Source: Elusimicrobiales bacterium
GTDB taxonomy: Bacteria > Elusimicrobiota > Elusimicrobia > Elusimicrobiales > UBA9959
NCBI GenBank assembly: GCA_023701245.1
Contig: JAMPXK010000005.1
Location: forward strand, 385 to 64,384
Length of the DNA stretch: 64,000 nucleotides
Reading direction: 5' to 3'
The position numbers and the translations under genes were made by a program. Each line of letters starts with the position of its first letter. The first letter of the stretch is position 1. Positions 1-64,000 of this stretch are shown here, in pieces. The notes below the pieces were generated by a model. That model did no database searches and was not told the origin of the DNA. It saw only the letters and a program-made list of their open reading frames with translations.

Positions 1-84
1 AGAGTTCAGACCTATCTACTCGGGCGTTAGTTCCGTTGGTTAGGATGTACTGGCCAACCACTTGATCGTTGAGTGAAATCTAAT

Positions 85-732
85 ATGACTAGCACTGAAA
101 TCTGGGAAGTTTCTAGGGCTGTAATACTTTCTCTGGGTGGTGCTGGATTGATTTTGTTCAGTCTATCGAGCTTACTATCAAAAATCTGGGCAGATAGAAT
201 TCTTTATAGAGAAAGACATGCCTTAGATAAAGAGCTTTCAAATCTTCAACAAAAGTCATCTGAATTAATGGCACGGCTTCAAGCCGTGATTGATAGAGCA
301 CAGCACGTTAGTCGTGTGACATTTGATCGCGAATTTGACACATATAAAGAAGCATGGGACAGAGTTGTGGACTTGCGGGCAGCCGTCTTATCGCTTCGTC
401 CAATTATGGATTATGTGGACCCAAAACAATCAGAGGATGACAGAAAAAGAGAGCGACTCAAGCGTTACTATGATAGTTTGGCACCATTTTGGAATTCGTA
501 TGAAAAGAATCGCCCATTCCTGCCGGAACAGATTTATCATGAGTTTTCGAATCTTGCAGATATAACACGAAAAGAAGAGGCGTATTATAGGTTTGATTCC
601 CCTAAAGAAGACGTCAGAAAGTATTGGGAAGATAGCCTGAAACATAGGGATGAGATCATCGGGAGCTGTGACAAAATCAGCAACCTAATACGTGCAAGAT
701 TGCTCGAACTTTCCTCAATCCAGCAGAAGTAA
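85..732 (+). CDS. hypothetical membrane-anchored protein (AT-rich, probably foreign)
   Basis: ORF 73..732; ATG at 85 preferred over GTG 73. One N-terminal hydrophobic helix (AVILSLGGAGLILFSLSSLL), then a charged helical domain. No family recognised. Clearly lower GC than the rest of the window. Confidence 0.55.
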   Translation: MTSTEIWEVSRAVILSLGGAGLILFSLSSLLSKIWADRILYRERHALDKELSNLQQKSSELMARLQAVIDRAQHVSRVTFDREFDTYKEAWDRVVDLRAAVLSLRPIMDYVDPKQSEDDRKRERLKRYYDSLAPFWNSYEKNRPFLPEQIYHEFSNLADITRKEEAYYRFDSPKEDVRKYWEDSLKHRDEIIGSCDKISNLIRARLLELSSIQQK

Positions 733-781
733 GACGGTTTCTGCGCGGCAGCAATAACCATAGGGCCTCGGCTTGTGTTTT

Positions 782-2767
782 GTGAGACGCGAATATTATT
801 CAGCATCGATCTCCGCTTTCTGCTCTTCTTCCTCGGAGCAGATAGTCGGTCATTTAAGCCGGGGCAGCGCTGACGCCGGCTTCGCCGTCGATCCAGAGCA
901 GCTTTCCGCCTGGACTCAGCAGATAGAGATTCTTCAAAAAGCGCTGCGGGGCAAAGAGGGCAAGATCTATTTCGAGTACTCCATCCCGCGCATGGGGCGC
1001 AGGATAGACGTGGTGCTCATAATCGAGCACGTGATCTTTGTGCTGGAGTTCAAGGTGGGCGCGCAGGACTTTTCGGCTTATGCGGTGGACCAGGTGCTGG
1101 ATTACGCGCTGGACCTTTCAAATTTCCACGAAACCAGCCACGGCAAATATGTGGCCCCGGTGCTTATCTCCACACAGGCCCAGCCCCAGCCGGTGGCCGT
1201 GAGCTGTTCCGCCAACAACCCCAAGCTCTTCACGCCCATCAAATGCGCCGCCTCGCAGATCAACCAGGTGATTGCCGCGGCGCTCGCCTTCGCCGACGGC
1301 CCCAGCATAGCTGCCGAAACCTGGGAGGGCGGGCGCTACTCGCCTACGCCCACCATTGTTGAAGCCGCCATGGCTTTATACCGCGGGCATAAAGTGGCGG
1401 AGATCAGCCGCAGCGACGCCGGCGCCATAAACCTGGCTCAGACCTCGGCCAGCGTGGCGCAGATAATAGCCGCCGCCCGCGCGGGCCGGCGCAAGGCCAT
1501 CTGCTTTGTAGCGGGCGTGCCCGGCGCGGGGAAAACCCTGGTGGGCCTTAATATCGCCACCACCCACATCAACAAGGACGACGAGTTATACAGCGTCTTT
1601 CTTTCCGGCAATGGCCCGCTGGTGGCGGTGCTGCGCGAGGCCCTCGCCCGGGACAAGGTTCTGCATGAAAAGGCCAAGGGTAAAAAGGTAAGGAAAGGGG
1701 CCGTGCTCAGCGATGTTAAGATGTTTGTGCAGAACGTGCACAATTTCCGGGACGACTGCCTTATAGACGGGGGGCCGCCTAAAGAGCACGTGGCGCTTTT
1801 CGACGAGGCCCAGCGGGCCTGGGACCTGCAGCAGACAGCCAACTTCATGAAGCGCAAGAAGAAGCGCCCCGACTTCAACCAGTCCGAGCCGGAGTTCCTG
1901 ATCTCCTGCCTGGACCGGCATCCGGACTGGGCCGTGATAGTGTGCCTGGTGGGCGGCGGCCAGGAGATAAACACCGGCGAGGCCGGCATAAGCGAGTGGA
2001 TAGACTCGCTCCTGCGCCGGTTCCCCGGCTGGGACGTCTACATTTCGCCGCGCCTTACCGACAGCGAATACGGCGCGGGCTCGGTTATCGCCAAATTAAA
2101 AGAGACGCCGCTGAAGGTGGAATACAAGGACGAGCTGCACCTGGCCGTTTCGCTGCGCTCTTTCCGCGCCGAGCGCGTCTCCGAGCTGGTTAAGAAGGTG
2201 CTGGACCTGGAGGCCGCCTCCGCCAAAGAGACGCTTAAGGCCATTGGCGCCAACTACCCCATAGTGCTTACCCGCGACCTGCAGAAAGCCAAGCGCTGGC
2301 TGCGCGAGCGCGCGCAGGGCACCGAGCGCTACGGCATAGTGGTGTCTTCCCAGGCCGAGCGGCTTAAGCCCTACGCTATAGACGTGAAATCACCCGTGGA
2401 CCCGGTGGACTGGTTCCTGGCCGGCAAGGACGACGTGCGCTCGTCCTATTACCTGGAGGACGTGGCCACGGAATTCCACGTGCAGGGCCTGGAGCTGGAC
2501 TGGGCCTGCGTCACCTGGGACGCGGACATGCGGTTTACCCCCGCAGGCTGGGAGAACTGGTCCTTCAAGGGCAACAAATGGCTGCGCATCCTCAAAAACG
2601 CGCGCAAAGACTACCAGAAAAACGCCTACCGCGTTTTATTGACCCGCGCCCGCCAGGGCATGGTGCTGGTGGTGCCGGAGGGGGAGCCCGCCGACCACAC
2701 CCGACTCCCGGGGTTTTATAACTCCACCTACGAGTACCTGCAAAGCATCGGCTTCCCGGTAATTTAA
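782..2767 (+). CDS. DUF2075 / Schlafen-group-3-like ATPase-helicase with N-terminal nuclease-like region
   Basis: 664-aa ORF with Walker A GVPGAGKT. The N-terminal segment [13 protein letters not shown] looks PD-(D/E)xK/NERD-like, and the C-terminal [17 protein letters not shown] is typical of SF1-like helicase ends. Start is ambiguous (TTG 773 or GTG 782). Confidence 0.8.
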
Positions 2768-2841
2768 TTCAAAATAGTCATTTCCAACCCGACAGACCGT
2801 TGTCGGGTTGGCCTGCTATGCTATTGGCAGGAGGGGGCATT
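2358..2841 (+). repeat. repeat A1: DUF2075 3' end plus downstream palindrome/promoter (direct repeat of 3793..4277)
   Basis: Aligned by eye with 3793..4277. The encoded 126 aa differ at 6 positions, and the intergenic palindrome and -10 are identical. Confidence 0.85.
2786..2822 (+). promoter_or_regulatory. palindrome AACCCGACA-N6-TGTCGGGTT + 6 nt + TGcTATGCT extended -10 (module copy 1)
   Basis: CCCGACA 2788-2794, TGTCGGG 2801-2807, TATGCT 2817-2822. GGAGGGGG RBS and ATG 2842 follow. Confidence 0.7.
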
Positions 2842-3789
2842 ATGGGTATTAAGAGAATCACAGTGCAGGGAAAGGACGTTTCCATTATAGAGAAGGGGAA
2901 CGCCGATTATATCTCGTTGGGTGACATGGCCAGGAAGTTCGGCGATGAACTGCTTGTTTATGCCTGGATGCGCAACCGCAACACAGTGGAATTCCTTGGC
3001 ATATGGGAAAGGTTAAATAACCCGGATTTTAACCCTATCGAATTCGATAGGGTTAAAAAAGAAGCCGGGCTGAACAGTTTTACGCTTTCCCCGAAAAAAT
3101 GGCGCGAAGCGACCGGCGCGATCGGAGTGATTTCAAGGGCCGGGCGTTACGGAGGCGGTATCTTCGCCCATAAGGACATCGCCTTCGAATTCGCGGCCTG
3201 GCTCAGCCCAGAATTCAAACTATACCTGATAAAGGAATTTCAGCGCCTGAAGGAGGCCGAGGCCGAGCGCCTGAAAACAGGCTGGGATGTTCAGCGTGCG
3301 CTCGCTAAAGTGAATTACCGCATCCACACGGACGCCATAAAAGAGGTGCTGCTGCCGCCGCGCCTGGGGCATGCCCAGATAGAAGCCGTCTATGCCAGCG
3401 AGGCGGACCTGCTGAACGTAGCCCTGTTCGGCCGCACGGCGGCGCAGTGGCGGCAGGAGAATCCCGCGAGGCAAGGCAATATGCGTGACTATGCCACTGT
3501 TGATCAGTTGGTTGTTCTTTCAAATCTCGAAAGCGTGAATTCGGTGCTGATTCGGCAGGGGCTGACGCAGAGTCAAAGGCTGCGTCAATTGAATGCCACG
3601 GCGATAGCACAGATGCACTCGCTGCTCGGACTACCGGCTGTCAGGCGCCTTGGGACAAAGGAACCGGAGGCAAAATACACGGCCGGATCAAACCGGAAGT
3701 CAAAGGGGTCGAATTCGACCCCTTATCAATATTTTAATTATGGCGAATCTGCCATATTTAGAACGGTTAGGAGGGTACATGAAAACTAA
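2842..3789 (+). CDS. KilA-N domain protein (antirepressor-like)
   Basis: The N-terminus (ISLGDMARKFG...WMRNRNTVEFLGIWE...GGIFAHKDIAFEFAAWLSPEFKLYLIKEFQRL) matches KilA-N proteins as I remember them. RBS lies before ATG 2842. Confidence 0.8.
   Translation: MGIKRITVQGKDVSIIEKGNADYISLGDMARKFGDELLVYAWMRNRNTVEFLGIWERLNNPDFNPIEFDRVKKEAGLNSFTLSPKKWREATGAIGVISRAGRYGGGIFAHKDIAFEFAAWLSPEFKLYLIKEFQRLKEAEAERLKTGWDVQRALAKVNYRIHTDAIKEVLLPPRLGHAQIEAVYASEADLLNVALFGRTAAQWRQENPARQGNMRDYATVDQLVVLSNLESVNSVLIRQGLTQSQRLRQLNATAIAQMHSLLGLPAVRRLGTKEPEAKYTAGSNRKSKGSNSTPYQYFNYGESAIFRTVRRVHEN
3736..3788 (+). repeat. repeat B' (copy of 5511..5565 junction, contains a decapitated MKT start)
   Basis: ttatggcgaatctgccatatttagaacggttaggagggtacatgaaaac here versus ttgtggcgaattcgccatatttagaacggttaggagggaacatgaaaac at 5511. 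Confidence 0.8.
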
Positions 3790-3792
3790 AGT

Positions 3793-4200
3793 CGGGCTTC
3801 ACCTTACGCCATAGACGTGAAATCCCCCGTGGACCCGGTTGACTGGTTCCTGGCCGGCAAGGACGACGTGCGCTCGTCCTATTATCTGGAGGACGTGGCC
3901 ACGGAATTCCACGTGCAGGGCCTGGAGCTGGACTGGGCCTGCGTCACCTGGGACGCGGACATGCGGTTTACACCCGCGGGCTGGGAGAACTGGTCCTTCA
4001 AGGGCGACAAATGGCTGCGCATCCTCAAAGACGCGCGCAAAGACTACCAGAAGAACGCTTACCGCGTGTTACTCACCCGCGCCCGCCAAGGCATGGTACT
4101 GGTGGTGCCGGAGGGGGAGACCGCGGACCACACCCGGCTCCCGGGGTTCTATAACTCCACCTACGACTACCTGCGGGATATCGGCTTCCCTGTAATTTAA
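3793..4200 (+). pseudogene. orphan 3' fragment of a DUF2075 gene (repeat A2)
   Basis: The 127-aa ORF 3817..4200 is ~95% identical to the C-terminus of the 782..2767 product. It lacks the whole ATPase part. Confidence 0.85.
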
Positions 4201-4220
4201 ATACAAAATCGCCATTCGCA

Positions 4221-4257
4221 AACCCGACAGACCGTTGTCGGGTTCACCTGCTATGCT
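4221..4257 (+). promoter_or_regulatory. palindrome + extended -10 module copy 2
   Basis: CCCGACA 4223-4229, TGTCGGG 4236-4242, TATGCT 4252-4257. Lies inside repeat A2. Confidence 0.7.
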
Positions 4258-4277
4258 ATTTGTGGGAAGGGGGACTT

Positions 4278-5369
4278 ATGGCCAAGAAAAAGCAGGTAAA
4301 GAAGATTGCACATTCGCAGTCACAGCCACCGGCAGTAGTGGATGAAGCCGGGCTTCTTTCCGACCTCCGTGCGCTCATTCAATCCGCCCGCCAGCGCGTG
4401 GCCACAGTGGCCAATTCTACATTTACAATGCTGTACTGGCATGTAGGGCGACGCTTGCTGAAGGAAAACCTTCAAGGAGGCCGTGCTGCCTATGGGAAAC
4501 GAATTCTTGCGACAGTGTCGCAACAATTGAGCGCAGACTTCGGGGAAGGGTTTACTTACTCTGCGCTTACCAGGATGATCCGCTTTGCGGAAGCTCAACC
4601 AGATGAGGCAATTGTGTCGACGCTGTCGACACAATTAAGCTGGAGCCATTTCATGGAGATATTGCCGGTCAAAGATCCGCTCGCCCGGGACTTCTACGCA
4701 GAGATGTGCCGGATCGAGCATTGGGACGTCCGCACGCTGCGCAAAAAGATAGGCGGTATGTTATTCCAGCGCACGGCCCTGTCGAAGAATACCAAGGAGG
4801 TGATCTCGGCGGAACTCGGCAACCTGCGCGCAGGTCATGTAACGCCTGAGACCGTTTTCCGCGACCCGTATATTCTGGATTGCCTGGGCCTGAAAGGAGC
4901 CTATAGTGAACGCGACCTGGAAGGCGCCATCCTGCGCGAGATGGAAGGCTTCCTGCTGGAAATGGGCCCGGGGTTCAGTTTTGTCGCCCGGCAAAAACGT
5001 ATGAGCGTGGGCAAGGATGACTTTCATCTGGACCTGCTCTTCTATCATCGTCACCTGCGCCGGCTGGTCGCCATTGAGTTAAAGCTTGAGTCTTTTCAAC
5101 CGGCCCATGTGGGGCAGATGGAGTTCTACTTGCGCTGGCTGGACAAGCATGAACGAGCACCCGGTGAAAAGTCTCCTATCGGTCTGATACTCTGTGCCTC
5201 TGCCGACGCTGAACAGGTGGAACTCTGTCGGTTGGACGCCAAAGCCATCCGCGTAAGCGAATACCTCACCGAACTGCCGCCCATGCCTCTTCTGCAGACC
5301 CGCCTGCACCAGGCTATAGAGCACGCCCGTGAGCAGGCCGCCATGCGCCTCAGAGGAAAGGAGGGGTAA
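4278..5369 (+). CDS. YhcG-like PDDEXK nuclease domain protein (DUF1016)
   Basis: The C-terminal DLLFYHRHLRRLVAIELKLESFQPAHVGQMEFYLRWL is the typical DUF1016/YhcG core. ATG 4278 follows GGGAAGGGGG. Confidence 0.8.
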   Translation: MAKKKQVKKIAHSQSQPPAVVDEAGLLSDLRALIQSARQRVATVANSTFTMLYWHVGRRLLKENLQGGRAAYGKRILATVSQQLSADFGEGFTYSALTRMIRFAEAQPDEAIVSTLSTQLSWSHFMEILPVKDPLARDFYAEMCRIEHWDVRTLRKKIGGMLFQRTALSKNTKEVISAELGNLRAGHVTPETVFRDPYILDCLGLKGAYSERDLEGAILREMEGFLLEMGPGFSFVARQKRMSVGKDDFHLDLLFYHRHLRRLVAIELKLESFQPAHVGQMEFYLRWLDKHERAPGEKSPIGLILCASADAEQVELCRLDAKAIRVSEYLTELPPMPLLQTRLHQAIEHAREQAAMRLRGKEG

Positions 5370-5371
5370 CG

Positions 5372-5398
5372 TTTGAGGTCGCAATTCGCGACCTCAAA
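5372..5398. repeat. perfect 11-5-11 palindrome TTTGAGGTCGC-aattc-GCGACCTCAAA
   Basis: Starts 2 nt after the yhcG-like stop. Reads L-R-S-Q-F-A-T-S-K in one frame. No U-tract follows. Confidence 0.8.
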
Positions 5399-5510
5399 GG
5401 GGCGGGGCGCCGGGCATTATTTGTCTTCGAATAGCGACGAGAGCTCCGGTCCGAAGAAATAAATAGGTTTTTGACCGGTATAAAATTAGACACGGGAGGC
5501 AGGGTAAATG

Positions 5511-5565
5511 TAATTGTGGCGAATTCGCCATATTTAGAACGGTTAGGAGGGAACATGAAAACGTT
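5511..5565 (+). repeat. repeat B (junction sequence with RBS and start of 5555 ORF)
   Basis: See 3736..3788. Confidence 0.8.
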
Positions 5566-5866
5566 AACTTATCCGTATGAGCAGCCGCTGCCTTACCCTA
5601 CCCGCCCTATAAAGGTCGAGGGCGGGTATGTCGACGCGTATATCATCCCCGAAGAGAAAAAGGGAGAGGTGTTAAAGGCGCTCTACCCTTTTATCCCTGT
5701 CCCGTCGCTGGATGCGGTGATGCTGGATATCCATGAGGACAAGACATTCAAGGTGCGGGAATTTATGGTGCTGCGCAGCCCGGAGATGCACTGGCTGGTC
5801 AGCCCGGACTATCCCAAAAGCGGGGGCACGGTAATAGACTGGTGTGACCCCGAAGAAGAAGGGTGA
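5555..5866 (+). CDS. hypothetical small protein (103 aa)
   Basis: GGAGGG RBS 6 nt upstream of ATG 5555. No family recognised. Confidence 0.55.
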   Translation: MKTLTYPYEQPLPYPTRPIKVEGGYVDAYIIPEEKKGEVLKALYPFIPVPSLDAVMLDIHEDKTFKVREFMVLRSPEMHWLVSPDYPKSGGTVIDWCDPEEEG

Positions 5867-5889
5867 CTTGTCCGATTCGACAGGCACCG

Positions 5890-6081
5890 CCTGTTGAATC
5901 CCGAGCGGTCAGGAATTGCTGGAAAGTCCTGAAAAACCGCCTTAAGGCCTAAGGCAGTGAGTTGGTTACAAGGTGTAACCAACTGAAATTGCAGGCCGCT
6001 GATGGCAAATACTACCTCACTGACGTGGCGTCCCCGGAACAGCCGGCGCAACTGGTGACAAATTGGCGCCGGTTCAGTTAA
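5890..6081 (+). pseudogene. remnant of a Bro-N/antirepressor-type gene (middle part only, in-frame TAA)
   Basis: One frame reads NCWKVLKNRLKA*GSELVTRCNQLKLQAADGKYYLTDVASPEQ. This resembles the YW..LK.RL..EGSE.VT.C.QLK..A.DGK...TD motif I recall from Bro-N family proteins. There is a stop at 5950-5952 and no start. Confidence 0.45.
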
Positions 6082-6089
6082 TCGCAGAC

Positions 6090-6114
6090 TTGAGGTTCCA
6101 AATTGGAACCTCAA
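6090..6114. repeat. perfect 12-1-12 palindrome TTGAGGTTCCAA-a-TTGGAACCTCAA
   Basis: Shares its outer arms TTGAGGT/ACCTCAA with 5372..5398. Reads L-R-F-Q-I-G-T-S-K-stop. Confidence 0.8.
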
Positions 6115-6180
6115 AATGAACTGGTTGCACAATATGTCCGTCCGGGCATAATTCTGCCACAGCTTGTGGCGGAAATAAGG

Positions 6181-6298
6181 CGTGACATTATGTCACGGGT
6201 TGAAACCCCTCGAATTCGAGGGGTTTAAATTGGCAACAGCCTGTTGCCAAATTGGGCGGAAGGCGGGGCCCGTCATTTTGGCGACAGCTTGTCGCCAA
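6181..6298. promoter_or_regulatory. array of three palindromes with rACA-N3-TGTy cores upstream of tag
   Basis: cGTGACA-tta-TGTCACg at 6181-6197, TTGGCAACA-gcc-TGTTGCCAA at 6230-6250, TTGGCGACA-gct-TGTCGCCAA at 6278-6298. Centres are ~51 and 48 bp apart. The last ends 6 nt before TATACT 6305-6310. Confidence 0.5.
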
Positions 6299-6310
6299 AT
6301 GAAATATACT

Positions 6311-6901
6311 ATGCGCATGGTTGAGAAAAAGATAGAGCGCTGCCCTTGGGCTTATGGTTCAAGCCCGCATTATATTCCCTACCACGACAGGGAGTGGGGC
6401 GTGCCGGTGCATAGCGACCGGGTGCAGTTCGAGTTCCTAACGCTGGAGAGCGCGCAGGCGGGGCTCAGCTGGAACACCATTTTGAACAAGCGCGAGGGCT
6501 ACCGCCGGGCTTTTGCCGGGTTCGACCCGGTTAAGGTGGCGCGCTTTACGCCGGCCAAAATAGCCGCCCTGCTTAAGGACCCGGGCATAGTGCGCAACCG
6601 CCTGAAGGTGCAGGCGGCGGTGCACAATGCGCGGCTGTTCCTGCAGGTTCAGAAAGAGTTCGGCAGTTTCTCTGCGTATATCTGGGGTTTCGTGGGCGGC
6701 CGGCAGAAGGTGAACCGCTGGCGGCGGCTGGCGCAGCTGCCGGCCCGTAGTGCCGAGTCCGACGCGCTCAGCGCGGACCTCAAGCGCCGGGGGTTTAAGT
6801 TCGTGGGCAGCACCATTATGTACGCCCACATGCAGGCCACCGGCCTGGTGAACGACCACCTTGTAGGCTGTTTCCGCCACAAGCCCTGCCAGCGCGGCTA
6901 G
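6311..6901 (+). CDS. tag: DNA-3-methyladenine glycosylase I
   Basis: ERCPWAYGSSPHYIPYHDREWGVP...LTLESAQAGLSWNTILNKREGYRRAF is collinear with E. coli Tag. The start may be ATG 6317, which would be leaderless (6 nt after TATACT). Confidence 0.9.
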   Translation: MRMVEKKIERCPWAYGSSPHYIPYHDREWGVPVHSDRVQFEFLTLESAQAGLSWNTILNKREGYRRAFAGFDPVKVARFTPAKIAALLKDPGIVRNRLKVQAAVHNARLFLQVQKEFGSFSAYIWGFVGGRQKVNRWRRLAQLPARSAESDALSADLKRRGFKFVGSTIMYAHMQATGLVNDHLVGCFRHKPCQRG

Positions 6902-6941
6902 CCCGCCCGGGCGCCGCTCAATTCCAAAAAATCCTCTCCCG

Positions 6942-6977
6942 CCCCGACACTACGGTGTCGGGGTGGTCTGCTATGCT
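6942..6977 (+). promoter_or_regulatory. palindrome + extended -10 module copy 3
   Basis: CCCGACA 6943-6949, TGTCGGG 6956-6962, TATGCT 6972-6977. Confidence 0.7.
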
Positions 6978-6999
6978 ATTTGTGAGGAAGAAGGGGATT

Positions 7000-7518
7000 A
7001 TGTCTAAAGAAATTATTCCACATGAGATACTTGAGTCAAAGATACTTTTGATCCGTAAACATAAAGTCCTGCTCGACCGCGACCTCGCAGCTCTATACCA
7101 GGTTGAAACCCGCGTATTGAACCAGGCGGTAAGACGTAATCTCGACCGCTTCCCGGAGGACTTTATTTTTAAGTTGACCCGCGATGAAATACGAGACTTA
7201 TCACAATTTGTGATAAGTCCGGGGCTCAAACATGCTCCTAACGTATTTGCGTTTACGGAGCAGGGGGTGGCGATGCTTTCCGGGGTGCTTCACAGTAAGC
7301 GCGCCATAGCGGTCAACATCGCTATAATGCGCACCTTCGTCAAATTGCGTGGGTTGCTGGCCGAGCACGTTGACCTGAGGCGCAAACTGGAGGAGATGGA
7401 AAAGAAATATGACTACCAGTTCAAAGTGGTGTTCGACGCCATTAAAAGCCTTATCGCGGAGCCGCCGCCGGTTAAGAAGATAGGTTTTACGGCAAAGATC
7501 CAGGGTCACAATTTGTGA
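7000..7518 (+). CDS. ORF6N domain protein (Rha/antirepressor-like DNA-binding)
   Basis: VLLDRDLAALYQVETRVLNQAVRRNLDRFPEDFIFKLT...FAFTEQGVAMLSGVLHSKRAIAVNIAIMRTF is the typical ORF6N core. AAGGGG RBS precedes ATG 7000. Confidence 0.8.
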   Translation: MSKEIIPHEILESKILLIRKHKVLLDRDLAALYQVETRVLNQAVRRNLDRFPEDFIFKLTRDEIRDLSQFVISPGLKHAPNVFAFTEQGVAMLSGVLHSKRAIAVNIAIMRTFVKLRGLLAEHVDLRRKLEEMEKKYDYQFKVVFDAIKSLIAEPPPVKKIGFTAKIQGHNL

Positions 7519-7605
7519 CCTTGAAGCGTTACGTCATGGCGGCTGCAAATTGGAGCCGGCGCGGGATATGGCGCAGCGGGGGCGGGTTTGGGTATACTAT
7601 TGGGT

Positions 7606-8595
7606 ATGAGCAATATAGATTTCCTTATTAAGCGCGGCGAGGCCTATTTCAGCGAGGGGCTGTTTGGGCCGGCTATCAACAATTACAGCCAGGCCATAGC
7701 GGCCGGGGACCGCAGTTCGCAGCTTTACTGCCTGCGGGCCAAGGCCTACCTGGCCAAAGCCTGGGAAGACGCGGGGCGCGCGCCTTTCGAGGAAGAGGCT
7801 TATGAAGTGTGGGCGGCGGATTTCGGCCGCAGGCCGGAGCTGGGTTTGGCCCTGGCGGACGCCGCGCAGGCGGTGCGCCTGGACCCAAAAAACAACGAGG
7901 CCTATTACGGTTTGGGCATGATACAGGTGGATAAAAGGTGCTGGGCCGAGGCTATAGCGGCTTTCGACAAATGCCTGGAGCTGCTGCCCGAAGATACGGA
8001 GGCCATGTACTGGCGGGCGGTGGCTTTTGACGAAATGGGCGATACCCCCAAGGCCCTTGAAACGCTGGGGGAGGTTATAGCTTTTGCGGCGGATTGTTCC
8101 GAGGCGTTCTACATGCGCAGCCAGATCCTTACTTCCAAGGGCGACCTGGAAGGGGCCCTGCAGGATATCTCCAAGGCCATAGACCTGGACCCCGAGGCGC
8201 CGGAGTATTATCTGCAGCGGGGCAAGGTGCTTTCCTACATGGCGGAAAAGCCGGCGGGGGCCGCGCGGCTGGCCGAAGCCATAGAGGACCTCTCGGAAGC
8301 TTTGCGCCTGGACCCCAAGTTTGCCGAGGCCTACAGCTGGCGCGCCCTGGCCTATATGCAGGCGGGGGAAGAAAAAAAAGAATTGAAGGACCTGGACGCG
8401 CTGATAGCGCTGGAGCCCAACCACGCCGAGGGCTACCGCCTGCGCTACGAATGCCAGGTGGCCTGCGGGCGGCGGCTGGAAGCGGCCATGGACTGGCTGT
8501 ACCTCTGTTTCTTAAAGCCCCGGGCGATAAGCGACACCCTGACCGAAGCCGGGCGGGGCGCGCGGGCGGATTTTAAAAAACTCAGCGGCAATTAG
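7606..8595 (+). CDS. tetratricopeptide repeat protein
   Basis: Repeated A..Y..RA.AY...G....A..D...A...DP motifs. ATG 7606 lies 7 nt after TATACT 7593-7598, so it is possibly leaderless. The ORF track begins at TTG 7588. Confidence 0.7.
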   Translation: MSNIDFLIKRGEAYFSEGLFGPAINNYSQAIAAGDRSSQLYCLRAKAYLAKAWEDAGRAPFEEEAYEVWAADFGRRPELGLALADAAQAVRLDPKNNEAYYGLGMIQVDKRCWAEAIAAFDKCLELLPEDTEAMYWRAVAFDEMGDTPKALETLGEVIAFAADCSEAFYMRSQILTSKGDLEGALQDISKAIDLDPEAPEYYLQRGKVLSYMAEKPAGAARLAEAIEDLSEALRLDPKFAEAYSWRALAYMQAGEEKKELKDLDALIALEPNHAEGYRLRYECQVACGRRLEAAMDWLYLCFLKPRAISDTLTEAGRGARADFKKLSGN

Positions 8596-8607
8596 GCGCA
8601 GGACTGC

Positions 8608-8988
8608 ATGAGACAAGTTACGGCCGCGGTTATTGAGAAGGACGGGAAGATACTTATTGCGCAGCGCAAGGCCGGGGACGCGCTGGCGGGCAAGTGGGAG
8701 TTCCCGGGCGGTAAAATGGAGCCGGGCGAAACGCCCCAGGCCTGCCTGTGGCGGGAGCTTCTGGAAGAGTTCGGGGTGGATACGGAAATAGGGGAGTTTA
8801 TCTGCGCGAGCCGGTTCGAATACAAGCACCTGCCTATAGAACTGCTGGTTTACCGCGTGCGGCATTTGTCCGGCGAGTTCAAACTTAACGACCACGCCCG
8901 CATAGAGTGGGTGGCCCCCGCGGACCTTAAAAATTTCGACCTTTCCAGCGCGGATATCCCCGTGCTGGATTTTCTTACAGGGAAATAA
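8608..8988 (+). CDS. mutT: NUDIX hydrolase, MutT-like (8-oxo-dGTP diphosphatase family)
   Basis: Nudix box GKWEFPGGKMEPGETPQACLWRELLEEFG. Confidence 0.85.
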   Translation: MRQVTAAVIEKDGKILIAQRKAGDALAGKWEFPGGKMEPGETPQACLWRELLEEFGVDTEIGEFICASRFEYKHLPIELLVYRVRHLSGEFKLNDHARIEWVAPADLKNFDLSSADIPVLDFLTGK

Positions 8989-8995
8989 CGCAACT

Positions 8996-9628
8996 ATGGC
9001 GGATATACAACTGGACCTGTTTTCGGAAGCGGCAGTGGCGCCGGTGTACCTGTTCTTCGATACGGAGACCACGGGGCTGCCGCGCAGCTGGAACGCGCCG
9101 GTGACGGACCTGGGCAACTGGCCGCGGCTGGTGCAGCTGGCCTATATGGCCTATGACCGGGACGGCGGGCTGATCGCTTCCTGCGACTGCCTTATAAAGC
9201 CGCAGGGCTTTACCATCCCCGCCGAATCGGCGCGCATACACGGCATTACTACCGAACGCGCGCTCAAAGAAGGGCGGGAGCTGGGAGAGGTGCTGCGGGA
9301 GTTCAAGGCGCTCTTGGACCAGGCGCAGTACCTGGTGGCGCATAATATGAGTTTCGACGAGAAGATAGTGGGCGCGGAGTTCCTGCGCAATGGCCTGCCG
9401 GATATCCCCGCTTCTAAACAGAAGATCTGCACCATGCACGGCACCACGGAGTTCTGCGCCATACCGGGGCCGCGCGGCTACAAATGGCCCAAGCTCGCGG
9501 AGCTGCACCAGAAGCTGTTCCGGGCGGATTTCGAAGGCGCGCATAATGCCGCCTCGGACGTGGCCGCCACGGCCAAGTGTTTTTGGGAACTGAAGAAGCA
9601 GGGGATAATAAAGCTCCCCCTGGATTAA
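8996..9628 (+). CDS. DEDDh 3'-5' exonuclease (DnaQ/epsilon-like domain)
   Basis: Exo I FFDTETTGL, Exo II VAHNMSFD, Exo III HNAASDV. Confidence 0.85.
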   Translation: MADIQLDLFSEAAVAPVYLFFDTETTGLPRSWNAPVTDLGNWPRLVQLAYMAYDRDGGLIASCDCLIKPQGFTIPAESARIHGITTERALKEGRELGEVLREFKALLDQAQYLVAHNMSFDEKIVGAEFLRNGLPDIPASKQKICTMHGTTEFCAIPGPRGYKWPKLAELHQKLFRADFEGAHNAASDVAATAKCFWELKKQGIIKLPLD

Positions 9629-9635
9629 GGCGGCT

Positions 9636-9899
9636 TCAGGCCTGCGGAGTTTGCGGGGGCTGGGGGTCCTGCGGGGGCTCTGGTTCCTGAACGGGCTGGG
9701 GCGGCTGAGGTTCCTGGGGCTTGGTTCCGTGGATGAATTTGGTTTTGGCCGGGTTTTTGGCGTTGGTGGCGCCTATGCGGCATTTTTCGCAGCGGCGCAG
9801 GCAGTCTTCGTAAGTGTTGGCGGGCGGGATCTCTTTGGCTTTGGCGGGGCCTATATATTTGCCGCAACCGGGGCAGCGCAGGCGGGGTAATTCGGGCAT
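9636..9899 (-). CDS. small zinc-ribbon protein with P/Q-rich tail (87 aa)
   Basis: CPGC...CEKC pairs. It is only the 3' part of the 606-aa minus-strand ORF; the rest is antisense to real genes. TGcTATTTT -10 lies 6 nt upstream of the ATG. Confidence 0.5.
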   Translation of the reverse strand: MPELPRLRCPGCGKYIGPAKAKEIPPANTYEDCLRRCEKCRIGATNAKNPAKTKFIHGTKPQEPQPPQPVQEPEPPQDPQPPQTPQA

Positions 9900-9953
9900 A
9901 GGATAAAAATAGCATTTGGCTCCGGGGTAGAACAAGGATAAGCGCGGGGTATT

Positions 9954-10538
9954 ATGAGAAAGACTATCGGCGTATTGATCTTGCTGGGCCTGGCCCTGCC
10001 TGCCCTGGCGGCGGACAAACCTGTCTATAAATGGAACGCGGCCAATGAACTGTATGTCCTGCTGCCTACGCCGCAGAACCTGTACCTGAAGAGCAGCCGG
10101 GCCACCGAGATAGTGCATCCGCTGGGCCTGGGGCTGCGGGCGGTGGGCAACGGGGAGCTGTTTGGCCGCACGGGCGGGCTGCAGGTGCAGCTGGTAAAGA
10201 CGGCGCATAACGGTTCTTTCTGGCTGCTGGATTTCCTGGCCGGCGTGGAGTATGTAACGCCCAAGACGGAAGGCCGCCCGCTGCGGTTCACGGTGGCCGC
10301 CCTGGGTGACCTGGGCCTGGCCGATACCAATTTTTACCTGGCGCCCATATTGAGCGCGGGGCTGATCTATACTACGGACCAGGCGGCGGATACGCCCGTG
10401 GGCCTTACGCTCAACCTGTTCTGGCGGCCTTCCGGCATAGACATCCCCGACGCCGGCGGCGGCCGCGACGCCACCCTTAAACCGGTGCTGGGCGTAAAAC
10501 TGGGCTACATCTTCGAAGGCTTCTGGTCGGTAAAATAG
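9954..10538 (+). CDS. secreted hypothetical protein, possible small beta-barrel outer-membrane protein
   Basis: Signal peptide MRKTIGVLILLGLALPALAA, alternating hydrophobic beta-like segments, aromatic-rich C-terminus (YIFEGFWSVK). Confidence 0.6.
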   Translation: MRKTIGVLILLGLALPALAADKPVYKWNAANELYVLLPTPQNLYLKSSRATEIVHPLGLGLRAVGNGELFGRTGGLQVQLVKTAHNGSFWLLDFLAGVEYVTPKTEGRPLRFTVAALGDLGLADTNFYLAPILSAGLIYTTDQAADTPVGLTLNLFWRPSGIDIPDAGGGRDATLKPVLGVKLGYIFEGFWSVK

Positions 10539-10577
10539 AGGGTGGTAGAACCGGCGGCGCGGCACATTAACGCAACT

Positions 10578-12140
10578 ATGGATAAAAAAGAAAAAGCCGA
10601 TACCGATTTTAAGGCCAGGCTGCTGGCCGCGGCGGAATTGCTGGAGGCCGTTGCGGGCGACCGCGGGCTGCTGTCCGGCGTGCCGGAGGCGGAGAGCACG
10701 CGGCTCTTGAAGGCCGCGGGCGAGGTGGCGCGGCCGGACGCGCGCGCGCGGCGGCAGCTGGTGAAGGCGGCCAGCCGGCGGCGCAGGGCCGAGCGCGCCG
10801 AACAGGCAGAAAGCGCCCTCAACCAGACCGGCATACGCAAATTGCGGCGGCAGGCCGTGTTCACCACGCCCAATGTGTACCCGCCGGTGGGCTTTGAGGC
10901 GCACGCCGCCGACGCGCCGCCCCCCACGGCCGCGCACGAAGAGCAGAACTGCTATATCTGCAAGAAGAATTACACGCAGCTGCATCATTTTTACGACCAG
11001 CTCTGCCCGGACTGCGCCGTGGTGAATTACCGCAAGCGCACCGAAACGGCCGACCTGAGCGGCCGCGTGGCCCTGCTTACCGGCGGCCGCGTGAAGATAG
11101 GCTACCAGGCGGGCATAAAGCTGCTGCGCGCTGGCGCCCAGCTGATAGTCAGCACGCGTTTCCCGCGCGATTCGGCCATGCGCTACGCGGCCGAGCCTGA
11201 TTATAAAGACTGGGGCCACCGGCTGGAGATCTTCGGCCTGGACCTGCGCCATACGCCCAGCGTAGAGGCTTTTTGCGCCCACCTGCTTGCCACGCGCACG
11301 CGGCTGGATTTCATTATCAACAATGCCTGCCAGACGGTGCGCCGCCCGCCGGACTTTTACAAGCACATGATGGAGCGCGAACAGGGCCCCCTGCGGGATA
11401 TGCCTGAAAACGCGCGGCGGCTGCTGGGCGCCTATGAAGGTTTGCGCGGTTACCATTTATTGCCCGAAGGCCCCGCCGCGACGGAACGCGGCGTTGCGGC
11501 CGCGGAGGCGCAGGGGCTTTCCAAAACCGCCGGGCTTACGCACGCGGCGGCGCTGTCGCAGGTGGCCCTGCTGCCGGAAGAACTGGCCGCGCAGGCGGCC
11601 CTGTTCCCGCAGGGCCGGCTGGACCAGGACCTGCAGCAGGTGGACCTGCGCCATAAAAATTCCTGGCGCATGCTCATGGCGGAAGTGCCCGCCGTGGAAT
11701 TGCTGGAAGTGCAGCTGGTGAACGCCGTGGCGCCTTTCATCCTGAACGCGCGCTTAAAGCCGCTTATGCTGCGTACGCCCGAACGCGACAAGCACATAGT
11801 AAACGTGTCGGCGGTGGAAGGGCAGTTCTACCGCAAGTTCAAGACCACGCGCCACCCGCATACCAATATGGCCAAGGCCGCGCTCAATATGATGACGCGC
11901 ACCGCGGCGGCGGATTATTATACCGACGGCATCCACATGAACGCCGTGGACACCGGCTGGGTGACCGACGAGGACCCCGCCCATATAGCGGCGCGCAAAA
12001 CGGTAGAACAGCGCTTTCACCCGCCGCTGGATATAGTGGACGGCGCCGCGCGCATAGTGGACCCTATCATAGACGGGTTCAATACCGGCCAGCACATCTG
12101 GGGCAAGTTCCTTAAAGACTACCGCCCCACGGACTGGTAG
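10578..12140 (+). CDS. SDR-family oxidoreductase with long N-terminal extension containing a CxxC..CxxC motif
   Basis: [12 protein letters not shown] Rossmann motif and NNACQ, plus NCYICKK...CPDC. ATG 10578 chosen. Confidence 0.75.
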
Positions 12141-12201
12141 CGCCTGCGCCGCCGGGGGCATTTGTTATAATTTCCAACATGAAAACCGCCAGGAGAATAA
12201 A

Positions 12202-12687
12202 GTGAGCGTGGCCGGGGTGTGCCGGGACGTAAAGGATTTTTTGCGGGCGCTGGCGGGGGACCTGCCGGAGGTGTTCCCGCGGCCGGCGGTTTACAGGCCG
12301 CGCCGGGGGTACGCGCGGCGGCGGGCCGGGGCGCCGGGGCCCACGGCGGCGCAGCGGCGGGCCGCGCGCGAAATAATAAGCGCGCGGGTGGCCCACTGGG
12401 CGGCGGCGCTGGGCGTGGAGTATAAGCGGGTCTTTATAAAGAACCAGCGCTCCATGTGGGGCAGCTGCTCTATGCGGCGCAACCTGAATTTTAACTGGCG
12501 GCTGGCCGCGGCGGCGCCCGAGGTGCTGGACTACGTGGTGATACACGAACTCTGCCACCTGCGCGAGATGAACCATTCCAAAAAGTTCTGGGCGCATGTG
12601 GGCGCGGCCTGCCCGGAGTACAAGGCGCGGCGCCGCTGGCTGCGCGACAATACCGCCCTGCTGCGCCGTACGGATATCCTTAATTGA
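12202..12687 (+). CDS. YgjP/DUF45 (SprT-like) metal-dependent hydrolase
   Basis: WGSCS...VIHELCHLREMNHSKKFW (HExxH). AGGAG RBS before GTG 12202. Confidence 0.8.
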   Translation: MSVAGVCRDVKDFLRALAGDLPEVFPRPAVYRPRRGYARRRAGAPGPTAAQRRAAREIISARVAHWAAALGVEYKRVFIKNQRSMWGSCSMRRNLNFNWRLAAAAPEVLDYVVIHELCHLREMNHSKKFWAHVGAACPEYKARRRWLRDNTALLRRTDILN

Positions 12688-12710
12688 CCCGCCGCCTAAT
12701 TTTGTAGACT
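12684..12710 (+). promoter_or_regulatory. promoter TTGACC-N15-TAGACT within CTAATTTTGTAGACTTTT box
   Basis: -10 at 12705-12710. ATG 12718 is 7 nt downstream, so this is a leaderless candidate. Confidence 0.5.
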
Positions 12711-12717
12711 TTTCACC

Positions 12718-14946
12718 ATGCCAATGACGGACACCAACGCCGCGGCCGCCGACAATAAGCCTTCCTGGGCCGACGCCGGCGGCGCCCTGGCGGCCATGCT
12801 GGTGGCGGTGCCGTCCTCCATAGCTTTTGGCGTGGCCATGTACGCGCCGCTGGGGCCGGGCTTTGCCGGCGCTGGCGCCCTGGCCGGCGTGGTGGGCGCC
12901 GTGGCCCTGGGCCTGGTGGCTCCGGCGCTGGGCGGCGCGCCGCGCATAATTTCCGCGCCTTGCGCGCCCGCCGCGGCCGTAATGGCGGCGCTGTGCGCGG
13001 GGCTGGTAACGGCCGGCGGCACGCCGGCGCAGGTGCTGGCGTCCCTGGCGCTGGTGGGGCTGTTCTCCGGGGCGCTGCAGCTGCTTTACGGCGCGCTGGG
13101 CGGCGGCCGCCTCATAAAATATATTCCTTACCCCGTGGTCACCGGCTACATGAGCGGCGTGGGCCTGCTGATAATCCTGAAACAGATAGTGCCTTTCCTG
13201 GGGCTGGAAAAGAACACGGACGCGCTGGCGGGTTTGTTCCTGCCCGGCGCGTGGCAGTGGCCGGCCATGACCGTGGCGGTGGTTACGGCCGCGGCCGCGG
13301 TGCTGGCGCCGCGCGTCACCAAAAAAGTGCCGGCCGCCATCATTGGCCTGGGCGCCGGCATACTGGCGCATTTCGCGGCGGGGTTCTTTCAGCCGCAGCT
13401 GCTGGCCATGGACAACAATCCTTTTATAATCGGCCACATCTCCACCAGCCCGGCGGCCATGTGGCAGGGCCTGGCGGCTAATTTCGCCGGCCTGAGCCAC
13501 CTGGCCCTGCCCGAACTGCGCGCTCTTATAGGCCCCGCGCTTACGCTGTCGGTGCTGCTTTCCATAGATACGCTAAAGACCTGCGTGGTGACGGACACCG
13601 TGGTGCGCTCGCGGCACAATTCCAACCGCGAACTGCGCGGGCAGGGCGCGGCCAACCTGGCCAGCGCCTTGCTGGGCGGCATGCCCGGCGCCGGCACCAT
13701 GGGCGCCACCATGGTAAGCCTGGCCAGCGGCGGGCGCACGCGCTGGGCGGGCGTGCTTACGGGCGCTTTCGCGCTGGCGGCGGCGCTGATCCTGGGCGGC
13801 GCCATAGGGCGCATACCGCTGGCGGCCTTGGCCGGCATCCTGGTGGTGGTGGGCGCGCGCATGATAGACCGCGCCAGCGTGCGCCTGGCCTTGAAGCGCA
13901 GCACCATGCTGGACTTCGCCGTGGTGCTGTCCGTGGCGGGCACGGCCCTGGCGGCGGACCTGATAGCGGCCGCCGGCGTGGGCATAGGTTTTTCCATGCT
14001 GCTGTTCATCCGCGAACAGATGAACAGCAACGTGATCCGGCGCAAGGCCACCGGGCTGGAGATCTCCTCCAAGCAGCAGCGCCTGCCGCGCGAAAGGGCC
14101 GTGCTGGCCGAACGCGGCGCCGAAACCCTGGTGGTGGAACTGCAGGGCAGTCTGTTCTTCGGCACCACGGACCAATTGTTCTCCGAAATAGAGCAGGAGA
14201 TGAAGACCTGCCGGCGGCTTATCATAGACATGCGGCGCGTGACCAGCGTGGACTTTACCGCCGTGCACATGCTGCAGCAGGTGGACGAAATGATGCGCGA
14301 GCGCGGCGGCGCGCTGGTGTTCTCGCACCTGCCGCCCAGCCTGCCCACCGGGCAGGACCTGGGGGATTATTTCAAACAGCTGGGCCTGGCCGGCGGCGGC
14401 GGCGCGGGGCGCATCTTCGAAACGCTGCACGACGCGCTGGAATGGGCCGAAGACCGCATCCTGGAGGAAGCCGGAGTGAAGCGCCTGTACTACGGCGAGC
14501 TGCTGGACCTGGCCGAAATAGATTTTTTGCGGGAGATGGACGAACTGTCCCTGGCGGACCTGCGCGTGGTGTTCAAAGAACTGCACGTGCCGGCCGGCAA
14601 GCCTATCTTCGTGCGCAAGGGCCACGGCGAGGAACTGTTCCTGATACGCCGCGGCGAAGTGCGCATTGTGCTGCCGCTCAAGAGCACGCACCGCCAGCAT
14701 CACCTGGCCGTGTTCGGCCCGGGGGATTTCTTCGGCGAGGTGGCCTTTCTTAACCGCACGCCGCGCACCGCCGACGCCATCGCCCTCAGGGACACGGACC
14801 TGTACGTTATAGGCCGCCCCGCTTTCGACCAGATCGCCTCGCGCAACCCGGTGGTGGGCTCCGCCTTCTACCAGCGCCTGGCCACGGTGGTGGCGCTGCG
14901 CCTGCGCGACGCCGACCGCGAACTGCGCCGCCTGCAGGACAGCTAG
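12718..14946 (+). CDS. SulP/SLC26 anion transporter fused to STAS and cyclic-nucleotide-binding domains
   Basis: Multi-TM N-terminal half, a STAS-like middle (VVELQGSLFFGT), and a C-terminal cNMP-binding motif FGEVAFLNRTPRTADAIA. Confidence 0.85.
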   Translation: MPMTDTNAAAADNKPSWADAGGALAAMLVAVPSSIAFGVAMYAPLGPGFAGAGALAGVVGAVALGLVAPALGGAPRIISAPCAPAAAVMAALCAGLVTAGGTPAQVLASLALVGLFSGALQLLYGALGGGRLIKYIPYPVVTGYMSGVGLLIILKQIVPFLGLEKNTDALAGLFLPGAWQWPAMTVAVVTAAAAVLAPRVTKKVPAAIIGLGAGILAHFAAGFFQPQLLAMDNNPFIIGHISTSPAAMWQGLAANFAGLSHLALPELRALIGPALTLSVLLSIDTLKTCVVTDTVVRSRHNSNRELRGQGAANLASALLGGMPGAGTMGATMVSLASGGRTRWAGVLTGAFALAAALILGGAIGRIPLAALAGILVVVGARMIDRASVRLALKRSTMLDFAVVLSVAGTALAADLIAAAGVGIGFSMLLFIREQMNSNVIRRKATGLEISSKQQRLPRERAVLAERGAETLVVELQGSLFFGTTDQLFSEIEQEMKTCRRLIIDMRRVTSVDFTAVHMLQQVDEMMRERGGALVFSHLPPSLPTGQDLGDYFKQLGLAGGGGAGRIFETLHDALEWAEDRILEEAGVKRLYYGELLDLAEIDFLREMDELSLADLRVVFKELHVPAGKPIFVRKGHGEELFLIRRGEVRIVLPLKSTHRQHHLAVFGPGDFFGEVAFLNRTPRTADAIALRDTDLYVIGRPAFDQIASRNPVVGSAFYQRLATVVALRLRDADRELRRLQDS

Positions 14947-14976
14947 GGAAAACAGCGGTAATTAGCGGGAGGAAAA

Positions 14977-15555
14977 ATGAAAATAAAAATGCTTATGGTG
15001 CTGGTGCTGGCGGCGGCCGCCGCCTGTTCGAAACAGCCGCAGCAGGTTTCCGAGGACAAGGATTTTAACGCGGCGGTTGCCGAGCTGGAGAAGGCCGTTA
15101 CGCCCGCGGACCGCTTCTACGCGCTGAACGCCGCCGAGGTTACGGCCATGGACGCCGGCAATATAGACGCGGCCCGGGCCTACGCGGCCGAACACGCCGC
15201 GCTGCTGCCCAAGTTCGCGAAGAACTGGAATTACGGCAACGCCGTGCAGGACATCAACCAGACGCTGGGCCGCATAGCGCTGCGGGAAAAGAACTTCGCG
15301 GCGGCAGGCGACTACCTTATCAAGTCTGCCCAGGGCGGCGGTTCGCCGCAGCTGAACTCCTTCGGCCCTAATTTCCAGCTGGCCAAAGAACTGCTGGAGG
15401 CGGGTCAGCGGGAGCCGGTGCGGCAGTATTTGGAGCTCTGCGGCAAATTCTGGAAAATGGACCGCGGCAGCCTGGCGCATTGGCTGGAAGTGATGAAAGC
15501 CGGCGGCACGCCGGACTTCCACGACCACTATACCCGCGGTTACGAAAAAAAGTAG
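14977..15555 (+). CDS. lipoprotein, unknown function
   Basis: Lipobox LAAAAAC after a signal sequence. GGAGG RBS. Confidence 0.65.
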   Translation: MKIKMLMVLVLAAAAACSKQPQQVSEDKDFNAAVAELEKAVTPADRFYALNAAEVTAMDAGNIDAARAYAAEHAALLPKFAKNWNYGNAVQDINQTLGRIALREKNFAAAGDYLIKSAQGGGSPQLNSFGPNFQLAKELLEAGQREPVRQYLELCGKFWKMDRGSLAHWLEVMKAGGTPDFHDHYTRGYEKK

Positions 15556-15580
15556 GCCTGGCACAAAGGGCCTAGTTAAA

Positions 15581-15606
15581 ACGGGGGCAAATGCCCCCGT
15601 TTTTTT
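15581..15606 (+). terminator. intrinsic terminator
   Basis: ACGGGGGCAaaTGCCCCCGT followed by T7. Confidence 0.8.
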
Positions 15607-15656
15607 GGGCCTTTAGCCTCTATTGGGTTTGCCGGGTATAAAGAGATAATAAGAGA

Positions 15657-17222
15657 ATGCTGAATCCCGCTATTCTTCTTTTTATCCCTTTGTTCGCGCC
15701 GGCCGCCGCCGCGCAGGAAGTTTTTGAAACTTTAGCCGCGCAGGCTCCCGCCGCCGCCGCGGCCGCCCCGGAGCCGGGCGCGCCGGTAAAACAGCCGCCG
15801 CCCGTTGTGGACCTTGCCTCCCCCGGCGCCATAGCCGCGCTTACCCCGGCCGAAATGGCCGCCGCCACGCCCGAACAGCGCCTGGCCATGCTCAGGACTT
15901 TAATGAAGCATTCCTCCCCGGCCATGAATAACGGGGAGGCCGACTGGCGCCAGCAGCAGACCGAAGCCGCCATCTACCGCCTGTTCGAAAGCGCCCCCGA
16001 CGCGGCCGCTTTCGACGCGCTGTATTACCACGTGCGGCGCCTGAAGCTGCACGGCGCGGTAACCTATCCCGCCGCCATAGAAAAACTGGCCGACCGCCAC
16101 CTGGCCGCCACCGTGCCCGGCGACTGGGCCGGCCTGGCCGCCTATATAGACGCGGTTACCGGGTCGCGCAGTTCGGGCCTGAACAAAATTGATTTCCTGA
16201 TAGACGGCGCGGTTCTGCCCGCGGCCGAAGCCGCCATAGACGCGGCCCGGGAGTCTATCCACATAGAAGTGTACCAGCTGCAGGCCGACGACATAGGCTG
16301 GGCGCTGGCGCGTAAGCTGGCGGCCAAGGCCAAAGAGGGCGTGCAGGTGCGCCTGCTGGTGGACTATTACGGCTCCGGCGTTAAGAAGGGGCTGGAGATA
16401 CAGAAGCTGCTGGCTTTCCTGCGGGAGAACGGCGCCGAGGCCCGCACCAACGATTCCGCCCGCTGGACTGGCAGCCGCGACCACCGCAAGGTGATGGTGG
16501 TGGACGGCCGCGTGGGCTTTACCGGCGGCATGAACATAGGCGGCCATTACCAGGTGGACTGGCACGACCAGCAGAGCCGCCTGGACGGCCCCGCCGTGGC
16601 CCGCCTGCAGGACTCTTTCCTGGAGCAGTGGGAGGAATCCGGCGGCACCGTGCGCGAGCGGGCGGCTTTTTACCCGGAGCTGCGCAATTTCCCCGGCGGC
16701 GTAGAGGCGCGGGTGGTGTACCACACCGGCAATACGGACCGCAATATAAAGGCCATGTACCTGCGCGCCTTCCACACGGCGCAAAAGAGCATAAGCGCGG
16801 CGGCGCCCTATTTTGCCGACCCCGACGTGGTGGACGCGCTGGCGGCGGCGGCCCTGCGCGGCGTAAAAGTGCAATTGGTTTTCCCGGCGCTCAACAACAA
16901 GGCCATAGCTATGAAGAGCTCCCGCTCTTTTTACCCGCAGCTGCTGGCGGCCGGCGTGGAGATCTACGAATACCAGGGCCGCATGGCCCACCAGAAAGTG
17001 GTCACCATAGACGGCGTGTGGAGCAGCTTCGGCTCTTCCAACCTCGACAGCCGCAGCCTTAAGAACAACCACGAACTCAACGTGGTTGTGCAGGACGCGG
17101 GGCTGGCGGACTATATAGGCGCGGAGATGTTCGCCAAGGACATACCGCAGAGCAGCCGCATAACGCATTATAAACCCACCTTCATGGACAAAGTGGCCGG
17201 CCGGCTTTACCCCTGGCTGTAA
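15657..17222 (+). CDS. cls: phospholipase D family protein, cardiolipin synthase-like
   Basis: Two HKD motifs: HRKVMVVDGRVGFTGGMNIG and HQKVVTIDGVWSSFGSSNLDSRS. Confidence 0.85.
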   Translation: MLNPAILLFIPLFAPAAAAQEVFETLAAQAPAAAAAAPEPGAPVKQPPPVVDLASPGAIAALTPAEMAAATPEQRLAMLRTLMKHSSPAMNNGEADWRQQQTEAAIYRLFESAPDAAAFDALYYHVRRLKLHGAVTYPAAIEKLADRHLAATVPGDWAGLAAYIDAVTGSRSSGLNKIDFLIDGAVLPAAEAAIDAARESIHIEVYQLQADDIGWALARKLAAKAKEGVQVRLLVDYYGSGVKKGLEIQKLLAFLRENGAEARTNDSARWTGSRDHRKVMVVDGRVGFTGGMNIGGHYQVDWHDQQSRLDGPAVARLQDSFLEQWEESGGTVRERAAFYPELRNFPGGVEARVVYHTGNTDRNIKAMYLRAFHTAQKSISAAAPYFADPDVVDALAAAALRGVKVQLVFPALNNKAIAMKSSRSFYPQLLAAGVEIYEYQGRMAHQKVVTIDGVWSSFGSSNLDSRSLKNNHELNVVVQDAGLADYIGAEMFAKDIPQSSRITHYKPTFMDKVAGRLYPWL

Positions 17223-17240
17223 GGCCCGGCGCTGGCGGCA

Positions 17241-17274
17241 AGGACCGGAGGAGATCCCTCCGGTCCTTTTTTTT
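17241..17274 (+). terminator. intrinsic terminator
   Basis: AGGACCGGAGG-agatc-CCTCCGGTCCT followed by T8. Confidence 0.85.
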
Positions 17275-17275
17275 A

Positions 17276-17310
17276 CCCGACACTACGCTGTCGGGGCGGC
17301 CTGCTATGCT
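17276..17310 (+). promoter_or_regulatory. palindrome + extended -10 module copy 4 (ssb)
   Basis: CCCGACA 17276-17282, TGTCGGG 17289-17295, TATGCT 17305-17310. Confidence 0.7.
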
Positions 17311-17342
17311 ATTGGGAGTAAAAATTACCGCAAGGGGGCAGT

Positions 17343-17852
17343 ATGGGGAACCTGAATAAAGTGATGCTGATAGGGCGGCTGACGCGCGACCCGGAGGTGA
17401 CGGAGTTCAAGAACGGGGGCAAGGTGGCCAACCTGGGCTTTGCCGTGCACAACCGCCGCAAGAACGCGCAGACCGGCGAGTGGGAGGAAGTGCCGGTGTG
17501 GGTGAGCATGAAGGCCTACAATCACGAGCATGGCCGCAAGCTCGCGGACCTGGCCGCCAGGCTGCACAAGGGGCGGCAGGTGTACGTGGAGGGGCACCTG
17601 GTGCTGGAGCAATGGGACGGCAAAGAGGACGGCAAGCACCATTCCCGGATGCTGGTGTACGTGGACGGCATAGAGTTCCTGGGCGGGGGAAAGCCCGGCG
17701 AAGGCCCGGGCGGCGGGGAAGCCGGCGCCCAGGCGGCGCCCGCGGACCATCTGCCGGGCGAGCACGTGGCAGACGCGGGCTGGCCGGAAGAACTGCCGGA
17801 AGAGCCCGCGGAACCCGCGCCCAGGGCGGCCAGGGGCAAGGGCCGCAAATAG
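17343..17852 (+). CDS. ssb: single-stranded DNA-binding protein
   Basis: OB-fold N-terminus NLNKVMLIGRLTRDPEV...VYVEGHL. The C-terminus ends RGKGRK rather than the acidic DDDIPF-type tip. Confidence 0.9.
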   Translation: MGNLNKVMLIGRLTRDPEVTEFKNGGKVANLGFAVHNRRKNAQTGEWEEVPVWVSMKAYNHEHGRKLADLAARLHKGRQVYVEGHLVLEQWDGKEDGKHHSRMLVYVDGIEFLGGGKPGEGPGGGEAGAQAAPADHLPGEHVADAGWPEELPEEPAEPAPRAARGKGRK

Positions 17853-17923
17853 GCGGCCGCGGCGGCCGGCCGTCGGGGGGGGCGGCCGGGCGCCCGGCGT
17901 GTTGGAAAAGATAATTGGCGGTC

Positions 17924-17953
17924 TTGACAAGAGACTGCCAGTTATGCTACACT
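17924..17953 (+). promoter_or_regulatory. sigma70-type promoter TTGACA-N18-TGcTACACT
   Basis: Read directly, upstream of the hsp20 pair. Confidence 0.6.
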
Positions 17954-18015
17954 ATATTTAGAACAGGCTACCTGCCTGGAAAACAAAAACCAAACCCAAA
18001 AGAGGTGACTCTACT

Positions 18016-18456
18016 ATGAACGACAAGAACATAGTTCCCCTCGTCAAAAGGTCAGCGGCGGCGCTGAGCTCTTTCGAATCCCTTGGAAGGGTTTTTGAGG
18101 ACCTCTTCGACCTGCCCGCTGTCAAAAGCGCCAACACGCCCCAGATGGACATCCGCGAGACGGATAAAGCCATAGAGGTGTCGGTGGCGCTGCCCGGGGT
18201 GGATAAAAAAGACATAAACCTGGACCTTACGGAGAACACGCTGGCCATCAGCTGCGAGCGCCGCGAGGAAAAGGAAGAGAAAGGCGACGGCGGCTACGTG
18301 CGCCGGGAGCAGAGCTACGGCCGCTTCTTCCGCTCTTTCACCCTTCCCGCGCCGGTGAAGACCGGCGAGGCGAAGGCCGAGTACAAGGACGGGGCTTTAA
18401 AGATAACCATGCCCAAGCAGAAGGTTTCCAAAGCCCGCCAGATAACCATAAGCTAA
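18016..18456 (+). CDS. Hsp20/alpha-crystallin small heat-shock protein
   Basis: MDIRETDKAIEVSVALPGV...AEYKDGALKITMPK. Confidence 0.9.
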   Translation: MNDKNIVPLVKRSAAALSSFESLGRVFEDLFDLPAVKSANTPQMDIRETDKAIEVSVALPGVDKKDINLDLTENTLAISCERREEKEEKGDGGYVRREQSYGRFFRSFTLPAPVKTGEAKAEYKDGALKITMPKQKVSKARQITIS

Positions 18457-18468
18457 GGAGTGATAAGT

Positions 18469-18909
18469 ATGAATACCGAAGTTGCCGCTATCGAAAAGGA
18501 CCTGCAGAAAATGCGGGACAATATCTACAACACGTTCGACGCTTTCCTGGGCGCGCGCAAGCCCCAGGCGGATACCGATTATATGGCCGAGTGGGTGCCC
18601 CCGGCGGACGTGACCGAGGACAAGGACGGGTTCACGCTGTACGTGGCCCTGCCCGGCGTGAAGAAAGAGGAGGTGGAGACGGAGATAAAAGACAATGTGC
18701 TGGTGATCAGCGGTAAGCGGGTGTGGGGGCCCGGGGCGCAGCAGAGCCTGGTGCGCCAGGAGATCCCCGCCGGCCGCTTCTACCGGGCCTTCAAGATAGG
18801 CGTGCAGGTGAAAGCCTCCGCGGTAAAAGCCGCCTTCAAGGACGGCATACTGGAGGTGCGCCTGCCCAAGAGCGAGGAGGCGAAACCCAACAAGATAAAG
18901 ATAGACTGA
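18469..18909 (+). CDS. Hsp20/alpha-crystallin small heat-shock protein (second copy)
   Basis: ADVTEDKDGFTLYVALPGV...AAFKDGILEVRLPK. AAGGAG RBS before ATG 18469. Confidence 0.9.
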   Translation: MNTEVAAIEKDLQKMRDNIYNTFDAFLGARKPQADTDYMAEWVPPADVTEDKDGFTLYVALPGVKKEEVETEIKDNVLVISGKRVWGPGAQQSLVRQEIPAGRFYRAFKIGVQVKASAVKAAFKDGILEVRLPKSEEAKPNKIKID

Positions 18910-18925
18910 AAAAGACTTAAGGAAA

Positions 18926-18958
18926 GGGCCGGGGCCGCGGGGCCCCGGTCTTTTTTTT
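18926..18958 (+). terminator. intrinsic terminator
   Basis: GC-rich hairpin (GGCCGGGGCC..GGCCCCGGTC) followed by T8. Confidence 0.75.
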
Positions 18959-19014
18959 GCCGGGTTTGTTTTGTAGACTTTCAGAGGGTCGGGTGAAAGA
19001 TACGGAGGGACAAT

Positions 19015-19518
19015 ATGGGAACACGCGGACGCGAAATTATAGGGATGGACGTGGACAAGCTGTTGGGCCTGCTCAACAAGGCTTTTGCCAGCGAATGGCT
19101 GGCTTATTACCAGTACTGGCTGGGCGCCAAAGTTATAAAGGGCCCCATGAAAGACGCCGTGGCGGCGGAGCTTAACCTGCACGCCACCGAGGAACTTACG
19201 CACGCCACGCTGCTGGCCGGGCGCATAATACAGTTGGGCGGCACCCCGGTGCTGAGCCCGCAGGGCTGGGTGCAGGAAACCCCCTGCAAGTACGACGCGC
19301 CGGCGGATCCGTACGTGGCCGTGCTGCTGGACCAGAACATAGCCGGCGAACAGTGCGCCATCAGCACCTACAAGGCCCTGATGGACGCCACCAAGGACAA
19401 GGACATGGTGACTTACAACATGGCCCTGACCATCCTGGAGCAGGAAGTGGAGCACGAAGAAGACCTGCAGAGCCTGCGCGAAGACCTGGACCTGATGGTG
19501 CAGCGCGGCAGCAAGTAG
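19015..19518 (+). CDS. ferritin-like (bacterioferritin/Dps-like) protein
   Basis: Four-helix ferritin-like pattern with E..H pairs (ATEELTHA, EQEVEHEEDL). TTTGTAGACT -10 at 18971-18979. Confidence 0.75.
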   Translation: MGTRGREIIGMDVDKLLGLLNKAFASEWLAYYQYWLGAKVIKGPMKDAVAAELNLHATEELTHATLLAGRIIQLGGTPVLSPQGWVQETPCKYDAPADPYVAVLLDQNIAGEQCAISTYKALMDATKDKDMVTYNMALTILEQEVEHEEDLQSLREDLDLMVQRGSK

Positions 19519-19579
19519 GCCGGTCCTTTTTTCCGCCCCTGTCTAATTTTGTAGACTTTTAGCAGGTTAGGGGGGACTT

Positions 19580-19987
19580 GTGAAAAAAGATAAAGATTAC
19601 GATCAGGACGCGGAGCTGGCCAAAGGCGCGGACCTGACGGCCGAATCCTACGACAAGACGCAGGGTGTGGCCGTGGCCGCGGGCAAGGTTACCGTGGGCG
19701 GCAAGGCGGGCCTGGTGGAATTCACCGGGGACGCCACCGGCCGCGACGGCGCCGGCATAGACGGCACCATGAGCCTGTGGCTTTCCATCTTCCGCTACAA
19801 GCGGCCCGACGGCACCGTTAACCACGTGGCCGGCTGGAACATAATGCTGGCGCTGAAGGCCGGGCAGACCGCGCTGGATACCGCGCTGGCTTTCGAGACC
19901 TATATAAACGCGGGCAAGCGCCCGTACCGGGCCAAGGCCTCCGGGGACAGCGACAAGGCCGCGGTCTCCATTACTTACAAGGGATGA
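19580..19987 (+). CDS. hypothetical protein
   Basis: GTG start after a GGGGGG RBS, with a CTAATTTTGTAGACTTTT promoter box upstream. No family recognised. Confidence 0.55.
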   Translation: MKKDKDYDQDAELAKGADLTAESYDKTQGVAVAAGKVTVGGKAGLVEFTGDATGRDGAGIDGTMSLWLSIFRYKRPDGTVNHVAGWNIMLALKAGQTALDTALAFETYINAGKRPYRAKASGDSDKAAVSITYKG

Positions 19988-19991
19988 CACC

Positions 19992-20522
19992 ATGAAAAAT
20001 TACCTGACCGCGTTCTTTGCCTGCCTGCTGGCGGGCTGCGCCACCGCGCCGCCCAAGGGGGTGGAGGTGGTGGAGAACTTCGACCTGACGCGCTACCTGG
20101 GCACCTGGCACGAAATAGCCCGCCTGGACCACTCCTTCGAGCGGGGGCTTACCAGCGTTACGGCGGAATACTCCATGCGCGAGGACGGCGGCGTGCGCGT
20201 GCTCAATCGCGGCTACAGCCTGCCCAAGAAAAAGTGGAAGCAGGCGGAAGGCCGCGCCTACTTTACCGGCGACCCCAAGACCGGCGCCCTGAAGGTGAGC
20301 TTTTTCCGGCCTTTCTACGGCGGCTACAACATAATAGAACTGGCCGGGGACTACAGCTACGCGCTGGTGGCCGGCCCCACCCGGGAATACCTGTGGATCC
20401 TGGCCCGCACCCCGGAACTGCCCAATATCACGCTGGAGATGCTGGTGACCAAGGCCCGGGTGCTGGGCTTTCCCGCGGAAGAGCTGATCTTTCCCGGCAA
20501 CCGCGCGCCCGCCGCGCCTTGA
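19992..20522 (+). CDS. blc: bacterial lipocalin (Blc-like lipoprotein)
   Basis: Lipobox LLAGC. YLGTWHEIARLDHSFERG is characteristic of Blc. Confidence 0.85.
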   Translation: MKNYLTAFFACLLAGCATAPPKGVEVVENFDLTRYLGTWHEIARLDHSFERGLTSVTAEYSMREDGGVRVLNRGYSLPKKKWKQAEGRAYFTGDPKTGALKVSFFRPFYGGYNIIELAGDYSYALVAGPTREYLWILARTPELPNITLEMLVTKARVLGFPAEELIFPGNRAPAAP

Positions 20523-20575
20523 CAGAAAACTCCTTCAATTTTAAAATAATTCCCGTAGTACGATAAGGAGGGCTA

Positions 20576-21664
20576 ATGAAAAAACTTCTTATTACGGCCG
20601 GCCTGGCCGCGCTTTGCGCGGGGCCGGCTTTTTCACAGGAAGACGCGTTGAAGGTGCAGCAGGCCTTTAACGCCGTGGCCGCCGCCGCCCGGCCGGCCGT
20701 GGTGAGCATAAAGGTGCTGCGCGAGGAAGTGGAGCGCGTGGTGGCGCCGGAATTCTACTTTGGCCACCTGGTGCCGGTGGAGCGCTACTACAAGTACGAC
20801 TCCGGCGGCCTAGGTTCGGGCGTGCTGGTGGACCCGGCGGGCTATGTGCTCACCAACGAGCACGTGGTGGGCGGCGCGGACCGTATCCAGGTCATCATGA
20901 AGGGGGCCGACGGCCGCGAGAAGAAGTACGTGGCCGAGGTGGCCGCCAGCGACCAGCGCCTGGACCTGGCCGTGCTGCGCATCAGGTCCAAGGACAAATT
21001 CCCGGCGCTGAAATTCGCGGAAGGGCCGGCCAAGGTGGGCGACTGGGCCCTGGCGGTGGGGTACCCTTTCGGCTTCAGGCAGACCATGACGTCGGGCATA
21101 GTGTCGGCTACGGACCTGAGCATGCGCATACAGGGCCGGCGCTACGCGCGGCTGCTGCAGACCGACGCCGCCATAAACCAGGGCAATTCCGGCGGGCCGC
21201 TGCTGAACCTTAAAGGGGAGATCATCGGCATAAATTCCGCCATCTTTTCCCCGTCGGGGGCTTTCGCGGGGATGGGGTTCGCCATACCGGCGCAGGAGGC
21301 GCGGCGCGCCTACGAGGAATTCCTGGGGCTGAAGCCCGCCCGGCGCGGCTGGCTGGGCGTGGCCCTGGCCGAGATGGACCCCGCGGCCGCGGCGCGGCTG
21401 GGGGTGCCCGCCGGCGCCATGGTGGCCCGCGTAATGCCCGGGTCCCCGGCGCAGGCGGCCAGGCTGCGGCGCGGCGACATCGTGGTGACTTTCGACGGGG
21501 AAGAAGTGCAGGACGAGGCCGACCTGCTGAGCTTCATCTATTCCCGCAAGCCGGGCGACAAGGTGGAGCTGGGGTATTACCGCGGCGGCGCGGTGAACCG
21601 GGCGCAGGCGGTGCTGGGAGAGCAGCAGGCGGCCCCGGCCGCAAAGGAGGACTTCGACTATTAG
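20576..21664 (+). CDS. HtrA/DegP-family serine protease with PDZ domain
   Basis: TNEHVV, DLAVLRI, GNSGGPLLN catalytic triad motifs and a C-terminal PDZ-like region. Confidence 0.9.
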   Translation: MKKLLITAGLAALCAGPAFSQEDALKVQQAFNAVAAAARPAVVSIKVLREEVERVVAPEFYFGHLVPVERYYKYDSGGLGSGVLVDPAGYVLTNEHVVGGADRIQVIMKGADGREKKYVAEVAASDQRLDLAVLRIRSKDKFPALKFAEGPAKVGDWALAVGYPFGFRQTMTSGIVSATDLSMRIQGRRYARLLQTDAAINQGNSGGPLLNLKGEIIGINSAIFSPSGAFAGMGFAIPAQEARRAYEEFLGLKPARRGWLGVALAEMDPAAAARLGVPAGAMVARVMPGSPAQAARLRRGDIVVTFDGEEVQDEADLLSFIYSRKPGDKVELGYYRGGAVNRAQAVLGEQQAAPAAKEDFDY

Positions 21665-21722
21665 GCCCGGCGGCAAGTTTGGTATAGTCAGGGTAGAAGC
21701 CAATTTACCAAGGAGTATTACC

Positions 21723-22034
21723 ATGAAAAAAGAAAAAGTAATAGGTGCGGGCATAGGGCTGGCCGCGTTGGCCGCTATCGGCGCGTACTTCCTTACCGGC
21801 AAGCGCGGCGCCAAGAACCGGGAGATCATCGCCGGCTGGACGCTCAAGATGAAAGGCGAGATCCTGGAGAAAGTGGAGAAAGTGAAATCCATGGACCGCG
21901 AAGACTACGAAAAGATCGTGGACGAAGTGGCCGCCAAGTACGCCAAGCTGGAGAAGGTGGGCGCGGCCGAGATCAAGAGCCTCACCGCCGAGCTCAAGCA
22001 GGGCTGGGCGCATCTCGCCAAGCAGATGAAGTAG
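21723..22034 (+). CDS. YtxH-like small membrane-anchored protein
   Basis: N-terminal TM followed by a KE-rich helix. Confidence 0.55.
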   Translation: MKKEKVIGAGIGLAALAAIGAYFLTGKRGAKNREIIAGWTLKMKGEILEKVEKVKSMDREDYEKIVDEVAAKYAKLEKVGAAEIKSLTAELKQGWAHLAKQMK

Positions 22035-22057
22035 ACGGCTGCCTGCAAAGGCGCAAG

Positions 22058-22090
22058 GCCGCCCGGGACGTCCCGGGCGGCTTTTGTTTT
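22058..22090 (+). terminator. intrinsic terminator
   Basis: GCCGCCCGGGAcgTCCCGGGCGGC followed by TTTTGTTTT. Confidence 0.8.
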
Positions 22091-22116
22091 GGAGGGCAGA
22101 GTTATATAATTAGGAT

Positions 22117-23511
22117 ATGGTAAAACTCACCGATGTTAACTCCAAACTTTTAAAAGCCCATTACGCCGTGCGCGGCAAGATAGTGAACCGCGCCCAGGAA
22201 CTGGAAGGCAAGGGCCGCAAGATAATTTACTGCAACATAGGCAATCCCCAGGCGCTCAAGCAGAAGCCGCTGACCTTCGTGCGGCAGGTGCTGAGCCTGC
22301 TGGAATACCCGGCGCTCATGGACTCGCCCGAAGCCGCCCGGCTGTTCCCGGCGGACGCCGTAAAGCGCGCGCGGGCCATACTGGCGCATAACCCCAGCGG
22401 CACCGGGGCCTACACGCAGAGCGCGGGCATTCCCTTTATCCGCAAGGCCATAGCGGATTTCATCCACCACCGCGACGGCATCCCGGCCGACATGAACCGC
22501 GTGCTGCTTACCGACGGGGCCTCCAAGGGCGTGCAGGCGGCCTTTACCCTGCTCACCAACAAGCCCAACGACGGCTACATGATCCCCATCCCGCAGTACC
22601 CGCTCTACAGCGCCACCATAGAGCTTTACGGCGCGCGGCAGATAAATTATTTCCTGGACGAGAACGCCGGCTGGCAGCTTAACGAGAAAGAGCTGAACGC
22701 CAGCCACGAAGCCGCCAAAAAGAACGGCATAAACCCCGTGGCCATAGCCGTCATCAACCCTGGCAACCCCACGGGCGCGCTGCTGTCGCACGAGAACATA
22801 GAGATGGTGGTGCGCTTCGCGCGCAAGCACGGCCTGGCCATACTGGCCGACGAGGTGTACCAGGAGAACGTCTACGCGGCGGGCAAAAAGTTCGTCTCTT
22901 TCGCCAAGGTCATGCACGACATGGGCGAGACCGAGACCACCCTGTTCAGTTTCCACTCCGTGTCCAAGGGCTTCCTGGGCGAATGCGGCCACCGCGGCGG
23001 CTACATGGAAGTGCGCAACATGTCCGACGAGGTTTACGCGGAGCTGGTGAAGCTGCAGAGCATAGGCCTGTGCTCCAACGTGGACGGGCAGATAGTGACG
23101 TACCTGATGGTGGCGCCGCCGGTAAAAGGCGACGAGAGCTACGAGCTGTACGTGAAAGAGCGCGACGGCATCCTGGGCGACCTGAAGGAAAAGGCCGGCA
23201 TCCTGGGCAAAGGGCTTTCCGCCATTCCCGGCATGCACATAGACATCCCCCAGGGCGCCATGTACGCTTTTGTGCGCTTCGACCTGCCGCACCAGGCCGG
23301 CGCCGACCCGGCCGCGCTGGACAACGATTACTGCATGAGCCTGCTGGAGGAGACCGGCATCTGCGTGGTGCCCGGGTCCGGCTTCGGCCAGGCGCCCGGC
23401 ACGCTGCATTTCCGCACCACCTTCCTGCCGCCCAAGGACGACATAAAGGAACTGGTGGAGAAAATGCGCGTGTTCCACACGGCTTACGCCGCCGGCCTGG
23501 CGAAAAAATAG
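22117..23511 (+). CDS. alanine aminotransferase-type class I/II aminotransferase
   Basis: NPGNPTG and SVSKGFLGECGHRGGY (PLP lysine motif of the ALT subfamily). Confidence 0.85.
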   Translation: MVKLTDVNSKLLKAHYAVRGKIVNRAQELEGKGRKIIYCNIGNPQALKQKPLTFVRQVLSLLEYPALMDSPEAARLFPADAVKRARAILAHNPSGTGAYTQSAGIPFIRKAIADFIHHRDGIPADMNRVLLTDGASKGVQAAFTLLTNKPNDGYMIPIPQYPLYSATIELYGARQINYFLDENAGWQLNEKELNASHEAAKKNGINPVAIAVINPGNPTGALLSHENIEMVVRFARKHGLAILADEVYQENVYAAGKKFVSFAKVMHDMGETETTLFSFHSVSKGFLGECGHRGGYMEVRNMSDEVYAELVKLQSIGLCSNVDGQIVTYLMVAPPVKGDESYELYVKERDGILGDLKEKAGILGKGLSAIPGMHIDIPQGAMYAFVRFDLPHQAGADPAALDNDYCMSLLEETGICVVPGSGFGQAPGTLHFRTTFLPPKDDIKELVEKMRVFHTAYAAGLAKK

Positions 23512-23533
23512 CCCGCCGCAGGGACGGGCCGCG

Positions 23534-23561
23534 ACCGCCGGGGAGACCCGGCGGTTTTTTT
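23534..23561 (+). terminator. intrinsic terminator
   Basis: ACCGCCGGG-gaga-CCCGGCGGT followed by T7. Confidence 0.8.
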
Positions 23562-24558
23562 ACGCCTGGCGGGCGGGGGCGTCTTTCAATTTGTCGTAGA
23601 GGGTTTCGAACTGCGGGGCCACGCGCCGGAAGATCTCCAGGATCTTCGGCTCGAAATGCTCCGGCTTCAGGCGCTCGTCGCCCTGCGTGATGATGCGCAC
23701 GGCGCCGGCGTGGTCGTAGCAGGGCTTGTACACGCGGGAGTTGCGCAGGGCGTCGTAGCAGTCCGCGATGGCCACTATGCGGGCCTCCAGCGGTATGGCC
23801 TCGCCTTTAAGGCCGGCGGGGTAGCCGGTGCCGTCCCACTTTTCGTGGTGGCAGAGGGCTATGCGCTTGCCGAACTCCAGGTGCGGGTGGTCGCCTATGA
23901 TGACGGCGCCCCAGGCCGAATGCTTCTTCATCTCGTCCATCTCGGCGCCTTCCAGGGGGCCGGCTTTCTGCAGGATGTGGCTGGGCACGTGCACCTTGCC
24001 CACGTCGTGCAGGGTGGCCTGCAGGCGGATGTTCTCTATGAATTTTTCCGGCAGGCCCAGTTCGCGCGCTATCAGGGCGGAATATTCGCCCACGCGCAGG
24101 ATGTGGTTGCCGGTATCTATGTCGTTGGCCTCGGCGGCGCGGGCCAGGGCGTGGATAAGGTAGGTGAACGCGTCCTCGTATTCGCGCGAAGTCAGGATGT
24201 TCCTGACGCGCAGCTGCAGTTCCGCCGGGTCCACGGGCTTGGAGAGGAATTCGTCGGCGCCGGCTTCCATGCTTTTGAGCTTGCTGTCGCGGGAGTCCAG
24301 GGAGGTGATCATCACCACGGGGATGTGCTTGAGGTCGGCCTCGGCGCGGATGGCGCGGCACAGCTCGTAGCCGTTCATGACGGGCATGTTGATGTCGGCC
24401 AGCACCAGGTCTATGTTCTTGCGGGAGAGGATCTCCAGGGCCGCTTTGCCGTCCAGCGCGGTGACCACCTCGTAGCCGCCGGGGGCCAGGAGGGTCTCGA
24501 GGAGCTCCAGGTTGAAGTCCTCGTCGTCCACGCAGAGGATGCGGTACGCGCGCTGCAT
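23560..24558 (-). CDS. response regulator with HD-GYP domain (RpfG-like c-di-GMP phosphodiesterase)
   Basis: Receiver ILCVDDE..DLVLADINMP, HD domain LHDVGK, HHEKWDGTGYP. Confidence 0.9.
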   Translation of the reverse strand: MQRAYRILCVDDEDFNLELLETLLAPGGYEVVTALDGKAALEILSRKNIDLVLADINMPVMNGYELCRAIRAEADLKHIPVVMITSLDSRDSKLKSMEAGADEFLSKPVDPAELQLRVRNILTSREYEDAFTYLIHALARAAEANDIDTGNHILRVGEYSALIARELGLPEKFIENIRLQATLHDVGKVHVPSHILQKAGPLEGAEMDEMKKHSAWGAVIIGDHPHLEFGKRIALCHHEKWDGTGYPAGLKGEAIPLEARIVAIADCYDALRNSRVYKPCYDHAGAVRIITQGDERLKPEHFEPKILEIFRRVAPQFETLYDKLKDAPARQA

Positions 24559-24594
24559 TCTTTGATTCTACCTAATTTTTTATATCATTGAGTT

Positions 24595-25254
24595 ATGAAC
24601 CGCGCAGGAGTGCTTGCCGCCATAGCCGCCGCCGGGCTGCCGCCGGCCGTGGCCGCTTATCTGGCCGCGTTCGCCGCGGGGCGGGCGCCGTCGCAGCTGC
24701 GGCGGGACCTCAAGCGCGCCCCGGCCGAGGTGGCCGGCGGCTTGGCCGCCCTCCTGCGCCAGGCCGCGGCCGTGCTGGCCCGCCCGCCGGAGAGCGTGCT
24801 GTTCGAGACCGGTTTCTGTCCCAACAACCTGGCGCCGGAGCGGCTGGAAGCGGCCATGGCGGAGCTGCGCGCCGCCGTCTTCCTGGCCGCCGAAGGCTTC
24901 CAGGAGATCCGCCTGCTGCCGCCCTGCAAAAGCCGCAGCGCGGACCTGGCGGCCCGGCGCGGCGCCGCCGCCTACGCTTTCGAAGTGCGCCGCGTGGGCG
25001 AGGGCGCCGCGCTGCCGGCCCTGGCGGGCAAATGCCGGGACAAGCTGCGGCAGGCGGCCGTGTCGCGCAAGCGCGGCGGGCTCACCCATTGCGGCGTCAT
25101 CCTTGTGACGGGGGCGGGCGGCTTCGGCCCGCTGGCCCGCGCGCCGCGCCAGGAGGCCGCCGCGGCCGGGGTGTACGCCGCCGCCGGCAGCCCGGCCCGC
25201 GCGCATGTCTGCCTGCTGGCCGGCGGCCTTTGCGGCGTCTGGCCCGCCTGGTAG
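24595..25254 (+). CDS. hypothetical Ala/Arg-rich protein
   Basis: 219-aa ORF divergent from the HD-GYP gene. The -10 (TATATC/TATCAT) lies 6-8 nt before the ATG. No family recognised; it could be over-called in this GC-rich DNA. Confidence 0.45.
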   Translation: MNRAGVLAAIAAAGLPPAVAAYLAAFAAGRAPSQLRRDLKRAPAEVAGGLAALLRQAAAVLARPPESVLFETGFCPNNLAPERLEAAMAELRAAVFLAAEGFQEIRLLPPCKSRSADLAARRGAAAYAFEVRRVGEGAALPALAGKCRDKLRQAAVSRKRGGLTHCGVILVTGAGGFGPLARAPRQEAAAAGVYAAAGSPARAHVCLLAGGLCGVWPAW

Positions 25255-25411
25255 TTGACGGTTGACGTGGGCTTTACGGCCCAGTTGCGGCTGGGTCCAA
25301 AAAATGCGCCGCCGGGGCCGGAAGGCACTTTCAATTCATCGTTCAATGTGTAACAATAGTTACATAGCCGGGGGGCTAATAAGGGTGGGGGCATGTTGGT
25401 GAAGGGGAAAC

Positions 25412-25765
25412 ATGCCTGCAAAGATACTGGTAACCGACGACGACGCGGCGATGCTGAAGCTGTACAAGAGGCTTTTCGCCGAAGCCGACTATTCCGTGAC
25501 CCTCGCCGCCAGCGTGGCGGAGGCTTCCACGCTTATCACTACCAACACCTACGACCTGCTGATAACGGATTATGAACTGCAGGACGGCAAGGGCACCGAC
25601 CTGATAGCCCTCTTCAAGGAAAAACGGGCCAAGGCCAAGACTTTCCTGGTTACGGGGTCCGCTACCGTGGACAACCGCCCGCCGCATGCCGGGCTGGACG
25701 GCTACTTCGAAAAACCTTTCAACGTGCAGGCCTTTATGGCCGCCGTGCAGCAGGCGCTGTCCTGA
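25412..25765 (+). CDS. single-domain response regulator (CheY-like receiver)
   Basis: KILVTDDD...DLLITDYELQDGKG...VTG. Confidence 0.85.
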   Translation: MPAKILVTDDDAAMLKLYKRLFAEADYSVTLAASVAEASTLITTNTYDLLITDYELQDGKGTDLIALFKEKRAKAKTFLVTGSATVDNRPPHAGLDGYFEKPFNVQAFMAAVQQALS

Positions 25766-25779
25766 AACGGCGGGGCGTG

Positions 25780-25811
25780 AAAAAGCCGGTCCCGGGGGAC
25801 CGGCTTTTTTA
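25780..25811. terminator. bidirectional intrinsic terminator
   Basis: AAAAAGCCGGTCCCgggGGACCGGCTTTTTT sits between convergent genes. Confidence 0.8.
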
Positions 25812-26591
25812 TTTGCCGCGGGCCAGCGTCAGCCGCAGGGTCTCTTTTTCCAGGTCGGCCAGGGAGTCGTAGGGCAGCAAGGTAAGAGGGGTGCCCGCCA
25901 GGATGGCCAGCAGGCCGGCGTTCTTCCAGGCGGTTGGGGCGAAGGCCGCCAGCTCCGCGCAGAGCAGCCTGAAGTTCACCTGGCTGGAGTAGGTCTTCTT
26001 CTCTTTCAGGCCTGAAAAATCCAGGTCCCCGGAAACCAGGCGCAGGCGCGTCGCGCCGCCGTCCAGGACCAGGTCCAGGTAGAATTCCATCTCCGAGCTT
26101 TTCACTTCTTTCTTGATCTCCCTGGTCTTGCCCATGCCTATGGGCAGGCCCGTTACCGCCATGATGCCCAGCCGCACGGCCTTTTCCTTGGACGACGGGC
26201 CCTCGGTGGTCTGCACCAGGCGGGAGGACTCGGTCTTTATGGGGGCGGCGGCCAGCACGGCCAGGGCCTGCGGGGCGCAGGAGAGCGCGGCGGCCTCGCC
26301 GGTGAACACCGCGGCGCCGTCTTCGAAAACGACTTTTTTCACGCGCAGCGGCGCGGGCAGGGGAGTGGCGTTCTCCGCCGGCACCTCCAGCACGCGTACC
26401 CCGAAGGCGGCGCAGTCCGCCGCCAGCGCGGCGGCGGCCGCGGCGTCCAGGTTCTCGCCCAGTATGCCCCAGCAGTGGCGCGCCTCTTTGGCGGCGGTGT
26501 CCGCGTCCAGTTTGCGCCCCGCGGACATGGCCCTGACCAGCAGGGGGAAAGCGGGCAGGCGTTCTTCGGCGGTTATGACCAGGCGGCTCAT
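25809..26591 (-). CDS. hypothetical protein
   Basis: 260-aa ORF flanked by a terminator and a divergent promoter region. No family recognised. Confidence 0.55.
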   Translation of the reverse strand: MSRLVITAEERLPAFPLLVRAMSAGRKLDADTAAKEARHCWGILGENLDAAAAAALAADCAAFGVRVLEVPAENATPLPAPLRVKKVVFEDGAAVFTGEAAALSCAPQALAVLAAAPIKTESSRLVQTTEGPSSKEKAVRLGIMAVTGLPIGMGKTREIKKEVKSSEMEFYLDLVLDGGATRLRLVSGDLDFSGLKEKKTYSSQVNFRLLCAELAAFAPTAWKNAGLLAILAGTPLTLLPYDSLADLEKETLRLTLARGK

Positions 26592-26648
26592 TGCCTTATT
26601 CTAACAAATGGGGCTATAATTAAGGTGACAGTACACGGGAGACCCTAA

Positions 26649-28007
26649 ATGACCATTAAGACCATTTTCCTGACCGCGCTGGCCCTGGCTTTCGCGCAGC
26701 CCGCGGCGGCCGCCAAGACCGACCGGCCCGCGGCCCCGGTTAAAACCTGCGAAGTGCGCAAGGTGGTGGTGGCGCCTTATTCGGGCGTGATCACGCCGGC
26801 CGCGGCGGAATTCATTTCCGGCGCGGTGGAAAAGGTCAACGCCCCGGGAGGCGCGGACCTGCTGGTGGTGGCGCTGGATACGCCCGGCGGGCTGGACTCG
26901 TCCATGCGGACGATAATAAAGGCCATGCTGGCTTCCAAAAAGCCGGTGGCGGTGTACGTGAGCCCGCAGGGCGCGCGCGCGGCTTCCGCCGGCGTGTTCA
27001 TCTCCATGGCGTCGCCGCTGGTGGCCATGGCGCCCGGCACCAACATAGGCGCCGCGCACCCGGTGATGATAGGCGGCGGCTCGCCCCTGGGCGGGCTGGG
27101 AGGCAAGGACGGGAAGAAGCCGGAGAAAGAACCCATGGAGGAGAAGGTCCTTAACGACGCTTCCGCCTACATGAAGTCCATAACCCAGAAGACGGGCCGC
27201 AACGTGGACTGGGCCATAAAATCCGTCACCAAGAGCGAATCCATTTCCGCCGAAGAGGCCGTGAAAGGCGGCGTAGCCGACTTCATAGCCGCGGACCTGA
27301 CGGAGTTCCTGGCCAAGGCCGACGGCTTCAAGGCCGGCGACTTCGGCGTGCTGCGCACGGGGGGCGCGGAGGTGGAGTACTTCCGCCAGACCAGCCGCCA
27401 GAAATTCCTGGCCACCATTACGGACCCCAACATAGCCATGATCCTGATGAGCCTGGGCGCGGCGGGCATGTTCATAGAGCTTTACAATCCCGGCCTGATC
27501 CTGCCCGGCGTGGTGGGCGCGGTGTCGTTGGTGCTGGCGTTCTATTCCTTCCAGACGCTGTCGGCCAATTTCGCCGGCGTGGCGCTGATCCTGCTGGGCT
27601 TCGTGTTCTTTATCGCCGAGATAAAGGTGATAAGCTACGGCCTGCTGACGCTGGGCGGCGCGGTGGCCATCATGCTGGGCGCGCTCATGCTGTTCAATAC
27701 CCCTTCCATAGGAGGACTTTCGGTGTCGATGCATATGATACTTACCACGATAATCGGTTTGGTGGCGGTGGTGGCGGGGCTGGCCTGGTTCGTGGCCCGC
27801 GCGCAGCTGCGCAAAGTGGTGACGGGCATAGAAAGCCTCAAGGACAAGCGCGGCCTGGCCAAGACGGCGCTGAGCCCCCGGGGCACGGTGCTGGTGGAGG
27901 GGGAACTCTGGGAGGCGGAAAGCGTCTCCGGCGACATCCCCGCCGGCGCCGAGGTGGACGTGACCGCGGTGGAAGGCTTCAGGGTGCGCGTGCGCCAGGC
28001 CAAATGA
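26649..28007 (+). CDS. NfeD-family membrane-bound ClpP-class serine protease
   Basis: Signal peptide, ClpP-like core (ALDTPGG...ARAASAGVFI), multi-TM middle, C-terminal NfeD OB-like domain. Confidence 0.85.
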   Translation: MTIKTIFLTALALAFAQPAAAAKTDRPAAPVKTCEVRKVVVAPYSGVITPAAAEFISGAVEKVNAPGGADLLVVALDTPGGLDSSMRTIIKAMLASKKPVAVYVSPQGARAASAGVFISMASPLVAMAPGTNIGAAHPVMIGGGSPLGGLGGKDGKKPEKEPMEEKVLNDASAYMKSITQKTGRNVDWAIKSVTKSESISAEEAVKGGVADFIAADLTEFLAKADGFKAGDFGVLRTGGAEVEYFRQTSRQKFLATITDPNIAMILMSLGAAGMFIELYNPGLILPGVVGAVSLVLAFYSFQTLSANFAGVALILLGFVFFIAEIKVISYGLLTLGGAVAIMLGALMLFNTPSIGGLSVSMHMILTTIIGLVAVVAGLAWFVARAQLRKVVTGIESLKDKRGLAKTALSPRGTVLVEGELWEAESVSGDIPAGAEVDVTAVEGFRVRVRQAK

Positions 28008-28210
28008 CGGACCGGCTGGCTGCCAACTGGCAGGCCGAGATCATAGCCGACTGCGCCCACCGGCTTGGGCGCAAGCTGACGCCCAAAGAAGAGAATTTCA
28101 TCCGTTCCTGCGGGGGCCTCCTGGCCCTGGAATCCGTGCACGACATGGTAAAAAGCCTCACCGGCCCCGCCCTGGAAAAATACCTCAATTCCCCGGTCTC
28201 TTCTGACTGA
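28004..28210 (+). CDS. hypothetical small protein (68 aa)
   Basis: ATGA start/stop overlap with the nfeD-like gene. No family recognised. Confidence 0.45.
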   Translation: MTDRLAANWQAEIIADCAHRLGRKLTPKEENFIRSCGGLLALESVHDMVKSLTGPALEKYLNSPVSSD

Positions 28211-28232
28211 GATCGTCTTCGACTCGGAGTCT

Positions 28233-28366
28233 CCAGACAGGCGGAGTATGGGTTTGGCGGGCCCTCACGGACTGAAGCCGCTTGCGCAGCGCGGCGAGGG
28301 AGTGAGGAGGGGCGGCCACGGTGTGGCCGACCCCGTGCCCGACTAACCCATACTCCGCCTGTCTGG
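28233..28366 (+). repeat. structured intergenic repeat, copy A (candidate ncRNA or REP-like element)
   Basis: 22-bp perfect closing stem (28233-28254 / 28345-28366), inner 5-bp helix CGGGC/GCCCG, and a 40-nt core (28302-28341) identical to 38131-38170. Confidence 0.6.
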
Positions 28367-28427
28367 CAGTTGGGCTACCCAAACGTATCTTCTGTAGCAA
28401 TTTAAATTATAATTTCATTCGTGGAAG

Positions 28428-28456
28428 TTGAAATACAACCCCCGCTATGTCATAAT
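28428..28456 (+). promoter_or_regulatory. sigma70-type promoter TTGAAA-N17-(TGt)CATAAT
   Basis: Read directly, 80 nt upstream of the clpC ATG. Confidence 0.6.
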
Positions 28457-28535
28457 ATATGTTCGGCGAGAAGCGCTTTCGCCGCCGTTTTTGTCTGTCT
28501 TTGAACGATTTGCGGCATACTACGGAGGAACTTAC

Positions 28536-31010
28536 ATGGGAACAAGATTTACCGACAGGGCGCAGCGGGTCATCCTCATAGCCCAGGAAGAAGCCAAACG
28601 CCTTAACCACGACTACGTAGGCACCGAGCATATCCTGCTCGGCCTCATCGCCCTCTCCGAGGGCGTAGCCAGCCAGGTGTTCCAGAACCTGGGCATAGAC
28701 CTGCGCAAAGTCCGCGCCGAGATAGAAAAGATAGTGGGCACCGGCGACAACATGATGCTGCTGGGCGAGATCCCCTTCACCCCGCGCGCCAAGAAAGTGC
28801 TGGAATACGCCGTAGAAGAAGCCCAGCACATGAGCCACTCCTACATAGGCACCGAGCACATCCTGCTCGGCCTCATCCGCGAAGAAGAAGGCGTGGCCGC
28901 CCGCGTGCTGGAGAACCTGGGCCTCAAGCTCGAGACCGTCCGCGAGGAAGTGCTCAACATCCTCGGCGAGATGGAACAGAAAGACTCCCCCAAGGAATCC
29001 CAGACCCCGCCCTCCAAGGGCCATTCCCACGCCGCCAAAGGCAAGACCAAGACCCCCATCCTCGACGAATTCGCGCGCGACATGACCCAGATGGCCAAGG
29101 AAGGCAAACTGGACCCCGTCATAGGCCGCGCCAACGAGATAGACCGCCTCATCCAGGTGCTCGGCCGCCGCACCAAGAACAACCCGGTGCTGGTAGGCGA
29201 GCCCGGCGTGGGTAAAACGGCCATCGTAGAAGGCCTCGCCCAGAAAATAGCCGCCGGCGAGATCTCCGACACCCTCATAGGCAAGCGCCTGCTCTCCCTG
29301 GACCTCGCGTCCATCGTGGCCGGCACCAAGTACCGCGGCGAGTTCGAACAGCGCCTCAAGGGCATCATAGAGGAGATCCGCAAGGCCAAGAACTCCATCA
29401 TCATGTTCATCGACGAGCTGCACACCGTCATAGGCGCCGGCGCCGCCGAGGGCGCCATAGACGCCTCCAACATGCTCAAGCCCGCGCTCGCGCGCGGCGA
29501 GCTGCAGTGCATAGGCGCCACCACCTTCGACGAGTACCGCAAGCACATAGAGCACGACCCCGCCCTGGAGCGCCGTTTCCAGCCGGTGGTGGTGGAGTCG
29601 CCCAGCGTGGAGGAGACCATAGAGATCCTCAAGGGCCTCCAGGACAAGTACGAGAGCCATCACAAGTGCAAATATTCCGACCCGGCCATTTTCGCCGCGG
29701 CGCAGCTGTCCGACAAGTACATCACCGACCGGGCGCTCCCCGACAAGGCCATAGACCTGCTGGACGAGGCCGGCTCCCGCGCCCGCCTGAAGCTCTCCGT
29801 GGCGCCGCCGGAGTTCAAGGAGAAGGAAGCCGAGATAGAAGAGGCCTCCAAGAACAAGAACGCCGCCATTTACGGCCAGGAGTACGAAAAGGCCGCCAAG
29901 CTGCGCGACCGCGAGAAGGAGCTGAAGAAGGCCCTGGAAGACGCCCGCAAGAAGTGGCGTGAAGGCCGCGACAAGGTTTTCCCGGAGGTCACCGAAGAGG
30001 ACATAGCGCAGATAGCCTCCAAGTGGACCGGCATCCCGGTCACCCGCATGACCGAGACCGAGACGCAGAAGCTGCAGCACATGGAAGCCGAGATCCACAA
30101 GCGCCTGATAGGCCAGGACGAGGCCGTGACCATAGTGAGCCAGGCCATCAAGCGCAGCCGCACCGGCATGAAAGACCCCAAGCGGCCCATCGGTAATTTC
30201 ATCTTCCTGGGCCCGACGGGCGTGGGTAAGACGGAGCTGGCGCGCGTGCTGGCGGACTTCCTGTTCGGCAACGAGGAAGCCATGGTGCGCATAGACATGA
30301 GCGAGTACATGGAGAAGTTCTCCGTGAGCCGCCTCATAGGCGCGCCTCCCGGCTACGTGGGCTACGAGGAAGGCGGCAAGCTTACCGAACTGGTGCGCCG
30401 CAAGCCCTACTCGGTGGTGGTGCTCGACGAGATAGAGAAGGCCCACCCCGACGTGTTCAATATCCTGCTGCAGATCATGGACGAGGGCGTGCTCTCCGAC
30501 AGCCTGGGCCACAAGGTCTCTTTCAAGAACTCCATCCTGATCATGACCTCCAACGTGGGCGCCCGCCTGATCAGCAAGGGCAAGACCCTGGGCTTCATGC
30601 CCACCGAGGACAAGGAAAAGGATTACAAGGAAATGAAGGACACGGTGATGGACGAGGTGAAGCGCGTCTTCAACCCGGAGTTCATCAACCGCATAGACGA
30701 GGTCATAGTGTTCCGCCCGCTCACCGAAGCGGACACCGAGAAGATCCTGGAACTGAGCCTCAAGAAGGTCACCAAGAAGCTCGACGACAAGGGCGTGAAG
30801 TTCGACATCACGCAGGCCGCCAAGACTTTCCTCGTCAAGAAAGGCTTCGACCCGAACTACGGCGCCCGCCCGCTTATCCGCACCGTGCAGAAGTACCTGG
30901 AAGACCCGATGGCGGAGTTCCTGCTCAACAGCACGATGAAGAAGGGCGACGTGCTGAAGGTGGACTACAAGGGCGAAGGCGACGCGCTGGACCTGAAAGT
31001 AAAAGCGTAA
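28536..31010 (+). CDS. clpC: ATP-dependent Clp protease ATP-binding subunit ClpC
   Basis: Double Clp_N repeats (VGTEHILLGL twice), two AAA+ modules (GEPGVGKT, GPTGVGKT), UVR-like linker. GGAGG RBS before ATG 28536. Confidence 0.95.
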   Translation: MGTRFTDRAQRVILIAQEEAKRLNHDYVGTEHILLGLIALSEGVASQVFQNLGIDLRKVRAEIEKIVGTGDNMMLLGEIPFTPRAKKVLEYAVEEAQHMSHSYIGTEHILLGLIREEEGVAARVLENLGLKLETVREEVLNILGEMEQKDSPKESQTPPSKGHSHAAKGKTKTPILDEFARDMTQMAKEGKLDPVIGRANEIDRLIQVLGRRTKNNPVLVGEPGVGKTAIVEGLAQKIAAGEISDTLIGKRLLSLDLASIVAGTKYRGEFEQRLKGIIEEIRKAKNSIIMFIDELHTVIGAGAAEGAIDASNMLKPALARGELQCIGATTFDEYRKHIEHDPALERRFQPVVVESPSVEETIEILKGLQDKYESHHKCKYSDPAIFAAAQLSDKYITDRALPDKAIDLLDEAGSRARLKLSVAPPEFKEKEAEIEEASKNKNAAIYGQEYEKAAKLRDREKELKKALEDARKKWREGRDKVFPEVTEEDIAQIASKWTGIPVTRMTETETQKLQHMEAEIHKRLIGQDEAVTIVSQAIKRSRTGMKDPKRPIGNFIFLGPTGVGKTELARVLADFLFGNEEAMVRIDMSEYMEKFSVSRLIGAPPGYVGYEEGGKLTELVRRKPYSVVVLDEIEKAHPDVFNILLQIMDEGVLSDSLGHKVSFKNSILIMTSNVGARLISKGKTLGFMPTEDKEKDYKEMKDTVMDEVKRVFNPEFINRIDEVIVFRPLTEADTEKILELSLKKVTKKLDDKGVKFDITQAAKTFLVKKGFDPNYGARPLIRTVQKYLEDPMAEFLLNSTMKKGDVLKVDYKGEGDALDLKVKA

Positions 31011-31050
31011 GCCGCCCGGGCCCCGCGGCCCTTACCCACGGAGTCACAGC

Positions 31051-32088
31051 TTGTATCAGCATCACCGTCATTATAGCGTCCCCGCGTCGCCGGCTAAAAA
31101 GCCGGCGGGCGGCGGCGCGTCCGGGCTGTTCTGGAAATTCTTCATGGCCCTGCTGCTGGTGGGCGGCGGTTTCTGGCTCTACTACGAGGGCGCCAGGCTG
31201 AAGTTCCTGTTCGCGCCCACCATAGAGGACGTGAAGACGGTGGAGTCGCCCATCCGGGAAGAGGAATGGAACGTGATGGTGCAGGAGCTCGGCGAGGTGT
31301 CCGCGTCCTACCGCGGCCGCGTGGGCATCTACCTCAAGGACCTCCACACCGGCAAGACCTGGGAGTACAACGCGGACAAGCCTTTCCCGTCGGCCAGCCT
31401 GATCAAGGTGCCCATCATGGCCGCGGTGTTCGAGAAGATCCGGCTGGGCGCCATAACGCTGGACACGCAGATAACCCTTACCCGGCGCGGCCGGGTGGGC
31501 GGTTCCGGTTCTTTGAAATGGGTGCGCGAAGGCACGTCGCTGTCGGTCATGGAGATCATCTACAAGATGATCACGGAGAGCGACAATACCGCCACCAAGA
31601 TGCTCATAGACCACTTCGGGATGGACTACCTGGCGGCCGCCTTCGAGCGGCTGGGGCTGGAACAGACCAATATCACCCCGGAGGGCATGAGCCTGACCTC
31701 CAACCGCGTGGCGCGCGAGAACCTTACCACCGCCCGCGAGATGGGCGGCCTGATGGAGCGCATTTACGAGGGCGACCTGGTGAACCGCGAGGCCAGCGAG
31801 TTCATGCTGGACGTGCTAAAGCACACCAAGAGCCGCAGCCGCCTGCGCAAAGGCCTGCCGCTGGGCTGGGAGATAGGCCACAAGACGGGCCTCCTGCGCA
31901 AGTCCTGCCACGACGTGGGCATAGTGTTCTCGCCGCGCGGGGACTTCGTGATAGCGGTGCTGACCTCCAACGTGCCGGACTACACCAGCGCCAAGAATTT
32001 CATAGCCAAGGTGGCCAGGCTGACGTATAAGTACTACAAGATAGACTCCGACTACGCCGGCGGCGCGGCGGCGGGCAGGGCCGGATGA
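31051..32088 (+). CDS. class A beta-lactamase-related serine hydrolase, membrane anchored
   Basis: SASLIK (SxxK), SDN and KTG motifs, with an N-terminal TM. The TTG start is uncertain. Confidence 0.75.
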   Translation: MYQHHRHYSVPASPAKKPAGGGASGLFWKFFMALLLVGGGFWLYYEGARLKFLFAPTIEDVKTVESPIREEEWNVMVQELGEVSASYRGRVGIYLKDLHTGKTWEYNADKPFPSASLIKVPIMAAVFEKIRLGAITLDTQITLTRRGRVGGSGSLKWVREGTSLSVMEIIYKMITESDNTATKMLIDHFGMDYLAAAFERLGLEQTNITPEGMSLTSNRVARENLTTAREMGGLMERIYEGDLVNREASEFMLDVLKHTKSRSRLRKGLPLGWEIGHKTGLLRKSCHDVGIVFSPRGDFVIAVLTSNVPDYTSAKNFIAKVARLTYKYYKIDSDYAGGAAAGRAG

Positions 32089-32438
32089 AGCGCCCCGCCG
32101 GCCCGCAGCGGCCCTCGCGCAAGTTCACGCGCCTGGTGCTGCTGCTGCGGCTGGCCTGGCTGGTGCCGGTAACGCTGCTGGGGCTGCATTACTTCCTTAC
32201 CAACCTGCACCTGCTGGCCCGCGAGATGTACCTGCATCATGACAGCTGGACGGCGCTGGCGGGGCCGTTGACCAGGGCGGGCGCGGGGGGCGCGCTGCTG
32301 TACTTCACCTGGAAGATCTGGCGCAAGACCTGGCTGATACTGACCGACAAACTGTACCCCGAAAAGTCCGCGCTGGCCTGGCAGGCGGTCTGGCTGGCGC
32401 TGCTAATCTTACTGCCGTACTGGATATACCGTGGATAA
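32085..32438 (+). CDS. hypothetical membrane protein
   Basis: Three hydrophobic segments. ATGA overlap with the upstream gene. Confidence 0.5.
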   Translation: MKRPAGPQRPSRKFTRLVLLLRLAWLVPVTLLGLHYFLTNLHLLAREMYLHHDSWTALAGPLTRAGAGGALLYFTWKIWRKTWLILTDKLYPEKSALAWQAVWLALLILLPYWIYRG

Positions 32439-34257
32439 TAAAAAACTCGAACTGCTGGCCCCGGCCAGGGACCTTCGCACCGGGATGGACGCCATAGACT
32501 GCGGCGCCGACGCCGTCTACATAGGCGCGGAGCGCTTCAGCGCGCGCGTGTCCGCCGGCAACACGCTGCAGGACATAGAGAAGCTGGCCAAGTACGCCCA
32601 CCGCTACGGCGCCAAAGCCTACATCGCCGTCAACACCATCCTTTCCGACGAGGAGCTGACCTGGGCGCAGAAACTTATCCACCAGCTCTGGAACCTGGGG
32701 GCCGACGCGGCCATAGTGCAGGACATGGGCCTGCTGGAGACCGGCCTGCCGCCCATCCCGCTGATAGCCAGCACGCAGGCGCACAACACCACCCCGGAGA
32801 AAGTGCTGTTCCTGGAAAAAGCCGGGTTCAAACGGGTGATACTGGCCCGCGAGCTGACCCTGGAGGAGATCAAGGGCATCCGCGCCAAGACCTCCGTGGA
32901 ACTGGAAGCTTTCGTGCACGGCGCGCTGTGCGTGTGCTACAGCGGCAACTGCTACCTGTCCTACGCGCTGGGCGGCCGCAGCGGCAACCGCGGCGAATGC
33001 GCCCAGCCCTGCCGCAAGCTCTACACGCTCAAGGACGCCGCCGGCGAGGTTATAGCCGCCAACAAGCACCTGCTTTCGCTCAAGGACCTCAACCTGTCGC
33101 GGCGGCTGGCGCACCTGGCCGCGGCCGGCGTCACCTCTTTCAAGATAGAAGGCCGGCTGAAGGACCGGGACTACGTGCGCAACGTGGTGGCCGCTTACCG
33201 CCGGGAGCTGGACAAGCTCATAGAGAAGCAGGGCCTGGCGCGCGCCTCTATCGGCAAAAGTTTCACGGGGTTCCAGCCGGACCTCAACAAGACCTTTAAC
33301 CGCGGCTATACCGACTATTTCCTGGACGGCAACCCCGTGGCGGTGGCCTCGCCGGATACCCCCAAGTTCGTGGGCGAGGCCCTGGGGCCCGCCACCGAGG
33401 TGAAGAACGGCTCTTTCCGCCTGCGCGAGGCGGCCAAACTGCACCCCGGCGACGGCATTTCCTATTTCGACAGGACCGGCGTGCTGGCCGGGTCGCTGGT
33501 GAACGGGGTGACGGACGGCCGCGTGCGGGCCGATAACCTCAAAGGCATGGACAACGGCACGCAGATCTACCGCAACCTGGACCGCGAGTTCCTCAAAGCC
33601 ATAGAGCGCGGCTCGGTCCCGCGCCGTTTCGCCCTGACCCTGGAATTCTCCGAATATTCCGGCGGCTTCCTGCTGAAAGCCTCCGACGAGCGGGGCGCGG
33701 CGGCCGAAGTGAAGCTGCGCGGCGTGAAGGCGGCGGCGCAGAAGCCCGAAGCCGCCATGGACACCATCCGCAAGCAGCTTTCCAAACTGGGTGAGACGGA
33801 TTTTTACCTGGCCGGCCTGGAGCTGAAGCTGTCCAAGCCGTATTTCATCCCCGTGGGCGCCCTGAACGACCTGCGCCGCGACGTGCTGGCCGCCCTGGAG
33901 CACACCGTGCCCGCGCCGGCCCCGCGGCCGGAAGCGCCCCTGGTCCCCAACGACTACCCGTACCCGGAGACCAGCCTTGAATTCAGCGCCAACGTGCTTA
34001 ACGCCAAGGCCGCGCGCTTTTACCGCCGCCACGGGGTGAAGGAAATAGCGATGGCCGCCGAAGGCGGGGCCGACCTGGGCGACAAGCCGCTGATGACCAC
34101 CAAGTTCTGCCTGCGCCGCCAGCTGGGGCTCTGCAAGAAAGGCAAGAGCGTGGAACCGCTGTTCCTGGAAGACGGCGAAGGCCGCCGCTTCCGCCTGGAG
34201 TTCGACTGCGCGCGCTGCGTGATGAAACTCTACTTCGCGTCCAAGGCGGCCGAGTGA
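32431..34257 (+). CDS. peptidase U32 family protein
   Basis: LELLAPA..AIDCGADAVYIG...EAFVHGALCVCYSGNCYLS is the typical U32 signature. Confidence 0.85.
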   Translation: MDNKKLELLAPARDLRTGMDAIDCGADAVYIGAERFSARVSAGNTLQDIEKLAKYAHRYGAKAYIAVNTILSDEELTWAQKLIHQLWNLGADAAIVQDMGLLETGLPPIPLIASTQAHNTTPEKVLFLEKAGFKRVILARELTLEEIKGIRAKTSVELEAFVHGALCVCYSGNCYLSYALGGRSGNRGECAQPCRKLYTLKDAAGEVIAANKHLLSLKDLNLSRRLAHLAAAGVTSFKIEGRLKDRDYVRNVVAAYRRELDKLIEKQGLARASIGKSFTGFQPDLNKTFNRGYTDYFLDGNPVAVASPDTPKFVGEALGPATEVKNGSFRLREAAKLHPGDGISYFDRTGVLAGSLVNGVTDGRVRADNLKGMDNGTQIYRNLDREFLKAIERGSVPRRFALTLEFSEYSGGFLLKASDERGAAAEVKLRGVKAAAQKPEAAMDTIRKQLSKLGETDFYLAGLELKLSKPYFIPVGALNDLRRDVLAALEHTVPAPAPRPEAPLVPNDYPYPETSLEFSANVLNAKAARFYRRHGVKEIAMAAEGGADLGDKPLMTTKFCLRRQLGLCKKGKSVEPLFLEDGEGRRFRLEFDCARCVMKLYFASKAAE

Positions 34258-35237
34258 GGAAATTCCTGGCTTTGGCCCTGCTGGCCGGGGCCTGCGGCTG
34301 CGGTAAAACCCCGGACCTGCCGGCCATGGCCCGCCTGGAGACTTACGCTTTCTCGCCGGCTTCTTCGCTGGAGTCCAGGATGACGGCGGTCCCCGCCGAA
34401 GTGCTGGAGTACTTCAGCGCTGAGGACAAGCGGCCGGATTACGCCTCCTACCTGCCGACCCCGGAAGAGAAACAGCTGCTGCTGGATTACCTGCGCCTGC
34501 TGCCGCCCGTTTACGAAAAAGTTTTCAAGGCGCGCTGCGTGGGCATCTATTTTATTTCCGGTTTCACGGGCAACGGGGTTACCAACTGGGTGATAGGACC
34601 CGGGGATAAAGTTTACTTTTACCTGGCCCTGAACCCGGCCGCTTTCAAGCAGGACCTGTCGCAAACGCTGACGGAACGCGAACGCAGCTGCTTTAAGCCC
34701 AAGCCGGGGTGGGAGGTGGCGGTGGCCGCCGGCGGCAAGTACAAGGGCCTCCTTTACGCGCTGGCGCACGAGGCCGCCCACGGGCTGGATTACGCGGCGG
34801 GCGTGTCGCCTTACACCGACGACACCATGCCGGAACGCTACCGGCCCGCCAAATGCCTGACGGGCAATTTCTTCCCGGGGGTCTGGCAAGGCTACCGCCA
34901 GCCCCTGCCCGCGGCGGATTTTCCGCTGCGCGACCAAATAACTTTCTACGGCCTGGGCGGCGGGCCCCGGCTGGAGCTGTACCAGGCGCCGGGGCTTTAC
35001 ATGGCCCTTGCCAAGTCCCAGTTCGCCTCGCTTTACGGGGCGCGCAGCTGGGCCGAAGACCTGGCCGAACTGGAAACCTTCCACACCCTGACCGCCGTCC
35101 TGGGCCAGCAGCCCAGGATAACCCTTAAGGGGCCCGACGGCGTCCGGTATACCATCCGCCCCATGGACGGCCCTGCCGCCGCCCGCGCGGCGGTGCTGCG
35201 GCAGCTGCTGCAAAAAGTCCCTCTTTCCGCTTTCTAA
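34254..35237 (+). CDS. lipoprotein with HExxH motif (putative metallopeptidase)
   Basis: Lipobox LLAGAC and LAHEAAHGLDY. Confidence 0.55.
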   Translation: MRKFLALALLAGACGCGKTPDLPAMARLETYAFSPASSLESRMTAVPAEVLEYFSAEDKRPDYASYLPTPEEKQLLLDYLRLLPPVYEKVFKARCVGIYFISGFTGNGVTNWVIGPGDKVYFYLALNPAAFKQDLSQTLTERERSCFKPKPGWEVAVAAGGKYKGLLYALAHEAAHGLDYAAGVSPYTDDTMPERYRPAKCLTGNFFPGVWQGYRQPLPAADFPLRDQITFYGLGGGPRLELYQAPGLYMALAKSQFASLYGARSWAEDLAELETFHTLTAVLGQQPRITLKGPDGVRYTIRPMDGPAAARAAVLRQLLQKVPLSAF

Positions 35238-35311
35238 ATTGTAACTGCCTGCCCCTTGCGCGCGCCCCGTGCGCACACTATACTATTGGTACGGCTCCCG
35301 GGCCGCTGCTT

Positions 35312-36163
35312 ATGAGGAACCTGTTATCTATATTTTTCGCGCTGAGCGTACTGGCCTCACCGGCCGCCGCGCAGGATAGGCGCGACGAGCTGGCTTCCGC
35401 CCTGGATTCCGGGCAGTTCCCCGGGCTGGTCCTGTTCCTGGATCTGGCCGGCGGGCGCCGCGGGGCCGCCGCGGCCGACTTCGCCCTTGCCTCTCCGGAC
35501 AACAGCGAGGAACGGGCCGCCGAACTGCGGGACTTCGACAGGCTGCTGCGGGGCGGAAAGTACGATAAGACGGGGGAACATATACGCCGGGAACTGGCCA
35601 AGCTGCCGGGCGCGCAGTGGCGCTTCGTGATAAAACTGGAGCGCGAGCGCCGCGCACTTTACAAGCGGCTGGGCTGGGGCCCCGGGGGCAATATTTACCA
35701 GGGCGCCTGCGGCTGGGCGCTCAACATGGAGCCGCGGCGCTGCTACGAACGCCGCGAGAACCTTACCAAGACCATGGCGCCGCTGCAGGCGCAAAGCGCT
35801 TTCAGCGCCTGGCGGACCGAGGACCTGGTGGCCAACATGATCACGGTCAGCGACAGCCGCGGCCTGCGCGACGAACTTTACGGCGGGGTGCACGAGGCGC
35901 CCTGCTTTGTCTACACCGCGGGGGGGACGCGGGTGGAGCTGGTGGCCGACGCCTGGGCCAACTCCCTTACGCCGGCCTATACCTGGTGGTACCAGTTCGA
36001 CAAGGCCACCCACGATTATATGTACAAGGCCGGCGGCTCCGACTGGTGCAGCCAGCAGAGCCAGAGGAACGCCGAACAGGCGCAGAAGCAGGCGCGCCAC
36101 GCTCCGGCAGCGCCTCCCAAAAGTTCCACGCTGGAATCCGTGCTGGGGGCGTCCCCTTTCTGA
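35312..36163 (+). CDS. secreted hypothetical protein
   Basis: Signal peptide MRNLLSIFFALSVLASPAAA. No family recognised. Confidence 0.55.
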   Translation: MRNLLSIFFALSVLASPAAAQDRRDELASALDSGQFPGLVLFLDLAGGRRGAAAADFALASPDNSEERAAELRDFDRLLRGGKYDKTGEHIRRELAKLPGAQWRFVIKLERERRALYKRLGWGPGGNIYQGACGWALNMEPRRCYERRENLTKTMAPLQAQSAFSAWRTEDLVANMITVSDSRGLRDELYGGVHEAPCFVYTAGGTRVELVADAWANSLTPAYTWWYQFDKATHDYMYKAGGSDWCSQQSQRNAEQAQKQARHAPAAPPKSSTLESVLGASPF

Positions 36164-36223
36164 ACTTCTCCCGCGGCGGGGCGGTCATTTACGGCCGTCA
36201 CGCTTAATTTATAACATTGAAGC

Positions 36224-36745
36224 ATGACACTGCGCTGCGAACTGAACATCAACGGCGGGTGCCGGCGCGTGCTGATAATGGCCGGCGAAGAAGAGACGCT
36301 GGAGCACGTGGCCCTGCGCCTTACCGCCGCCATCCTGTTCTTCGACGGGGAACCCGTGGAGCCGGGCCCTTCTGACCCGGCCCTGGCCGACATAGGTTTT
36401 GTTCCGGACCTGATGGTGCCCGACGGCGCCGGCGGGGTGGGCGTGTGGGTGGAATGCGGCAACGTGGCCATGAACAAGCTCACCAAGGTGGCCAGGCGCA
36501 TAAAAGAAGGCCGCCTGGTGATCCTCAAAGAGGACGAGCCGGCCGGCAGCCGCCTGCGCGAAGTGGTGAAGGCCGAGATCAACAAGAGCGAGCGCATAGA
36601 GATCCTGGCCTGGCCCCGGAAGGATTTCGCCGCCTGGAAGGCCGCGCTGAAAGAAAGCAATTATGTTTACGGGGAAGCTTCGGGCCACTCGCTCAACCTG
36701 GTGCTGAACGAAGCCGCCTTTTCCGTGCAGCTGACCGCCTGCTGA
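36224..36745 (+). CDS. hypothetical protein, possibly YaeQ-like (PD-(D/E)xK fold)
   Basis: Layout resembles YaeQ: EHVALRLTAAILFFD...PDL...VWVECG....KLTKVARR. Weak, from memory only. Confidence 0.45.
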   Translation: MTLRCELNINGGCRRVLIMAGEEETLEHVALRLTAAILFFDGEPVEPGPSDPALADIGFVPDLMVPDGAGGVGVWVECGNVAMNKLTKVARRIKEGRLVILKEDEPAGSRLREVVKAEINKSERIEILAWPRKDFAAWKAALKESNYVYGEASGHSLNLVLNEAAFSVQLTAC

Positions 36746-38011
36746 TCATTCCTGCGCTTCAGGCAAAGCCGCCGGCCCGGCGGCTTTTTTATTTGTCCCC
36801 GGCGCGCGCAGGAACATGCGCGACAAGAGCAGCGTGGCGAAGGCGTAGCAGGTAATGGTGATGAGGAAGGGCAGGGTAAAGCCGAAATCCATCTGCAGGC
36901 GGCCGCTCAGGCGCGTGCTGGCGGAGAAGGACAGGTTCCAGGCGGCGGTGTAGATGGAACTGACCGCCTGGTGCTGCGCGGACGGGAAGTGGCCCAGCAT
37001 GAAAACGCTGTAGACCGGCCAGCTGGCGTTCATGAGCAGGGTGCGGGCGAAAGCGGCCAGCACCGTGGGGATGAGGAAGTCCGAGAAACCCATGGTGGCC
37101 AGGAACGGGATGGACAGCCCCTGGAAAGCTATCATGGCGCGCACCTGCCCCACGCGGCGCACCAGCGCGGGGCCTATGAGCCCGCCAAAAGCCATGGCCA
37201 GCGGCATGAGCGACATGCAGAAGCCCAGGCTGGAGATCCCGAGCGTAAACCCCGTCTTGAAGAAAATATTGAGGTACGGCATGACCATGCCGGCCCCAAA
37301 ACCTATGATAAGCTGCGGCAGCAGCACCTGGAAGGCCAGGCGCCGGTCCAGATTGGAAAAAGCGTTCTGCTCTTCCTTGCTCTCCGGGAGCACGGCCTCT
37401 TTTATGCCCGCGGCGGAGCGGGCCGCGGCCAGCATGAGCGCGCAGGCGAACAGCAGGGTGAAGCGGTAGGCCTGGGCGGTCTCCGCGCCGGAAAAGAACA
37501 GCGCGGCCCAGCCGCGGGTGAGCCAGCCGGAGGCCAGGCTGCCGGCGAAAGCGGCGGCGGTGGCCAGCGCGAACTGGAAACTGAAGAGGTGCTGGCGTTC
37601 CTCTTCGGTGGAGTTGCGGGCCATGAGCGGGAAAGAGGTTATGGCCATGGCGGCGGCCGCGGCGCCGTTGAGCACGCCCAGCAGCATCAGCGGGGCGCGG
37701 GCGGTAATGAGGGCCATGCCCAGCATGGCGGCGGTGGACAGGCCCACGGAGGCCAGCAGCAGTTTGCGCGCCGGGATGCCGGCGGTGAGCAGGGCCATGG
37801 GGATGGCGAGGGCGGCGATGGTGAGGCCGGGGATGGCGCTGAGCACGCCCACGAAGTCCATGGTGTAGCCGGTCTGGAGGATGTAGAGGTTAAACACCAG
37901 CCCGAAGACGCTCTGGGCCAGCGAGATGAGGAAGGTGAAAGCCAGGAACCGCTTGGCGTTGGGCCGCAGCGCCTTGTAGGCCTCGATGTAATTCTTCAGG
38001 ATGTCGGTCAT
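36746..38011 (-). CDS. MFS transporter
   Basis: About 12 predicted hydrophobic helices, 421 aa. Confidence 0.8.
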   Translation of the reverse strand: MTDILKNYIEAYKALRPNAKRFLAFTFLISLAQSVFGLVFNLYILQTGYTMDFVGVLSAIPGLTIAALAIPMALLTAGIPARKLLLASVGLSTAAMLGMALITARAPLMLLGVLNGAAAAAMAITSFPLMARNSTEEERQHLFSFQFALATAAAFAGSLASGWLTRGWAALFFSGAETAQAYRFTLLFACALMLAAARSAAGIKEAVLPESKEEQNAFSNLDRRLAFQVLLPQLIIGFGAGMVMPYLNIFFKTGFTLGISSLGFCMSLMPLAMAFGGLIGPALVRRVGQVRAMIAFQGLSIPFLATMGFSDFLIPTVLAAFARTLLMNASWPVYSVFMLGHFPSAQHQAVSSIYTAAWNLSFSASTRLSGRLQMDFGFTLPFLITITCYAFATLLLSRMFLRAPGTNKKAAGPAALPEAQE

Positions 38012-38045
38012 GGTTGCGATCTTGTCGTTGTCTGCCGAAGGACGG

Positions 38046-38188
38046 CGCGGGGTAAGGGTTCGGCGGGCCTTCGCGGAGACCTGAGCTTGCGTAAGCGCGA
38101 AGGTCGGGTGGAGCGAAGCGACACCGCAGTGTGAGGAGGGGCGGCCACGGTGTGGCCGACCCCGTGCCCGCCGGGCCCTTACCCCGTG
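38046..38188 (+). repeat. structured intergenic repeat, copy B
   Basis: 23-bp closing stem (38046-38068 / 38166-38188) with three G-T pairs that are wobble-compatible only on the plus strand. The core 38131-38170 is identical to copy A. Confidence 0.6.
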
Positions 38189-38194
38189 ACGTCC

Positions 38195-39223
38195 TTATTG
38201 GACCGGGGCCGCCGCGGGCGTGGTTACTGTCATGGTGCTGGCGGCGGGGGCCGCGGGCGGTTCTGGCTTGGGCGGATGGGCTATGTACCACACGTAGTTG
38301 GCCAGGTCCTTGTGGTCCTTGTTCATCTTTTCCGGGCAGGCGCCGTCTTCGGTATAGAAAGAGGCCTGGCGCACGCCCTTCACGCGCGCTTTCACCGACG
38401 CCGGGATAGCCGCGTTGTAGATCACGTGGCCGTTGCCCGCCACCACCAGCACGCTCCAGCCGGGGTTGGCGTTGAGGAACTCGGCCACCTTGTTGCCCAT
38501 GCCCTCGTTCCAGGCCGCCATGGACGCCAGGTAATTCTCCAGCGTGAACATCTTGGCCATGGGGGAAGACCCGTGCCCGTCAAAAGTGGCCTTCAGATAG
38601 TCGTTGTACTTCTTATGCTGCGTTATCTCCACCTTCTCCGGCAGGAAAGCCTTTTCTTCCGGCGTGAGGCTGTCCAGGCCGGTGCGCGCTATCTTGCCCA
38701 CCACCTTCTTGGGCACGTTCAGCGCCAGGCCCTTGAGCTTGTGCTCGGCGATAAAATCGAACAGCGGCTTGTACATGCCGAAATCGAAACCCCATTCCTT
38801 CTTCCAGTCTATCTTTTCCAGGAATTCTTCCTGGGTGATGGTCCCGGCGGCGTACGCGTCCAGCACGGGCTGCAGGGTCTGGTTGAGCATCTCGAACCCG
38901 ACGGCTATTTTGGAGCCGCGCGCTATCTTCATGGCCTTGAGCGCCTCGAACTGGGCCTCGTGGTCCAGCGGCTGGTCGTGCGTTTCGCCCACGTACACCA
39001 CGTCGCTCTTCCACACCACGGCCTTGAAGGCCGCCTCGGTGTTGAACGCTTTGCCGCTCTGCGCCCCGAAAATGCAGAAGCGCGGGTCCGGCTTGGCCGC
39101 GGCGGCGGCCGCTTCGGCCGAAACTTCGCGCTTGTCGGTGCTGGCATTGGGCTTCTTGACGTACTTGGCGTAGACCGCGAGCGGCAGGGCGAGGATAATA
39201 AGGAAGAAAAGGATGGTTCTCAT
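38195..39223 (-). CDS. ChaN-family (haem-binding uptake/Tiki-like) lipoprotein
   Basis: VVYVGETHDQPLDHEAQFEALKAM...VGFEM is the ChaN/PF04187-like core. TATAAT lies 6 nt upstream of the ATG. Confidence 0.75.
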   Translation of the reverse strand: MRTILFFLIILALPLAVYAKYVKKPNASTDKREVSAEAAAAAAKPDPRFCIFGAQSGKAFNTEAAFKAVVWKSDVVYVGETHDQPLDHEAQFEALKAMKIARGSKIAVGFEMLNQTLQPVLDAYAAGTITQEEFLEKIDWKKEWGFDFGMYKPLFDFIAEHKLKGLALNVPKKVVGKIARTGLDSLTPEEKAFLPEKVEITQHKKYNDYLKATFDGHGSSPMAKMFTLENYLASMAAWNEGMGNKVAEFLNANPGWSVLVVAGNGHVIYNAAIPASVKARVKGVRQASFYTEDGACPEKMNKDHKDLANYVWYIAHPPKPEPPAAPAASTMTVTTPAAAPVQ

Positions 39224-39240
39224 AAATTAATTATAGCATA

Positions 39241-39273
39241 GGGCAAAGAAGAGCCCCCGGGCCTGGCCGGGGG
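39241..39273 (-). terminator. probable terminator of the lexA operon
   Basis: On the minus strand, CCCCCGG-ccaggc-CCGGGGG followed by CTCTTCTTTGCC. Confidence 0.45.
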
Positions 39274-39285
39274 TCTTTGCTGGCG

Positions 39286-39330
39286 CTTGATGACGGCCAC
39301 GGCTTTGCCGTTTATGAGGAAGTCTCAGTC
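39286..39330 (-). pseudogene. displaced duplicate of the lexA 3' end
   Basis: cttGatgacggcCacggctttgccgtttatgaggaagtc matches 39676-39714 (the real lexA end) with 2 mismatches. Confidence 0.75.
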
Positions 39331-39342
39331 ATCTCGATAATT

Positions 39343-39627
39343 TCAGGCTGAATACATGGGGGTATTTCCTAGCCGTCCATTAACGTCGATATCATGGAGC
39401 AGGGCGGTTTTAGTAATGGAAGCAATATTCTCCAGCCTGAACTGGAGTTCATTGTTCCAGATCCTGAGCCAAACGGTTTCTTTCCCGTCTTTGCTTTCCG
39501 GTTCAAGGATCCCGATCTCGTAACTTTTGGGGACAACGATGCTCTCGGCGCTCCCATCGCGCATTTTTATTTTAACGCAGTTGCCGCGAAAAGATCTGAG
39601 CTGGTTAAAGACGGTCTCTTTGTTCAT
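39343..39627 (-). CDS. hypothetical small protein (94 aa), AT-rich, immediately downstream of lexA
   Basis: AGGAGGG RBS before the ATG. Lower GC than the flanks. No family recognised. Confidence 0.6.
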   Translation of the reverse strand: MNKETVFNQLRSFRGNCVKIKMRDGSAESIVVPKSYEIGILEPESKDGKETVWLRIWNNELQFRLENIASITKTALLHDIDVNGRLGNTPMYSA

Positions 39628-39669
39628 GAATCCCTCCTTAATTTCAATGGCGCCTCGAAAGGAATAGAA

Positions 39670-40326
39670 TTATTTCTTAATGACGGCGACGGCTTTGCCG
39701 TTTATGAGGAAGTCGTCGTCGGGGTGCAGGTAGATGGGCTCGTAGTCGTGGGAGGAGTCCGCCTTCAGGATCACCTGGCCGTTGGGGCGGTCGTCTATGA
39801 AGCGCTTGATGGTGGCCTTGTTGTCTATGATGGCCAGCACGATGTCGTTGTTGGCCGGCACGCGCTTGTTGCTGTCTATCACCACGTAGTCGCCGTCCTC
39901 TATCTTCTTGCCGGCTATTTCGGCGCGGTTCATGGACGAGCCGTTGGTCTTTATGGCGTAGAGGCCGGCCGGGGTGGCGCGGCCCACCAGGCGCCCGGAG
40001 ACGCGCAGGAAGCCTTCGAAGTTCTGTTCGGCGTAGATGGTGGCGGCGCCGCAGTTGGCGGTGCCTACTATAGGAATAGAAAATAATGAGGAGGCTTCTT
40101 TCAGCAGGCCGTGCGCCAGGCCCGGCAGCAGCTTGGCTTTCTCCATCATGCCCTTGGCCTTGTCTATGGTGAAGAAGCCTTTCTTCTCCAGCTGCTGGAG
40201 ATGATGCTTTATTTTCTGGGGGGATTCCTTCGGCAGGCCGATGGCCGCGGCCATCTCGCGCAGGCTGATCTGGGCCAGGTTGGTCTTCTTGGAAAGGGTT
40301 AAAAGTTTTTCCTGTATGGGGTGCAT
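39670..40326 (-). CDS. lexA: LexA-type repressor (wHTH + S24 peptidase)
   Basis: N-terminal winged-helix region, then the S24 catalytic GSSM ... KRF pair. Confidence 0.85.
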   Translation of the reverse strand: MHPIQEKLLTLSKKTNLAQISLREMAAAIGLPKESPQKIKHHLQQLEKKGFFTIDKAKGMMEKAKLLPGLAHGLLKEASSLFSIPIVGTANCGAATIYAEQNFEGFLRVSGRLVGRATPAGLYAIKTNGSSMNRAEIAGKKIEDGDYVVIDSNKRVPANNDIVLAIIDNKATIKRFIDDRPNGQVILKADSSHDYEPIYLHPDDDFLINGKAVAVIKK

Positions 40327-40333
40327 ATATATA

Positions 40334-40362
40334 AGGATAGCACACTAAACCGGTAAAGTCAA
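40334..40362 (-). promoter_or_regulatory. lexA promoter TTGACT-N17-(TGc)TATCCT
   Basis: Read on the minus strand. The -10 ends 7 nt before ATG 40326, so this is a leaderless candidate. Confidence 0.55.
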
Positions 40363-40376
40363 TATCTCCTTAATAC

Positions 40377-40405
40377 TTGACAGATGGAGGAAAATCGTCT
40401 ATACT
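40377..40405 (+). promoter_or_regulatory. distal recA promoter TTGACA-N17-TATACT
   Basis: Near-consensus sigma70 hexamers with a 17-nt spacer. Confidence 0.6.
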
Positions 40406-40473
40406 CAAGGGAGTTGCGGTGAGGCTGTTTTTGGGCGCGGCGCAGAAATGTTAACATAATATATGCCCCGCAA

Positions 40474-40508
40474 CCCGACACAACGGTGTCGGGATGAGTT
40501 GGTAGACT
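40474..40508 (+). promoter_or_regulatory. palindrome + extended -10 module copy 5 (recA proximal)
   Basis: CCCGACA 40474-40480, TGTCGGG 40487-40493, TGgTAGACT 40500-40508. Confidence 0.7.
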
Positions 40509-40543
40509 ATTTGTGTAAGAAAATTTAACGGAGGTTACAAAAC

Positions 40544-41649
<1,106 letters not shown>

Positions 41650-41650
<1 letters not shown>

Positions 41651-42537
41651 TGCGACCGCTGGCGGCTGACTTCTCGCGTCATCTCGGCATGGAGCGGGGC
41701 CTGGCAAAGAACACCTGCCTCGCCTATGCCGGGGACGCGGAGGCCTTCCTGGCCTATTGCGAGGGCAGGAAGACGGACCCCGCGCGGGCCGAAGCGCCGT
41801 TCATAGAAGAATACCTGTGGTCGCTAAAGACCGTGCGCAAGCTGGGGCCCGCGTCCATCTTCCGCAAGACCGAGGCCATCCGCGCCTTCTACCGCTACCT
41901 GCGGCTGGAAGGCAAGGCCGCCAAAGATCCCACCGCCAATTTCCGCGCTCCCAAACTGCCCCGCAAAGTGCCGCGCTTCCTGGCGCGGCGCGACATGGAA
42001 CGCCTGCTGAGCTACCCGGCGGGAGAGGCTTTTGCCAAGCTGCGGGCAGCCGCCGCCGTGGAACTGCTGTACGCCAGCGGCATAAGGGTGTCCGAACTGC
42101 TGGGCCTGCGCCTGGAGTCCGTAAATTTCCAGCAGGGCTGGCTGCGCGTGTTCGGCAAGGGCGCCAAGGAACGCATGGTGCCGGTCAACGCGGCCGCCCT
42201 GTCGCGCCTGCGGGACTATTTGTCCGCCCGGCAGCAGAAGTTCGGCGGCACGCCGGTGGCCGACGAACTGTTCCTGAACCGCGGCGGCAAACAGCTCAGC
42301 CGCGTGCAGATGTGGAAGGATATAGTGGCTTTCGGCCGCGCGGCGGGGGTGGAACTGAAGCCGCACCCGCACCTGTTCCGGCACACCTTCGCCAGCCACC
42401 TGGTGCAGGGCGGCGCGGACCTGCGCAGCGTCCAGGAGATGCTGGGCCACGCCAGCCTTAACACCACCCAGATCTACGCCCACGTGGACAAGGGCGACAT
42501 AAAGCGCGCCCACGACAAGTTTCACCCCGACAAGTAA
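41650..42537 (+). CDS. xerD: tyrosine recombinase XerC/XerD family
   Basis: R..HxxR..Y motifs: LFRHTFASHLVQGGADLRSVQEMLGHASLNTTQIYAHV. The ATG overlaps the recA TAA by 1 nt. Confidence 0.85.
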
Positions 42538-42657
42538 TTCCGCGGCCCTGGGACTAAAGGGTTAATAAACACAAGGACTTTCGGCCCATGTGGAAAAGCC
42601 GCATTGATTGATAAGATAGCCGGTAGTAGCTATCGCTATTGGGTTGGAGGATCTGAC

Positions 42658-43467
42658 ATGGGTAAGAAGGCTAATTCCGCGGTATTCATATTTTCACTGG
42701 CGGCCTGCTGCGCGCTGCCGGCTTCGGCGCAAACGGCGGTTTCCAGCCTGCTGGGCGGCGACGCCCCGGCATCGCTGCCTCTCCCGCCGCTGCCGGGAAA
42801 GCCCTCCCTGCTGCCTTTTGTCCCGGCTTACCCGCCGCTTCCCTGCCAGTCGCCCGCGGTGTACATAAACGACAGCGGCTATATTTTCAGCGACGGGGAG
42901 CGCCTGGGTTACGACGCCGCGGACTATAAGACCGGCTGCACCCCCGACGTGGCCTGGGTCAGCAAGTCCGGGTATATCTATAAGAACGACGACCGCCTGG
43001 GTTACGACGCCCGGGATTACCAGCTGGCCGCCTACACGGGGGACGTGGCCTGGGTAAGCAAGTCCGACTACATCTACAAGAATGACAACCGCCTCGGGTA
43101 CTACGCGAAAGAATATAAAGTGGCGCCTTACACCGGCGATGTGGCCTGGCTCAACAAGTCCGGCGAGATCTACAGGAACGACGACCGCATCGGGTACGAC
43201 GCTAGTGAATACCAACTGGCCGACCATACGGGCGACGTGGTCTGGCTCAACAAGTCCGGGGAGATCTACAGGAACAACAACCGCATCGGGTACCACGCGA
43301 AAGAATACAAGGTGGCGGCTTACACCGGCGACGTGGCCTGGCTGGACAACTCGGGGTCGCTCTATAAGAACGGCCAGAGAGTCGCCAGTTCCGTTAAGAA
43401 ATATTCCATAGACGCTTACGGCAAATTGGCCTGGATCGACTCCTTCGGCAACCAGCATATAGACTGA
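42658..43467 (+). CDS. secreted protein with six tandem 31-residue repeats
   Basis: Signal peptide, a proline-rich linker, then a 93-nt period from 42874 with consensus SG.IY.NDDR.GY.A.EY..A.YTGDVAW..K. Confidence 0.75.
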   Translation: MGKKANSAVFIFSLAACCALPASAQTAVSSLLGGDAPASLPLPPLPGKPSLLPFVPAYPPLPCQSPAVYINDSGYIFSDGERLGYDAADYKTGCTPDVAWVSKSGYIYKNDDRLGYDARDYQLAAYTGDVAWVSKSDYIYKNDNRLGYYAKEYKVAPYTGDVAWLNKSGEIYRNDDRIGYDASEYQLADHTGDVVWLNKSGEIYRNNNRIGYHAKEYKVAAYTGDVAWLDNSGSLYKNGQRVASSVKKYSIDAYGKLAWIDSFGNQHID

Positions 43468-43483
43468 GGCTTTCAGGTTTTAT

Positions 43484-43543
43484 GGGGTCAGGTCTTTCTT
43501 TTTGACTTCTGGTCAAAATGAAAGACCTGACCCCTTTGCTTTG
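43484..43543 (+). terminator. long hairpin (about 23 bp) followed by a T-rich tract
   Basis: GGGGTCAGGTCTTTCTTTTTGAC-ttctg-GTCAAAATGAAAGACCTGACCCC then TTTGCTTTG. Confidence 0.6.
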
Positions 43544-43661
43544 CGCGCGCCCGCGGCAAATGCCGCCACGACAAGTAGTGTTGCCGCCAACAATTTCATA
43601 ATATAGTTATGTTGAGGCCGGGACGCGGATCCCGGCCCGGCAGGATTTTTGACGCTGATTT

Positions 43662-45212
43662 ATGATAGAAGACCAGAACGATATTTTAGACTCGCGCATT
43701 AAACTGCACGACCGCCACCGTTTCGAGATCAAGCTGGATATAGACCTCGACGCCGCGGCCCGCAGTTCCTACGAGGTGGAGACCTACTTCTTCATCCCGC
43801 GGTCGCTCAACGTGGGGCCGCACAACTACAGCAAGGAGAAGTTCTACAACTCCAGCCAGCGCTATATCCGGTTCCGCACCCCCAAGATGAGCCTGGGCAA
43901 GATCTGCGATCCCGGCCTTAAGACCTCGCCGCTCAACCGGGTGCGCGAGGACCTGGGCAAGGTGCTGTCCGGCGCGGGCGACAAGGCCCTGGCCGATAAT
44001 ATCTGCCATGAACTGCGTCTCCTGGGCTGCATTGTCCGCGGCGAGATCCGCGACTACGTGAAAGTGTTCGTGGAAGGGCTGGCCACCTATAACCAGGCCG
44101 TGCCCGCCGCGCAGCGCCGGCTTTTCGTGGGAGAAGGCCTGGAGAATTTCCTGAACGACCTGAAAGGGCTGGAAACCGCGCTGAGCTCGCTGAAAGCGGA
44201 GATCTCGGACCCGGCGGTGCCGGTAAAGGTGCGCGAAACGGCGGCTTTCTTCGACGAGTACGTGAGTCTGATCCTGGAAGAGTACCTGACCTCGCTGATA
44301 GAGGCGCTGCGCGCCAACCCCGAGGCCAGGGCGCGCTTTGCGGAGGTGGAAAAGGGCGTGCTGGGCATTGTGACGGCCCAGAACCGCTACCGCCAGGCCA
44401 TGAAGTACCCCTCGGTGCTGGTGCCCGGCTCTTCCAACGAGGTCATCATCTACCGGCGCGGCGTGCTCAAGAAATTCATCTCCAGCGTGCTCTACCTCAA
44501 GGCGGAATTTTCCGAATGGGAAGGCCTTACGCAGGTGTTCTTCGGGCTGGCGGCCGGCGCGGCCATGCTGTTCGCGGTGCTGGTCACCGTTTATTTCCAG
44601 GCCCGGTACGCCATGAACAGCCTGCCGTTCGTGCTGGCGGTGGTGATCAGCTATATCTTCAAGGACCGCATCAAGGACTGGCTGAAGCTGCTGTTCTCCA
44701 AAAGCCTCACGCGCTGGATAAGCGACCGTAAGATAGACATCCTGGACGCGGCCAGCGGCAAACGCCTGGGGCTGCTCAAAGAAGGCGCCACCTTTATTCC
44801 CGGCCGCGACGTGCCGCCGGAGGTGTCGCGGCTGCGCCGCATAGACAATATCACCTCGGTGGACGAGGAAGGCAAGCCGGAGCGCGTCTTCAAGTACGAA
44901 AAAGAGATCATCCTTTACCCGGAGGTCATCCTGAAGGCGCACGAACGCCGCCGGGACCTCAACGACATCATGCGGTTCAACATCCGGGAGCTGGTGGACC
45001 AGGCCGACGACTCCGCCGTGGACTACCAGTACGTGGACCCGGCCAGCGGGGAAGTGCGCACCGCGGCCTGCTCGCGCGTCTACCACATGAACATGCTGCT
45101 GAAGTACGCCTACACCGGGCGCGACGCCCAGCCCGTAGTGCATTACGAGCGCATCCGCATAGTGCTCAACAAGGACGGGATAGTGCGGCTGGAAGAAGTG
45201 CGGGTGGCGTAG
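43662..45212 (+). CDS. hypothetical membrane protein (516 aa, two central TM helices)
   Basis: Long ORF with coding-like composition. TM helices around LTQVFFGLAAGAAMLFAVLVTVYF and LPFVLAVVISYIF. No family recognised. Confidence 0.65.
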   Translation: MIEDQNDILDSRIKLHDRHRFEIKLDIDLDAAARSSYEVETYFFIPRSLNVGPHNYSKEKFYNSSQRYIRFRTPKMSLGKICDPGLKTSPLNRVREDLGKVLSGAGDKALADNICHELRLLGCIVRGEIRDYVKVFVEGLATYNQAVPAAQRRLFVGEGLENFLNDLKGLETALSSLKAEISDPAVPVKVRETAAFFDEYVSLILEEYLTSLIEALRANPEARARFAEVEKGVLGIVTAQNRYRQAMKYPSVLVPGSSNEVIIYRRGVLKKFISSVLYLKAEFSEWEGLTQVFFGLAAGAAMLFAVLVTVYFQARYAMNSLPFVLAVVISYIFKDRIKDWLKLLFSKSLTRWISDRKIDILDAASGKRLGLLKEGATFIPGRDVPPEVSRLRRIDNITSVDEEGKPERVFKYEKEIILYPEVILKAHERRRDLNDIMRFNIRELVDQADDSAVDYQYVDPASGEVRTAACSRVYHMNMLLKYAYTGRDAQPVVHYERIRIVLNKDGIVRLEEVRVA

Positions 45213-45244
45213 GGCGGGCGCGGTCCGCCAAGGAGCTTTTTTAA

Positions 45245-46354
45245 ATGGACATACAGGCTGTTGGCATAATGGGCGCTAACACCACCGGGGCGGGAGCCGC
45301 GGAGATCTTCCTCAAGCACGGCTTCCAGGTGCGCCTCTACGACGATTTCAAGGACAGCCTCAACATAGCGCTGGCCAAGATCTCCTGGTCCTTGCGCAAG
45401 GAAGGCAAAGGCGAGCTGCTCTCCAACATAGAGGGCATCCAGGACATGGCCAAGTTCAAGGGCGCGGACATAATCATAGAGGCCGCCTCCAAATCTCCGG
45501 AAGAGCGCCGGGTCTATTTTTCCAAGCTGAAGGGCCACCTGGAGCCCAATTGCGTGGTGGCCGCGCGCTGCGCGGTGCAGCCGCTCAAGGAGATCATCTC
45601 CTACACCGACCTGCCCGTGGAGCGGACGCTGGGGCTGCATTTCGTTAAGCCCGTGCGGTCCAACGCCCTGGTGGAGGTGGTGCGCACCGACGGCACCAAG
45701 GACGAGTATATAGAAGCCGCGGTGAACCTGCTGCGCAAGATAGGCAAGACGCCTATCCTGGTAAAGGACAACCCCGGCCAGATAGTAGAACGCCTTATCC
45801 GCCCTTTCAGCCTGGGCGCGCTGCGCCTCCTGGACGCCGGCAAGGGCAACCCGCATGAGATAGACGCCGCCTTCAAAGAAATGGCGCAGGCGCCGGCCGG
45901 GCCGTTCGAAGCGGCCGATTTCGCCGGCCTGGATTCGGACTACAAGGCGTCCGAGATAATTTACGAGGCGCTGGGCAGGCCGGAGCGGCTTACCCCTTCG
46001 GCCACGCAGCTGCGGCTGGTGCAGTACGGGCAGCTGGGCCGCAAGTCCACCATAGGGTTTTACATCTACGAGGACGGCCGCATAGTGGGCGAAAACCCGG
46101 TGCTGCCCAACCTGGTGAAATACCTGGGCCTCAAGAAGATCTCCAAGGAGGAGATCTTCGCGGAGATCATGCGGCCCGTGGTGGAAGAGGCCAGGCTGCT
46201 GGCCTCCGAGATCATGGTTTCGGAATACGACGTGGAAACGGCCATGAAGCTGGCCATGGGCTGGCCCAAGGGGCCTTTCGCCTATAACCGCGAAATGGGC
46301 GAGCTGCTGCAGAAAAAAACGGTGTCCGAGTTCGACAAGCTGGACACCTTCTAG
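45245..46354 (+). CDS. 3-hydroxyacyl-CoA dehydrogenase family protein
   Basis: N-terminal Rossmann VGIMGANTTGAGAAEIF, and a C-terminal HCDH-like dimerisation region. Confidence 0.75.
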   Translation: MDIQAVGIMGANTTGAGAAEIFLKHGFQVRLYDDFKDSLNIALAKISWSLRKEGKGELLSNIEGIQDMAKFKGADIIIEAASKSPEERRVYFSKLKGHLEPNCVVAARCAVQPLKEIISYTDLPVERTLGLHFVKPVRSNALVEVVRTDGTKDEYIEAAVNLLRKIGKTPILVKDNPGQIVERLIRPFSLGALRLLDAGKGNPHEIDAAFKEMAQAPAGPFEAADFAGLDSDYKASEIIYEALGRPERLTPSATQLRLVQYGQLGRKSTIGFYIYEDGRIVGENPVLPNLVKYLGLKKISKEEIFAEIMRPVVEEARLLASEIMVSEYDVETAMKLAMGWPKGPFAYNREMGELLQKKTVSEFDKLDTF

Positions 46355-46355
46355 G

Positions 46356-47420
46356 TCAGAGTTTTTTGTCCGAGCGGACGGCCCAGCGCAGTTTGGCGCA
46401 GGCCGAGCGCGGGTTGGAGCGGCGTTCCGCCGGCGTGGGCCTGACGGGCGTGGGCGCCACCTGCGAGTACAGCCCCTCCGCCTCGCCGCGGGCGAAAGCC
46501 TTCTTCACCCTGCGGTCCTCCCCGGAATGGAAAGACAGGATAGCCGCGCGGCCGCCGGGCCGCAGGCACCACGGCAGCGCCTCCAGGAAACGGTCCAGGG
46601 CGCTGAATTCGTCGTTGACCTCTATGCGCAGGGCCATGAAGACCCGCTGCAGGCATTTGCGCACTATCTCCTCGCTCATTTTGGGGTGCAGGGCCTTAAG
46701 CCCGGCGCGCACTATGCCGGCGAGTTCGGCCGTGGTGGCGGGCGGCACGGGCTGGTCCTTGATGGCGGCGGCCACGTCCCGGGAGTGGGTCTCGTCCGCG
46801 TTCTCTTCCAGCAGGGCGGCCAGTTTCTCCCGGGAGACGGTCTTGAGGAATTCCGAGGCGGGCTGGCCCCGGCCCGGGTTCAGGCGCAGGTCCAGGGGGC
46901 CGTCGGCCTTGTAGGTAAAACCGCGCTCCGGGTTGTCCAGCTGCATGGAGGATACGCCCAGGTCCGCCAGGACGCCGTCGAACCCTCCGCCGGCCTCGCC
47001 CAGGAGGCCCAGGATCCCCGCGAAATTCATCTTGCGTATCACCAGCTCGGCCGGGCCGTAGCCCAGCGCCCGCAGGCGGGCCTCGGTCTTGGGCAGCTCG
47101 GTGGCGTCCACGTCCACCGCGAACAGGCGGCCGCCGGGCCTTAGCCGCGGCAGCAGGTTCTGGGCGTGGCCGCCGTAGCCCAGCGTGGCGTCAAAACAGG
47201 TCTCGCCGGGTTTCGGGTCCAGGATGCCCAGGATCTCTTCCACGCAGATGGGGCGGTGGGTGCCGGCCGGGGTCAGGCCCTTGGCCAGGATGTGCTCTAT
47301 CTGGTCCGCGTATTTGGCGGGGTCCAGTTCCTTGTATTTCTGGTCGAAACGGCGCGGGTGCTTGCCGGCGTAGCGGACGCGCCGTTTATGGGGCTGGGGA
47401 GCGGGGGTATCTTCGGTCAT
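46356..47420 (-). CDS. rsmH: RsmH/MraW-family SAM-dependent methyltransferase
   Basis: DATLGYGGH, DLGVSSMQLD, ERGF, FHSGEDRRVKKAF. ATG 47420 preferred. Confidence 0.8.
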   Translation of the reverse strand: MTEDTPAPQPHKRRVRYAGKHPRRFDQKYKELDPAKYADQIEHILAKGLTPAGTHRPICVEEILGILDPKPGETCFDATLGYGGHAQNLLPRLRPGGRLFAVDVDATELPKTEARLRALGYGPAELVIRKMNFAGILGLLGEAGGGFDGVLADLGVSSMQLDNPERGFTYKADGPLDLRLNPGRGQPASEFLKTVSREKLAALLEENADETHSRDVAAAIKDQPVPPATTAELAGIVRAGLKALHPKMSEEIVRKCLQRVFMALRIEVNDEFSALDRFLEALPWCLRPGGRAAILSFHSGEDRRVKKAFARGEAEGLYSQVAPTPVRPTPAERRSNPRSACAKLRWAVRSDKKL

Positions 47421-47478
47421 GGCAAAAAAGGGCTTCCCGGGTATAACGGGAAGCCCTCCTCGCACCGGCAGGGGCCGC

Positions 47479-47724
47479 TTATTTCAGGTGCTTGGAGACC
47501 AGGCTGGTCATTTCGAACATGGTGACCTGGTTCTTGCCGAATATCTTCAGCAGCTTGTCGTCGGCGTTGATGTTGCGCTTGTTGACCTTGTCCTGCAGGC
47601 CGTTGGCCTTTATGTACACCCACAGCTTCTTGACCACTTCCGTGCGGGGAAGCGGGGTGCTGCCCACTATGGCCGCCAGTTCGGCTGACGGGGTGAGGGG
47701 TTTCATGAACGAGGGATTTGCCAT
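47479..47724 (-). CDS. SWIB/MDM2 domain protein (81 aa)
   Basis: LAAIVGSTPLPRTEVVKKLWVYIKANGLQD...INADDKLLKIFG matches the SWIB domain pattern. Confidence 0.8.
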   Translation of the reverse strand: MANPSFMKPLTPSAELAAIVGSTPLPRTEVVKKLWVYIKANGLQDKVNKRNINADDKLLKIFGKNQVTMFEMTSLVSKHLK

Positions 47725-47815
47725 TGTATTTCTCCTTGAAATTGACCGAAGCGCCTTTAATGCGGCGCTATGCCACTATAGTACCAAATTCACCCGCTTT
47801 TGGGTAAGACCGCGG

Positions 47816-48676
47816 TCAGGCCAGGTAGCCCATCAGCCGGTAGACCAGTTTGGCCGCCGCCAGTTCCGTAATGTTGGAACCGCGCACCGGGGCCGTCTCC
47901 ACTACATCCACGCCTACCACCTTTTTGGCGGCGCAGACGGCTTTGAAAAGGCGCAGGGCCTCGTGCCAGCGGAAACCGCCCGGCTGCGGGGTGCCGGTGC
48001 CCGGCATTACCGAGGGGTCGAAACCGTCCACGTCTATGGTTATATAGACGGTGCCGGTCAGTTCGCGCAGGATGGTCCGCTCCAGCTTTTTGAAATCCAG
48101 GTTCTCGTGCATCAGGTGGGTTTTGACGTTGCCGGCATTGTGGTACTGCCGCTCGTCCGCGCCCACGCTGCGGATGCCGATCTGCACCACTTTGGCGGTG
48201 CGGGAGGCGGGGTGCAGGGCACAGGCGTGGCTGTGCCGCGAGCCGTGGTAAGCGGAGCGCAGGTCGGCGTGGGCGTCGAAATGCAGGATGGAGAGGTTTT
48301 TGTGGCGGCGGAGGAAGGGGGGCAGCAGGGCCTGGGTGATGCTGTGCTCGCCGCCCAGGAAGAACGGCACGGCCCTGGTGGCGGCAAGCAGGCTCTCCAC
48401 CGTCTTCTCCAGCGCCGGGAAAAATTTAGCCTCGGACAGGGCGCAGTTCACGGGTTCGACCGTGAAAATGCCTTTGCGCCACGTCTCCGCTTTCACTTCT
48501 TCGTCCCACAGTTCCACCTGCGGGGAGGCGGCTATGATGGCGGCCGGGCCTTTGCCGGTGCCTCGGCCGTAGGAGACGGTCTTTTCGTAGGGCACGGGCA
48601 GCACCGCGAAGGCCGCGCCGGCCAGGGAGGTCTTGTTGTCTATCAGGAATTGGTGTTTAGCTTTTTTTAATGACAT
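47816..48676 (-). CDS. speB: agmatinase (arginase family)
   Basis: GGEHSIT, HFDAHADLR, DVDGFDP metal-binding motifs. Confidence 0.85.
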   Translation of the reverse strand: MSLKKAKHQFLIDNKTSLAGAAFAVLPVPYEKTVSYGRGTGKGPAAIIAASPQVELWDEEVKAETWRKGIFTVEPVNCALSEAKFFPALEKTVESLLAATRAVPFFLGGEHSITQALLPPFLRRHKNLSILHFDAHADLRSAYHGSRHSHACALHPASRTAKVVQIGIRSVGADERQYHNAGNVKTHLMHENLDFKKLERTILRELTGTVYITIDVDGFDPSVMPGTGTPQPGGFRWHEALRLFKAVCAAKKVVGVDVVETAPVRGSNITELAAAKLVYRLMGYLA

Positions 48677-48743
48677 AAGAAGGTCCTGAATGAAAGATCC
48701 GGGCCTCGGACTTCCGGCCCGGATCTGAAACCCGGCCGGCGGC

Positions 48744-49295
48744 CTAGAATATGAAGACGGCTGCCGCTACGGTGGTGGTCCAGACGCCTTCGGAACCGAT
48801 GGCGCTCTGGGTGATGTTGGAAGCTTTAACGATCTTGCCGCTGAGCTTCCAGATCTCTTCCTTCTGGTCCCAGGTGGTCTCGCTGCCGAATTCCACGCCC
48901 TGGATGGTCGATAACATCATGGCCGCCAGGTCTTCGGCGTAGTCGCCGGTCTTTTCGTCGGTCTCGCCGAAAGTGTGGTGCTCGGAGATGTACCCGTAAT
49001 GGGACTTGTCCTTGGGGACGGCCAGCCCCACGGAAGCCGCTATCAGGCGGTGGTTCTCGTTTATGGTGTTGCGGCTCAGCACGCAGTGCAGGATCTGGCC
49101 GTCGCGCAGCTTTTCCAGGCCTTTCTGCTTGGGGATGACCTTGCAGTAGGGGGGGAAGATGCTGGAGACGTGCACAAGGTTGTACTTGGCTATCTTTGCG
49201 TCCCGGAGGGCCTCCTCGAAGCTCGCCAGCTTTTCCTTGTGGCGGCCGAGGCCTTTGGTCAGAAAGACTTCTTTGGGAACGAGGAGCTGTGACAT
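48744..49295 (-). CDS. pdaD: pyruvoyl-dependent arginine decarboxylase
   Basis: The size (183 aa) and the N-terminal VP..VFLTKG.G and LVHVSSIFPP self-cleavage region match PdaD. Confidence 0.85.
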   Translation of the reverse strand: MSQLLVPKEVFLTKGLGRHKEKLASFEEALRDAKIAKYNLVHVSSIFPPYCKVIPKQKGLEKLRDGQILHCVLSRNTINENHRLIAASVGLAVPKDKSHYGYISEHHTFGETDEKTGDYAEDLAAMMLSTIQGVEFGSETTWDQKEEIWKLSGKIVKASNITQSAIGSEGVWTTTVAAAVFIF

Positions 49296-49380
49296 GACTC
49301 AATTATAATAAATATGGCGGTGGAATAAAAAAATACCGCCGGCGCGGGGGCCGGCGGCACTTTTTCCGGGGGGCCGGGGC

Positions 49381-50529
49381 TTACCTGTTCACGTGGATGA
49401 CCTTCGCCGGCGGGAAGCCGTTGAAGTACGTGGACGAGGCGTGGCTGTAGGCGCCCATGTTGGTGCTGTACATCAGTTCGCCCAGCTGCAGGTCGGTCGG
49501 CAGCGGCATCGCGGTGGAGATCACGTCCAGGGCGTCGCAGGTGGGGCCGAACACGGCGCAGTTCTCGGTCTTCTTGCCTTTGCGGAAGGAGAACATGTTG
49601 CAGTGCTGGTGGTCGAAGATGATGCCCGAGTAGGTGTGGTAGGCGCCGTCGTCCACGTAGTAGCAGGTCTTGCCGTCGCGCACGGTCTTGCCGTTGATGC
49701 GCACCACGGAAGTGCCGGCGGTGGCTATCATGAAGCGGCCGGGCTCGGCCAGGATCTCTATCTTCGGGTCCGGGAAGAGGCGTTCCAGCTCGGCGTTGAT
49801 GATCTTCGCCAGTTCCTGGAAGGGCTTCACGGAGGCGTCGTACGGGGCCGGGAAGCCGCCGCCGATGTCGAGCAGGTTCATCTTGTCGTAGCCGCGTTCC
49901 TTGGCTTCCTTGAAGATGTCGGCGGCCAGGTTGATGGCCTGCACGTAGTTCTCGAAGTTGGTGGTCTGGCTGCCCACGTGGAAGCTCAGGCCCTCTACGC
50001 CGAGGCCCTGCTTTACGGCCTCCAGGATGAGGTCCACGGCTTCGCCGGGGGAGGCGCCGAACTTGGAGGAGAGTTCCACCACCGCGCCGGTATTGGCCAC
50101 CCTGATGCGCAGGCAGAGGCCCGCGTGCGGGGCGTACTTCTTTATCTTGTGAATTTCTTCCAGGTTGTCGAACGTGACGAGCGGCCTGTACTGGTCCAGC
50201 TCCTTAAGGGTCTCGTTCGGCTTTATCGGGTTAGCGTATATGATCTTGTCCCAGATCCAGGCCAGCCGCTTCTTGTTCGGCATGTTCTTGATGTACTCAT
50301 GCACGACCATGAACTCCGGCATGGAGGCCACGTCGAAGCTGGCGCCCGCCTTGTAGAGCGTTTTCACTATCTCCGTCATCGGCTCGCACTTCACCGCGTA
50401 GTAAGCCTGCACGCGCGGCAGGTGCTTCTTGAACGTGGCGTAGTTCTTGCGGATCTCATCGTGGTCCACGATGAATAGGGGGGTACCGTGCTTCTTGGCC
50501 AGGTCCTGCATCTGTTTCTTTGTGATCAT
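49381..50529 (-). CDS. group IV PLP-dependent decarboxylase, ornithine (or lysine/ornithine) decarboxylase-like
   Basis: YAVKCEP (PLP Lys), IGGGFP, GPTCDALD. Confidence 0.8.
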   Translation of the reverse strand: MITKKQMQDLAKKHGTPLFIVDHDEIRKNYATFKKHLPRVQAYYAVKCEPMTEIVKTLYKAGASFDVASMPEFMVVHEYIKNMPNKKRLAWIWDKIIYANPIKPNETLKELDQYRPLVTFDNLEEIHKIKKYAPHAGLCLRIRVANTGAVVELSSKFGASPGEAVDLILEAVKQGLGVEGLSFHVGSQTTNFENYVQAINLAADIFKEAKERGYDKMNLLDIGGGFPAPYDASVKPFQELAKIINAELERLFPDPKIEILAEPGRFMIATAGTSVVRINGKTVRDGKTCYYVDDGAYHTYSGIIFDHQHCNMFSFRKGKKTENCAVFGPTCDALDVISTAMPLPTDLQLGELMYSTNMGAYSHASSTYFNGFPPAKVIHVNR

Positions 50530-50619
50530 ACTTTTGTCTCGTCTTCCTCCGTTTCCGATTATGATTTTACTTCAGAACTTAAGAGCGGGCCCGGCATTTC
50601 CGCCGGGCCCGCTGGCGCC

Positions 50620-52077
50620 TTAGTCGCCGTCCGTGATCAGGAAGTTCTTGAACTGCCAGGGGTCCTTCTTGTCCACGTACGGGTTGTTGAAGCCCTTGAA
50701 GGCGTTGGTGTAATGCTTCAGGGGGGTCCAGTCGGACTTGGCCGAGTGCAGCTTGCCCAGCCAGGGCTTGGCGATCTTGAGCACGTAGTCGTGCGGCAGG
50801 TCGTCGGGCACGCAGACGCCCTCTTCCTGGTTGTCCATCATCCACATCGCGGCCGACAGCACGCCTATGGCCACCTGGATGGTGGTGGCGTTCTGGTGGG
50901 GGATAAGCTTGCGGCTCTCGTGGATGTCCAGGATGGTGCCGGTCCACCAGGCGTTGTAGTCGTGGCCCATCAGCAGGGCGCCCAAGGTGTCGTAACCGCT
51001 TATGATCTCGTCTCCGAGGATGCGCACTTTCTTCTGCAGCTTGTAGTCGTAGCCGCGCAGCTCGTTGAGCGAGGCGATGGCGGAATCCGACGGGCAGTAC
51101 GCGTAGTGCACGGTGGGGCGGTACACGGCCTTGCCGTTCTTCCATACGGTCAGCTTGTCCGACAGCGTGAAGGCCTCGCCGTGGCGCACCAGCATGCCGT
51201 GGATGCAGTAGTTGGGCACCCAGGTGGAGATCCAGGTGTTCATGCCCATGCGGGCGATGCAGATCTGGTTCTTGGGGCCGCTCTTGTGCTCGCAGGCGAA
51301 CGGGGGGAGGGTCTTCTCGTGCGTGCCCCAGCCCAGTTCGGCCGGCGCCACGCCTTCTTCGCGGAAACCTTCCACGCTCCAGGTGTTGACGAACTCGTTG
51401 ACCTGCTTGGGCTTGTTGGTGAGCTGGGTGTCGCGCTCGCTGACGTGGATGACCTTAACGCCGAGCTCCTTGGCGAGCACGTTGAAAGTGCGGTCGTTAA
51501 CCAGCTGGCGCAGCTTCTCCGCCCTGGCGCCCTTCGCTTTCTTGTCGGCGATAAGGCTGTTGGCGATGTCGATAAGGCCTTTCTTGGCGAAGTGGGAGAT
51601 CAGGCCCGGGTTGGCGCCGTGCTCGATGACGGCGGTGGGGCCGGGGGTCTTCCACTTGGCTATCATCTTGCGCATGGCCATGTGGCGCACGTAGAGGGTG
51701 CGTTCGGTGGGGTGCTTCTTCTCGGCGTCCTTGTAGGGGTCCCACAGCTCGGTGGAGGTGTTGATGTAGAGCACGCCGCGGTCGTGGCACCACTGCAGGA
51801 TCTCGCAGGCGTCTATGTTCCAGGCGAGGTCTATGAGCATGTCGCCGGGCTTGAGGTACTTGCCGAGCAGGGAGCTCATGTTGCTCTTGGTGACCTGCGC
51901 GCGCACGTATTTCACGCCCTTGGCCAGCATGGGCTTGAGCGCTTCGCGCTTGTCCTCGAAATCCATCACCGTGATGTTCTTCGCGGGGACCTTGATAAGT
52001 TTGAACAGCATCGGCAGGGCGCACTGCGCCACGGAACCGTAGCCCACGAAAAGTATCTTGTTCTTGAATTCTTTCAT
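50620..52077 (-). CDS. hss: homospermidine synthase (saccharopine dehydrogenase-like)
   Basis: ILFVGYGSVAQ Rossmann and DLAWNIDACEILQWCHDRGVLYINTSTELWDPY. The ~485-aa length matches bacterial HSS as I recall it. Confidence 0.75.
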   Translation of the reverse strand: MKEFKNKILFVGYGSVAQCALPMLFKLIKVPAKNITVMDFEDKREALKPMLAKGVKYVRAQVTKSNMSSLLGKYLKPGDMLIDLAWNIDACEILQWCHDRGVLYINTSTELWDPYKDAEKKHPTERTLYVRHMAMRKMIAKWKTPGPTAVIEHGANPGLISHFAKKGLIDIANSLIADKKAKGARAEKLRQLVNDRTFNVLAKELGVKVIHVSERDTQLTNKPKQVNEFVNTWSVEGFREEGVAPAELGWGTHEKTLPPFACEHKSGPKNQICIARMGMNTWISTWVPNYCIHGMLVRHGEAFTLSDKLTVWKNGKAVYRPTVHYAYCPSDSAIASLNELRGYDYKLQKKVRILGDEIISGYDTLGALLMGHDYNAWWTGTILDIHESRKLIPHQNATTIQVAIGVLSAAMWMMDNQEEGVCVPDDLPHDYVLKIAKPWLGKLHSAKSDWTPLKHYTNAFKGFNNPYVDKKDPWQFKNFLITDGD

Positions 52078-52168
52078 TTTAATTTTCACCGCCTTGTTGT
52101 AATAACTTCGCCTTCCCGCGCCCGAATTTCTTTCGCGCGGGAGATAAATTATATACAAATATTTTCGG

Positions 52169-52205
52169 AAAATAAAAAAGCACGACGAGAAAATTTACGT
52201 CGCGC
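52169..52205 (-). terminator. intrinsic terminator of the coiled-coil operon
   Basis: On the minus strand, GCGCGACG-taaattttct-CGTCGTGC followed by TTTTTTATTTT. Confidence 0.7.
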
Positions 52206-52249
52206 TTTCGGGCGGCTTCGCGGGGCCGCCTGGCGGGGGGACGGGGGCG

Positions 52250-55153
52250 CTATTTGCCCAGGTCCTTGAGCTTGTCCTGGTAGTCTTTTTCCAGGCGCTC
52301 CCTGGCTTCTTTGAAGCGGCGGGCCAGGTCCGTTTCGCGGGCCGCGTAGCTTTCCTGCAGCGCGGCCTCGCGCTTCTGCAGGTCGCCCACCAGCCGCTGC
52401 TCCTGCTCCAGCAGGCCCTTGAGCTTGGCGCGCTCGCCTTCCAGCTGGGCGGCGCGCATGCGCTGGGAATCTTCCAGGTCCTTGCGGCGCGCTTCGAATT
52501 CCGCCCGGAGCTTGTCTTCCAGTTCCTGCAGGCGGGTGTCGTAAGAGGTTATGGCCTGGTTCAGCTGGGCGTTCTTGCGCTCCAGTTCTTCCTTGAGGCG
52601 GTTCACGTTGTCGGCGAGGGCGCGGTCGGTGTCCACGTTGGCGGACTTATCCGCCAGCATGGCCTGGTAGCTGCTCTCCAGCTGGGCCTGCCTGGCCTCC
52701 AGGGACTTCTCCTTCACCTTCAGCGCGTCGGTCATGGCGGCGGTCACGTTGCGTTCCCGTTCCATGTAGGCGGCTTCCATGTCCTTGGCCTGCGCGGCCA
52801 GGCGCGCGTCGAAATCGTCCTTCATGAACTGGAGTTTGCGGAAATAGTCTTCCTGGTCCGCCTTGCGCGCCTCGTCGCCGCGCTTGGAGAGTTCCTTTAT
52901 CTGGCCCAGGTAGTTCTGCTCTATGTCCTTGAGCTTGTCCAGGAATTCCTTTTCCAGCGTCTGGCGCAGGTCGCGAGACTTGGTGAGGTTCTCCTGTATG
53001 AGTTTCTGGCGCTCGCGCTCGCTCTCTTCCAGGCGGTGGGTGAGGGATTCCAGCTGGCCGCGGGCGGCGGAGAGTTCTCCGGAGGCGGAGCCGGCTTCGG
53101 CGGTGGCCTTGGCCAGGCCTTCCTCCAGGGCCTTCACCCTGGAGCTGATGTCGCGTTCCTTCAGCTGGAAGGTTTCCTGCAGGTGGCGGGCGGCGGTAAC
53201 GGCAGCGTCGTCGGCGGCCTGGCGCAGGTCCTTTTCGCGGTGCTCGTAGAAAACTTTCAGTTCGGCCTCGCGGCGGGCGGCCTTTTCCTTCTCCTCGGCG
53301 CGCGCCTTGGCTTCGGCCTGGGCGGCTTCGGCGGCCAGGGCGTCGCGTTCCTCCTCCCAGGACCGGCGGGCGGCCGCGGCCTGGGCTTTAAGGATCTCGG
53401 CGTTGCGTTTGAAATTTTCGGTTACCTCGGCCTCGCGGGCCCGCAGGTTCTCCATGAAGCCGGCTTCCACCTCTACGGCGCGCCGGTTGAGCGCCTCGCG
53501 CTCCTTTTCCAGCGCCTCTTCCTTTATCCTGAGCTGGGCGGTAAGGCGGGCGCTTTCCACCTGCAGGCGCTCGGCGTAGGAAGCCTTGGCCTCCTCCTCG
53601 CGCTGCTGGGCTTCGGCCTTGAGGCGTTCGGCCCTGGCGCGGAACTCGGCTTCCAGTTTTTCGCGCTCGGCGTCTATGCGCGCCCGCTCGGATTCCAGCA
53701 GGCCGTGGGCCTGCGAGTCGCGGGCCAGCAGGGCGTCCTTTATGCGGGTGTTCTCCTCCTGCAGGGCGTTGGCGCGCGCCGTGGCGGCGTCCTTCTGCGC
53801 GTTCAGGGCGGATAACTGCAGTTCCATGTCCTCGTATTTCTTGGCGAGGGTTATTTCCTTGATCTTGTAGGATTCTTCCAGGGACTGGCGCAGCAGGGAG
53901 ACGCGGTCGTCGAAAGTCCTTTCCAGTTCCTGCTGCTTCTGTTCCAGCAGGGAGCTGATCTGGCGGCGCATGTCGCCTATCTCGCGGCGCTCCGCGGCGG
54001 TGCGGGCCTCGCGCTCTTCCAGGGCGCTCTGGCGCCTTTCGGACTCCGCCGCGAAATCCGCCAGGCTGGCCGCAAAGCGCTGCTCCAGGGCCTTCTCCTT
54101 CTTAAGGAGGGAATCCTTGCCGCGGGCGGCCTCTTCGCGCAGTTCGCGCGCCATCTGGTCGTGCCTCTCCGCCAGTTCCTTCTCGCGGACCAGGTGCTGG
54201 GCGTGCAGTTCCCGCGAAGCCGCTTCCAGGGAAACTTCCTTCTGCCGGTAAAAATCTTTCAGCTCGGAGTATTTCTCCTCCCAGCTCTTCTCGCGGAGGT
54301 CCAGTTCCTCGCGGGCCTTGGCCAGGGAATCCTCCAGGCGCTGGGTGCGGTCGCGGAACTCGGTCTCCGCCGCTTCCAGCCTGCGGGCGGCTTTCTCCTC
54401 CAGCAGCTTCTTGTTCTCCTCCAGCCAGGAGGTATAGTGGGCGTAAAGGTCCTGCTCGCGCTTGGTGAACTCCGCGTTGAGGCGGTCGTTGAGGGCCTTT
54501 ATCTCCTCCACGCGCTCGCGGCGCATCTGGCTGCGGATCTCTTCGGTGGCCAGGGCCTCGCGGCTCTTGTAGTCCGCTTCCTGCTGACTGAGTTTCTGGC
54601 GCCAGAGCTCTTCCATCTGGCGGGCGCGTTCCAGGGCCTCTTTCTGGGCCGTGGCGCGGCCCAGCTTCAGTTCTTCTATGAAAGTTTCCCGTTCCGTCTT
54701 GAAATCGGCTTCGCGCTCCTCTTCCCATTTGCGGAAGAGGGCTTCCATCTCCACGCGCAGGTTCTTTTTCTGGGCGGCGAGTTCCGTCTCTTTCTTCTCT
54801 ATGTCGGCCTTCAGGAGGGCCCGCTCGGCCTCGAACTCGGCGCGCTGGCGGTTTACGGCGTCGTCGAGCATGGCCTGGTACTTCTGCCAGAGGGCGGATT
54901 CTTTCTCCACCAGCAGGCGGGCCAGGTCCTGCTCGCGCTTGGCTATGCGCTCTTCCTGGGCGCGCATCAGGGCTTCGAACTCGGCCTCTTTGGCCTTGTT
55001 GTTGCGCTGCACCTCGTCGAAGCTGCGCGACCGCGTGGAAGCCACCTCCAGCTCCTTCTCCCGGAGCTCGGAGGTAAGGCGCAGGATCATCTTGGCCGAA
55101 TCCAGTTCGGTCTCCTTAAGGATGTCCTCGTAGTCGTGACCCGCGCCGGGCAT
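52250..55153 (-). CDS. giant coiled-coil protein (967 aa)
   Basis: Continuous E/R/K/A/L/Q-rich sequence with no enzymatic motifs, TM segments or signal peptide. Confidence 0.8.
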   Translation of the reverse strand: MPGAGHDYEDILKETELDSAKMILRLTSELREKELEVASTRSRSFDEVQRNNKAKEAEFEALMRAQEERIAKREQDLARLLVEKESALWQKYQAMLDDAVNRQRAEFEAERALLKADIEKKETELAAQKKNLRVEMEALFRKWEEEREADFKTERETFIEELKLGRATAQKEALERARQMEELWRQKLSQQEADYKSREALATEEIRSQMRRERVEEIKALNDRLNAEFTKREQDLYAHYTSWLEENKKLLEEKAARRLEAAETEFRDRTQRLEDSLAKAREELDLREKSWEEKYSELKDFYRQKEVSLEAASRELHAQHLVREKELAERHDQMARELREEAARGKDSLLKKEKALEQRFAASLADFAAESERRQSALEEREARTAAERREIGDMRRQISSLLEQKQQELERTFDDRVSLLRQSLEESYKIKEITLAKKYEDMELQLSALNAQKDAATARANALQEENTRIKDALLARDSQAHGLLESERARIDAEREKLEAEFRARAERLKAEAQQREEEAKASYAERLQVESARLTAQLRIKEEALEKEREALNRRAVEVEAGFMENLRAREAEVTENFKRNAEILKAQAAAARRSWEEERDALAAEAAQAEAKARAEEKEKAARREAELKVFYEHREKDLRQAADDAAVTAARHLQETFQLKERDISSRVKALEEGLAKATAEAGSASGELSAARGQLESLTHRLEESERERQKLIQENLTKSRDLRQTLEKEFLDKLKDIEQNYLGQIKELSKRGDEARKADQEDYFRKLQFMKDDFDARLAAQAKDMEAAYMERERNVTAAMTDALKVKEKSLEARQAQLESSYQAMLADKSANVDTDRALADNVNRLKEELERKNAQLNQAITSYDTRLQELEDKLRAEFEARRKDLEDSQRMRAAQLEGERAKLKGLLEQEQRLVGDLQKREAALQESYAARETDLARRFKEARERLEKDYQDKLKDLGK

Positions 55154-55155
55154 GA

Positions 55156-58100
55156 TCAGTCTCCGCCGCCTTTGCCGTCCCTGCGGGCGGCCAGGCGGTT
55201 CTTTTCCTCTTCCAGTTCGCGGAACTTGGCGGCCAGGCCGGCCTCCAGTTCCGCGCGCAATTTGTCCAGCGAAGCCCGGCTGCGTTCCAGCTCCGCGTAG
55301 TAATTCTTCTCCAGCTCGTCCTTGCGCGCGGAGAATTCCTCTTCGCGGCGCAGGCGGTCGGCCCGGTTCTTGGCCAGTTCCTCGTCGAATTTCTGGTTGA
55401 GCAGGTTTTCCTTCTTCTCGAAGTCGGCCCTGAGGGCCTGGCGTTCGGCGTTGAGGAGTTCCAGCTTGCGGGCTTCCCAGACCGTGCGTTCGGCCTGGAA
55501 CTGCGCCTGCAGCTTGTCGGCCAGTTCCGCGTACTTGCGGTCCAGGTCCTTGTCGCGGCGGGCCATGGCGTTCTCCAGCTCCTGCCGGCGCTTCTCCAGG
55601 GACTTGTCTGCGGCGGCTATGGCGGCCTTTTCCCGGGCCATGAATTCGGCTTCCAGGCGGGCCTGCCGGTCGGAGACCGAGGCGGAAAGCGCCTGCTCGC
55701 GGCCCTTTATCCGGGTCTCCAGGGCGGCCTTGCGCCCCTCGTACTCCAGTTCCAGTTTCTCGGCCTCGTCCTGGAGGCGCTGCTTGAGCGCCGTTTCGGC
55801 GGCCTTGAATTTCTCGTCGAACTTGGTCTGCAGGTCCAGTTCTTTTTCGCGCAGGCCGGAGAGGCGCTGGTCGTACTCGCGGTCCAGCACTTCGCGGTGG
55901 GCGTTGAGGGCCTTGTACATCTCCTCTTTGGCCGCGGCCAGTTTCCCGAAAAGTTCGTGTTCCTTGGCCTGGGTCTCGCGGTGGAGTTTCAGCTTGGTCT
56001 CGTTGTGGTGCTGCTCCAGGGTGCTGCGGTGGCGGTCCAGGTCGGCCTCGCGCTCCTGCAGGCGGAGGTCCTTTTCGCGGGCGGCGGCCTCGGCCTTGTT
56101 CTTCTCCTGCGCCAGGCGTTCCTCGGCCGCGATCTCGGCGGCGCGCAGTTTTTCCGCGTGGGCGGTCTCGCGGGCGTGCATCTCTTCCACCAGGCGCAGG
56201 CGTTCGCGCTCGGCCTCGGCGGCGCGGTCGGAATGCTCCGCGGCCAGGGCGGCGCGTTCGGCGGCCAGGCGTTCCTCGTAGATCTTCTCGGCCTGCAGCA
56301 GGCGCTCTTTCTGCGCCGCCTTCAGGTCTTCTTCGCGCTTCAGGAATTTCTTCTCTATCTCCCTGGCGGCGGCGTCGGCGTCGGCCCTGAACCCGGCTAC
56401 CTTGCCTTCAAGTTCGCGCTGGGCCGCGGCGGCCTGTTCGCGCAGGCGGGTCTTTTCCAGTTCCAGGTCCTTTTTGAGTTCGGCGGCCTTGGCGGAGACG
56501 TCCGCCCTGGCGGCGGCTTCCACCTCGGATTCCTTCTGCGCGAATTTCAGCTTCAGTTCGTCCTCGAAGTGGGAGAACTTCTTGTGCAGCAGGGCGCGGT
56601 GGTGTTCGAATTCCTTTTTGAGGTTTTCCTTCTCCTCGTGGAGGGCGGCCTCTTTTTCCAGGCGCCATTCGTCCTCGCGGGCCAGCCATTCCGCCTTGAG
56701 CTTGCGCTGGACCGAGCCTATGCGCGTTTCCAGCGCCTTTTCCTTCATGGTGTAGGCTTCTTCCAGGCCGGCCCGGAGGCTTTCCAGGCGCTCGGTATGG
56801 CTGGCTTCCAGCGCCTTGCGGGCCTCTTCGGCCGCGGCCTGCTGGTTGAGGGTCCACCGGTTCTGTTCCTGCAGCATGGAGGCGCGGAGGTCTTCCTCCC
56901 GGGCGCGCGCCTCGGTTTCCACCTTCTCGCGGAAAGCTTTGAATTCGGCCTCTTTGGCGGCCAGCAGCGCTTCTTCGCGGCGCTTGAATTCGGCCTCCAT
57001 GCGGGCGGCGGCTTTCAGGGCGGCGTCGTCGGCCTGGGCCCGGCTCTCTATGGCGGCCTTTTCCCACTGGCGGCGGGACTCTTCCATGGCCTTCTCGTAG
57101 CGGGCGCGGGTCTCTTCCTCCCGCTTTTTGACCAGCTCCACCAGCTGGGCTTCCATCTCGAGGCGCAGGTCCACGTATTCCTGCTCGCGCTTCTGCACGT
57201 AGACCTTCATGCGCTCGCGCAGGGTTTCCAGTTCCTTTTCGGCGGCGGTCTTGTGGGCCGCCAGTTCGGCGCGGCGGTCCTCTTCCGCACGGAGGATCCT
57301 GGCGTCGAATTCTTTCTGCAGTTCGGCCCGGAGGGCGTCGGCGGAGGCCTTGACCTCCTCCATGCGGGCGGCGGCCGCGGCTTCGGCCTGGGCCTGGCGG
57401 GCGGCGTGCGCCTCTTCCAGTTCCCGGCGGCGCAGTTCCAGGGCTTCGGCGGCGGCGGCCTTGGCGGCCTCCACCTTCTCAAAACGTTCGTCTTCCAGCT
57501 GCTGGCGGAACTTGTCCAGCTGGGCCTCTTTCTGCTCCTGCAGCTTGGCCAGTTCGGCCACCTTCACTTCGTAGCGCTCGCGCAGGGCCAGCTCCTCCTG
57601 CTCGGCGCGCAGGCGGGAGGTGGAGATCAGTTCGTGCTCCAGGCGCTCGTACTTTTCGCGCAGGGCGGTCTCGCGGGCGGCCAGGTTGTCCTGGTGCTTG
57701 GTGAGGAGGGTGGTGAGTTCCGCTTCCTTTACCTCGGAAGCCTTCTTCAGTTCGTCTATCAGGGAGAGCTTGAGGCGGCCTATCTCGTTCTCGCGGGCGG
57801 CCAGTTCGTTCTTGAGGGCCACCACTTCTTTTTCCAGCTGGGAGCGGGAGGCGCGCCAGTTGGCGGCTTCTTCGTTGAGGATCTGTTCGCGCAGCTTGGC
57901 CTTGAGGTCCGCCTCCATGGCGGTCTGGGTCTTCCAGTTCTCTTCCCAGGTCTTGATGGTGCCCTGCCACTTCTTGAGGATCTCGGTCTTCTGCTCCACC
58001 TGCTCGGTCAGGGAGCGGTTGATGCTGGTCTTGGTGCGGTTATCTTCGCGCAGGCGGCCGGTCTCTTCCTGCAGGCCGTGGATCTTTTCCACGGCCCAGC

Positions 58101-58167
58101 GAAGGGCCAGGCGGGCGGTTTCCACGTCCGTGATCGTGGAAGGGTCTAGTTTAGGGTCCTGCTCCAT
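55156..58167 (-). CDS. giant coiled-coil protein (1003 aa)
   Basis: Same composition as the gene above. GGAGG RBS. Its stop lies 2 nt before the next gene's ATG. Confidence 0.8.
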   Translation of the reverse strand: MEQDPKLDPSTITDVETARLALRWAVEKIHGLQEETGRLREDNRTKTSINRSLTEQVEQKTEILKKWQGTIKTWEENWKTQTAMEADLKAKLREQILNEEAANWRASRSQLEKEVVALKNELAARENEIGRLKLSLIDELKKASEVKEAELTTLLTKHQDNLAARETALREKYERLEHELISTSRLRAEQEELALRERYEVKVAELAKLQEQKEAQLDKFRQQLEDERFEKVEAAKAAAAEALELRRRELEEAHAARQAQAEAAAAARMEEVKASADALRAELQKEFDARILRAEEDRRAELAAHKTAAEKELETLRERMKVYVQKREQEYVDLRLEMEAQLVELVKKREEETRARYEKAMEESRRQWEKAAIESRAQADDAALKAAARMEAEFKRREEALLAAKEAEFKAFREKVETEARAREEDLRASMLQEQNRWTLNQQAAAEEARKALEASHTERLESLRAGLEEAYTMKEKALETRIGSVQRKLKAEWLAREDEWRLEKEAALHEEKENLKKEFEHHRALLHKKFSHFEDELKLKFAQKESEVEAAARADVSAKAAELKKDLELEKTRLREQAAAAQRELEGKVAGFRADADAAAREIEKKFLKREEDLKAAQKERLLQAEKIYEERLAAERAALAAEHSDRAAEAERERLRLVEEMHARETAHAEKLRAAEIAAEERLAQEKNKAEAAAREKDLRLQEREADLDRHRSTLEQHHNETKLKLHRETQAKEHELFGKLAAAKEEMYKALNAHREVLDREYDQRLSGLREKELDLQTKFDEKFKAAETALKQRLQDEAEKLELEYEGRKAALETRIKGREQALSASVSDRQARLEAEFMAREKAAIAAADKSLEKRRQELENAMARRDKDLDRKYAELADKLQAQFQAERTVWEARKLELLNAERQALRADFEKKENLLNQKFDEELAKNRADRLRREEEFSARKDELEKNYYAELERSRASLDKLRAELEAGLAAKFRELEEEKNRLAARRDGKGGGD

Positions 58168-58249
58168 TATAAGGCCTCCGGCGAAAGTCCCGAAAAACGA
58201 AAAAGATAAGGATTAGATGATCCTTTCCGAATACGCGCTGATATCATGG

Positions 58250-58257
58250 AAATTATA
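58250..58257 (-). promoter_or_regulatory. extended -10 TGTATAAT for the coiled-coil operon
   Basis: Read on the minus strand, ~80 nt upstream of ATG 58167. Confidence 0.45.
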
Positions 58258-58382
58258 CAAAAGGCTTGTTTACAAAATATTAAATTCTTATTGCCGGGGT
58301 GCGGCGCCGCTGGCGGGATACAAATAAGTGCGGCCGCCCTGCCTGGGCGGCCTTGCCGAAACGTGGAAAGTCCCCTGTGGGG

Positions 58383-58577
58383 TTATTTCGCGGGGCGGAC
58401 AGCTTTGCCGCTCTTTATGCAGACGGTGCAGACGTAAACGGACTGCGTCTTGCCGTTCAGCGCGACTTTCTGTTTCTGGAGGTTAGGCTTGAAGGTACGT
58501 TTGGTAGCCCTGTTGGAATGGCTGTAGGAGTTACCGGAAACGGGCTTCTTGCCGCAGAGTTCGCATTTGTAAGACAT
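58383..58577 (-). CDS. rpmB: 50S ribosomal protein L28 (zinc-ribbon type)
   Basis: [34 protein letters not shown] is collinear with L28, with CxxC...CxxC. Confidence 0.9.
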
Positions 58578-58656
58578 GGTATTATTATACCAAATCGAGC
58601 CGTCCCGAGAAAGTTTGTAGAATATCCGTGGGCCGCGCTGGCCCGCTTGCGGGGGG

Positions 58657-59082
58657 ATGAACCATATGAAATCGCATACCGCCTACCTGACCCTGACCAC
58701 GCCCGAACGCTGCGCCATAGTGAACATCACCGGCCGCGTGGAAGCGGAACTGGCCCGCAGCGGCATAAAAGAGGGCCTCTGCCTGGTGAATTCCATGCAT
58801 ATCACCTCCAGCGTTTTCATAAACGACGACGAAAAGGGGCTGCACCGGGATTTTCTGAAGTGGACGGAGCGGCTGGCGCCCTACGCGCCCGAAAGCTACG
58901 ACCACAACCTGACCGGCGAGGACAACGGCGACGCCCACCTTAAACGCACCCTCATGGGCCGGGAGGTGGTGGTGGCCGTGACCAGGGGGGCGCTGGATTT
59001 CGGGCCGTGGGAGCGGATCTTCTACGGCGAGTTCGACGGGCGGCGCGCCAAGCGCCTGCTGATCAAGATAATAGGCGAGTGA
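58657..59082 (+). CDS. YjbQ/UPF0047 family protein (secondary thiamine-phosphate synthase-like)
   Basis: [15 protein letters not shown]...NGDAHLK...[13 protein letters not shown]. Confidence 0.85.
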
Positions 59083-59084
59083 AG

Positions 59085-60275
59085 ATGAAGAAGAACCTGT
59101 TTTTTGCCGCGCTTTTTTTAGCCTGGGGCTGCGCCGGAGGCGCGCGCCGGGGCGATGTCGCGGCCGGGCCTGAAAGCATCCCTTACGCGGGACCGGCGGA
59201 GCCGCCGGCGCCCGAGCCAGCCCCGGTGGAGGCGCTGGCCGCGCCCGCCCCGGAGCACGCGCCCGACGCCAGCTTTCCCGGCAGCTGGAAGTACCGGGAG
59301 AACCTGCGGGTGGCCGAACGCAGCGGCGCGGCCCTGGCGGACTACCAGGTGCTGGTCAAACTGGATACGGCGGCCCCCGTCCGCCTGGGGCGCCTGAAGC
59401 CGGACTGCTCCGACCTGCGGTTCGCCAATTCCAACGAGGTTTCCCTGCTTAACTACTGGCTGGAAAGCGGCTGCAACACGGCCGAGACGCGGGTTTGGGT
59501 GCGCCTGCCCTTCCTGGCCAAAAATTCGGTAAAGAATATTTACGCCTACTACGGCAACAGGGCCGCCCGGTCGGAGTCCAGCGGGGAGAACACCTTCGTC
59601 TTTTTCGACGATTTCGAAGGGCAGGGGCCAGACGCGCGCAAATGGCGCTTTCTGCGCGGCGACTGCCCGGTGGCCCAGTCAGGGGGGCGCCTGAAGTTCA
59701 CCGGCTGCGGAAGCGGCACCTACACGCAGAAAGCCGCCCTGGCCAGCGTGCCTGATTTCCGGCCACCCTACGTGCTGGAGTTCGACGGCTGGTCTTCCGA
59801 TTCCGGCGAGAACGGGATGTACCGGGAAATAGACCTGCGCTGGGACGGGGAGCTGGTTGGCCCCTACCGCCAGGCCAACAGCGCCGTCGGGGTCCTGCTC
59901 TACGACGGCTATTCCATAGCGCCCGGCTGCCTCACGGACGAGTGCATAGCGGGGCAGGCTACCATCAACCCCTGGCAGAACGGGACCATAGACCTGAGCA
60001 CCCGCTCCCCGGGGCGCCCGCTTACCTCCGGGGTCTGGCGCCGCTACCGGGTAACCGACGACGGCGAGCTGGTGACCGTCTATGCCGGGGACAAAGCGCT
60101 GCTGTCGGCCAGGGTGGCCGGGCCTTTGGGCCAGAAACTGGGGCTGTCGGCCAGGGAATACCCCAGCGGCGGCGAGGTTCACTACGACAATTTCAGGGTC
60201 AGGCGGTTCGCGCCGGCGGAGCCCGAGGTTTACCCGTACGAAAAGGGCAACGCCAGGGGCCGCGCGGCGCGCTGA
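59085..60275 (+). CDS. DUF2341-type lipoprotein (ConA-like lectin/glucanase fold)
   Basis: Lipobox FLAWGC. DYQVLVKLD...DLRF......L.YWLES.......VWVRLP......IYAYYGN. Confidence 0.7.
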   Translation: MKKNLFFAALFLAWGCAGGARRGDVAAGPESIPYAGPAEPPAPEPAPVEALAAPAPEHAPDASFPGSWKYRENLRVAERSGAALADYQVLVKLDTAAPVRLGRLKPDCSDLRFANSNEVSLLNYWLESGCNTAETRVWVRLPFLAKNSVKNIYAYYGNRAARSESSGENTFVFFDDFEGQGPDARKWRFLRGDCPVAQSGGRLKFTGCGSGTYTQKAALASVPDFRPPYVLEFDGWSSDSGENGMYREIDLRWDGELVGPYRQANSAVGVLLYDGYSIAPGCLTDECIAGQATINPWQNGTIDLSTRSPGRPLTSGVWRRYRVTDDGELVTVYAGDKALLSARVAGPLGQKLGLSAREYPSGGEVHYDNFRVRRFAPAEPEVYPYEKGNARGRAAR

Positions 60276-60291
60276 AGAAAAACGAGGAACT

Positions 60292-60684
60292 ATGAAACGG
60301 AGAATTTACTACTACGATACCGACACCAGCGGCGCGGTCTACCACGCCAATTACCTGAAGTATTTCGAAGAGGCGCGTTCCGAATTCCTGGAGGCGCGCG
60401 GCCTGACCGTGAAAGGCCTGCTGGAGCGGGGCGTGGGCTTTGCCATCCGCCGGCAGGAGGTGGAATACAAGTTCCCCTCGCTGTACGGGGACACGCTCGA
60501 CATCGAGGTGAAGGTGAAAGAGCATACCCCCTACCGGATAGTTTTCGCCTACCTGGTGCACAACCAGGACGGCCGGCTGATAGCCAGGGCCGAAACGGAC
60601 CTGGTCTGCGTGGGCCGGGACCTGAAACTGATAGAGCTACCCGACGAGGTAAAGGCGCGCCTGGCCGCGGAGAAGCAAGCCTGA
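60292..60684 (+). CDS. YbgC/4HBT-family acyl-CoA thioesterase
   Basis: YYYDTDTSGAVYHANYLKYFEEAR hotdog-fold N-terminus. Confidence 0.85.
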   Translation: MKRRIYYYDTDTSGAVYHANYLKYFEEARSEFLEARGLTVKGLLERGVGFAIRRQEVEYKFPSLYGDTLDIEVKVKEHTPYRIVFAYLVHNQDGRLIARAETDLVCVGRDLKLIELPDEVKARLAAEKQA

Positions 60685-61619
60685 TGATACCCCCGGAAAA
60701 GAAGCTGCCCTGCACCGTAGTGGTGCTCACCCATAACCGCAAGGCGCTGCTGCGCGAGAACCTGGCTTCCGTGCGGGCGCTGGCCCCCGGCCCGTCGGAA
60801 CTTATCGTGGTGGACAACAACTCCTCCGACGGCACGGGGGAAATGGTGACCGCGGAATTCCCCGAGGCAAGAATTATCCGGGTGGATCATGATTCCGGGG
60901 TGGAAGGTTTCAACATCGGCATCCGGGCGGCCCGCGAGGAGATCGTGGGCGTACTCGACGACGATACCGTGGTGCCGCCGGACTGGCTGGGCGGCCTCTT
61001 CGGCAAACTGACGGCGGAGCCGGCCGAGACCTTCGTGGTGTACCCCATGGTGGTGGAGCCGGGCATGCCCCCGGAGCTGCTGGCCAGCGAAGCCATGACC
61101 CGCGAGCGCTACGTGGACCTGTTCGAAGGGTCCAGCTTCATGACGCGCCGCAAAGCGTTCGAGGCGCTGGGGATGTTCCCCCGGGAATTCTTTATCTATG
61201 GCAACGAGCGCGACGTGTCCGCCAAGGCGGCCAACGCCGGGCTGCTGATAAGATACTGCCCCTCCGTCAAAAGCTTCCACAAGAAGCCTTACGGGGTGCG
61301 CCTGGGCAGCAGGAACCTGTACCTGACGGTCAGGAACTATATGTGGCTGCTGCTCAAGTATTATTCCGCGGCCGACATCCTGCGCACTCTAGGCTATATC
61401 GCGCGCAGCGCCTTCGTAAAGAAGGACGACCACGCCGGGCTGGGGATGGATACGCGCGCGAGCGAAGGGTTCAGGCGGGTTTTTAAACTGGAGAACGCCC
61501 TGTACGCGTTCTGCGGCGCGGCCGCGGCCGTGCTGCGGGCGGATTACTGGCTGCGCAACCGGCAGGTGGTGCGGAAAAAGGGCTTTACCCTGCTTTACGA
61601 CACCTGGCGGCTGAAGTAG
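60684..61619 (+). CDS. glycosyltransferase family 2
   Basis: VVVLTHNR....L.....LIVVDNNSSDGT...DDD. Confidence 0.85.
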   Translation: MIPPEKKLPCTVVVLTHNRKALLRENLASVRALAPGPSELIVVDNNSSDGTGEMVTAEFPEARIIRVDHDSGVEGFNIGIRAAREEIVGVLDDDTVVPPDWLGGLFGKLTAEPAETFVVYPMVVEPGMPPELLASEAMTRERYVDLFEGSSFMTRRKAFEALGMFPREFFIYGNERDVSAKAANAGLLIRYCPSVKSFHKKPYGVRLGSRNLYLTVRNYMWLLLKYYSAADILRTLGYIARSAFVKKDDHAGLGMDTRASEGFRRVFKLENALYAFCGAAAAVLRADYWLRNRQVVRKKGFTLLYDTWRLK

Positions 61620-61647
61620 CGTTCTCCCCGGCGGTCCTCGCCGGGGT

Positions 61648-62895
61648 TCATCTCTTAGCGAATTCCCGGAATTTCAGCAGGGCCGCCGCGCAGAACAGCA
61701 GCACGTACGGCATGACCGGCACGTGGTAGCGCGGGGCCGGGTCGAAAGCTATGTGGCCCGTGAAGTAGAACAGCGTGAGCAGCAGGGCCAGCTGGCGCCG
61801 CCAGTCCCGGCGGCAGAGGTAGATGCCGGCGAGGCCGCAGAACACCAGCGCCGCCTGCAGGCCCAGCAGGCCCAGCCTGAAGACCACCGGGCCGTAATTC
61901 CCCGCCGCGCGGTATTCCGATAAAGACTTATCCACGCCGAAAATGGCCGAGTGGCTGGTTATCCAGAAACCGGGCAGCCGCTTTATGACGATCTGCAGGT
62001 AGCTGCCGAAGTTGGCGCGGATGAGGTCCTTGGCTTCTTTGGAAAGCCTGGCGTCCAGCACCATGCGCGGATGGGGCACGCCCCTTACGAATTTTTCCGG
62101 CTCCGAAAATTTCTGCATCTCCACGTAGACCAGGTCCACGCCTTCCTGGAAGGTGCCGCCGGCCGCCATGTGCGCCGTCCAGCGCCAGGTCAGGGAGCCG
62201 CCGGTGTTCACCAGCAGGGGGGAGCCGTAATGGTGGTAGTTGCGCCAGGTCCACGGGCCTACCGCCGCCGCGAAGCAGGCCGCCAGCAGCAGCCAGCGCG
62301 GCAAGGTGCGCTTCCAGGCGGGCAGGTCCCAGGCCAGCGCGGCGGCCAGCATCAGCCAGGGGAACAGCAGCGTGGTGGGCCGGCAGAGCGTGGCCGCGCC
62401 CAGGAGCAGGCCGCAGGCCGCGTAGAGCGCGGCTTTGCCGGTGGCCAGCGCCCTGGCCAGGAGCAGGAAGACGGCGGCCAGCAGGAAGGTGAAGAAAGTC
62501 TCCGTCAGGAGCAGGCCGGTGTAGCCGATGAGCGGCGGGTAGAAGGCGCAAAGCCAGCCGCCCAGGCGGGCGGCGGGTTCGTCCAGGAACTCGCGGCCCA
62601 GCAGGTAGACCAGCGCGCAGGTGGCCGCGCTCAGCAGCGCCTGCAGCAGGAACACCGCGGTGTAGACCTGGCCGAACAGGCCGAAGACGGCGGCGAGCAG
62701 GAAAGGGAAAAGCGGCGGGCGGGTGACGGCCGGGATGCCGGGCACGAGCGAGTAGCCGTTGCCGGCGAGCAGGTTGAGGGCCAGTTTTTCGTAGTCCAGG
62801 GCGTCGCCGCCTACCGGCAGATGCGGAAAAAAGAGGACGTAGAGCAGGCGCAGCGCGAGCGCGCCGAGGAACAGCTTCAGAGCAGTTTTTCCCAT
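61648..62895 (-). CDS. GT39/ArnT-like membrane glycosyltransferase
   Basis: Multi-TM protein. The N-terminal DALDYEKLALNLLAGNGY motif is typical of PMT_2/ArnT-like proteins. Confidence 0.7.
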   Translation of the reverse strand: MGKTALKLFLGALALRLLYVLFFPHLPVGGDALDYEKLALNLLAGNGYSLVPGIPAVTRPPLFPFLLAAVFGLFGQVYTAVFLLQALLSAATCALVYLLGREFLDEPAARLGGWLCAFYPPLIGYTGLLLTETFFTFLLAAVFLLLARALATGKAALYAACGLLLGAATLCRPTTLLFPWLMLAAALAWDLPAWKRTLPRWLLLAACFAAAVGPWTWRNYHHYGSPLLVNTGGSLTWRWTAHMAAGGTFQEGVDLVYVEMQKFSEPEKFVRGVPHPRMVLDARLSKEAKDLIRANFGSYLQIVIKRLPGFWITSHSAIFGVDKSLSEYRAAGNYGPVVFRLGLLGLQAALVFCGLAGIYLCRRDWRRQLALLLTLFYFTGHIAFDPAPRYHVPVMPYVLLFCAAALLKFREFAKR

Positions 62896-64000
62896 AATCT
62901 CCTGGTTTTGACTATCAGCATGGATTCGAGCGGGAAGCTGAAGAACCGGTGCTTCCAGCGCAGGGCGGAGATCTTTTTGAGCGCCCAGAGCAGCGGGCGC
63001 AGCAGCGGCTTGGTGGCGGACCCGGTCCAGCCGGGCACGTCGAGCATGAAGAGGAAGTAGGCGGCGAAAGAGATGGCCCGCAGCTCTTCCGGGCGGTCCC
63101 AGAACGGCAGGGTCTGCTCTTCGCGCAGTTTGGCCCAGCTCACCAGGTCTTCGGGCGGGCGGTAGCCCAGCTTAAGGGCTTCGTCCAGCAGGCGGGTACC
63201 CGGGTACGGGTTGAAAAGGCCCACAAAATGGGCCGAGGCCGGGTTCAGGCGGCGGACCTCGTCGATGGCGTCCAGGGTCAGGGCCAGGTCGGCCGCGGTC
63301 TCATGGGGGAAACCTATCATCCAGTTGTATTTCACCGGCAGACCGTACTTGCCGGTGACGCGCGCGCTTTGCGCGATATCCGGGACTTTGATGTCCTTGT
63401 CTATGTAATCGGCGGTCTTCTGGGAGCCGGTCTCCGGGCCCACGCAGAGGTTGATGCAGTTGGAGCGGCTCCAGAGCTCTGCGTTGGCGTCGCTTATGCG
63501 GGGCCCCACGCGGAAGCCGTTGTCCAGGTTCCACTTCAGGCCGCTCTCGCGGAAGAACGTCAGCAGTTCGGGATTGGTGAAAAGCGTTTCGCAGAAATCG
63601 TCGTGGAAGGAGAACTGCTGTATGCCGTAGGCGGCGCTCAGGTCCCTGAGCTCCCGGATGACGCGCGGCGCGCTCCAGCCGCGCCAGCTTCGGCGGTTGG
63701 CCTTCAGGTTCCAGCAGAAAGCGCAGCGGAACGGGCAGCCGCGGCTGGTGATCATGGGCAGCACCCTGACGCCGTTGACCTCGTGCACGTATTCGCGCAG
63801 CGGGATCTCTTCCCAGGCGTAGCCTATTTCGGCGTCCCAGTTCTTCTCCAGCTCGGCGGGCGGCGTGAAATGCTGTTGGCCGTCCAGCTTGTAGCCTATG
63901 CCTTTCACGCCGGAGAGCGGGCGGCCTTCCTTGAGCGCGGCGGTAAGCTCCGCCGCCGCCGCCTCGCCTTCGCCCGTCACCACTATGTCCACCAGCGGGT
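62877..64000 (-). CDS. B12-binding-domain radical SAM protein (5' end outside window)
   Basis: ITSRGCPFRCAFC radical SAM cluster motif preceded by a B12-binding-like region. The reading frame stays open to the window edge. Confidence 0.8.
   Translation of the reverse strand, partial: PLVDIVVTGEGEAAAAELTAALKEGRPLSGVKGIGYKLDGQQHFTPPAELEKNWDAEIGYAWEEIPLREYVHEVNGVRVLPMITSRGCPFRCAFCWNLKANRRSWRGWSAPRVIRELRDLSAAYGIQQFSFHDDFCETLFTNPELLTFFRESGLKWNLDNGFRVGPRISDANAELWSRSNCINLCVGPETGSQKTADYIDKDIKVPDIAQSARVTGKYGLPVKYNWMIGFPHETAADLALTLDAIDEVRRLNPASAHFVGLFNPYPGTRLLDEALKLGYRPPEDLVSWAKLREEQTLPFWDRPEELRAISFAAYFLFMLDVPGWTGSATKPLLRPLLWALKKISALRWKHRFFSFPLESMLIVKTRRLWEKLL

Follow-up and report, generated by a model that had tools for sequence, protein, structure and literature searches.

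Tandem 3'-end repeats in a variable Elusimicrobiales island as the probable scar of integrase-free cassette acquisition behind a shared promoter

In a metagenome-assembled Elusimicrobiales genome we analysed a window of 64,000 nucleotides (the whole stretch of DNA considered here), in which a helicase gene is followed by tandem repeats that bracket two different genes. With a probability that we put at roughly 0.7, this tandem structure is the scar of an additive, integrase-free cassette acquisition, in which the 3' end of the helicase gene was displaced downstream, within a variable island whose genes share a promoter. Displacement scars are already known from other systems, and what is special here is that each cassette carries the promoter of recA and ssb. 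The locus contains the following features.

773 to 2767, + strand: intact DUF2075/Schlafen-group-3 helicase gene, the anchor (Pfam PF09848, 3.4e-81; PADLOC PDC-S41, 1.8e-279)
2360 to 2841, + strand: A1, running from the last ~126 helicase codons across a short spacer through promoter module 1
2786 to 2825, + strand: promoter module 1, with the dyad AACCCGACA-GACCGT-TGTCGGGTT (2786-2809), TGTCGG (2801-2806), a 10-nt spacer and TATGCT (2817-2822)
2842 to 3789, + strand: KilA-N domain gene (Pfam KilA-N, 1.8e-16; PADLOC PDC-S22, 3.2e-125, residues 4-272 only)
3735 to 3786, + strand: B', a remnant with the intergenic hairpin, the RBS and the first 8 nt of the small ORF (ATGAAAAC)
3787 to 4277, + strand: A2, the displaced orphan 3' end of a helicase allele and promoter module 2
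3817 to 4200, + strand: orphan helicase 3' fragment (Pfam, helicase profile positions 250-353)
Within A2, + strand: promoter module 2, with the dyad at 4221-4244, TGTCGG at 4236-4241 and TATGCT at 4252-4257
4278 to 5369, + strand: YhcG/DUF1016 PD-(D/E)xK nuclease gene (Pfam YhcG_C, 1e-46, and DUF1016_N, 5e-41; PADLOC PDC-S02, 4e-121)
5511 to 5562, + strand: B, with the hairpin TGGCGAATTCGCCA, the RBS and the start of the small ORF
5555 to 5866, + strand: small ORF of 103 aa, belonging to no Pfam family
6941 to 7518, + strand: promoter module 3 (6941-6992) and ORF6N gene (7000-7518; PADLOC PDC-S05)

The DUF2075 helicase, KilA-N and YhcG genes named in an earlier note on this DNA were recognised as such by Pfam. 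All four island genes strongly matched PADLOC candidates (PDC-S41, S22, S02 and S05), families which are candidates by genomic association and not tested defence systems; the locus belongs to a variable island made up of such defence-candidate genes, in which promoter module 3 and ORF6N form a third cassette besides those of KilA-N and YhcG. Relatives of the helicase in Elusimicrobia MAGs are 87-96% identical to it. Its N-terminal part shows a D...EFK motif by eye and has no Pfam match, and with its DUF2075 domain and this possible nuclease motif the protein resembles the Nhi-like nuclease-helicases, although the PADLOC Nhi model matches it weakly (4e-4). The small ORF has 58 homologues, of which nearly all those with a named source come from Elusimicrobia, and lies directly 3' of YhcG or overlaps it in seven relatives (L004, L159, L160 and L162-L165), so that YhcG and the small ORF constitute a conserved operon. 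Hence B is part of the YhcG cassette and does not mark the edge of a slot in general; the B' copy that follows KilA-N is a remnant. The KilA-N reading frame has a terminator-like hairpin of its own (3706-3723), which it crosses together with B' before it stops at 3787-3789.

Repeat search and MAFFT alignment located both pairs of repeats where they had been placed before. The high identity of A1 and A2 (2360-2841 and 3793-4277) also stood, but it is not the flat ~95% reported earlier, since it varies between 93 and 95%, with 95% between 2369-2668 and 3802-4101 and 93.5% over the coding part (25 differences in 384 nt); the dyad/promoter stretch (2786-2837 vs 4221-4272) taken alone is 88% identical. 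The two copies have exact runs of up to 86 bp in common. Homology is clean from ~2374/3807 up to 2841/4277 and, in decayed form, reaches back to ~2360/3793; A2 is frameshifted or decayed over its first ~15 nt, and its frame is unbroken from 3817 to the stop at 4200. B' and B (3735-3786 vs 5511-5562) are 92% identical. Repeats of such length and identity cannot have arisen by chance. By direct reading, B' comprises the small ORF's RBS and ATGAAAAC and then breaks off at 3786/3787; microhomology at the joint with A2 amounts to at most 1-2 nt, and the joint sequence was found nowhere else in the window.

The differences between the coding parts of A1 and A2 comprise 16 synonymous and 9 non-synonymous changes (pS 0.183, pN 0.031, pN/pS 0.17), by which 6 of 127 residues are altered. 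The predominance of synonymous changes and the intact frame of A2 indicate that the two copies diverged as functional alleles in different genomes before they were joined, rather than by decay after an in-place duplication. No intact A1 or A2 allele was met in any other genome among the relatives compared. We propose that the resident locus read helicase-A2-promoter-YhcG-small ORF, and that a related Elusimicrobia strain supplied the incoming DNA, in the order helicase-A1-promoter-KilA-N-(B)-small ORF, KilA-N being in this order of events the newer cargo. On the left side, homologous recombination would have taken place within the helicase gene; on the right side, an illegitimate joint would have connected codon 3 of the donor small ORF to position ~2357 of the resident helicase gene. 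Alternatively, a 1.4-kb circle (A-promoter-KilA-N-B') might have integrated by one homologous crossover within A. The product is identical whether linear DNA is joined illegitimately at one end or a circle integrates in the Campbell manner, and neither route would require an integrase. The helicase gene would stay whole, now with the incoming 3' end; KilA-N would be gained together with a promoter of its own, and the YhcG cassette would be shifted downstream along with the former 3' end. The sequence CTAAAGYCGGGC at the left end of A2 recurs in the remnant of the relative L030, where the upstream sequence differs, so that the joint may predate the arrival of KilA-N and the history may have involved more steps than this simple model.

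An in-place tandem duplication of the A-promoter-cargo-B' unit by unequal crossing-over, followed by replacement of the cargo through homologous exchange from promoter to B, would leave the same topology, in which a tandem duplication creates a single new joint, and the promoter and B would provide the flanking homology for the later exchange, in keeping with the cargo homology of the close relative L029, which stops exactly at the promoter. We consider it improbable, as it needs two events instead of one, a 6.5% divergence biased to synonymous sites would be unexpected for a dead copy, and repeats of 480 bp at a distance of 1.4 kb would tend to be kept alike by gene conversion.

Displaced helicase 3' ends recur, apparently independently, in relatives. 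Alignment of the locus with them, proposed earlier as a check, did find other cargo at this junction, and the position is variable as had been supposed. L029 is 95.6% identical to the window over 1790-2825 and departs from it exactly after CTGCTATGCTATT, where a HigB-like/HTH-M78 pair replaces KilA-N, and in other relatives ORF6N, YhcG or KilA-N stand behind the same promoter. In L027 the order is helicase, Mrr-like gene, promoter-YhcG, a displaced helicase end beginning at window-equivalent 2322, a gene of 215 aa and promoter-KilA-N. Displaced helicase fragments start at residue 295 in L126, 316 in L092, ~331 in L030, 522 in L135 and 554 in L152; L024 keeps a 65-bp remnant of the helicase end (breakpoint at about residue 513), and L004 has the last ~35 codons (breakpoint at about residue 630) behind YhcG-small ORF. 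The corresponding residues are 517-522 for L027 and L135 and 529 for the window. The same kind of scar appeared with other anchors: L159 carries Tag, promoter-YhcG-small ORF, a Tag fragment (residues 160-195) and promoter-YhcG2, and in L087 a HigBA-like cassette lies at an intergenic site between direct repeats of ~130 bp consisting of pre-promoter sequence and promoter. The defined A-X-B slot of the earlier note therefore does not hold, since breakpoints differ between genomes, B travels with YhcG and the anchor in L159 is Tag. The helicase gene itself is a mosaic among relatives, with blocks 90-100% conserved, above its housekeeping neighbours (exonuclease 79%, TPR 71%), which argues for frequent homologous exchange, and the gene that directly follows it (NERD, Mrr, HNH or unknown) varies together with its 3' end.

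The absence of a nearby integrase or transposase, remarked on previously, held up in Pfam tests of ORFs lying from 1 to 17.9 kb. The sole tyrosine recombinase seen is Xer-like (41650-42537); its gene overlaps the recA stop, behind a dyad promoter. The other origin suggested for the repeats, an element integrating into the 3' end of the gene while restoring it, describes in effect what happened, but without the site-specificity: a site-specific integrative element was rejected because no integrase lies beside the insert (ORFs from 1 to 17.9 kb, the nearest being the Xer-like gene at 41650), and a fixed attachment site because breakpoints lie up to 1 kb apart between genomes and the scar also occurs at Tag and at an intergenic site.

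Three of the breakpoints (window-equivalent 2308, 2322 and 2357) fall inside 50 bp and adjoin a 10-bp palindrome, GGCTTAAGCC; such clustering could mean that these joints are not random and independent but were inherited in common or favoured by a local hotspot. It would also suit a homing-like process, in which a cargo nuclease (YhcG) or the helicase-nuclease cuts cassette-free helicase alleles and repair copies the cassette with the flanking 3' end. Duplication of a 3' end beside endonuclease genes is known in organelle genomes, and nucleases are frequent among the cargo and its partners (YhcG here; NERD, Mrr_cat and HNH in relatives). We nevertheless regard homing as quite unlikely, given that KilA-N, ORF6N and HigBA cassettes contain no nuclease, that breakpoints spread over 1 kb with the scar found also at Tag and in an intergenic region, and that homing normally results in a clean replacement, with no leftover fragment and no illegitimate joint. 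The merging by the assembler of two coexisting strains with different cargo into one contig can be dismissed as very improbable, even though the genome was assembled from a metagenome, stretches of up to 86 bp are identical between the repeats and the contig of one relative (L018) ends inside the helicase gene, because merged alleles cannot produce the novel joint at 3786/3787, the same type of structure occurs in independent assemblies from other samples (L027, L030, L092, L135, L152 and L159) and the left end of A2 recurs in L030.

The 3'-end displacement that we favour has two close precedents. In Rhs genes, C-terminal displacement has been modelled as homologous recombination with a small circular intermediate, with no integrase (Jackson et al. 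2009, PMC2935791). As in the Rhs and cdiA-CT orphan modules, an intact gene is followed here by dissociated fragments of its own 3' end, which vary in length and recur in relatives, and the newcomer shifts the old end downstream without deleting it. Unlike in Rhs, the displaced tip here is nearly identical in protein sequence to the C-terminus of the intact helicase, what varies is a distinct gene transcribed from a promoter of its own, and there is no evident toxin/immunity logic; a displaced tip representing a different C-terminal toxin domain with its immunity gene was rejected on the six changed residues and the independence of the cargo genes. In Vibrio cholerae, T6SS effector-immunity arrays arise by sequential displacement through homology-facilitated illegitimate recombination, which sometimes also shifts the 3' end of the effector (PMC5361080); they share with our locus the conserved upstream anchor, the illegitimate far joint and the arrays of shifted old genes, but concern other gene families and another phylum. 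The genes retained here are not immunity genes.

The promoter shared by these cassettes spans ~40 bp and consists of a dyad (CCGACA-N6-TGTCGG within 9-bp inverted arms, with a 6-bp spacer that differs between sites), 10 nt and TAnnnT. The combination TGTCGG-N10-TAnnnT occurs five times in the window, against 0.05 expected, before KilA-N, YhcG, ORF6N and two further genes:

17277 to 17852, + strand: dyad promoter (17277-17313) before ssb (17343-17852; Pfam SSB, 9.7e-21)
40475 to 41650, + strand: dyad and TGTCGG-N10-TAGACT (40475-40508) before recA (40544-41650; Pfam RecA, 1.7e-136)

In the Elusimicrobia loci compared, 215 sites combine the dyad with the -10 element, mostly before defence-candidate genes, radC and vsr-like genes elsewhere being also among the genes behind it; variation of the -10 element stays within TAnnnT, with the ATG in most cases 19-24 nt farther downstream. 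In viral contigs the motif gave chance half-matches only. A sigma-70 scan makes no call at the dyad sites, where the variable loop takes the -35 position; the conserved TG at -15/-14 could alternatively indicate an extended -10 promoter.

The geometry of the dyad is that of a tyrosine-recombinase core site, promoter-gene arrays look like cassette arrays and the Xer-like gene itself follows recA behind a dyad promoter, observations that might point to an integron-like or Xer/dif-module-like mobile element recombining at the dyad. This is very unlikely, since the duplications vary in their ends and reach beyond the dyad by 50-1000 bp on its upstream side, spacers differ between sites, the fixed distance of the dyad from TAnnnT and the start codon before recA and ssb is promoter behaviour, the island has no integrase and the motif is absent from viral contigs bar chance half-matches. 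Integron arrays likewise contain tandem single-gene units of varied function and strain-specific content, but an integron proper (IntI, attI, attC) was rejected: the ORFs tested from 1 to 17.9 kb include no integrase, junctions are not site-specific, and what the units have in common stands at the 5' side of each gene, keeps a fixed spacing to the start codon and is found before recA and ssb as well.

The promoter had been described before as an SOS module. It does precede recA and ssb, which makes a DNA-damage regulon plausible, but LexA control is unsupported, as the motif matches the LexA-independent PafBC/WYL type. We know of no LexA box resembling the dyad, and in an incidental reading lexA was not recognised in the window or in ~200 downstream genes. 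The module fits exactly the mycobacterial PafBC consensus, tGTCgg(N10)tA(N3)T (PMC8635444), that of the PafBC-dependent (RecA-NDp) promoters of Actinobacteria, whereas the host here belongs to Elusimicrobia. As with PafBC, recA is among the targets and a WYL-WCX regulator gene lies near one promoter: this wHTH-WYL-WCX regulator (L059, 9793-10764; Pfam WCX 7e-14, WYL 2e-11, HTH_11 3e-8) has PafC as its best solved relative (7p5x, 4.5e-8) and named homologues all from Elusimicrobia MAGs. In four of five loci (L059, L077, L166 and L169) a dyad promoter lies 0.02-1.7 kb downstream of the regulator gene, which is single at each locus and adjoins tuf and MltA. PafBC, in contrast, is a heterodimer tied to Pup-proteasome genes and its site is non-palindromic (PMC6789036); the perfect dyad and the single regulator gene per locus make a homodimer likely here. 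WYL regulators (the wHTH-WYL-WCX family with PafBC, DriD, CapW and BrxR) are known to govern DNA-damage responses and defence systems, the DriD operator being unrelated in sequence to the dyad site. To judge from motif similarity and gene neighbourhood, the promoter of the cargo genes, recA and ssb is most likely controlled by this conserved Elusimicrobia regulator upon DNA damage or appearance of ssDNA.

More tentatively, Elusimicrobia might possess a LexA-independent, WYL-controlled DNA-damage regulon whose promoter, PafBC-like in its geometry, acts as a portable tag, with RecA alone sufficing for cassettes to leave as small circles and to be joined on in tandem. The promoter and the end of any upstream gene would then supply the homology for cassette exchange, and the whole would amount to an integrase-free cassette system in which all members are turned on by ssDNA or DNA damage. 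The defence-island genes that would bear the tag number in the dozens, and include KilA-N, ORF6N, Bro-N, RhuM, YhcG, AlbA_2, DUF3800, HigBA, Dcm/Vsr and RAYT.

The earlier note had described two duplicated blocks, A and B, around alternative genes, and both a repeat search and pairwise alignment located them where it had placed them, among the following genes.

Genes of the tandem locus (window coordinates)
773-2767, DUF2075/Schlafen-group-3 helicase gene (Pfam)
2842-3789, KilA-N gene (Pfam)
3817-4200, orphan helicase fragment (Pfam, profile positions 250-353 only)
4278-5369, YhcG/DUF1016 nuclease gene (Pfam)
5555-5866, small ORF of 103 aa (no Pfam family)

The two copies of the helicase 3' end plus promoter, A1 (2360-2841) and the displaced copy A2 (3793-4277), showed 95% identity between 2369-2668 and 3802-4101, and 88% in the dyad/promoter stretch (2786-2837 versus 4221-4272). 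Their homology appeared clean from about 2374/3807 to 2841/4277, and decayed and frameshifted between about 2360/3793 and 2374/3807. Block B (5511-5562) was 92% identical to B' (3735-3786), a partial copy behind KilA-N that includes the small ORF's RBS and ATGAAAAC before ending abruptly at 3786/3787. The helicase (PDC-S41, 1.8e-279), KilA-N (PDC-S22, 3e-125), YhcG (PDC-S02, 4e-121) and an ORF6N gene at 7000-7518 (PDC-S05, 6e-52) all matched PADLOC candidate families strongly, and the composition of the locus is thus that of a defence island, these families being candidates by genomic association and not proven defence systems. The KilA-N ORF extends some 40 codons beyond the coverage of the PDC-S22 profile, reading across its own terminator-like hairpin and B' to a stop at the illegitimate joint, so that the native KilA-N stop may have been lost.

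Over 127 codons, A1 and A2 were found to differ by 25 nucleotides; 16 of these lie in synonymous codon changes and 9 in non-synonymous ones (pS 0.183, pN 0.031), and the A2 reading frame was intact. The large excess of pS over pN, together with the intact frame, indicates that purifying selection acted on both copies, as live alleles, while they diverged, and that they were joined later, a pattern that speaks against duplication in place with subsequent decay. Misassembly is an unlikely cause, since the sequence at the joint occurs nowhere else in the window and structures of this kind are also present in independent assemblies. The simplest account of the tandem structure is a homologous crossover within the helicase gene together with an illegitimate joint, by which the incoming DNA would have been linked at its far end, in codon 3 of the small ORF, to the resident gene near position 2357. 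Equivalently, a 1.4-kb circle carrying A, promoter, KilA-N and B' could have entered by a single homologous crossover with the resident A; either route would yield the order helicase-A1-promoter-KilA-N-B' joined to A2-promoter-YhcG. An identical topology has been published for Rhs C-terminal displacement via circular intermediates (PMC2935791) and for the T6SS effector-immunity arrays of Vibrio cholerae, attributed to homology-facilitated illegitimate recombination (PMC5361080). The scar is of a known and ordinary kind, here in new gene families and a new phylum; 3'-end displacement, in which an incoming cassette brings a fresh gene end and pushes the old one downstream, has so far been described for polymorphic toxin loci, and in this phylum, which has been little studied, it also shapes candidate defence islands around a DUF2075 helicase.

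The helicase gene itself is mosaic among relatives, with blocks 90-100% similar as compared with neighbouring housekeeping genes (exonuclease, 79% in L006; TPR, 71% in L027; L-numbers denote loci of relatives or metagenome contigs), which points to frequent exchange by homologous recombination. When donor and recipient alleles were sought through the 40 sites distinguishing A1 from A2, the relatives were all mosaics and none carried a parent allele, that is, an intact A1 or A2. The left end of A2, CTAAAGYCGGGC, also occurs in L030 with a different sequence upstream, and may have been inherited, as the circle route would predict, or reflect a history with more steps. A 50-bp stretch next to the palindrome GGCTTAAGCC contains three of the breakpoints; this cluster may be due to shared descent or to a local hotspot.

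Comparison with relatives, which the earlier note had proposed, brought out different cargo at this position. L029, 95.6% identical to window positions 1790-2825, departs from the window exactly after the promoter element CTGCTATGCTATT, where a HigB-like gene and an HTH/M78 gene replace KilA-N; in other relatives ORF6N, YhcG or KilA-N follows the same promoter. With no integrase or transposase among the ORFs tested within 17 kb, these data uphold a variable, integrase-free position that took up alternative cargo in tandem. Displaced helicase 3' ends were common among relatives, with unlike breakpoints. In L027 (helicase, Mrr-like gene, promoter-YhcG, helicase fragment, 215-aa gene, promoter-KilA-N) the fragment begins at window-equivalent 2322, 8 nt past the YhcG stop; L024 holds a 65-bp remnant (window-equivalent 2308-2373) behind ORF6N, L030 a decayed remnant of about 1 kb from window-equivalent 1764, and L004 the last 35 or so helicase codons behind YhcG-small ORF. 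Metagenome fragments begin at residues 316 (L092), 295 (L126), 522 (L135) and 554 (L152). The phenomenon is not bound to the helicase gene, as L159 (Tag, promoter-YhcG-small ORF, a Tag fragment of residues 160-195, promoter-YhcG2) carries a comparable scar and direct repeats of about 130 bp, comprising pre-promoter sequence and promoter, flank a HigBA-like cassette in L087; duplicated pre-promoter sequence was found in 4 of the 29 loci with at least two promoters. The variable breakpoints and the scar at Tag speak against the defined slot envisaged in the earlier note. C-terminal DUF2075 fragments of 123-217 aa number hundreds in public data across many phyla. The idea that 204-aa fragments across phyla are widespread orphan ends was dropped, as the one inspected (L031, 6643-8615) proved to be a frameshifted full-length gene; most such fragments may be frameshifts or contig ends, and short database fragments were left out of the displacement evidence.

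The role of B also had to be revised. Homologues of the small ORF are almost exclusively from Elusimicrobia (one match, in an NCBI Elusimicrobiales MAG, is 100%), and they adjoin YhcG at its 3' side or overlap it in L004, L159, L160 and L162-L165, so that B lies inside a YhcG-small ORF operon, as the junction between its genes, and does not mark the right-hand edge of a slot in general. The B' copy that follows KilA-N is a remnant, showing that the small ORF had followed KilA-N in the donor; in L042 the promoter lies directly ahead of the small ORF. In Elusimicrobia, YhcG/DUF1016 and this 101-103-aa protein without known family are encoded as a conserved two-gene unit, in which stop and start codons often overlap. 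YhcG is usually handled as a single-gene candidate (PDC-S02).

A protein-guided scan with one genome per species retrieved 10 close relatives of the helicase at 87-96% amino-acid identity, all from Elusimicrobiota or Elusimicrobiales MAGs. Directly 3' of the helicase gene, often with overlapping stop and start, relatives usually carry a variable nuclease gene: NERD in L001, L002, L004 and L006, Mrr_cat (with or without a zinc ribbon) in L005 and L027, HNH in L003, and a partner without assigned family in L159 and behind the second copy in L027. No such partner follows the helicase in the window. This arrangement points to a system of two genes, helicase and nuclease, whose effectors can be swapped.

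Less expected than the tandem scar, and the more useful result, is the sharing of a recA/ssb-type promoter by defence-candidate cassettes. Four copies of CTGCTATGCTATT lie in the window, on the + strand only, ahead of KilA-N, YhcG, ORF6N and ssb, each as the perfect dyad CCGACA-N6-TGTCGG followed by 10 nt and TATGCT. It fits exactly the in-vivo consensus tGTCgg(N10)tA(N3)T of PafBC, a WYL-type DNA-damage regulator, that consensus being mycobacterial and describing hybrid promoters with a '-26 element' but no -35 element (PMC8635444). Against an expectation of 0.05, TGTCGG-N10-TAnnnT matched five times in the window; the fifth match, a perfect dyad with TAGACT, lies 35 nt upstream of recA (40544-41650; region 40475-42537). 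A Xer-like tyrosine recombinase gene (41650-42537), its start overlapping the recA stop, may thus be co-transcribed with recA from the damage-type promoter. In the ssb region (17222-17852), the strong terminator of an upstream PLD-like gene directly precedes the dyad promoter, so the dyad does not itself act as the terminator. A metagenome scan found the promoter on at least 120 contigs, and the collected loci held 215 dyad plus -10 sites, in which the -10 varied within TAnnnT only, the loop was always 6 nt and the ATG lay mostly 19-24 nt downstream, this conservation being partly imposed by the search pattern.

Genes downstream of the dyad promoter, with counts
ORF6N, 23
YhcG, 22
AlbA_2/HATPase_c_4, 14
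KilA-N, 9
IS200-like Y1 transposase (RAYT-type), 9
SSB, 7
Gp49/HigB-like, 6
DUF3800, 5
RadC, 3
Small ORF, 3
Vsr-like, Dcm-like, Bro-N-like and RhuM-like, assigned by eye from N-terminal sequences

A simple sigma-70 scan did not call the module, and Rfam gave no match in the window, so it is not a known RNA. A REP-like nature, considered in view of the RAYT genes downstream, was rejected because the module keeps a fixed orientation and spacing relative to the ATG, and a phage origin because viral contigs gave chance half-matches only, lacking the dyad.

A candidate for the cognate factor is a protein with HTH_11, WYL and WCX domains (Pfam; L059, 9793-10764), for which PafC is the best match among solved structures. 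Its source-named homologues are all from Elusimicrobia MAGs, its gene lies close to tuf and MltA at a conserved place in the core genome, and 4 of 5 loci (L059, L077, L166 and L169) carry a dyad promoter 0.02-1.7 kb downstream of the gene, driving a 57-63-aa ORF with its ATG 5-6 nt past the motif. This ORF appears leaderless and recalls small damage-induced proteins of other WYL regulators. A regex search found no such regulator in the window. The PafBC site is non-palindromic and bound by a heterodimer (PMC6789036), whereas here a single regulator gene goes with a palindromic site. PafBC and DriD activate transcription, while CapW and BrxR repress it (PMC11662680); the conserved TG at -15/-14 of the dyad promoter would allow an extended -10 promoter shut off by a repressor. 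A supposed likeness of the dyad to the DriD operator was discarded, the published one, ATACGTCCGTTTCTGGCGCA, being unrelated. As to the "SOS" label of the earlier note, a DNA-damage regulon is plausible, since the promoter precedes recA and ssb, but the implied control by LexA is unsupported, the motif resembling the PafBC type. Taken together, the data support, without proving, a WYL-controlled DNA-damage or ssDNA regulon, which would extend PafBC-like promoter architecture beyond Actinobacteria. KilA-N, ORF6N, YhcG/DUF1016 and AlbA_2, widespread but functionally obscure defence-island genes corresponding to PADLOC candidate families (PDC-S22, S05 and S02 were those tested), share a promoter with recA and ssb, which offers a testable idea of when they act, namely upon DNA damage or ssDNA.

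The 8-bp palindrome CGAATTCG occurs six times in the 64-kb window against 1.3 expected, five copies falling within the 3.2-kb island (3039-6218), and most form the middle of a perfect palindrome of greater length (3028-3057, within the KilA-N gene; 3706-3723; 5516-5531; 6200-6229). Between the small ORF and tag, 440 bp (5867-6310) are non-coding and hairpin-dense, and one hairpin, TTGAGGTTCCAAATTGGAACCTCAA (6090-6114), reappears at cassette borders of L003, L004, L024 and L030. Numerous short, GC-rich hairpins in a common style, such as CGCCCGCATAGCGGGCG, which L024 has too (3760-3800), break up the decaying helicase remnant of L030 (3450-4000); these hairpins look REP-like. GCATAGCG showed no enrichment in the window. 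Finally, the equivalent island of L160 contains a gene with a TfoX_N (competence-regulator) domain (8006-8338), which bears on the question of whether natural transformation brings the incoming DNA.

Follow-up and report, generated by a model that had tools for sequence, protein, structure and literature searches.

Five promoters in the 64,000-nt stretch of DNA that was analysed (the window), including those of recA and ssb, share a module in which a perfect palindrome lies at a fixed distance from a –10-like hexamer. This module is a genuine cis-regulatory element of fixed geometry, conserved across Elusimicrobia. Probably, this 35–40-bp module serves as a promoter without a –35 and needs a homodimeric wHTH-WYL-WCX factor, akin to PafBC, DriD and DdaA, for its activity. 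By analogy with these systems, it would define a new, lineage-specific regulon among those that WYL activators control in response to DNA damage, independently of SOS, with binding, activation and damage induction presumed from the relatives.

Sequence and geometry of the module

The initial annotation had placed the palindrome CCCGACA-N6-TGTCGGG ahead of KilA-N, YhcG and ORF6N genes, ssb and recA. This was borne out: five perfect copies are present in the window, all on the + strand (2788–2807, 4223–4242, 6943–6962, 17276–17295 and 40474–40493), compared to 0.36 expected by chance, and none of 100 shuffled windows reached six palindrome matches. A sixth match at 34845, with 2 mismatches, is intragenic and lacks a –10, and was treated as a chance occurrence. 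The extended palindrome comprises 24 bp, AACCCGACA-N6-TGTCGGGTT, with a perfect match over 2 × 9 bp. Exactly 9 nt separate each of the five perfect copies from a –10-like hexamer, and TGn directly precedes this hexamer in four of them. The modules and the genes that they head are:

2369–2837, + strand: left copy of a ~470-bp duplication (right copy 3802–4272; ~95% match)
2786–2822, + strand: module copy 1, AACCCGACA-GACCGT-TGTCGGGTT, core 2788–2807; 9-nt spacer with TGc; –10 TATGCT at 2817–2822
2842–3789, + strand: KilA-N domain gene, 315 aa (PF04383, 1.8e-16), headed by copy 1
4221–4257, + strand: module copy 2, within the duplicated segment 3802–4272; –10 TATGCT at 4252–4257
4278–5369, + strand: YhcG/DUF1016 PD-(D/E)XK nuclease-family gene, 363 aa (Pfam YhcG_C and DUF1016_N), headed by copy 2
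6941–6977, + strand: module copy 3; –10 TATGCT at 6972–6977
7000–7518, + strand: ORF6N-domain gene, 172 aa (PF10543, 1.9e-29), headed by copy 3
17274–17310, + strand: module copy 4; –10 TATGCT at 17305–17310
17343–17852, + strand: ssb (Pfam SSB), headed by copy 4
40472–40508, + strand: module copy 5, the recA promoter; –10 TAGACT at 40503–40508; no –35
40544–41650, + strand: recA (Pfam RecA), headed by copy 5

Copies 1 and 2 lie within the duplication, as had been pointed out, leaving four independent copies in the window; the duplicated segment contains the 3′ end of a Schlafen-like/DUF2075 helicase gene together with the module. A sigma-70 scan of the region 2600–7200 called no –35 at copies 1–3. 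The KilA-N gene has the ribosome-binding site GGAGGGGG and an ATG 19 nt past the –10. Downstream of the YhcG gene is a conserved small ORF (5555–5866), a homologue of which (p131) also follows YhcG at two other loci (L067 and L016). A terminator-like hairpin with a T-run is found upstream of module copy 4.

Distribution and associated genes

Across 185,579 species genomes, a scan returned at least 117 stretches with the module, far beyond chance and, among the matches listed, all from Elusimicrobia metagenome-assembled genomes (MAGs), with up to nine stretches per MAG; the pattern required TGnTAnnnT, and the site census is therefore biased and its counts are lower bounds. The window and 117 Elusimicrobia loci together yielded 136 perfect palindromes, and in all 136 one arm is separated from a –10-like hexamer by exactly 9 nt (a single hexamer, TGTGCT, is mismatched), extending to every palindrome collected the spacing that the initial annotation had noted for the right arm.

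A start codon on the same strand follows within 45 nt in 86 of 115 modules (75%; 11 convergent cases excluded). In 25 leaderless cases from several unrelated families (comM, recQ, a small ORF and a radical-SAM gene) it lies exactly 6 nt past the –10, a spacing taken to mark the transcription start, which puts TGTCGG at –28 to –23. The TGn before the –10 occurs in ~88–97% of the collected modules, a frequency inflated by the search pattern. Seventeen related metagenome loci retain the recA arrangement, and 18 recA promoters have the 9-nt spacing to the –10, while the distance to lexA ranges from 100 to 179 nt. In a recA set collected without this bias, most promoters lack both TGn and a –35, and should therefore be weak without an activator.

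The genes downstream of the modules include the DNA-repair genes ssb (at least nine, the window's own included), recA, radC, comM, recQ, an addA-like helicase-nuclease gene and a radical-SAM repair gene. Recurrent accessory genes encode ORF6N (at least eight module-linked members), YhcG (at least seven orthologues with a module in other MAGs), KilA-N (also downstream of a module at locus L099) and Bro-N proteins, Y1 (IS200-like) and Y2 (IS91) transposase-like proteins, toxin-like proteins and AlbA_2 regulators; at least seven module-headed genes encode AlbA_2/HATPase_c_4/wHTH proteins. The framing of the KilA-N and ORF6N genes as prophage antirepressors found no support: no phage structural genes are nearby, and the module was not found in 2.9 million viral contigs, in which the relaxed matches, from phage contigs, proved to be terminators.

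The lexA promoter

A LexA-like protein is encoded divergently from recA, and its gene has a canonical promoter of its own:

39670–40326, – strand: leaderless LexA-like S24 autopeptidase gene (Peptidase_S24 and LexA_DNA_bind), outside the module
40334–40382, – strand: lexA promoter, with TGTCAAGTATTAAGGAG at 40382–40366, –35 TTGACT at 40362–40357, a 17-nt spacer and TGcTATCCT at 40342–40334

The conserved element TGTCAAGTATTAAGGAG...TTGAC (also written TGTCAAGT) bears no relation to the palindrome in sequence. Of 80 lexA loci, 55 carry it, and it was not seen anywhere else in 1.3 Mb of sequence; it is a candidate LexA box, different from the palindrome. Conversely, at all 63 related lexA loci that do not have recA as a neighbour, the 400 bp preceding lexA contain no palindrome (≤3 mismatches).

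A candidate WYL-family regulator

Module-bearing MAGs encode a 314-aa protein with HTH_11, WYL and WCX domains. For the representative at L098:2666–3610, the scores were 26 bits for HTH_11, 38.9 for WYL (cut-off 21.8) and 44.3 for WCX (cut-off 23.9). The top Foldseek match was DriD (8tp8, E = 1.8e-12), followed by PafBC (6sj9/9fnd); the repressors CapW and BrxR are also fold relatives, ranking below these two. The gene is absent from the window. In 10 of 10 loci examined (L023, L064, L077, L087, L091, L098 and L203–L206) it lies ~1.7 kb upstream of a module copy, and it is co-transcribed with a gene for a 343-aa protein that has no Pfam match. Orthologues (≥61% identity) come from Elusimicrobia wherever labelled, and in a partial census they co-occur with the motif in the MAGs GWC2_64_44, GWA2_61_42, GWF2_62_30 and STC_50. 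A homologue of 32% identity, on an unrelated contig of 44% GC, is flanked by three CGACA-N6-TGTCG sites, 10–11 nt from a –10. Adjacency, co-occurrence and family analogy thus point to this protein as the putative factor acting at the module.

Comparison with known systems

The consensus reported for PafBC is tGTCgg(N10)tA(N3)T, with –26 element coordinates of –28 to –23 (PMC8635444). Taken literally, it matches the window five times, at the modules only, compared to 0.05 expected. The motif of PafBC, found in mycobacteria and other Actinobacteria (RecA-NDp), corresponds to the right arm and –10 of the module in both letters and spacing. [quoted passage not shown] However, PafBC acts as a heterodimer, or as a fused protein, on a non-palindromic site, in contrast to the perfect palindrome here, and no link to the proteasome is seen for the Elusimicrobia module.

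DriD of Caulobacter crescentus mediates an SOS-independent damage response (didA, bapE, recJ and dnaG) through the pseudo-palindrome ATACGACAGTAACTGTCGTAT, ATACGAC(N7)GTCGTAT. An activator of wHTH-WYL-WCX architecture that works as a homodimer, it is also the protein that the Elusimicrobial one matches best in structure. The two systems have in common CGACA/TGTCG half-sites, a site over the –35 position at a constant –10 distance (TGTCG + 11 nt, as implied by the DriD oligo design) and a regulator gene beside a target encoding a small protein. They differ in the central spacer, which is N5 in DriD (CGAC-N7-GTCG) and N6 in the module, and in the outer bases (ATA/TAT in DriD, AAC/GTT-type CC/GG in the module). 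The DriD regulon is also small, whereas the module occurs in up to nine stretches per MAG among the matches listed, recA and ssb included.

DdaA of Acinetobacter is a WYL activator of aciT, recA, ssb and uvrA, with the site CGACAATATGTGTCG. It resembles the Elusimicrobial system in its CGACA...TGTCG half-sites, in having recA and ssb in its regulon and in controlling a small damage-induced gene, but its spacer is N5 rather than N6 and its site at aciT precedes the gene by ~160 bp. LexA is missing from Acinetobacter; the Elusimicrobial organism has kept a LexA-like protein. Four traits of the WYL-activator class are found here: a wHTH, WYL and WCX regulator, a GTCG core, a fixed –10 distance that replaces the –35, and co-occurrence of regulator and motif.

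Alternative explanations

The initial annotation had interpreted the palindrome as an SOS-like repressor operator bound by the LexA of 39670–40326. The gene set makes a DNA-damage-type regulon plausible, while the LexA operator itself fits poorly. A novel LexA box, with LexA repressing all module promoters as in classical SOS, would account for a palindrome lying between recA and a divergent LexA-like S24 gene, for the prominence of recA and ssb, both common SOS genes, and for a dyad that overlaps the promoter. Nevertheless, we consider it very improbable. The palindrome is missing at the 63 lexA loci, stands at varying distances from lexA where the two are neighbours, and keeps one fixed –10 register where LexA boxes normally have none; lexA carries a different element at its own promoter. 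In both half-site and spacing the palindrome agrees exactly with the sites of WYL factors and, as had been recognized from the outset, it resembles no known LexA motif. Orientation, position and gene content effectively refute a non-regulatory origin as a REP/MITE-like repeat, or as an intrinsic terminator hairpin, that spread by duplication. In favour of such an origin, the stem has a high GC content, Y1 and Y2 transposase genes are among the neighbours, and the relaxed matches from phage contigs turned out to be terminators, but these look-alikes are confined to unrelated phage contigs, and in the modules the stem is followed by TTgGTC and not by a T-run. Module orientation and position are consistent relative to gene starts, the downstream genes are functionally coherent, and the flanks beyond the ~40-bp core are unrelated apart from the single duplication.

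Two further possibilities retain a regulatory site and change the actor or its sign. The same WYL protein could serve as a repressor that occludes RNA polymerase at the extended –10 and is released by ssDNA, giving derepression after damage. The dyad spans –41 to –22, compatible with occlusion, the frequent TGn can free a promoter from a –35, and CapW and BrxR, among the fold relatives, are ssDNA-sensing wHTH-WYL-WCX repressors (PMC11662680). We regard this as unlikely: the TGn figure is inflated by the search and the unbiased recA promoters mostly lack TGn and –35, the closest fold matches are activators, and the invariant –10 spacing is identical to that of PafBC and DriD, a constraint that repression does not need. 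Less likely again is that another dimeric protein binds the palindrome, the WYL adjacency being coincidental or the WYL gene merely a target. The factor–site link is indirect, and the module-headed AlbA_2-HATPase_c_4-wHTH proteins or the co-transcribed 343-aa protein would be candidates. However, the AlbA_2 genes belong to the accessory set and occur patchily, a GTCG half-site in a –10 register is a hallmark of characterised WYL activators, and the distant WYL homologue is likewise surrounded by CGACA-N6-TGTCG sites.

Proposed mechanism

We favour a WYL-family activator because of the fixed –10 spacing, the lack of a –35, the identity to the PafBC motif and the DriD/DdaA half-sites, and because the same MAGs contain a gene for such a protein beside a module copy. 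The WYL dimer would bind the 24-bp palindrome, presumably as a homodimer of the single 314-aa protein since the site is a perfect palindrome. This would place the promoter-proximal TGTCGG at –28 to –23, 10 nt (TGTCG + 11 nt) upstream of the TAnnnT –10, so that the bound factor may replace the –35 contact and recruit the housekeeping RNA polymerase. The WYL domain may, like that of related factors, detect damage-derived single-stranded DNA, and the module-headed genes (recA, ssb, and the repair and accessory sets) would then be turned on independently of LexA. WYL regulators can also act as repressors, as in CapW and BrxR, and the TGn extended –10 in most modules could allow basal activity independent of the activator. 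ComM, RadC, Ssb and RecA are also typical of competence regulons, so the signal could be DNA uptake or phage attack instead of genotoxic damage.

A palindrome at a fixed distance from a -10 hexamer

A motif search of the window found the palindrome CCCGACA-N6-TGTCGGG without mismatch five times, at 2788, 4223, 6943, 17276 and 40474, all on the + strand, against a chance level of 0.36 for the palindrome at up to two mismatches (dinucleotide-preserving shuffles). In every copy exactly nine bases separate it from a -10-like hexamer (TATGCT in four, TAGACT in one), with an RBS and an ATG downstream; in the first four copies the hexamer is preceded by TGn and followed by ATT. The initial annotation had described this geometry exactly, and Pfam agrees with the downstream genes that it named (KilA-N, YhcG/DUF1016, ORF6N, ssb and recA), which are listed here with lexA:

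2842-3789: KilA-N gene
4278-5369: YhcG_C and DUF1016_N gene
7000-7518: ORF6N gene
17343-17852: SSB gene
39670-40326, - strand: Peptidase_S24/LexA_DNA_bind gene
40544-41650: RecA gene

Its caveat that the first two copies lie in a duplication is also correct: 2369-2837 and 3802-4272 are ~95% identical, and the duplicated segment contains the 3' end of a Schlafen-like/DUF2075 helicase gene and the module.

A search beyond the window, as the initial annotation proposed, was made with CCCGACA-N6-TGTCGGG-N6-TGnTAnnnT on one genome per species (185,579 species). At least 117 stretches matched, compared to about four expected by chance. Among the matches listed, all were from Elusimicrobia, Elusimicrobiales or Elusimicrobiaceae MAGs or from unlabelled 'bacterium' MAGs, with no label of any other phylum. 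The matched loci and the window together hold 136 perfect palindromes. TGnTAnnnT stands at the fixed distance from 133 of these, a TGn frequency biased by the scan pattern, which itself demands TGnTAnnnT; in the other three, TATACT (two) or a hexamer with one mutated base takes its place. TGn is missing from most recA copies of the module. The sequence logo lengthens the dyad to AACCCGACA-N6-TGTCGGGTT, with A at -2 in 81% and T at +21 in 95%. Conservation ends a few bases past the -10, so the module is a short cis-element and not a longer repeat. With more than 130 near-identical sites the set is unusually clean, and the module is a real, conserved and functionally coherent feature. A REP/MITE or terminator reading was rejected because of orientation and gene content.

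Genes downstream of the module

A same-strand ORF starts within 200 nt downstream of 126 of 133 modules, and within 45 nt of 86 of 115 modules when 11 artefactual cases are left out.

Genes behind the module among the matches listed, sorted by clustering and Pfam
ssb: 9 modules
Y1_Tnp and DnaA_C-HTH proteins: 8 modules
ORF6N: 8 modules
YhcG: 7 modules
AlbA_2/HATPase_c_4/wHTH proteins: 7 modules
98-aa protein, no assigned name: 7 modules
RadC: 6 modules
~63-aa small ORF: 6 modules clustered (more by eye)
ComM: 5 modules
UvrD/PD-(D/E)XK (AddA-like): 4 modules
DUF2779: 4 modules
RecQ: 3 modules
Bro-N: 3 modules
IS91-type Y2 transposase: 3 modules
Gp49/HigB-like: 3 modules
BrnT-like: 3 modules (weak Pfam match, under the curated cut-off)
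Radical-SAM/HhH repair protein: 2 modules
DUF3800: 2 modules
KilA-N: 2 modules
RhuM: 1 module
DUF559 endonuclease: 1 module

The motif recurs at recA and ssb orthologues in relatives, where the initial annotation had expected it: besides the window recA, 17 related metagenome loci have a module at recA, and ssb is among the genes in the table. In 25 cases, including comM, recQ, the small ORF and the radical-SAM gene, the start codon lies exactly 6 nt past the -10. The corresponding mRNAs would be leaderless, and this constant distance fixes the transcription start and gives independent support for the hexamer as a functional -10. Start codons 6-7 nt past the -10 and without an RBS occur at many module loci (among them these four genes) and at the window lexA, and mRNAs without a leader seem to be frequent in this group of Elusimicrobia.

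In L017:3400-4371 and seven other loci, the module-headed protein is an IS200-like Y1 transposase domain fused to a DnaA C-terminal HTH. IS91-type Y2 transposases are also module-headed, and Y1/Y2 transposase-like genes are putative members of the candidate damage circuit.

The lexA promoter

The initial annotation proposed the palindrome as a candidate operator for the LexA encoded at 39670-40326, and 80 metagenome loci with relatives of this LexA (62-98% identity) were examined. The 17 closest have recA next to lexA and divergent from it (in L129 it lies past the contig end), with the palindrome between both genes, 9 nt from the recA -10 in all 17 and 100-179 nt from the lexA start. In the 63 loci with recA elsewhere, no palindrome (up to three mismatches) was found within 400 bp upstream of lexA. 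The window lexA promoter is canonical and leaderless (-35 TTGACT at 40362-40357 on the - strand, 17-nt spacer, TGcTATCCT, ATG 7 nt later) and is preceded by a conserved element of its own:

40334-40382, - strand: lexA promoter and TGTCAAGTATTAAGGAG-type element (element sequence TGTCAAGTATTAAGGAGATATTGAC)

Of the 80 loci, 55 have an element of this type upstream of lexA, and the 1.3 Mb of sequence retrieved contained none at any other place. We regard it as a candidate LexA box specific to this lineage, perhaps with lexA as its single target. The findings as a whole suggest that LexA regulates little apart from its own gene in this group. To our knowledge LexA autoregulation is nearly universal, and the absence of the palindrome at lexA therefore argues that it belongs to recA and is not a LexA box. 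The LexA operator assignment is probably wrong, and LexA was dropped as the binder in the main model once the 80 loci had been compared.

The lexA element contains GTCAA...TTGAC inverted repeats, with tandem GTCAAGT repeats in some relatives. The stretch that separates the recA module from the lexA promoter includes a perfect 10-bp palindrome, ATGTTAACAT, at 40445-40454; most of the 13 closest lexA loci (L120-L132) have it too, again with the recA module on one side and lexA on the other.

Likeness to the sites of WYL-domain activators

The mycobacterial activator PafBC recognises tGTCgg(N10)tA(N3)T, in which the TGTCGG '-26 element' is located at -23 to -28 of promoters without a -35, a mechanism named sigma adaptation (PMC8635444). 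The literal PafBC pattern has five matches in the window, compared to 0.05 expected, and these are exactly the five modules. When the leaderless ATG is set as +1, the TGTCGG of the module is at -28 to -23, so that the module shares with PafBC sites the spacing from tGTCgg to the -10, the position and the lack of a -35; a sigma-70 scan found no -35 at the module promoters (three copies in 2600-7200).

DriD of Caulobacter binds ATACGAC(N7)GTCGTAT (optimal ATACGACAGTAACTGTCGTAT), and its optimised -35 construct, judging from the oligo sequences, implies TGTCG, 11 nt and a -10, the register of the module. The Acinetobacter activator DdaA, which recognises CGACAATATGTGTCG, has aciT, recA, ssb and uvrA as its targets (PMC13010146). 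Both the CGACA/TGTCG half-sites and their register to the -10 therefore match those of characterised WYL-domain activators, the sole difference in this comparison being the central spacer (N6 in the module, N5 in the activators).

A candidate WYL regulator

No WYL gene was found in the window, where the ~43 genes outside the Pfam scan showed no resemblance to the candidate WYL protein described below in a local homology search. Searches by regular expression or by phmmer with E. fergusonii BrxR gave no matches, and E. coli K-12 yafY was discarded as a reference, as it is not a WYL protein. A five-sequence CapW/BrxR HMM, rebuilt from PDB alignments and run on 7,208 ORFs, gave one weak match (E 0.0013): a 314-aa protein encoded in a module locus (L098:2666-3610), with HTH_11, WYL and WCX domains all over Pfam cut-offs. 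A PDB sequence search with this protein ranked PafBC best, and a fold search with its AlphaFold model (pLDDT 74) ranked DriD best (E 1.8e-12), then PafBC, with the repressors CapW and BrxR lower.

The protein is present in six module loci, and a database search returned 86 clusters at least 61% identical to it, the labelled ones all from Elusimicrobia, including motif-bearing MAGs; identity then falls from 61% to 32%. Its locus is conserved and chromosomal (L098:2666-5805; L203-L206), in the order tuf-secE-nusG-rplK cluster, WYL gene, 343-aa gene (no Pfam match), DUF350 gene (a membrane protein), module, leaderless 51-65-aa ORF and 89-90-aa ORF. The small module-headed ORF recalls didA (DriD) and aciT (DdaA), although it is without an obvious membrane segment.

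Near a 32%-identical homologue from another organism (L200, a 44%-GC contig), three CGACA-N6-TGTCG sites occur within 5 kb, each 10-11 nt upstream of a -10-like hexamer:

L200:2390-2405
L200:3307-3322
L200:6283-6298

These sites suggest that the palindrome and -10 architecture may be widespread. The recognition helix has the same R40, S41, Q43, R44 and D45 in all these WYL homologues. R40 and R44 may be the counterparts of PafB R46 and R50, which read the guanines of GTCG. Near the more distant homologues P0088 and P0091, no sites or only anecdotal GACA-N5-TGTC were found.

A model for the module

In the best-supported model, a homodimeric WYL activator would bind the palindrome and run a LexA-independent damage regulon. 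The proximal subunit would occupy the position of PafB or DriD and recruit the housekeeping polymerase to the -35-less promoters once the WYL domain carries its ligand, presumably ssDNA, and the genes would thereby be switched on.

The likeliest rival is that the same WYL protein acts as a repressor, as CapW and BrxR do; both fall below DriD and PafBC in its fold ranking. Next is a different factor on the palindrome; the half-sites and register point to a WYL activator. LexA comes third, given the palindrome beside lexA in the 17 closest loci and its absence there in the other 63. Least likely is a non-regulatory repeat: one pair of copies does lie in a duplication, and the conserved stretch stops just past the -10.

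We know of only three lineages in which a LexA-independent damage response by WYL activators has been worked out: Actinobacteria, Caulobacter and Acinetobacter. Among the papers covered by full-text searches, none dealt with WYL or SOS regulation in Elusimicrobia. The module is best classed as a new member of these systems, specific to Elusimicrobia. If the activator model is true, a deep-branching, largely uncultured phylum would be the fourth lineage. The site set shows that different phyla have one promoter architecture in common: a TGTCG half-site 11 nt upstream of a -10, without a -35. With such a clean site set and shared architecture, one purified protein and the palindrome as a 24-bp oligonucleotide (AACCCGACACTACGCTGTCGGGTT) would suffice for a direct test of the system. 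A regulon map is at hand for Elusimicrobiales, and poorly understood 'mobile-element' domains (KilA-N, ORF6N, Bro-N, YhcG, Y1 transposase-DnaA_C fusions) are flagged as probable damage-inducible genes.

Accessory genes and possible module exchange

KilA-N, YhcG and ORF6N, grouped as antirepressor/nuclease-type island genes in the initial annotation, are not obviously prophage antirepressors here. No phage structural genes flank them in the window, their neighbours being the Schlafen-like helicase, tag, a NUDIX gene and a DnaQ-like exonuclease. The module was not found in 2.9 million viral contigs, where the sole matches were terminator hairpins of low-GC phages, and a prophage context was not supported. 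Genes of these families stand behind the module in many MAGs and are thus stable, if accessory, members of the regulon. GC3 is ~0.62 in the three 'island' genes versus 0.8-0.9 in core genes.

In addition to the 95% identical left flank (2369-2837 and 3802-4272), KilA-N and YhcG share a 92% identical right flank (3735-3786 and 5511-5562, the latter with the RBS and small-ORF start after YhcG), and they look like two alternative cargo genes in tandem. The gene after tag varies among relatives (ORF6N in the window, KilA-N in L099, ssb in L056), so that units of module and gene look exchangeable. We consider it unlikely, though worth stating, that each unit is an exchangeable cassette, in which the conserved 40-bp promoter serves as a recombination handle and horizontally acquired genes are plugged into one ssDNA alarm circuit; the regulon would then also be an inducible defence or mobile-element control network, with some copies firing antisense into a ComEC-like MBL gene. 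The genes concerned may be KilA-N, ORF6N, Bro-N, YhcG, RhuM, DUF3800, and the toxin-like and Y1/Y2 transposase-like genes.

An apparent 300-aa gene family behind 11 modules (for example L035:488-1542; also L012, L071, L083, L085, L093, L094, L112 and others) turned out to consist of shadow ORFs antisense to a convergent MBL-fold gene. In these 11 MAG loci the module is aimed at the 3' end of the MBL-fold (ComEC-like) gene, and may be a source of damage-induced antisense RNA. In L035, the locus read in detail, the MBL-fold stop codon is 22 nt past the module -10, and an ATG 6 nt past the -10 is retained in 8 of the 11.

Follow-up and report, generated by a model that had tools for sequence, protein, structure and literature searches.

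A branched, strand-specific hairpin repeat family dispersed in genomes of uncultured Elusimicrobia

Introduction

Dispersed palindromic repeats such as REP and ERIC are simple hairpins that occur mainly in proteobacteria and in a few Gram-positive bacteria. REPs measure ~20-40 nt and many of them carry a 5' GTAG; the REP, BIME and REPIN sequences of proteobacteria are mobilized by RAYT, a Y1 HUH transposase, and HUH enzymes are known to read short simple hairpins. ERIC (or IRU) elements are 127-nt imperfect palindromes that form one long hairpin and lack a core that is branched and loop-conserved. Their longer variants arise via insertions at a fixed internal site, and their conservation between species can exceed that of the flanks. 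Correia/NEMIS, RUP and BOX elements have conserved terminal inverted repeats (TIRs) and target-site duplications (e.g. TA for Correia). Within mRNA, REP, ERIC and Correia hairpins block 3' exonucleases or are cut by RNase III. One study describes the REPs in BIMEs as alternating in orientation (PMC2817692), and a review treats bacterial MITE-like small mobile sequences, such as Correia/NEMIS, RUP and BOX (PMC2229807).

The element described here occurs in two copies, A and B, in a 64-kb window (the whole stretch of DNA analysed). Like REP, BIME and REPIN sequences, it is an abundant extragenic palindrome that folds as a single strand and has neither an ORF nor a target-site duplication; some of its copies form inverted doublets with short linkers (close pairs here are head-to-head at 25:1), and it lies at gene ends, is rare in divergent promoter regions and shows compensatory changes in its hairpins. 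Unlike REPs, it spans 117-141 nt, branches at a three- or four-way junction, has two conserved tips and lacks GTAG. Unlike in REP/RAYT systems, only about a quarter of the copies are paired and no RAYT gene was flanked by copies in ~1.6 Mb. With ERIC it shares almost the same size, intergenic imperfect palindromes in both orientations, longer variants by insertion at a fixed site (the extra hairpin of copy B) and copies that can be more alike than the DNA around them; in contrast to ERIC, it belongs to another phylum, has no sequence similarity in E. coli genomes and shows stronger turnover and mosaicism. On balance, the evidence favours A and B being members of a family of structured non-coding intergenic repeats of the REP/BIME-ERIC class, larger and branched, and such a structured repeat is probably mobilized in trans.

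Results and discussion

Structure of the two copies

Copy A (28233-28366, + strand) is a complete hairpin element with a three-way junction, corresponding to inverted repeat I12, and belongs to the G-type defined below. The 5' arm of its outer stem (CCAGACAGGCGGAGTATGGGTT, 28233-28254, +) forms 22 perfect pairs with the 3' arm (28345-28366, +), of which it is the exact reverse complement. A 3x3 interruption (28255-28257 / 28342-28344) lies between the outer stem and helix P1, in which the 5' strand CGGGC (28258-28262, +) pairs with GCCCG (28337-28341). The P2 arm (28263-28307, +), delimited from the predicted fold and the family alignments, consists of P2a (CCUCAC 28263-28268 with GUGAGG 28302-28307), an internal loop GGA/GA and P2b (28272-28281 with 28291-28299), and is capped by the tip UUGCGCAGC (28282-28290). 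The P3 hairpin GGGG-CGGCCAC-GGU-GUGGCCG-A-CCCC (28309-28334, +) is closed by a 3-nt loop, and its A at 28330 is bulged. The predicted fold has an energy of -101.1 kcal/mol (z -8.0) that was equalled by none of 200 shuffled sequences. A preceding sequence-only reading of the window had described the perfect 22-bp stem, the 3x3 loop followed by CGGGC/GCCCG (28255-28262 / 28337-28344), a GCCGC/GCGGC hairpin and the P3 hairpin, and each of these was found as described. It had delimited the hairpin at 28233-28366, which stands with the correction that pairing runs slightly further and that the family covariance model covers 28237-28363 (+, 119.4 bits, E 2.4e-30).

Copy B (38038-38196, +; inverted repeat I17) is a longer G-type variant with a four-way junction, and its outer inverted repeat is 31 nt long and 87% complementary (38038-38068 / 38166-38196). 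Its predicted fold has an energy of -118.1 kcal/mol (z -8.5, 0/200 shuffles equal), compared with only -100.2 kcal/mol for the opposite strand, and the covariance model matches it at 38043-38192 (+, 81.2 bits, E 1.6e-19). When aligned to copy A, copy B contains ~23 additional bases, which fold as another hairpin (GGGUGGAGCGAAGCGACACCGCAGU, 38106-38130, +) between the 3' strands of P2b and P2a; this insertion had been recognized beforehand. The same insertion point is filled by hairpins that differ in sequence in eleven further loci (L007, L008, L033, L043, L044, L046, L050, L058, L066, L074 and L075). The P3 hairpin of copy B (38138-38163, +) is identical to that of copy A and is part of the 40-nt block GTGAGGAGGGGCGGCCACGGTGTGGCCGACCCCGTGCCCG, which comprises the P2a 3' strand, an A, P3, GU and the P1 3' strand. 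As previously claimed, this block is exact in both copies (28302-28341 in A and 38131-38170 in B, both +); it occurs exactly twice in the window and in none of 100 shuffles. The compensated outer-stem change noticed between the copies, GTATGGG/CCCATAC in A versus GTAAGGG/CCCTTAC in B, can likewise be read directly in the two sequences.

Distribution and architecture of the family

A search with the core pattern matched 84 stretches, 73 of which contain the element; these come from 15 Elusimicrobia metagenome-assembled genomes (MAGs), many of them at contig ends. The covariance model recovered about 95, 128 and 26 copies, so that ~250 dispersed copies from the 15 MAGs and more than 120 metagenome contigs are available and A and B, for which the collection of further copies had been suggested, are no private pair. 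The exact core occupies at least 11-14 loci within single fragmented MAGs, and the breaks of Elusimicrobia MAGs at copy sites are explained by the repeat family. Outside this clade, the exact core was not found in viral contigs, blastn gave no match to plasmids and phages, and copy A had no match in 5,426 E. coli genomes (word size 11); an origin from a phage or plasmid was rejected on these results. The window had no match to Rfam 15 at gathering thresholds, both copies had nothing but chance matches, far short of the threshold, when E was relaxed to 10, and ARAGORN called neither a tRNA nor a tmRNA. The earlier statement that the element is not a tmRNA, SRP RNA, RNase P RNA, 6S RNA or known riboswitch thus holds against Rfam 15, which contains nothing similar, and against ARAGORN. 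Literature searches on Elusimicrobia repeats or RNA motifs turned up nothing relevant. The repeat family is previously undescribed and is specific to a clade of uncultured Elusimicrobia, with tens of copies per genome.

Elements are 117-141 nt long (median 132), reaching about 160 nt when the extra hairpin is present, and the model has 127 positions. All are built on a long outer stem and P1, followed by a three-way junction with the P2 and P3 arms; some copies, B among them, add the optional fourth hairpin and have a four-way junction. P1 alternates between a CGGGC/GCCCG-like form (G-type) and a CAAAAC/GUUUUG-like form (A-type). Outer arms differ among copies of one genome, whereas the core there is nearly identical. 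The parts kept in sequence are the GGA/GA internal loop, the two hairpin tips (UUGC-RUA(A)-GCG in P2 and CAC-GGU-GUG in P3) and the one bulged A. In the family alignments the P2 tip CUUGC..AGCG is invariant and P2b contains tandem G.A pairs.

In comparison with the simple repeats known so far, an uncultured phylum carries a far more elaborate one, with a branched fold, conserved tips and covariation among the strongest attainable for a bacterial non-coding element, that yet behaves as a repeat. The P3 hairpin, with its CAC-GGU-GUG tip and bulged A, provides a testable handle for finding the protein that reads it.

Maintenance of the fold on one strand

In the MAFFT seed alignment pairing holds in 88% of cells, and covariation scores 0.307, compared with 0.122 in shuffled alignments (0/500 reach the observed value) and at most 0.124 when the pairing partners are slid. 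Among the 128 metagenome copies, 91.5% of cells are paired, both partners change in 42 of the 46 pairs, with a score of 0.452 versus 0.128 in shuffles and at most 0.081 with slid partners, which bears out the covariation proposed from two copies. All five helices covary. Both sides are altered across the family in 13/13 pairs of the outer stem (helix 1), P1 covaries in 5/5 pairs, P2a and P2b covary as well, and P3, which seemed invariant from A and B, has 9/11 pairs altered on both sides among copies gathered without fixing this stem. There are 52 sequence variants of the P3 stem, around a constant loop-proximal CAC-GGU-GUG and bulged A.

The two strands are not equivalent. Mismatches in the arms comprise 178 G.A/A.G versus 51 C.T/T.C and 100 G.T/T.G versus 66 A.C/C.A; pairs on the sense strand give way to G.U and tandem G.A, which would read as A.C and C.U on the other. 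The sense strand is the more stable one in 163/172 copies with RNA parameters and in 162/172 with DNA parameters, and mean hairpin stability ranges from about -84 (antisense) to -93 kcal/mol (sense). The fold is evolutionarily maintained, on one strand only.

Such properties recall a functional structured RNA family, transcribed from undetected promoters of its own or excised at the outer stem, e.g. by RNase III. As an RNA the element would serve as an RNP component, a protein sponge, a trans-acting antisense partner of mRNAs in the opposite orientation or a self-cleaving ribozyme. In favour of this reading, strong covariation extends over five helices, the loops and bulge are conserved, the optional variable hairpin sits at a fixed site, and G.U and tandem G.A pairs are confined to one strand. 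A three-way association of the U.U at P2a with the C at the junction could be a tertiary contact, and the orthologous copies L013 and L031 differ at three positions, all of them compensated. Compensated differences between orthologous copies point to selection at the locus itself, for which a purely selfish element would have no need. The P2 tip is often C-GUAA-G and resembles a GNRA loop; however, its first base is A in several copies (GCAUAAGC, GCAUAGC), and the ribozyme and riboswitch models of Rfam gave no match even at E = 10. The RNA motifs of the Breaker/Weinberg type in Rfam likewise combine multi-helix covariation, conserved loops and an optional variable stem, but the Elusimicrobia element lies outside Rfam 15 and lacks any consistent gene association or orientation as well as a consistent promoter or terminator. 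Covariation by itself is no proof of an RNA gene. Given also the borders and orientation of the copies, described below, we regard a dedicated RNA family as a possible but unlikely explanation.

Borders, gene context and orientation

Conservation ends ~8-10 nt beyond the model, and the flanks have no conserved positions past ~10 nt. Promoter-like sites on the sense strand precede 14 of 170 copies, compared with 11-18 in three control positions, and are not enriched. Downstream, none of 172 copies has five or more T in the 8 nt after the stem (mean 1.06 T), and no terminator-like site was called at A or B. Nothing points to a discrete RNA of ~140 nt with transcription of its own, a possibility first envisaged: the borders lack a conserved promoter and terminator, and the 5' end of copy B lies 26 nt from the start codon of a gene on the opposite strand, so there is no room for a promoter. 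There is no ORF within the copies, no conserved GTAG at the element border, and no attC R''/R' box (RYYYAAC / GTTRRRY) at the borders; unlike integron attC sites, which form co-oriented cassette arrays next to intI, the copies are dispersed in both orientations. A 3' tail, GACUNNGCAUCUCGCGG, present in a subset of G-type copies, was considered for pairing with the 5' flank and was inconsistent by inspection.

Copies lie between ORFs, at median distances of 33-94 nt from neighbouring genes and 33-49 nt from stop codons. According to the gene calls, which come from a home-made ORF and codon-usage caller, 50 solo copies are antisense to both flanking genes and 26 are sense to both, 27 lie between convergent genes and five between divergent genes; the copies are phylogenetically related, so these counts are not independent. 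Where a copy is the closest one to a stop codon, it mostly lies antisense to the gene that ends there. Most copies, A and B included, are solo and about a quarter are paired. With the same dependence on gene calls, the non-redundant close pairs comprise 25 head-to-head, one tail-to-tail and one tandem arrangement, an order in which transcripts that enter a pair meet the antisense copy first. These two orientation rules, antisense near stop codons and head-to-head in pairs, are new, and any mechanism must account for both. They speak against a functional RNA family, as orientation is biased 2:1 against read-through transcription and the antisense copy comes first in close pairs at 25:1. It is also unusual for RNA genes to occur in tens of copies per genome, to break assemblies and to undergo mosaic turnover.

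The same positions raise the question of a host device at gene ends, i.e. a terminator, an attenuator, a 3' stabilizer or an mRNA processing site, selected for the effect of the hairpin on transcripts nearby. Copies are near stop codons and avoid divergent promoter regions, they fold very stably on both strands, and A-type copies place GUUUUG directly 3' of a strong hairpin in either reading direction. At one orthologous site the element is replaced in L122 by a plain intrinsic terminator. The class of intrinsic terminators nevertheless fails, because no U-tract follows the stem in any of the 172 copies. A simple barrier or terminator also needs no branched core, invariant loops or preferred strand, and either orientation is found at the same orthologous site. 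We find this explanation highly improbable.

Copy A itself begins 23 nt past the stop codon of a 68-aa ORF (28004-28210) and lies upstream of a promoter-like site of clpC (28428-28456). Its position upstream of clpC had been pointed out correctly; a functional tie to this gene does not follow, as the copies upstream of clpC in relatives are flipped or doubled: where the window has a + copy, L136 carries a - copy and L152 a pair. The link of copy A to clpC is incidental.

Turnover at orthologous sites

The 3' end of one gene carries a + copy in L148, a - copy in L049 and only the plain intrinsic terminator in L122, and the pair in L021 corresponds to a single copy in L064. Some orthologous copies are 92-100% identical, a number of them more alike than their flanks, and others are only 72-80% identical despite 76-99% identity of the flanks. 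Mosaic copies were also found: in the comparisons L065/L066, L057/L060 and L001/L075 the outer stem is kept and the core differs, with or without the extra hairpin.

Small size (117-141 nt), the absence of coding capacity, dispersed intergenic location and terminal inverted repeats of 20-35 bp would all suit a classical MITE, that is, a deletion derivative of a DNA transposon whose transposase binds double-stranded TIRs, here the outer stem arms. Further in its favour, the insert that distinguishes L021 from L064 in a filled/empty comparison is bordered by AT-rich similar sequence on either side. A target-site duplication derived from this look-alike did not generalize: among 15 copies with defined ends, the best match between the two flanks averages 5.4 versus 5.3 for mismatched flanks. 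Moreover, the termini are the least conserved part and vary within one genome, although the interior hardly differs; neither a parent element nor a transposase was found between or beside copies in the sampled DNA; and strand-specific G.U/G.A pairs and covariation of internal hairpins have no role in the recognition of double-stranded TIRs. The least conserved outer repeat and the missing duplication argue against a classical TIR-type MITE, which the sequence-only reading had already disfavoured on account of the variable stem, and we consider this origin extremely doubtful. Correia, RUP and BOX elements resemble the Elusimicrobia repeat in being small, non-autonomous and dispersed and in that they can be co-transcribed as mRNA hairpins, but the Elusimicrobia termini are the most variable part and no target-site duplication was found.

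Three other routes of origin were rejected. Insertion into the loops of pre-existing intrinsic terminators, considered as a source of the locus-specific outer stems, is not compatible with stems that lack a following T-tract or with the L021 insert, which brings its own stem. The outer stem does not derive from an inverted duplication of target DNA, as its sequence is missing from the empty site (L021/L064), and in-place inversion of the core between the arms, which could have accounted for opposite orientations at orthologous sites, is contradicted by the unrelated outer stems of L148 and L049.

Candidate mobilizing genes and mode of recognition

No transposase was found between or beside copies in the sampled DNA, and the adjacent gene families are housekeeping ones. 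Distant inverted copies enclose genes for a low-molecular-weight phosphatase-like protein (CX5R motif), a radical-SAM-like protein and other non-transposase ORFs, identified by eye and in sampled DNA only; a composite transposon with its gene between inverted copies was therefore rejected, the intervening genes being housekeeping. A tblastn search with E. coli RayT over ~1.6 Mb of loci retrieved a single Y1_Tnp (IS200/RAYT-like) gene of low GC content (L197, 102-530; Pfam PF01797, E 2.5e-12). This gene and a copy are 2.6 kb apart and copies do not flank it; with this one unlinked gene, the sampled loci lend no support to an association with RAYT. A recurrent neighbouring transposase family was discarded, as no adjacent cluster in the sampled DNA resembles a transposase.

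The two possibilities initially offered were a structured RNA or a REP-like hairpin element. The maintained fold and the dispersed, multi-copy state are established here, and an independently transcribed RNA finds no promoter or terminator at the borders; of the two, the REP-like element fits better. Since no clean filled/empty site with exact borders was obtained, we infer mobility from distribution and turnover. For a trans-mobilized repeat of the REP/BIME-ERIC class, we propose that the T-shaped single-strand fold, chiefly the P3 hairpin, would be recognized by a protein that acts in trans to copy or move the element. Gene conversion between copies could keep the cores alike, and the locus-specific outer stems would drift under the constraint to pair. 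The selected form may be single-stranded DNA, with an HUH/RAYT-like or comparable enzyme acting on the folded strand, rather than a free RNA; we lean to single-stranded DNA because the strand with the conserved fold lacks its own promoter and in most cases differs from the mRNA strand. Within neighbouring mRNAs the hairpin of either orientation could stop 3' exonucleases or serve as a substrate for RNase III, and such effects would be a side effect and not the cause of the conserved core. As an observation that goes against a repeat, three-way junctions, conserved tips, tandem G.A and many G.U pairs are more typical of functional RNAs than of known REPs, and the hairpins known to be read by HUH enzymes are short and simple.

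T-shaped, strand-specific folds of single-stranded DNA, ~130-150 nt in size and with a long stem, two short arms and sequence-specific tips, are also known from the ITRs of AAV and parvoviruses and from the single-strand origins of rolling-circle plasmids, where they are read by HUH proteins or RNA polymerase and function depends on one strand. The Elusimicrobia element shares their T-shape and strand asymmetry, a likeness in possible mode of action and not in descent; unlike these replicon ends or origins, present in 1-2 copies per replicon, it is chromosomal, has tens of copies and has no Rep gene nearby. A new class of strand-specific T-shaped nucleic-acid module seems rather improbable. 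In a single-stranded DNA version, it may be a chromosomal, dispersed analogue of the ITRs and hairpin origins of viruses and plasmids, with an HUH-type enzyme or another structure-specific one as its reader; if true, bacterial repeats would have a novel mode of movement that relies on a branched recognition fold. In an RNA version, it may be a multi-copy structured RNA, self-processing or protein-sequestering, that is released from many mRNAs. If so, sense copies could pair with ~75-nt identical antisense cores in dozens of 3' UTRs, and a genome-wide regulatory network could result from such sense/antisense pairing.

Two further observations concern the pairs and the neighbours of the repeat. 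The proposal that a pair always consists of one A-type and one G-type copy was abandoned, as the counts (AG 11, AA 5, GG 4) correspond to random mixing. The largest recurrent cluster of neighbouring genes has, as judged from its sequence, a Cys-rich ferredoxin-like N-terminus.

Two copies of the hairpin repeat in the window

The architecture that the sequence-only reading had described for two intergenic repeats was recovered in each of its parts. In copy A (28233-28366, + strand), the two arms of inverted repeat I12, 28233-28254 and 28345-28366, are reverse complements without a mismatch; inward of them come a 3x3 interruption and then a CGGGC (28258-28262)/GCCCG (28337-28341) helix that encloses two hairpins. 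Copy B (38038-38196, + strand) is bounded by a 31-nt inverted repeat with 87% complementarity (I17, 38038-38068 and 38166-38196) and is longer by about 23 bases in the A-B alignment, where the compensated change between GTATGGG/CCCATAC (A) and GTAAGGG/CCCTTAC (B) is also seen. The shared 40-nt block occurs exactly twice in the window (28302-28341 and 38131-38170, both +; 0 of 100 shuffles). Each copy folds much more stably than its shuffled versions (z-scores of -8.0 for A and -8.5 for B), and the + strand of copy B is more stable than its - strand (-118.1 vs -100.2 kcal/mol) because several of its pairs are G.U.

A 68-aa ORF with its stop codon at 28210 lies 23 nt before copy A and 3' of an NfeD-like gene. 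Copy A is in sense orientation to both, and a promoter-like site of clpC (28428-28456) lies downstream of it. The start of the 68-aa ORF (28004-28210, +) overlaps the NfeD-like gene stop codon as ATGA. Copy B is antisense to both of its flanking genes, a ChaN-like gene (- strand, stop at 38195) and an MFS gene (- strand, start at 38011).

Size and distribution of the family

A genome scan with the pattern GGGGCGGCCACNNNGTGGCCGNCCCC, using one genome per species, matched 84 stretches, of which 73 carry the element. These derive from 15 MAGs labelled Elusimicrobia, Elusimicrobiales, Elusimicrobiaceae or unclassified 'SKS1' bins, and all 73 have in common the GGT loop with the flanking GAGTGAKGA...GYG, as well as a bulged A that is replaced by C at a single locus (L010). 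The remaining 11 are unrelated palindromes from Streptomyces, Dehalococcoidia and others, with other loops and flanks that lack similarity. Single fragmented MAGs yielded 11-14 loci, many of them at contig ends, as is usual for repeats at which assemblies break. A second scan, anchored at the two hairpin tips with the P3 stem left free, matched at least 120 metagenome contigs. A covariance model trained on 42 copies recovered about 95 genuine copies from the genome loci, 128 from the first 100 metagenome loci and 26 from the remaining 20; in the window it recovered only copies A (28237-28363, 119 bits) and B (38043-38192, 81 bits).

Nothing similar to the element was found in Rfam 15, and viral contigs, plasmids, phages and E. 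coli genomes gave no match; ARAGORN detected no tRNA or tmRNA, and no description of the element was found in the literature. The element is real, structured and previously undescribed, and it forms a repeat family rather than a clpC-linked RNA. The sequence-only observation is confirmed, and its interpretation is supported in part.

Anatomy of the element

The whole hairpin measures 117-141 nt (median 132). Its outer stem of about 20-35 bp has a G-rich 5' arm and a C-rich 3' arm and leads to P1, which is either CGGGC/GCCCG-like (G-type, including A and B) or CAAAAC/GUUUUG-like (A-type). Inside P1 lies P2a (CCUCAC/GUGAGG), separated by a GGA/GA internal loop from the 9-bp P2b, which often contains tandem G.A and ends in the tip CUUGC-RUA(A)-GCG. 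A single A connects the P2 arm to P3, made of 4 bp, a bulged A on the 3' side and 7 bp closing a GGU loop; the junction bases G and Y follow P3 and precede the 3' strands. In a minority of copies, including B, a further hairpin whose sequence varies is inserted at one constant site between the 3' strands of P2b and P2a, which creates a four-way junction. Some G-type copies start with GGAG and end with the tail CCCC-GACUNNGCAUCUCGCGG, which is part of the insert in the single available filled-vs-empty comparison.

The core also contains a three-way association between alignment columns 28, 72 and 102 (A2; 28265, 28306 and 28336 in copy A). Copies with C as the junction base after P3 have U.U as the P2a pair (24 of 25), and those with U at the junction have C-G, G-C or U.G (84 of 85). 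This association could reflect a tertiary contact or a haplotype spread by gene conversion.

In A-type copies (e.g. L003, L014, L024 and L064), the sense strand, i.e. the strand with the conserved fold, has GUGUUUUG after P3, and on the antisense strand GUUUUG directly follows the P2 complement. A strong hairpin with a short U-run is thus met in either reading direction. It is possible that this constitutes a weak bidirectional terminator, which G-type copies, A and B among them, lack.

Conservation of the fold and its strand

The family fold is real. The seed alignment, made with plain MAFFT, has 88.3% of its cells paired, with both-side changes at 25 pairs; its covariation score of 0.307 compares with 0.122 for shuffles (0 of 500 as high) and with 0.056-0.124 after a shift of the partners by 1-3 columns. 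For the 128 metagenome copies, which came from the search that left P3 free and whose alignment, unlike the seed, was fitted to the model, 91.5% of cells are paired, both-side changes occur in 42 of 46 pairs, and the score reaches 0.452 (0.128 shuffled, at most 0.081 slid). P3 occurs in 52 sequence variants around an unchanging CAC-GGU-GUG and bulged A, with outer parts such as GGGG/CCCC, GGCG/CGCC, GGUG/CACC and GCGG/CCGC and inner parts such as CGGCC/GGCCG, CGCGC/GCGCG and CGGGC/GCCCG; its invariance is an impression gained from two copies only. Between the orthologous copies L013 and L031, from two species, all three differences are compensated.

Mismatches between the arms, counted in a DNA alignment independent of any folding model, are asymmetric, with G.A/A.G outnumbering C.T/T.C (178 vs 51) and G.T/T.G outnumbering A.C/C.A (100 vs 66). 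With RNA parameters, the sense strand is the more stable one in 163 of 172 copies (-92.8 vs -83.6 kcal/mol); DNA parameters give 162 of 172. Together, these two observations indicate a constraint on the single-stranded sense (+) strand, whether as RNA or as DNA.

Borders, signals and orientation

Conservation stops about 8-10 nt beyond the model, and the flanks contain neither a conserved promoter nor a conserved terminator. Sigma-70-like sites upstream on the sense strand are not enriched (14 of 170, compared with 11-18 at three control positions). No target duplication was found, and no copy has a T-tract after the stem. On specific tests such as these and the comparison of the outer termini, which differ between copies, the classical MITE and the terminator or stabiliser explanations fail.

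According to an ORF caller scored by codon usage, on which all orientation counts rest, 50 solo copies are antisense to both flanking genes and 26 are sense to both, with 27 located between convergent genes and only 5 between divergent ones. The distance from the stop codon of the antisense-facing gene to the 3' end of the element has a median of 33-45 nt. Non-redundant close pairs (gap of 9-153 nt), mostly found between convergent genes, comprise 25 head-to-head, one tail-to-tail and one tandem arrangement. The solo bias and the head-to-head pairs follow one rule: whichever copy lies closest to the 3' end of a gene is in most cases antisense to it. The placement of A and B in the window matches the general placement of the family.

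Turnover at orthologous sites

At one orthologous gene 3' end, L148 (7977-8103) has a + copy and L049 (1917-2043) a - copy whose stem is unrelated, while L122 (about 7729-7791) has only a plain intrinsic terminator (AGAGGCGCGGCC...GGCCGCGCCTCTTTAATTT). Similarly, L064 has a single copy in place of the L021 pair. The region upstream of clpC varies too, although the clpC gene shows 84% identity: the window has a + copy there, L136 a - copy and L152 a pair. Orthologous copies form two classes, one with 92-100% identity, several exceeding that of their flanks, and the other with only 72-80% identity between flanks of 76-99%. Three sets (L065/L066, L057/L060 and L001/L075) have a common outer stem and differ in core subtype, with or without the extra hairpin. 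Such mosaic copies point to recombination between copies, which would help explain the uniform cores and locus-specific outer stems.

Classification and possible partners

Given its distribution, lack of expression signals, inverted doublets, assembly breaks and turnover, the family is placed among structured intergenic repeats of the REP/BIME-ERIC class. By sequence or defining features it is a member of none of REP, BIME or ERIC, and its branched fold with two sequence-specific tips is a different kind of structure. The conserved fold is probably what a trans-acting factor recognises. Because the strand with this fold lacks a promoter and in most copies differs from the mRNA strand, we favor single-stranded DNA as the probable selected form; RNA is less likely in this role but keeps some probability, as the G.U pairs, tandem G.A, optional stem and possible tertiary association are RNA-like.

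No recurrent gene family was found next to the copies, and only housekeeping genes lie between more distant inverted copies. A tblastn search of about 1.6 Mb with E. coli RayT (NC_000913.3) yielded one Y1_Tnp gene, roughly the chance expectation. This IS200/RAYT-like gene (L197, 102-530, - strand, 142 aa), on an element-bearing metagenome contig, is low in GC and not linked to the repeat; it has a copy 2.6 kb away and none at its flanks. Three small unrelated hairpins precede it.

Other features of the window

A second conserved motif has five + strand copies (2786-2837, 4221-4272, 6941-6992, 17274-17325 and 40472-40523), each consisting of the palindrome ACCCGACA-N6-TGTCGGGT and then GGCCTGCTATGCTATT; the last ends about 20 nt upstream of the ATG of an ORF (40544-41650). 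The motif looks like a promoter combined with an operator or hairpin. The palindrome is also found in another Elusimicrobia MAG and in the L001/L075 5' flanks. The clpC promoter-like site reads TTGAAA-17-CATAAT with a TG, and a terminator-like hairpin (CGGCGAGAAGCGCTTTCGCCG + CCGTTTTTGT) within the leader, between it and the RBS at 28524, may be a leader attenuator; site and hairpin together span 28428-28494. A tandem repeat at 42876-43418 (96-nt period, at least 4 units, 60-80% identity) probably encodes a repeat protein. Finally, a 300-nt duplication (2369-2668 and 3802-4101; 95% identity, 1433 nt apart), with a copy of the palindrome-plus-promoter motif behind each duplicate, probably represents recently duplicated paralogous genes.
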